Source of the DNA: a virus
Strand: one strand, 5' to 3'
Length of the DNA: 6,291 nucleotides
IMG/VR virus record: IMGVR_UViG_3300009365_002071
In this document: positions 1-6,291 of the stretch, piece after piece
Numbering within the stretch: the first letter of the stretch is position 1
How the letters are laid out: the number at the start of each line of letters is the position of its first letter
Made by a program: the position numbers and the translations under genes
The notes under the pieces: generated by a model
Seen by the model: only the letters and a program-made list of their open reading frames with translations
What the model was told of the DNA's origin: nothing
Database searches by the model: none

Positions 1-85
1 CCGCTATGAGCGTTCCGAAGCGTTCCGCGTTGTTGAGATATACCGACAGCGCCTGGAGCAAGCTGGATTATCGACGGATTATTAG
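1..85 (+). CDS. 3' fragment (duplicate copy) of the 101-aa basic DNA-binding protein gene annotated at 5952..6257
   Basis: Same sequence and frame as 6173..6257, ending ...STDY then TAG at 83-85. It is partial only because of where the circle was cut. Confidence 0.7.
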   Translation, partial: RYERSEAFRVVEIYRQRLEQAGLSTDY

Positions 86-119
86 GACCTCCGTCGCCTG
101 GACGCGATCACGGTCAGTC
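1..119. repeat. Terminal direct repeat, copy 1 (circular-contig overlap)
   Basis: Base-by-base identical to 6173-6291. The repeat starts inside a CDS, which is what a circular molecule linearised with redundant ends looks like, rather than a biological LTR. Confidence 0.95.
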
Positions 120-332
120 GCAACCCCGCCGACCTCCCCCCGCGCCCTGTCCAACCCGGTTTTGGTTGTAATGATGGCGCTCGCTTGGTGGTTCAGGGCT
201 ACCAGAACCGGGAAACCTGCTTCACCTCGACCATTTGTTTTTTTGTGTTAGGATTCGCACAGACATAAAAAAACCCCCGTGATTTGCTTGGCGGCTTCAC
301 GGGGGTTTATGGCCCCGCCGGAGGGGGCTTGC
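86..332 (+). other. Major intergenic region; candidate replication origin / packaging signal / rep promoter
   Basis: It is one of only two non-coding stretches longer than 100 nt (the other is 2120..2237) and lies directly upstream of rep, as in other inoviruses. It contains GACCTCC twice (86-92, 131-137), possible long-range pairing CCCGGTT (156-162) with AACCGGG (207-213), a T-rich tract at 238-249, and a 12-bp-stem hairpin at 271-308. A weak sigma70-like candidate is TTGTGT (243-248), 17 nt, TAAAAA (266-271). Confidence 0.4.
264..308 (-). terminator. GC-rich hairpin with T7 tract on the minus strand (intrinsic terminator oriented for minus-strand transcripts; alternatively an ori/packaging hairpin)
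   Basis: The stem AAACCCCCGTGA (271-282) pairs perfectly with TCACGGGGGTTT (297-308), with a 14-nt loop. On the minus strand the stem is followed by TTTTTTT (complement of A264-A273 region). On the plus strand only TTTAT follows. Confidence 0.5.
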
Positions 333-1676
333 ATGGATCATACTCGCAAACGCATTGCACCTCAATTACCGCACCCGCAGGCCGCGCAGCGGCCCCTTGG
401 TAATACTGCTAAATCCTCTTCACCCCCCAGCGAACAAAAAAAGCGGCGTGAGCGTTTCGAGGCTCTGATGCAGGCCCGCGTCTGGCTGTCGAAGTCTCCC
501 AAGTGTAGGCGGGCTGACGTCAAGTATCCCGGCGATGCGTACCGTACCCATGATTGCAAGTGGACGATGCTCGGCCAGCAGGTCTACTGCCTTCGGGACC
601 CTGCCAACAAGGCCGCTCACTTTGGTTCCCTGGTAACGTGCGGGTCCGTCTGGGCTTGTCCGGTTTGCGCCTCCAAGATTCAGCAGCGCCGCCGGGGCGA
701 GCTTCAGCAGCTTACAAGCTGGGTGGAGTCCACCGACCGCCATGCAATTATGGTCACTTTCACGTTTCCCCATACCCGGATTCAGACATTGCGCGAGTTG
801 CTTCTGAGGCAGCGCGAGGCGTTCGGCAAGCTCCGCGCCGGTAAAGCGTGGGTTCGCATCAAGGCCGCAATGGGTTATCAGGCTATGGTGCGCTCACTTG
901 AGATTACCCATGGTTCATCCGGCTGGCATCCTCACACACATGAACTGTGGGTTTTGAGCGGTCAGCCAAGCATGGCCGATCGTGCCCGCCTTCTGGGCGA
1001 AATCGTTGATCGCTGGGAAAAGTGCTGCATCTCTTCCGGTCTGCTCGATCCTTCCGACGAGGTTAAGGTCCGCGCCTTCCGTGCCCACTCCGTCGATATC
1101 CGCTGGCAGGTGTCCTGCGCTGAGTACCTGGCGAAACAGGACGCGGCTCGTGCTTGGGGCGTCGAGTCCGAGTTGGCGCTGTCGAGGACGAAAAATGGCC
1201 GAGCTTCCGGCGTTCACCCCCATGAGTTTCTTGTCCGTCAGGCAGACGGTGATTCGTCCAGGTATCTCGAATTTGTCGATGCGACCAAGGAAGTCAGAGC
1301 TCGTCAGCTTTATTGGTCGCAGGGCCTTAAAGCTGCTTGCGGTGTTGTTGACCTGTCTGACGAGGAACTGGCCGACGATTCCCAGCAGCTTGCCGAGTAT
1401 TTCTCCGGTTTAACTGCTGACCAGTGGCGGGCAGTTCGCGGTAATGGCGTTCGTGCTCATTTGCTTGAGTATGTCGCGGCTGGTGATATGACTGGCTTTT
1501 TGTCTCTCCTGCATTCTGTGGGTGCCCCGCTGTTCCTTGATCAGCGTCAACAGCTCGCGCTCGGTAATTCCCTGGACGGCTGCGAACTTAATCAGCCTTT
1601 TCACTTCGTCCGTTTGCATCATCCTTGCCCCGCTCCTTTGCAATTTTCATCAGGTTTTCCACCGCCTGCGTCATAG
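333..1676 (+). CDS. Rolling-circle replication initiator, HUH endonuclease (pC194/Rep_1 - Phage_CRI-like)
   Basis: Long ORF. The start is chosen at ATG 333 because GGAGG (320-324) lies 8 nt upstream. The GTG 279 and ATG 309 alternatives lie inside or next to the hairpin and have no SD. Motifs: Cys cluster CGSVWACPVC (639-665), HUH-type WHPHTHELW (HPHTH at 927-941), and catalytic-Tyr motif AEYLAKQ (Tyr codon 1125-1127, Y-x-x-K). Confidence 0.9.
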   Translation: MDHTRKRIAPQLPHPQAAQRPLGNTAKSSSPPSEQKKRRERFEALMQARVWLSKSPKCRRADVKYPGDAYRTHDCKWTMLGQQVYCLRDPANKAAHFGSLVTCGSVWACPVCASKIQQRRRGELQQLTSWVESTDRHAIMVTFTFPHTRIQTLRELLLRQREAFGKLRAGKAWVRIKAAMGYQAMVRSLEITHGSSGWHPHTHELWVLSGQPSMADRARLLGEIVDRWEKCCISSGLLDPSDEVKVRAFRAHSVDIRWQVSCAEYLAKQDAARAWGVESELALSRTKNGRASGVHPHEFLVRQADGDSSRYLEFVDATKEVRARQLYWSQGLKAACGVVDLSDEELADDSQQLAEYFSGLTADQWRAVRGNGVRAHLLEYVAAGDMTGFLSLLHSVGAPLFLDQRQQLALGNSLDGCELNQPFHFVRLHHPCPAPLQFSSGFPPPAS

Positions 1677-1758
1677 TCCAACCGCGTTCAGCGCATAGCA
1701 ATTTAAGCTCTTTATGCACCTGTTTTTCCAGGCTGATCGTCTTAGGTCTATCGGTCAT
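1588..1758 (-). CDS. Ribbon-helix-helix (CopG/Arc/MetJ-like) DNA-binding protein, putative phage repressor/regulator, 56 aa
   Basis: The minus-strand ORF is trimmed to the internal ATG at 1758, which is preceded by AAGGGG 9 nt upstream. The sequence MTDRPKTISLEKQVHKELKLLCAERGWTMTQAVENLMKIAKERG fits a beta-strand / helix / turn / helix RHH pattern. It is the only credible minus-strand gene. Confidence 0.7.
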   Translation of the reverse strand: MTDRPKTISLEKQVHKELKLLCAERGWTMTQAVENLMKIAKERGKDDANGRSEKAD

Positions 1759-1846
1759 TTCATTTGACCCCTTGTGTTTTTGTGTTTTTGCGTCTAACGT
1801 TGTTCCCGTTGGATACATTTACATTATTTCACAAGGGTGAATTGAA
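1759..1846. promoter_or_regulatory. Divergent control region between the RHH gene and the SSB/structural operon
   Basis: An 88-nt AT/T-rich spacer between divergent start codons. It holds the tandem TGTGTTTT TGTGTTTTT (1774-1789), tandem TACATT TACATT (1814-1825), and a candidate -35 TTGTTC (1800-1805) with -10-like CATTAT/ATTATT (1822-1828). It is flanked by mirrored SD/start-codon arms. Confidence 0.5.
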
Positions 1847-2119
1847 ATGACTACGACTTTCCGGATGGAAATCGACGGCCAGAAAAAAACCGGCACTCGC
1901 ATTGATCGCAAAACCAACGCTCAGATCCAATATTTTATTTACGTCGCCTATGTCGTCCTTCCCGGCTACAAACATCCTCAGGCGGTAGAGCATTATAGCG
2001 AAACGCCTTTACAGCCGGGCTCTCTGTTTGATGTTCCAGTTATTGCCGAGGTCAAAGACGGCAAGGTTGCGTTCTCGGCTGACTATCGAGCCGCCAAGCA
2101 AGTCACCAAGGCCGCGTAA
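1847..2119 (+). CDS. ssDNA-binding protein (gene V analogue, Pf3-SSB-like), 90 aa
   Basis: Its position is immediately after rep. SD AAGGG (1833-1837) precedes the start. The size is typical. The C-terminal pattern PLQPGSLFDVPVIAEVKDGKVAFSADYRAAK resembles, from memory, the Pf3 SSB pattern ...IPAGSYQVPYRINVNNGRPELAFDFKAMK. Confidence 0.72.
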   Translation: MTTTFRMEIDGQKKTGTRIDRKTNAQIQYFIYVAYVVLPGYKHPQAVEHYSETPLQPGSLFDVPVIAEVKDGKVAFSADYRAAKQVTKAA

Positions 2120-2128
2120 CCGTGAGCG

Positions 2129-2180
2129 CGCGCCGGTCTGATGTTTCCTTTCGAGCACTCCCCGGCGCGTTTGCTTTTTC
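2129..2180 (+). terminator. Weak terminator/attenuator-like hairpin after the SSB gene
   Basis: CGCGCCGG (2129-2136) pairs with CCGGCGCG (2162-2169) and is followed by TTTGCTTTTT (2170-2180). The 25-nt loop makes it a poor canonical terminator. Confidence 0.3.
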
Positions 2181-2237
2181 CGTGCCTGTCTTTTGGGTGT
2201 CGTATTTCATCACGTCTTTCTTTGTTGGTGCCTGATC

Positions 2238-2510
2238 ATGGCGGGTTGCTTCGAAGTTGTTCAAGGTTATCTACAGCATGTCGGCGAATTCTCCGACACT
2301 TGCACCGGTTTCGTTGTTGTAACCGCCGACGATTATCGTAACGCCCCCACCTTTGAAGCGCTTTTCACTGTTCCCGAATCCGAGGCTATCAGCTCTGCCT
2401 TTATCGCCGGTCTGAGCCTCCCCCTTATCCTTTGGCTTTCTGCCTGGGGATTCGGTGTGGTGGTCAACTTCATAAACCACCGCTCCGATCAACCAACCTA
2501 TGAGGAGTAA
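2238..2510 (+). CDS. Hypothetical membrane protein (90 aa) in the gVII/gIX position; possible minor virion or morphogenesis protein
   Basis: ORF 2193..2510 is trimmed to ATG 2238, with a weak GGTG at 2227-2230. There is a C-terminal hydrophobic segment, ISSAFIAGLSLPLILWLSAWGFGVVVNFI. Its stop TAA (2508-2510) sits inside the spacer between the coat-gene SD and ATG, so the two are tightly linked. Confidence 0.55.
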   Translation: MAGCFEVVQGYLQHVGEFSDTCTGFVVVTADDYRNAPTFEALFTVPESEAISSAFIAGLSLPLILWLSAWGFGVVVNFINHRSDQPTYEE

Positions 2511-2515
2511 TACCG

Positions 2516-2650
2516 ATGGACTTCACCGCCGTTACGTCCGCTGTGGACGCCACCACTATCGTTGCAGCCATTGCAGCGATTGCCGCAATCAAAATCCTTC
2601 CCGGCGTTGCCAAATGGGGCTTTGGTAAGGTTATCGGCTGGTTCCGTTAA
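2516..2650 (+). CDS. Major coat protein, 44 aa, leaderless Pf3-type (gene VIII analogue)
   Basis: Not in the supplied ORF track because it is too short. ATG 2516 is preceded by GAGGAG (2502-2507) 8 nt upstream. The translation is MDFTAVTSAVDATTIVAAIAAIAAIKILPGVAKWGFGKVIGWFR: an acidic N-terminus (D2, D11), an Ala/Ile-rich helix core and a basic C-terminus (K26, K33, K38, R44). A strong terminator follows, as after gene VIII in Ff phages. Confidence 0.85.
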   Translation: MDFTAVTSAVDATTIVAAIAAIAAIKILPGVAKWGFGKVIGWFR

Positions 2651-2658
2651 TCGTGGCT

Positions 2659-2688
2659 GGCCCGTCTTTCGACGGGCCTTTCTTTTTC
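2659..2688 (+). terminator. Rho-independent terminator downstream of the major coat gene
   Basis: GGCCCGTC (2659-2666), loop TTTC, GACGGGCC (2671-2678), then TTTCTTTTTC (2679-2688). Confidence 0.85.
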
Positions 2689-2704
2689 TGACGTGGCCTT
2701 TCTG

Positions 2705-2788
2705 ATGATCTATCTGATCCTTTCTTTCGTCTGGGGCATCGTCTGCGCTAAGGCGATTCAGTCCGGTTTTGATTCAACGGTGAACTGA
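2705..2788 (+). CDS. 27-aa hydrophobic micro-ORF translationally coupled to the pIII-like gene (possible minor coat protein or coupling leader)
   Basis: The ORF from ATG 2705 to TGA 2786-2788 encodes MIYLILSFVWGIVCAKAIQSGFDSTVN. Its stop overlaps the pIII ATG (TGATG). The size and hydrophobicity resemble Ff pVII/pIX (32-33 aa). There is no clear SD. Confidence 0.35.
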   Translation: MIYLILSFVWGIVCAKAIQSGFDSTVN

Positions 2789-4017
2789 TGCGCAAAATTC
2801 TGTTACTCGTCGTGTCTTTGGCTTTGTTGCCATCCCAGGCATACGCGGCGTTTTATACGTTTACCTCATACCAGTTCGGCGGCTCTTATTCATCTGCTCT
2901 TGATGCTTGTATCGCTGTTTCTAACTACAATCTCGGCGGCAATATTAAGCACGGCGTTGCTACTGTTTCCACATATTCACTCGGTGGTTGGCGGTGCAAT
3001 TTCACGCGTGAAGATGGTTCGACGTGGACCAGTAACACAACCTACCGCGTCACTAGACTTGGCGATTCATGTCCGCCGGACACTGTTTATAATCCGGCAC
3101 AGGGTTCGTGTGATCCAGAGCCGGTCGATTGTTCTGAGTCTGCGGGAACTACAACCTATCAATTTTTCCTCGCAGCGACGCGCAACAGTGTAGACGAACC
3201 ATTTCCAGACCCCTCCACCTATCAGGTCGAGGTTCCGCCCTCTATCTGCTCCAGCGAGTGTCGGTATACCGATTCGTCAACGGGGGACACCGTTACTTGT
3301 GGCCGTCTGACTGGCTCTGATGGCCTCGGCCTGTACTGTTACTCCCCCTTTACCGGCACAGGCGAGCAGTGCCAAGCCTCCGACGAACCCCACACTGGCC
3401 CCGGTGACCTCGGTGGCCCTACTCCTGCCGATCCAGCCGACCCTGAGGACCCCACCGACCCTGCCGTTACTTGCGGCATGACTCCTGGCTATGTCTGGAC
3501 CGGTACAACCTGTGCGCCCGTTTTTGAGCCTGAACCAGACGATGGCGGCTCTGATGGTGGTGATGGTGATGGCGGTACTGATCCCGGCACTGGCGGCGGC
3601 ACAGGCGGAACTGGTGGCGGCACTGGCGGCACTGATCCCGGTACTGGTGATGGCGGTACTGATCCCGGCACTGGCGGTGGCACTGGTGGCTCTGGCGGTA
3701 GCGACGGGGATGGCGGTGATGACTCGACATGCACAGGTGAAGAGTGTGCTCAGGACTGGTATCAGCCCGGCGAACGCACCATGGAAACCGTTATGCAGGG
3801 ATTTACCGACCGTGTTCAGTCGTCCGCCGTTGTCCAGGCTACCGACCGGTTCTTCACGATGAATGTCGGCGGCTCCTGCCCTGTCTGGTCCGTCAATGCC
3901 TGGGTGTTCACCATCGTCATTGACCAGCACTGTTCCAATAATATTCCGTGGGCTGCTATTCGTGCCGTGCTTCTCGCTTGCGCCGGCTTCGTCGCTTTCC
4001 GCTGGGCTTTCCTTTGA
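2788..4017 (+). CDS. pIII-like adsorption / minor coat protein, 409 aa
   Basis: Sec signal peptide MRKILLLVVSLALLPSQAYA|A. The ectodomain has 16 Cys. There is a Pro/Asp-rich segment and then a Gly-rich linker. The conserved-looking C-terminal module (GGSCPVWSVNAWVFTIVIDQHCSNNIPW) ends in the hydrophobic anchor AAIRAVLLACAGFVAFRWAFL. The gene sits between the coat and pVI/pI genes. Confidence 0.85.
   Translation: MRKILLLVVSLALLPSQAYAAFYTFTSYQFGGSYSSALDACIAVSNYNLGGNIKHGVATVSTYSLGGWRCNFTREDGSTWTSNTTYRVTRLGDSCPPDTVYNPAQGSCDPEPVDCSESAGTTTYQFFLAATRNSVDEPFPDPSTYQVEVPPSICSSECRYTDSSTGDTVTCGRLTGSDGLGLYCYSPFTGTGEQCQASDEPHTGPGDLGGPTPADPADPEDPTDPAVTCGMTPGYVWTGTTCAPVFEPEPDDGGSDGGDGDGGTDPGTGGGTGGTGGGTGGTDPGTGDGGTDPGTGGGTGGSGGSDGDGGDDSTCTGEECAQDWYQPGERTMETVMQGFTDRVQSSAVVQATDRFFTMNVGGSCPVWSVNAWVFTIVIDQHCSNNIPWAAIRAVLLACAGFVAFRWAFL
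3538..3723 (+). repeat. In-frame Gly/Thr/Asp low-complexity repeat region (linker) within the pIII-like gene
   Basis: It encodes DDGGSDGGDGDGGTDPGTGGGTGGTGGGTGGTDPGTGDGGTDPGTGGGTGGSGGSDGDGGDD. A 29-nt exact duplication GATGGCGGTACTGATCCCGGCACTGGCGG occurs at 3568-3596 and 3649-3677 (period 81 nt, or 27 codons). ACTGATCCCGG(C/T)ACTGG occurs three times (3577, 3631, 3658). Confidence 0.9.
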
Positions 4018-4026
4018 GGTGTCGCT

Positions 4027-4320
4027 ATGGACTTCTTTACTCTTGAGTTTTGGAAGGGCCTTTGGGATGACTTCGTTGAATTCATCACCGATCTTCCCGC
4101 TGCTGTCCTTGAAAGCATCCTCGGCGTTATCGCCGGGCTGATCGAGTCGCTTACGCCTCCTGATTTTATGAATCAGTCGCTCGGTGATGTACTTGGCCCG
4201 ACCATGCCTTATATCGGCTCCTTTCTTGCCCAATCCGGTTTTGCCGAGGCGTTCGCACTTCTAGGTGCTGGCCTCGCTTTCCGTCTGTTGCGTAAGCTGT
4301 TCACCCTGGGTCAGTGGTAA
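4027..4320 (+). CDS. pVI-like minor coat protein (DUF2523-type small membrane protein), 97 aa
   Basis: SD GAGGTG (4016-4021) lies 5 nt before ATG 4027. There are two or three hydrophobic helices (AAVLESILGVIAGLI; AEAFALLGAGLAFRLL). It occupies the canonical position between the pIII and Zot/pI genes. Its stop overlaps the Zot start (TAATG). Confidence 0.75.
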   Translation: MDFFTLEFWKGLWDDFVEFITDLPAAVLESILGVIAGLIESLTPPDFMNQSLGDVLGPTMPYIGSFLAQSGFAEAFALLGAGLAFRLLRKLFTLGQW

Positions 4321-5564
4321 TGATCGCTTTTCATGAGGGTTTGCCCGGTGCTGGTAAGTCGTATGAGGCGTGTTGTTACCACATCCTGCCCGCGCTCAAG
4401 GCTGGCCGGCACGTTGTCACCAACATTCGCGGCATTAACTGCGAAAAGTTTGCTGAGCTGCTCGACGAACCTGTCGAACTCGTTGAAATGCTGGTTACCC
4501 AGATCGAACCAGCAGAGCAGGAGGACGACGAGAAGGAAATCACCCGCGTCAAAGACGAATTTGCTACCAGGACGCCTGATGGTGCCCTGATCGTCTGGGA
4601 CGAGATTCAGGACTATTATCCGAGCGGCAATTACAAGCTGCCTCACTCGCATCAGAAATTTTGGACCGAACACCGGCACCGTGGTCTTGATATCGTCATC
4701 ATGGGTCAGGACCGTGACGACGTTCATAAGATCATCCGATCCCGCATTGAGGCGTTAACCTACTTCCTCAAGCTGAAAGCTGTCGGCCAGCCCAACAAGT
4801 ACAAGTGGGAACACTACGAACGCCAGCGTAAGGGCAAGTTTGAAAAGATCGGCTCCGGTGTCCGATCTTATGACAGCCAGTATTTCGGCCTCTACTTGAG
4901 CCACCGCAAGGAGGGCATCAAGTCCAGCGTGTACACAACCGGCCGCACCAACGTTTTGAAGAACACCAAGCTCCTTACTCTCGGCGTTCCTGTCGCCTTC
5001 GCTGCTGCTATTTACGGCGTATCCCACCTGTGGTCCTTCTTCCATCCTGAACCAGCACCAACGCCCCCAAAGGTCGGCGTCTCCTATTCTCGCGCTCCTG
5101 CTGCGGCTTCATCACCTCCACCAGCCGCAGTACCTTCTTCACCTGGTCAACACGCTCGCACATCCGAACCCGAGCCTGAGCCGATCGACTATTTCGACCG
5201 CATGGCCACTGCCTATTCTGTCCGGCTTTCAGGTTTGATTTCCTCCGAGCAGGAGGGCAAAGAACTGCTCGGTTATGTCGAGATGCTGGATTCCAGCTAT
5301 CACGTTAAAGAGCGTTTCACGGTCCAGGATATCCAGGCTTTGGGCTGGGCTGTCTCGCATGAGGTTTACGGTCTACTGATTGTCAAAGAAGGCGTCAGGC
5401 ATGTCGCTCGCGCTTGGCCTCTCGACCTATTCGGGCGCGTCGATCAACGAACGGCAAACAGCCTGGATACCAGCCAAAAGCCTTTAGGCTTGGCTGGTTT
5501 CCAGGCTGAAACCCGGTCCTATGTCACCGTCATCAATGACTCGTCACCACCAAGCGCGCCCTAG
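4320..5564 (+). CDS. Zot-family assembly ATPase (gene I / pI analogue), 414 aa
   Basis: The N-terminus MIAFHEGLPGAGKSYEA carries Walker A (GLPGAGKS). Walker B-like ALIVWDEIQ is present, as is the conserved HRHRGLDIVIMGQD block. A single TM segment (LLTLGVPVAFAAAIYGVSHLWSFF) is followed by a Pro-rich linker and a C-terminal periplasmic domain. The start could alternatively be GTG 4314. Confidence 0.95.
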   Translation: MIAFHEGLPGAGKSYEACCYHILPALKAGRHVVTNIRGINCEKFAELLDEPVELVEMLVTQIEPAEQEDDEKEITRVKDEFATRTPDGALIVWDEIQDYYPSGNYKLPHSHQKFWTEHRHRGLDIVIMGQDRDDVHKIIRSRIEALTYFLKLKAVGQPNKYKWEHYERQRKGKFEKIGSGVRSYDSQYFGLYLSHRKEGIKSSVYTTGRTNVLKNTKLLTLGVPVAFAAAIYGVSHLWSFFHPEPAPTPPKVGVSYSRAPAAASSPPPAAVPSSPGQHARTSEPEPEPIDYFDRMATAYSVRLSGLISSEQEGKELLGYVEMLDSSYHVKERFTVQDIQALGWAVSHEVYGLLIVKEGVRHVARAWPLDLFGRVDQRTANSLDTSQKPLGLAGFQAETRSYVTVINDSSPPSAP

Positions 5565-5582
5565 TCACGACCGTTCGTCGGT

Positions 5583-5637
5583 AATTTTGGTAACGTTACG
5601 ATAATCCGTTGTTTAATTTCGGTAACGTTACTATAAT
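5583..5637 (+). promoter_or_regulatory. Two tandem 23-bp operator-like repeats, each with the perfect palindrome GTAACGTTAC abutting a -10 hexamer
   Basis: R1 is AATTTTGGTAACGTTACGATAAT (5583-5605). R2 is AATTTCGGTAACGTTACTATAAT (5615-5637). They are 21/23 identical and spaced 32 bp centre to centre. The palindromes lie at 5590-5599 and 5622-5631. Confidence 0.6.
5609..5637 (+). promoter_or_regulatory. Sigma70-type promoter for the orf96-orf101 cassette
   Basis: TTGTTT (5609-5614), a 17-nt spacer, then the consensus TATAAT (5632-5637). The operator palindrome fills the spacer. SD GGAGG (5653-5657) and ATG 5665 lie downstream. Confidence 0.55.
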
Positions 5638-5664
5638 TAAGTCACCAACAACGGAGGCGCGGAA

Positions 5665-5955
5665 ATGTCATTCAACAAAGCACGATTCAACCTTTTTGTG
5701 GACGAAGTCATCACCCGACTTGTTGATTTATCCAACGCTGTTAATCGTGGCGATACATTCACCCGAAACGGAGAATCGCAGTATTTACAGGGTTTGATCT
5801 GGGGTGCTCATCTCGGCGGCATGATTACATCTGACCAATGGGGATCGCTCGGCAATTTGATCTGCGCGATTGCATACCAGGAAGACGGGGCACCGCTGGA
5901 ATCAAGCCTTATTGGCCCGATTGTTGAGTCCGTACTTCCGGAGCGCCTGCAATGA
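5665..5955 (+). CDS. Hypothetical soluble protein, 96 aa (orf96)
   Basis: GGAGG lies 7 nt upstream of the ATG. The stop overlaps the next start (ATGA at 5952-5955). There is no TM segment and I recognise no motif. GC is lower than in the core genes. Confidence 0.65.
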   Translation: MSFNKARFNLFVDEVITRLVDLSNAVNRGDTFTRNGESQYLQGLIWGAHLGGMITSDQWGSLGNLICAIAYQEDGAPLESSLIGPIVESVLPERLQ

Positions 5956-6257
5956 AAGATCAAGCCGACAAGCAAACTTCAGAATTGCCGCTTAACGGTA
6001 ACGTACCCAAAAAACGCGGTCGCCCGAAAACTGGCAAGGCGTTATCCAATGCCGAGAAGCAGCGCCGCTACCGCCAGCGAAAGTCCCAGGGTGATCAGGC
6101 CGTCGCCTATCGTGAGGAAGCCAAGCGCCTCTATGCCCAGCTTGTAACGGCTAACCGTGAGGTTGATCTTTGCCGCTATGAGCGTTCCGAAGCGTTCCGC
6201 GTTGTTGAGATATACCGACAGCGCCTGGAGCAAGCTGGATTATCGACGGATTATTAG
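5952..6257 (+). CDS. Small basic DNA-binding-like protein, 101 aa: AT-hook-like KKRGRPKTGK, basic stretch AEKQRRYRQRK, and a C-terminal helical/coiled-coil-like region (orf101)
   Basis: GGAG (5940-5943) lies 8 nt before ATG 5952, translationally coupled to orf96. RGRP is the AT-hook core. An Arg/Lys-rich segment follows, then the amphipathic EEAKRLYAQLVTANREVDLCRYERSEAFRVVEIYRQRLEQ. The gene runs across the circular junction. Confidence 0.72.
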   Translation: MKDQADKQTSELPLNGNVPKKRGRPKTGKALSNAEKQRRYRQRKSQGDQAVAYREEAKRLYAQLVTANREVDLCRYERSEAFRVVEIYRQRLEQAGLSTDY

Positions 6258-6291
6258 GACCTCCGTCGCCTGGACGCGATCACGGTCAGTC
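6173..6291. repeat. Terminal direct repeat, copy 2 (circular-contig overlap)
   Basis: Identical to 1-119 (offset 6172). Confidence 0.95.

Follow-up and report, generated by a model that had tools for sequence, protein, structure and literature searches.

The 56-aa protein encoded on the minus strand between rep and the ssDBP gene of this inovirus is most likely, on the strength of its predicted fold, a dimeric DNA-binding regulator of the RHH (MetJ/Arc/CopG) superfamily. Its gene belongs to a module that a small clade of inoviruses has conserved; these phages do not integrate, and the cultured Pseudomonas phage PMBT54 is one of them. The reading that I favor, with a little more than even confidence, is that RHH dimers bind 8-bp repeats in the spacer shared by the RHH and ssDBP genes and by doing so regulate their own gene, throttle the ssDBP/structural operon, and perhaps act on rep as well.

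The window (the whole stretch of 6,291 nucleotides that was analyzed) represents a circular inovirus genome of 6,172 nt, and the features considered here are listed in Table 1. As the original prediction had it, the RHH gene is the only one on the minus strand and diverges from the ssDBP/coat operon. The other genes supported by homology (ssDBP, capsid, Zot) all lie on the plus strand, and the gene calls on two contigs identical to the window (L004 and L005) likewise place every gene but the RHH gene there. A terminator-like hairpin found by a terminator scan past the coat gene (2659-2678) closes the first unit of the operon. Further small basic proteins are encoded at 5665-6257. The 6.2-kb phage genome has no integrase, and neither its ORF list nor Pfam reveals a ParA-type ATPase or ParA-like ORF. 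No match to the complete window came from a megablast search of 50,697 phage records.

Table 1. Features near the junctions of rep, the RHH gene and the ssDBP gene, by position in the window.
Feature	Position	Strand	Remarks
Repeat-like TTTGTTTT TTTGTGTT	233-254	+	Overlaps TG-extended -10-like TGtTAGGAT (246-254); candidate rep promoter and possible second operator
Perfect hairpin, 12-bp stem, loop GCTTGGCGGC	271-308	+	Candidate double-strand origin/nick site
rep	333-1676	+	HUH rolling-circle initiator; Pfam Rep_1 (E 1.7e-11); WHPHTHELW motif
Convergent overlap, 89 nt	1588-1676		RHH residues 28-56 and stop against the last 29 rep codons
RHH gene	1588-1758	-	56 aa and stop; ORF list, homologues, fold, codon periodicity
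Imperfect hairpin of whole spacer, ~100 nt	1745-1860	+	RNA -43.2 kcal/mol, z -7.6; DNA z -3.9
17-bp inverted repeat, left arm	1754-1770		Covers RHH start codon and spacer up to its Shine-Dalgarno sequence
Shine-Dalgarno-like AAGGGG	1768-1773	-	9 nt upstream of ATG 1758; abuts first 8-bp repeat; read from the sequence
Three contiguous 8-bp repeats TTGTGTTT TTGTGTTT TTGCGTCT	1772-1795		Candidate operator array; TRF period 8
Degenerate inverted repeat copies	1808-1834		Reverse complement TTGTGAAA TAATGTAA ATGTATCC; read from the sequence
TG-extended -10-like TGAAATAAT	1831-1823	-	Candidate RHH promoter, read from the sequence
17-bp inverted repeat, right arm	1835-1851		Covers ssDBP Shine-Dalgarno sequence and start codon
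ssDBP gene	1847-2119	+	Pfam ssDBP (E 1e-6); leads rightward structural/assembly operon

The RHH ORF is a genuine gene, beyond chance, as judged by its own codon periodicity, its roughly 50 homologous clusters and the prediction of an RHH fold. Where the DNA encodes only the RHH protein, substitutions between the window and a relative (L006) fall at RHH codon position 3 in 14 of 26 cases and at position 2 in 4 of 26 (p = 0.008), and a family profile collects 52 protein clusters of homologues. The minus-strand ORF spans 1588-1818, or 76 aa counted from its first ATG. The conserved start is the ATG at 1758, and the 56-aa form is favored because relatives have no in-frame ATG further upstream; the extra codons of the 76-aa form (from ATG 1818) would merely be the repeat array in translation, and that form was rejected. 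Also set aside as generic small RHH proteins outside the module were one family candidate that adjoins a resolvase (P0052) and most of 129 distant representatives. A tblastn search of plasmids with the RHH protein gave no matches, and a scan of GTDB genomes with the family profile gave no confirmed loci, hence no host or prophage context.

At all of the inovirus loci recovered, PMBT54 among them, rep points toward the RHH gene and the RHH gene points away from the ssDBP gene. The arrangement is not unprecedented, being known already from PMBT54 and about 50 metagenomic relatives; the authors of the PMBT54 study remarked on the antisense orientation of ORF2 within the replication module and proposed for it a MatP/SeqA-like role in replication. 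ORF2 (OR047306, WJZ46451, "MatP_C domain-containing protein") is homologous to the protein of the window (49% identity over 41 aa, pairwise BLASTP E 2e-10), and the family profile matches both at E values of about 1e-23 to 1e-28. It too lies antisense between a Rep_1 rep and an ssDBP gene, with an array of 8-bp repeats in the spacer, and so both homology and antisense position with the array place the window's protein in the PMBT54 ORF2-like family of inovirus RHH proteins. PMBT54 differs in the length of the overlap with rep (32 nt vs. 89 in the window), in a longer spacer with four CGTGTTWT repeats about 130 nt from the RHH start, and in a genome that also encodes a secretin and a second RHH protein ("omega repressor", ORF13).

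The AlphaFold2 monomer model of the 56-aa protein (pLDDT 79) has helices at residues 12-25 and 29-50. Block means of pLDDT lie at 91-94 over residues 11-40, and the C-terminal tail is disordered and of low confidence (mean 46 for the block of residues 51-56, with residues 53-56 below 50). Since residues 1-11 are uncoiled in the monomer model, I infer the position of the strand-forming segment, at about residues 5-10 (KTISL). The protein has the strand-helix-helix plan of the superfamily (~45 residues), a strand of alternating polar and hydrophobic residues (K-T-I-S-L), and the G-x-S/T/N turn that opens helix 2 (G26-W27-T28); across 52 sequences T28 is invariant, and T30 and Q31 nearly so. The top Foldseek matches in PDB are all RHH proteins (MatP C-domain, CdbA, SvtR, Arc, CopG), and nearly all of the matches listed, whose probability goes up to 1.0, have either the RHH fold or a strand-helix-helix fold resembling it. 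The structure prediction thus agrees with the original assignment of the protein to the RHH class. Proteins of this superfamily are obligate dimers whose paired strands insert into the major groove and bind DNA in a sequence-specific manner.

Within the superfamily, the sequence matches are spread over several types. Of the 52 family members, 22 match Pfam RHH_10, and others match 56B_RHH, MatP_C, Omega_Repress, ParG and RepB-RCR_reg; compared to PDB, the family profile finds ParG best (E 0.016), then MatP, with 56B/SvtR also matched. The rank of ParG and MatP, the Omega_Repress and ParG matches of some members, and the replication role proposed for the PMBT54 protein would suit an accessory of replication or partition (a ParG/omega-like centromere binder or a MatP/SeqA-like protein) that organizes episomal RF DNA on the repeats rather than acting on transcription. 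I regard this as highly improbable, given a genome with no ParA-type ATPase and a protein in which only about four residues precede the strand segment, so that the flexible N-terminal tail of ParG and omega is missing. The N-terminal four-helix bundle and C-terminal coiled coil of MatP are missing as well, the matches being confined to the RHH core (MatP residues ~90-135).

Weak Pfam matches of some family members to Antitox_RHH and FitA-like_RHH could be taken to mean that the protein is the antitoxin of a type II toxin-antitoxin pair, the toxin being the 77-aa product of the minus-strand ORF that comes next (1410-1643), which has a similar counterpart in relatives. This reading is barely credible and was rejected. 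The frame of that ORF, the sole downstream candidate on the minus strand, is open along all of rep in all relatives, and the rep wobble position, which lies opposite its codon position 1, changes at 44% there, so the ORF is under no constraint of its own.

The RHH protein of the window is 71% identical to that of L006, compared to 91-92% for Rep and ssDBP. Divergence of the heteroimmunity type was considered and rejected, the strand residues and the repeats being unaltered; the differences are found on helix surfaces and in the tail. The divergence looks like relaxed constraint, not a switch of specificity.

The 88-bp spacer shared by the RHH and ssDBP genes contains copies of the pattern YGTGTTNT, both contiguous and inverted. 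An array of the same kind is present in the RHH-ssDBP spacer at 17 of 17 loci; its distance upstream of the ssDBP start, measured in four lineages, is about 30-50 nt. An exact pair of GTGTT motifs at 8-bp spacing occurs in 15 of the 17 spacers, a number reached by at most 2 of 2000 shuffles, and matches to the repeat pattern across the genome cluster in the spacer, with a few scattered elsewhere. Family members with K-T in the strand segment have T-initial repeats, TGTGTTTT (the window, L002/L006/L025, L003, L007, L013, L024, L028), and those with K/R-N have mostly C-initial repeats, CGTGTTWT (PMBT54, L018, L019, L023, L008, L015, L020, L027), an association that may reflect a single phylogenetic split. 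A scan for the sigma-70 consensus found no promoter in the spacer (1759-1846), and the promoters proposed in Table 1 come only from reading the sequence.

Upstream of rep, the repeat-like motif of 233-254 is kept as TTTTTGTG(T/A)TAnnnT in seven lineages and is missing from the PMBT54 clade. It has the form TGTGTTA alike in both protein groups (K-T and K/R-N), and it may be a mere promoter element. The loop of the hairpin at 271-308 is conserved in relatives. A second binding site had been proposed at 5583-5637, but the repeats there (5582-5637) share with the spacer only TAACGTT, which is not kept in L002 and L006, and the proposal was dropped.

From these observations I infer that the RHH protein would bind the repeats and in which direction it would regulate. 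The RHH gene would be transcribed leftward out of the spacer, and the likeliest targets of its product would be the YGTGTTNT repeats, three to four direct copies followed by inverted ones, on which several dimers might sit side by side. The closest precedent for such a mode of binding is omega (ParB) of pSM19035, an RHH dimer that occupies contiguous 7-bp repeats, direct and inverted (PMC9499535). The window resembles that system in its contiguous repeats and subsequent inverted copies, to which binding is predicted, and differs in a period of 8 rather than 7 bp and in having neither a ParA partner nor a long N-terminal tail. Once bound, the protein would control its own gene and hold down the rightward ssDBP-coat-assembly operon, and the related repeat over the putative extended -10 of the rep promoter might bring rep under the same control. 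The net effect would be a balance between replication and virion output in chronic, episomal infection. Alternatively, Rep or the small basic proteins of 5665-6257 could be what binds the 8-bp repeats.

Two known types of phage and plasmid regulators resemble the protein in part. CopG of pMV158, like the RepB-RCR_reg family, is an RHH copy-number repressor of rolling-circle plasmids; its gene precedes rep in a common transcript, whose promoter has a pseudo-palindrome that CopG binds. The window's protein is likewise a small RHH protein (~45-60 aa), and its replicon also has an HUH rolling-circle initiator (Foldseek matches it to CopG with a TM of about 0.63, relative to the query, and two family members match Pfam RepB-RCR_reg), but its gene is downstream of rep on the opposite strand, convergent with it and divergent from the ssDBP operon. 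RstR of CTXphi and Pf4r of Pf4 are helix-turn-helix repressors of integrating phages, with genes that lie upstream of rep and diverge from it. They share with the RHH protein their small size and transcription opposite to the main phage operons; the latter protein, however, has an RHH fold, a gene downstream of rep and convergent with it, and a phage with no integrase.

The spacer may also be viewed as a structure in itself. It folds as a single long hairpin (Table 1), the inverted copies at 1808-1834 pairing with the direct repeats in the predicted folds, and 5 of the 17 pairs of the outer stem change on both sides (in five relatives from four lineages), a number reached by 5 of 500 shuffles. 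In Ff phages, long imperfect hairpins serve as packaging signal and minus-strand origin. By this precedent, the palindromic spacer (1745-1860) might function primarily as ssDNA in the packaged plus strand, serving as packaging signal or as minus-strand origin, with the RHH protein acting elsewhere. I find this rather improbable. Strong folding is limited to the window's subclade (z about -7 to -8.5), other relatives having a weak hairpin (z -0.6 to -3.7), while the 8-bp repeats are universal; tandem direct repeats are unnecessary for a hairpin; and other hairpins (I8, I10, I11) are available in the large non-coding region upstream of rep.

The 89-nt overlap with the 3' end of rep, whose coordinates were given exactly in the original prediction, is not supported as a designed feature. 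Among relatives with the same gene order, the two genes lie anywhere between 50 nt apart and overlapping by 119 nt (gaps of 50, 43, 41, 23 and 6 nt; overlaps of 32, 38, 89, 95, 107 and 119 nt). Rep homologues cannot be aligned from about 50 residues before the C-terminus of the window's Rep, and their end points are widely scattered, the final ~50 residues forming a tail that varies with lineage. From the variable length and the unalignable C-termini, the overlap looks incidental, coming and going among relatives, and in some lineages the Rep stop codon would have drifted as far as the 3' portion of the RHH gene.

Substitutions within the overlap track the RHH frame, and only that frame is constrained there. 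Opposite RHH codon position 3 lies position 2 of rep, which changes at 8 of 28 sites in the overlap vs. 5 of 96 where rep stands alone (p = 0.0016), and rep position 3 changes at 2 of 28 vs. 42 of 96 (p = 0.0002). Beyond RHH coding, nothing is conserved inside the overlap. The Rep tail, suspected from the start to be a non-domain extension, therefore appears from the sequence comparison to be dispensable and free-riding.

These results argue against a switch based on the overlap; convergent transcription as such, being universal in the family, may still matter. On the minus strand, the terminator scan found no site just past the RHH stop, the nearest lying about 380 nt into rep, and the terminator-like sites on the plus strand (two in the rep tail and the start-codon hairpin at 1753-1769) are all weak. 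Each transcript should accordingly extend into the opposite gene, that of the RHH gene entering rep in antisense and that of rep crossing the RHH gene. A scan of Rfam gave nothing relevant and no known antisense RNA family here. The lack of a minus-strand terminator-like site just past the RHH stop and an orientation kept in every relative are what one would expect if RHH transcription into rep, by collision, antisense RNA or both, were the primary switch linking replication with virion production and had its physical basis in the ORF overlap. I consider this unlikely, since the length of the overlap is not conserved, one relative (L008) has a 9-bp hairpin within the gap between the genes, the overlap is constrained in the RHH frame only, and interference alone would need no DNA-binding fold.

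The favored binding of RHH dimers to the repeats may be extended to include the hairpin and convergent transcription, in a proposal that I offer tentatively and think more apt to be wrong than right by a good deal. An omega-like switch of multiple dimers would operate at the rep/ssDBP junction, where the ~100-nt palindrome would have two uses: in double-stranded form it would be the operator of two divergent promoters, and in the ssDNA genome or in read-through rep mRNA it would form a hairpin that sequesters the ribosome-binding site of ssDBP. Convergent transcription would be a second layer.

The junction of rep and the RHH gene provides a small, clean example of a gene end drifting into a convergent neighbor, in which a Rep that runs into the RHH gene takes on whatever RHH coding on the opposite strand dictates. 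How episomal filamentous phages keep replication and export tolerable to the host is poorly understood outside Ff, CTXphi and Pf. The RHH family has a module simple enough to test, consisting of a 56-aa regulator, an array of conserved repeats and two or three promoters, with a cultured representative in PMBT54 on Pseudomonas carnis/lactis. If the extended proposal is true, the module would constitute a compact, previously undescribed circuit that decides between replication and virion export.

The window begins and ends with the same 119 nt, an exact terminal redundancy, and therefore represents a circular genome with a unit length of 6,172 nt. Its genes, listed in the table, are those of an inovirus without an integrase. 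Two metagenomic contigs (L004 and L005) encode the same ribbon-helix-helix (RHH), Rep and ssDNA-binding (ssDBP) proteins in identical order, and gene callers place everything on one strand except the 56-aa RHH ORF, as expected from the original prediction of a lone minus-strand gene. The overlap of 89 nt claimed for it is also exact, lying between its stop (TAA, 1588) and that of rep (TAG, 1676).

Features of the window, with repeat arrays of two relatives
Feature	Position	Strand	Remark
Terminal redundancy	1-119 = 6173-6291
-10-like motif	246-254		TGtTAGGAT
Hairpin upstream of rep	271-308		12-bp stem, 271-282/297-308
Rep_1-type rolling-circle initiator (rep)	279/333-1676	+
RHH gene	1588-1758	-
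Inverted repeat, arms	1754-1770, 1835-1851		17 bp
Repeat array	1772-1795		TTGTGTTT TTGTGTTT TTGCGTCT
Repeat array, PMBT54			CGTGTTTT CGTGTTAT CGTGTTTT CGTGTTGA
Repeat array, L008			GGTGTTAT CGTGTTGT CGTGTTAA
Phage ssDNA-binding protein (ssDBP)	1847-2119	+
Inovirus major capsid protein	2516-2650	+
Large Gly/Thr-rich protein	2788-4017	+
Zot-type assembly ATPase	4314-5564	+
Few small ORFs		+

The longest version of the RHH ORF begins at ATG 1818 (76 aa). The start kept among relatives is ATG 1758, preceded at 9 nt by AAGGGG; in the related loci L002 and L006 the in-frame stretch upstream lacks a start codon and is merely the translated repeat array. Between the window and L006 (Rep 91% identical), the part coding for RHH alone (1677-1755) has changed far more at the third position of RHH codons (14/26) than at the second (4/26; p = 0.008), and by this codon-position bias the ORF is a real gene.

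L006 (IMGVR_UViG_3300018412_000008) and the window are mosaic with respect to each other. The replication module (1-2137) is common to both at 85%, as is 5952-6291 at 92%, and the structural/assembly module (2138-5569) is essentially unalignable except for 3535-3725 (70% identical). Imperfect tandem repeats at 3543-3722 encode a Gly/Thr/Asp-rich linker in the 409-aa pIII-like protein. A block at 5570-5656 is 96.5% identical between these genomes, with unalignable sequence on both sides. Just upstream of an ORF at 5665-5955 are two 24-nt direct repeats (5582-5605 and 5614-5637; TAATTTYGGTAACGTTACKATAAT), each containing the palindrome GTAACGTTAC and a TATAAT-like end, which are probably the promoter/operator cassette of the small-ORF operon.

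Pfam matches to the single RHH sequence are weak (RHH_10 at E 0.002, and RHH_4). Across 52 family members almost all matches are to RHH families (RHH_10 22, 56B_RHH 17, Antitox_RHH 12), with others to MatP_C, Omega_Repress, ParG and RepB-RCR_reg, and the family profile matches the solved structures of ParG, 56B/SvtR and MatP. The structure that AlphaFold2 predicts from the alignment of the 52 sequences (mean pLDDT 79; 91-94 as block means over residues 11-40) has an uncoiled N-terminus and helices at 12-25 and 29-50. Among the PDB matches listed by Foldseek, RHH proteins overwhelmingly predominate (MatP C-domain, CdbA, SvtR, Arc, CopG, CopA-SO, AmrZ, NikR), and a G-W-T turn with invariant T28 and an alternating K-T-I-S-L strand are consistent with the superfamily. 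The predicted model and the structure, Pfam and profile matches agree in supporting the proposed RHH fold.

Word-indexed searches found 52 clusters, on contigs nearly all 5-7.6 kb in length, and when 1.84 billion representatives were searched exhaustively with an HMM, no more than 16 reached E<=1e-10 and 129 reached E<=1e-3; the family is therefore small. The sole match among 50,697 phage records is in the cultured Pseudomonas phage PMBT54. Its Rep is 41% identical to that of the window, and on the opposite strand, between its rep and ssDBP genes, the phage has ORF2, which carries the annotation "MatP_C domain-containing protein". The window RHH protein belongs to the family of this ORF2. The authors of PMBT54 pointed out that ORF2 runs antisense within the replication module and matches MatP/SeqA, and they called its function elusive (PMC10534721). 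A phage genome that has been published and annotated thus already displays this gene order. The order rep, antisense RHH, ssDBP recurs in every recovered locus with neighbouring genes present (L001-L008, L010-L018, L020, L023-L028); L019, cut before rep, has only the RHH-ssDBP pair. The arrangement is thus a conserved clade module, not peculiar to this genome. On L020 (19-kb contig ERZ26695388 ctg149640), three inovirus-like units follow one another within 1-16145, with three Zot genes; they may be prophages, tandem or mixed, or a concatemer produced in assembly.

The original prediction saw in the convergent overlap a plausible transcriptional-interference or antisense switch coupling replication to virion production. 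The two stop codons stand in widely varying relation: separated by 50 nt (L028), 43 nt (L008, L015), 41 nt (L027), 23 nt (L024) or 6 nt (L020), or overlapping by 32 nt (PMBT54, L023), 38 nt (L018), 89 nt (window, L002, L006, L025), 95 nt (L013), 107 nt (L007) or 119 nt (L003). The alignment of Rep homologues is good as far as about ...GDW..V..LL.S.G, beyond which they diverge in sequence and length over ~5 to ~55 more residues. Within the window overlap, where rep position 2 is opposite RHH codon position 3, rep position 2 has changed at 8/28 sites versus 5/96 in rep-only sequence (p = 0.0016), and the rep wobble position at 2/28 versus 42/96 (p = 0.0002). Selection in the overlap thus acts on the RHH frame, and the Rep tail is merely carried along, in keeping with its earlier description as a "non-domain extension". 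This argues against the overlap as a working part of a switch; it is read as a by-product. Convergent transcription, which is conserved, may add a further regulatory layer. In a scan, nothing resembling a terminator closely followed the RHH stop, and the only candidates, all of them weak, were in the rep tail and at the RHH start codon; the gap between rep and RHH in L008 contains a 9-bp hairpin.

Another minus-strand ORF, 1410-1643, was judged a by-product of rep coding rather than a gene; in all relatives its frame (codon position 1 opposite rep wobble) is open along the whole of rep, for 55-250 codons. An antitoxin reading of the RHH protein was rejected because this ORF, the only one downstream on the minus strand, lies in that permanently open frame and has no constraint of its own. 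A partition protein was rejected for want of ParA and of an N-terminal tail.

The spacer between the RHH and ssDBP starts (1759-1846) contains contiguous 8-bp repeats (YGTGTTNT), a candidate operator, in 17/17 loci. In 15 of these GTGTT recurs exactly at a spacing of 8 bp, a number reached by at most 2/2000 shuffles, and the remaining two are one base off. Where this is readable (window, L007, L008, PMBT54), about 30-50 nt separate the end of the array from the ssDBP start codon downstream of it; the RHH start lies anywhere from 15 to ~130 nt away from the array. More degenerate, inverted copies follow downstream, making the spacer palindromic. The RHH protein is most likely a transcriptional regulator, several adjacent dimers of which would occupy the array, and for this omega/ParB of pSM19035 on contiguous 7-bp heptads of mixed orientation is a precedent (PMC9499535). 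Bound there, it would control its own gene and hold down the ssDBP/structural operon, and rep might also be controlled, through a motif at 233-254.

Proteins with K-T in the strand-forming segment accompany T-initial repeats (window, L002/L006/L025, L003, L007, L013, L024, L028), and those with K/R-N mostly C-initial repeats (PMBT54, L018, L019, L023, L008, L015, L020, L027). The T/N residue presumably faces DNA, judging from alignment with CopG. The association is suggestive of a protein-repeat link, and may be the trace of one evolutionary split.

In the window subclade 1745-1860 folds as a single hairpin (RNA -43.2 kcal/mol, z -7.6; DNA z -3.9); z-scores in other clades are only -0.6 to -3.7. 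The main rival to an operator is a role of the spacer as single-stranded DNA, in packaging (as its signal) or as the origin of the minus strand. Near-identical translation-initiation regions are found in the RHH and ssDBP genes, which form the 17-bp inverted repeat, one arm holding the RHH start codon and the other the ssDBP Shine-Dalgarno and start codon. Its changes are parallel and lineage-specific: the outer arms show both-side changes in 5/17 pairs among 5 sequences, a level reached by 5/500 shuffles. In rep mRNA that reads through, the hairpin could block access to the ribosome-binding site of ssDBP; alternatively, it could serve both mRNAs as a shared translational operator.

Upstream of rep, seven lineages have in common TTTTTGTG(T/A)TAnnnT, which reads as a TG-extended -10, then CAGACAAAAAAA and a hairpin with the conserved loop GCTTGGCGGC. 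The window keeps this layout at 233-308, with CAGACATAAAAAAA preceding a perfect hairpin, and the region is a plausible candidate for the rep promoter and double-strand origin/nick site. The repeat-like motif upstream of rep is absent from the PMBT54 clade. Also upstream of rep, 5952-6257 encodes a 101-aa basic protein (KKRGRPKTGKALSNAEKQRRYRQRK...) that matches several PHROGs of unknown function (E 5.7e-14), a candidate second regulator; PMBT54 has at the corresponding position an omega-like RHH protein (ORF13).

Closest to the proposed mode of working are CopG and omega, small RHH regulators of rolling-circle replicons, but the CopG gene is differently placed and omega has a partner that the window protein lacks. 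The contrast originally drawn with RstR and Pf4r holds for position and extends to fold. The interest of the system lies not in the overlap itself but in the conserved repeat/palindrome module and in its tractability in PMBT54.

Follow-up and report, generated by a model that had tools for sequence, protein, structure and literature searches.

A palindromic operator-promoter module upstream of an AT-hook, basic-helix protein gene in inoviruses: comparative evidence for a predicted autoregulator

The closest described counterpart of the protein studied here comes from filamentous prophages of Cupriavidus and Ralstonia. A 2023 paper noted a protein with an N-terminal AT-hook, the 'AT-hook motif protein', which is encoded downstream of pI, regarded it as a putative regulator and proposed an H-NS- or Lsr2-like silencer role for it (PMC10011098). 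A review of Ralstonia phages gives no function for the ORF10-type ORF (PMC3816273). In the literature on bZIP or AT-hook proteins in filamentous phages, the 2023 Cupriavidus note was the only entry found (PMC10011098), and no phage paper that we found contained the exact palindrome or a description of the operator discussed below.

Both the AT-hook motif protein and ORF10 of Ralstonia phage RSS1 (RefSeq) appear to belong to the same family as orf101, the predicted regulator analysed in this study. The N-terminal module of ORF10 matches by tblastn and carries GRGRP together with NAERQAAFRARRK, and a palindrome abutting a -10-like TAAAAT lies just upstream. No operator, specificity, autoregulation or helix architecture was described for the AT-hook motif protein. 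In contrast to H-NS/Lsr2-like silencing, the evidence assembled here points to sequence-specific palindromic operators located on the gene's own promoter.

With the repressors lambda cI, P22 Arc and Mnt, CTXphi RstR and Pf4 Pf4r, the locus shares at least two palindromic operators, one of which overlaps the regulator's own core promoter, and negative feedback would be expected from such an arrangement. In contrast to these repressors, orf101 has neither a helix-turn-helix nor a ribbon-helix-helix (RHH) domain, its operon follows zot instead of lying in the replication/immunity region, and the place where a repressor gene usually lies is taken by a separate RHH gene. A further parallel is RptR, a small dimeric autorepressor with repeated short palindromes overlapping the -10, for which the authors offer a bZIP-like reading (PMC12255303). 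The likeness lies in a small dimeric repressor, predicted in the case of orf101, that acts on its own promoter through palindromes over the -10. RptR, however, is a four-helix protein without an AT-hook or a long coiled coil, has the 6-bp site TAGCTA, controls defence islands and shows no sequence relation to orf101.

The comparison with eukaryotic bZIP proteins of the Pap1/YAP type (PDB 1gd2, 7aw7) concerns the protein itself. In both cases, by prediction for orf101, a disordered basic segment runs into one long heptad helix, and the sites are short palindromes in which the half-sites abut and the core reads ACGT. Moreover, N-A-E-K-Q-R-R-Y-R of orf101 (N33 to R41) is spaced as N-R-A-A-Q-R-A-F-R of 7aw7. 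On the other hand, most members of the orf101 family have Pro in place of the hallmark Asn, the a/d positions of orf101 are rich in Ala and not in Leu, an AT-hook precedes the helix and some members lack the coiled coil. Membership in the bZIP family by sequence is not supported, since neither orf101 nor the 121 family members match a Pfam bZIP model, a profile of the basic region finds no bZIP and the Asn is not invariant. In its presumed mode of action orf101 resembles a bZIP plus an AT-hook; homology is not established.

Layout of the module in the window genome

The window, IMG/VR record IMGVR_UViG_3300009365_002071, is the whole stretch of 6291 nt analysed here. It represents an inovirus genome that is circular and 6172 nt long, plus a terminal duplication of 119 nt, bases 1-119 being repeated at 6173-6291 (Table 1). 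Four metagenomes yielded identical assemblies of this genome, and the identity of the four copies from zot to orf101 makes microdiversity uninformative on constraint. Among named phages, Pseudomonas phage PMBT54 comes closest (Rep 40% identical). A whole-genome megablast against GenBank phages gave no match; relatives in this collection are found at the protein level only, and the window has no match in Rfam.

Table 1. Features of the window and of the orf101 module.
Feature	Position	Strand	Remarks
Rep_1-type replication protein	333-1676	+	
RHH protein, small	1588-1758	minus	weak Arc, RHH and MatP_C-like matches
Single-strand DNA-binding protein	1847-2119	+	
Small ORF	2238-2510	+	
Major capsid protein	2516-2650	+	
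g3-like protein	2788-4017	+	
g6-like protein	4027-4320	+	
Zot-type assembly ATPase (zot)	4320-5564	+	
R1, distal operator (predicted)	5583-5605	+	palindrome GTAACGTTAC at 5590-5599; flanks AATTTTG (5') and GATAAT (3')
R1 3' hexamer GATAAT	5600-5605	+	
Candidate -35 TTGTTT	5609-5614	+	17-nt spacer to TATAAT; weak, not conserved
R2, promoter-proximal operator (predicted)	5615-5637	+	palindrome GTAACGTTAC at 5622-5631, occupies the promoter spacer and abuts the -10
-10 hexamer TATAAT, consensus	5632-5637	+	adjoins the R2 palindrome; kept across relatives
Shine-Dalgarno GGAGG	5652-5656	+	8 nt 5' of the orf96 ATG
orf96	5665-5955	+	first gene of the operon; variable cargo without family assignment
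orf101	5952-6257	+	second gene of the operon; predicted regulator, 101 residues
AT-hook RGRP	6015-6026	+	orf101 residues 22-25
Basic recognition helix NAEKQRRYRQR (putative)	6048-6080	+	orf101 residues 33-43
Specificity residue Lys36, codon	6057-6059	+	in orf101

An initial annotation, made from the letters of the window alone, had drawn attention to two repeats, R1 and R2, which lie within the 100 nt that separate zot from orf96. All sequence features it listed were recovered at the positions it gave. The two repeats are identical at 21 of 23 positions, as reported there; taken as 24-nt units (5582-5605 and 5614-5637), they are 92% identical with a start-to-start distance of 32. The palindrome GTAACGTTAC occurs exactly twice in the genome (0.11 expected), a count that none of 200 shuffled sequences reached with up to one mismatch, and no third match was found anywhere in the window with one mismatch allowed. 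The half-site GGTAACG is present four times (0.62 expected; 0/200 shuffles reach 4). The sites are thus non-random and, as described below, conserved. A recurrence of TGGTAACGT within rep (631-639) is indeed there, but it amounts to a half-site only.

The proposal that the R2 palindrome is fused to a consensus TATAAT and lies in the promoter spacer holds, and the same layout recurs in relatives. The -35 lies at the stated 17-nt distance but is weak and not conserved: TTGTTT matches TTGACA at only 3/6 positions, and relatives carry TTAGCC or TAGCCT at the equivalent place. Because of this poor match, a consensus promoter scan did not list the R2 promoter. The hexamer TATAAT lies 27 nt 5' of the orf96 ATG, with GGAGG in between, and from the -10 position we infer a transcription start near 5644. 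A palindrome joined to a -10 hexamer had been claimed for both repeats. This applies to R2, whose TATAAT is conserved; the GATAAT of R1 is not, which argues for R1 as an auxiliary operator and against a second promoter.

Conservation of the module across inoviruses

Conservation in relatives, a check that the initial annotation had suggested, bears the module out: in many diverged inoviruses, orf101-like genes are preceded by the palindrome with TATAAT. On dozens of such contigs this palindrome is present twice, the proximal copy being fused to TATAAT, and the module is always upstream of an operon with an orf101 homologue. We approached this from the DNA as well as from the protein side.

For the first DNA-based scan, IMG/VR was searched for two copies of GGTAACGTTAC spaced 15-30 nt apart, which resulted in 50 loci. 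Most of these were coding G-N-V-T repeats of larger phages, in genes resembling terminase small subunits, tail fibres or replisome organizers, and were set aside as unrelated to the operator. The non-coding matches came from five small contigs (L012, L016, L038, L046 and L047), all five with an orf101 homologue directly downstream, while their zot, rep and g3 are distant from or unrelated to those of the window. The second copy is followed by TATAAT in L016, L046 and L047 and by TAAAAT in L012; L038 has no clear -10. L016 is the closest relative and the only one to keep the full 23-bp unit together with GATAAT after R1. Its module is conserved nearly base for base, yet its zot and orf96 are only 24% and 35% identical to those of the window.

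A second scan of viral contigs with the pattern GTAACGTTACTATAAT gave 62 loci, 46 of which encode an orf101-like protein on the same strand within 1.3 kb downstream. Two further loci reach the contig edge and have a second palindrome; in one of them, L016, the gene is found on the far side of the circular junction. The remaining 14 have no second palindrome, nine of them on contigs larger than 13 kb, and their number is about what chance would produce for a 16-mer, given the size of the collection.

Starting from an alignment of orf101 homologues instead, we collected 80 viral loci, whose contigs measure 5-9 kb with few exceptions. Most of these loci have the palindrome twice upstream of the operon, most commonly at -111 and -48 from the ATG, and at the proximal site each base of TATAAT is kept in 24-27 of 27 unique sequences. 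Where a small ORF precedes the orf101-like gene, the sites are found upstream of this leading ORF. The leading ORFs, at the position of orf96, belong to several unrelated families or are absent, and the genes flanking the module (zot, rep and the first operon ORF) are often unrelated between phages. Since the sites shift upstream of whichever ORF leads, the conserved unit, as read from these alignments, includes an optional cargo ORF and consists of operators, promoter, cargo and orf101-like gene, in this order. In these comparisons, sites of the R1/R2 type are always linked to an orf101-like gene.

The consensus of the relatives reads ATTTAnG-GTAACGTTAC-TATAAT for the proximal and AATTAAG-GTAACGTTAC-TTTAT for the distal site. 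What is conserved is the 10-bp palindrome, its AT-rich flanks on both sides (ATTTA or AATTA 5', TATAAT or TTTAT 3') and the proximal TATAAT. The 3' flank of R2 serves as the -10 as well, and its conservation has a second explanation because the same bases form this hexamer. The initial annotation had placed the two sites three helical turns apart on the same DNA face. This does not extend to the relatives: their spacing is 63 bp in the largest clade and 25, 26, 30, 32 or 37 bp in others, so helical phasing is no shared property and no single cooperative geometry applies.

Additional copies of the site are found within the regulator gene. The one-base-deleted copy in the 5' part of orf101, pointed out in the initial annotation, is present as CGGTAACGTAC at 5996-6006; the degenerate GGTAACGTACC at 5997-6007 encodes G-N-V-P and may represent a weak third site. 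In relatives, the regulator gene contains a perfect third copy, with 17 of 18 xNVT motifs written xGT-AAC-GTT-ACn. GTT accounts for only 28% of the Val codons in these regulator genes, and the first residue of xNVT varies between S, G and R. This codon usage shows the perfect in-gene copy to be maintained at the DNA level.

A reading of R1/R2 as dif or attP was discarded, as no dif-like core with XerC/XerD arms was found near R1/R2 in the window; dif cores such as CATTATGCGAA were taken for comparison (PMC4076744). Relatives carry a dif-like sequence elsewhere, which adjoins a further copy of the palindrome. This attP-adjacent copy is the same in phages with Lys and with Arg at residue 36 of the regulator, and does not co-vary with it.

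The orf101 family and co-variation of residue 36 with the operator

What the orf101 family has in common is confined to the first ~45 residues, and its C-terminal parts differ freely between members. The shared consensus reads M[KI]D..DKQT..LPL....KRRGRP.TGKA[ML][ST][NP]AE[KR]QR.YR.R, with G23, R24, P25, A34, Q37 and R41 invariant in an alignment of 121 sequences. K or R precedes the GRP core in these sequences, in agreement with an AT-hook, whose G-R-P core has basic residues on its flanks. Pfam AT_hook scores exactly at its cut-off on the RSS1 homologue (17.4 bits), and the orf101 protein of the window has no Pfam match, AT_hook included. AlphaFold, run with the 121-sequence alignment, predicts residues 1-32 as disordered and one helix from 33 to 94 (mean pLDDT 82). 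Within residues 44-95, the a/d positions are 87% hydrophobic compared with 27% elsewhere, a contrast that none of 2000 shuffled sequences attained. The heptad pattern is unbroken over residues 50-95, with a/d positions occupied chiefly by Ala, Val, Tyr and Leu. As Ala occupies many of these positions, parallel and antiparallel pairing cannot be told apart, and the polarity of the dimer is inferred only. In some members of the family, the basic helix is followed not by a coiled coil but by a beta-like VTVTFNR segment.

Among solved structures, the full-length family profile matched best to the bZIP domain 7aw7 (E = 0.0014), and the match to Pap1 was insignificant (E = 0.48). A profile restricted to the basic region retrieved no bZIP from the PDB; none of its matches, among them one to the N-terminus of the Helraiser transposase, was significant. 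Foldseek with the AlphaFold model of orf101 gave no match in the PDB, as expected for a single helix. Pfam, NCBIfam and PHROGs hold no named family for orf101 or orf96. In a collection of 1.84 billion representative proteins, the family comprises 1674 clusters at E <= 0.001 and 349 at E <= 1e-10; among the weakest matches, a few may merely reflect coiled-coil or AT-hook noise. Nearly all relatives are named 'hypothetical protein' in their sources. The named hosts include Pseudomonas, Halopseudomonas, Metapseudomonas, Chromobacterium and Ralstonia, and the members include RSS1 ORF10 and proteins of P. aeruginosa phages. One GenBank record labels a homologue 'replication regulatory protein RepB', a label without support in Pfam or NCBIfam. 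Taken together, this is a large, uncharacterised family without a Pfam model.

Comparing each protein with its own operators revealed a link between one residue of the basic helix and one operator base pair. Proteins with Lys36 (AEKQR) go with GTAAC/GTTAC, the slash marking the border of the half-sites, and proteins with Arg36 (AERQR) with GTTAC/GTAAC or the hybrid GTTACGTTAC. The two palindrome classes, in full GTAACGTTAC for Lys36 and GTTACGTAAC for Arg36, differ only at the symmetric positions 3 and 8. The core of the Arg36-class operator, TTACGTAA, is what we take to be the Pap1/YAP site. Counted over distinct domains, residue and operator split 21/0/0/13 (Fisher p = 1e-9, without correction for phylogeny), and no helix column other than position 36 sorts all of the 31 distinct domains (31 of 31). 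Lys and Arg proteins largely form two clades. This confound is broken by the lineage of the window, which combines SN with Lys (LSNAEKQR, GTAAC/GTTAC), and by contig L116; for the same two, the neighbouring S/T and N/P columns fail as predictors.

More distant variants, with separated half-sites, follow the pattern too. AEKQARYRAR (AEKQARYR) pairs with GTAAC-N-GTTAC and AERQRLYRQR with GTTAC-N-GTAAC. In the P. aeruginosa phages 42-1 and WX-Y, AERARRYR (AERARRYRANKK) is found with TTATCGTGAC-GC-GTCACG (GTGAC-GC-GTCAC) followed by TATAAT, and in RSS1 AERQAAFR with GTTAC-CA-GTAAC followed by GTAAAAT. Exceptions were noted: L053 (Lys36) has near-hybrid sites, with the same 32-bp spacing as in the window, and L124 (Arg36) has TAACGCGTTA, which departs from the simple rule. 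Also exceptional are five Arg36 modules that contain hybrid sites only, and Arg36 proteins are inferred to tolerate such sites.

Proposed autoregulation, alternatives and meaning

We propose that R1 and R2 are operators for the orf101 protein, which would regulate itself negatively by occluding the -10, and assign a probability of roughly 0.7 to this reading, in which both binding and repression are inferred. The initial annotation had suggested an operator/promoter module for a dimeric regulator, which the comparative evidence strongly supports in the absence of binding or promoter data. It had named three candidate binders, among which orf101 is favoured because its basic helix contains a residue that co-varies with an operator base pair. 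The layout fits autoregulation: the operator overlaps the core promoter, and orf101 is part of the transcription unit downstream.

According to this proposal, a parallel dimer of orf101 would be held together by the C-terminal coiled coil, with the basic helix (residues 33-43) of each subunit in the major groove over the 5-bp half-site GTAAC and the AT-hook RGRP in the minor groove of the AT-rich flank. As this flank coincides with the -10 hexamer on the 3' side of R2, bound orf101 should block the -10 and would keep sigma-70 RNA polymerase off by preventing either recognition or melting. The orf96-orf101 operon would thereby be shut off by its own product in a negative feedback, and R1, perhaps together with the degenerate in-gene copy, would act as an auxiliary site raising occupancy. 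Physical binding, the parallel dimer, repression over activation and the start near 5644 are all inferences.

The alternative that survives best retains orf101 as the binder and lets it activate transcription or act as a switch, the weak -35 making the promoter dependent on the bound protein. As the -35 is neither strong nor conserved, the promoter might need activation, which can thus not be excluded, and the conservation of the distal site upstream of the promoter fits an activator too. Activators that bind within the spacer, as at MerR-type promoters, typically work with a spacer of 19-20 nt. The spacer of R2, in contrast, measures 17 nt, the site abuts a consensus -10 in the usual geometry of repression, and a distal site whose position varies from 25 to 63 bp speaks against a fixed activator contact. 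We therefore regard activation as unlikely.

Binding of the operators by another protein, namely the RHH protein, orf96 or a host transcription factor, is less plausible still and in our view improbable. Palindromic operators would suit many dimeric regulators, an RHH protein with weak family matches (Table 1) is encoded in the window, and binding data are absent for every candidate. However, the RHH gene, also considered in the initial annotation, is missing from many phages with the identical operator: homologues were detected in L016 and L047, but none at E < 1e-3 in L012 and L046. The ORF at the position of orf96 is non-homologous or absent among relatives, and the half-site changes with a phage residue, number 36, across Pseudomonas, Halopseudomonas and Ralstonia. 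Because of this co-variation, neither a host factor nor the RHH protein or orf96 can explain the variation of the operator.

Very little supports a role of the repeats in replication or packaging, be it as iterons for a replication regulator or as an R1:R2 hairpin that serves to start the minus strand or to signal packaging: the two repeats can pair over 18 nt (89% complementary) and do so in the minimum-energy fold, and one homologue bears the 'RepB' label, but this pairing is a by-product of the palindromy of each site, the single-strand fold is no better than that of shuffled sequence (z = -1.0), Rep proteins are 34% to 91% identical among phages sharing the operator, the label has no database support, transcription is suggested by the junction with TATAAT and by the constant distance of ~48 nt to the ATG downstream, and a much stronger hairpin nearby (5459-5508) is the better candidate for a single-strand signal.

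Turning back to autoregulation by orf101, an operator-promoter under the control of its own product is in principle nothing unusual, unlike the predicted reading head, the size of the family and the clean residue-to-base co-variation. In Pseudomonas, Ralstonia and related bacteria, both virulence and biofilm behaviour are shaped by filamentous phages. The small post-zot gene of many such phages, previously without known function, now has a candidate target site, a likely role as autoregulator and a candidate specificity residue.

A wider interpretation is tentative and, in our estimate, falls somewhat short of even odds: orf101 and its ~1,670 relatives would be regulators of bacterial viruses that read DNA in the manner of bZIPs, with a basic helix, a dimerising coiled coil and an added AT-hook. 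Residue 36 (Lys or Arg, with other substitutions for GTGAC-type sites) would set one base pair of the 5-bp half-site, and the C-terminal oligomerisation domains would set the spacing of the half-sites. DNA reading of the bZIP type is generally held to be a eukaryotic invention (PMC12255303). If the interpretation is true, the family would provide a bZIP-like head for reading DNA beyond the eukaryotes, whether through independent evolution or ancient relationship, and one small enough for re-engineering. The natural matched variants of protein and operator would be a ready set of orthogonal small repressors. A large phage family in which a basic helix and a coiled coil are combined with ACGT-core palindromes would bear on the question of how the bZIP solution arises.

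Secondary structures around zot and rep

Besides the operators, several repeats and potential secondary structures were identified in the window and in larger phage contigs.

Coordinates of the repeats and hairpins (L-numbers, IMG/VR loci found by the two-palindrome DNA scan; all other positions refer to the window)
Feature	Position	Location
Strong hairpin, 19-nt arms	5459-5508	Within the zot coding region, 3' end; ~75 nt upstream of R1
GC-rich hairpin CCCCCGTGA...TCACGGGGG	267-310	247-nt gap after orf101, just upstream of rep
Half-site GGTAACG	632-638	Inside rep, codons for L-V-T-C
Inverted repeat, 17 nt, 88% complementary	1754-1770 and 1835-1851	One arm at either end of the RHH/ssDNA-binding intergenic gap
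Direct repeat GACCnnTTGTnTTTTTGTGTT, 21 nt	229-249 and 1766-1786	Upstream of rep; RHH/ssDNA-binding intergenic gap
12-bp palindrome GGTAACGTTACC, clustered in non-coding DNA	L034 1157-1303; L042 11243-11292	Two of the larger contigs (58 and 18 kb), both from phages

Folded as single-stranded DNA, the hairpin at the end of zot reached -26 kcal/mol (z = -7.3), and relatives carry a GC-rich hairpin with compensatory changes immediately upstream of their own distal operator. It could serve as a terminator of the structural operon, as a packaging signal or as a minus-strand origin. The second hairpin, flanked by an A-run and TTTAT, could be the terminator of the orf96-orf101 operon or part of the origin; folding of the complete gap between orf101 and rep gave a result no better than shuffled sequence. 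The half-site, one arm of the operator palindrome, occurs four times in the genome (0.62 copies expected). The copy in rep is one of these, and no second half-site accompanies it.

Repeats at the RHH gene

The inverted and the direct repeat are candidate operators of the RHH (ribbon-helix-helix) protein. Its gene (1588-1758, minus strand) overlaps the 3' end of rep (333-1676) on the opposite strand by ~89 nt, and gene callers reported a 56-residue form of the protein in other assemblies of the same genome.

The palindrome and a possible basic-helix motif in other systems

In large phage contigs, two to three copies each of GGTAACGTTACC were located in genes resembling the terminase small subunit, between the N-terminal HTH and the GAPKGN repeats (L001, L005-L009, L011, L013-L015, L019, L020, L024, L028-L032, L035, L036, L040, L044). 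Within one protein or among related ones, these copies are translated in two different frames, as VTLP and as xNVT, an indication that the DNA itself is under selection; the copies may represent a pac site. No orf101-like gene was found near the non-coding clusters of L034 and L042, where the palindrome may be used by another regulator.

On the protein side, the N-terminus of the Helraiser transposase (PDB 7lcc) contains twice, as SAAERCRRYRQK and SEAEKQRRHRQK (residues 12-28 and 54-69), a motif that resembles the basic helix of orf101, the predicted autoregulator. The E-values of these matches were not significant; the resemblance may reflect a short motif for DNA binding that recurs.

A dif-like hairpin in relatives

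In the loci of orf101-like relatives (L062-L130), a non-coding hairpin, AACGTTACATTAAATCG...CGATTAAACGTAACGTTACCCATTATGCGAA, is strongly conserved; it lies ~570-890 nt beyond the start of the orf101-like gene (at +786 in L077, for example). The end of this hairpin matches TATACATTATGCGAA, the dif core of the attP of a Xanthomonas phage (PMC4076744). It also contains a further copy of GTAACGTTAC; since this copy is identical in phages with Lys and with Arg at position 36, the predicted specificity position of the orf101-like proteins, it is not tied to the regulator. The dif-like element of these relatives is absent from the window, and the phage described here may be non-integrating.
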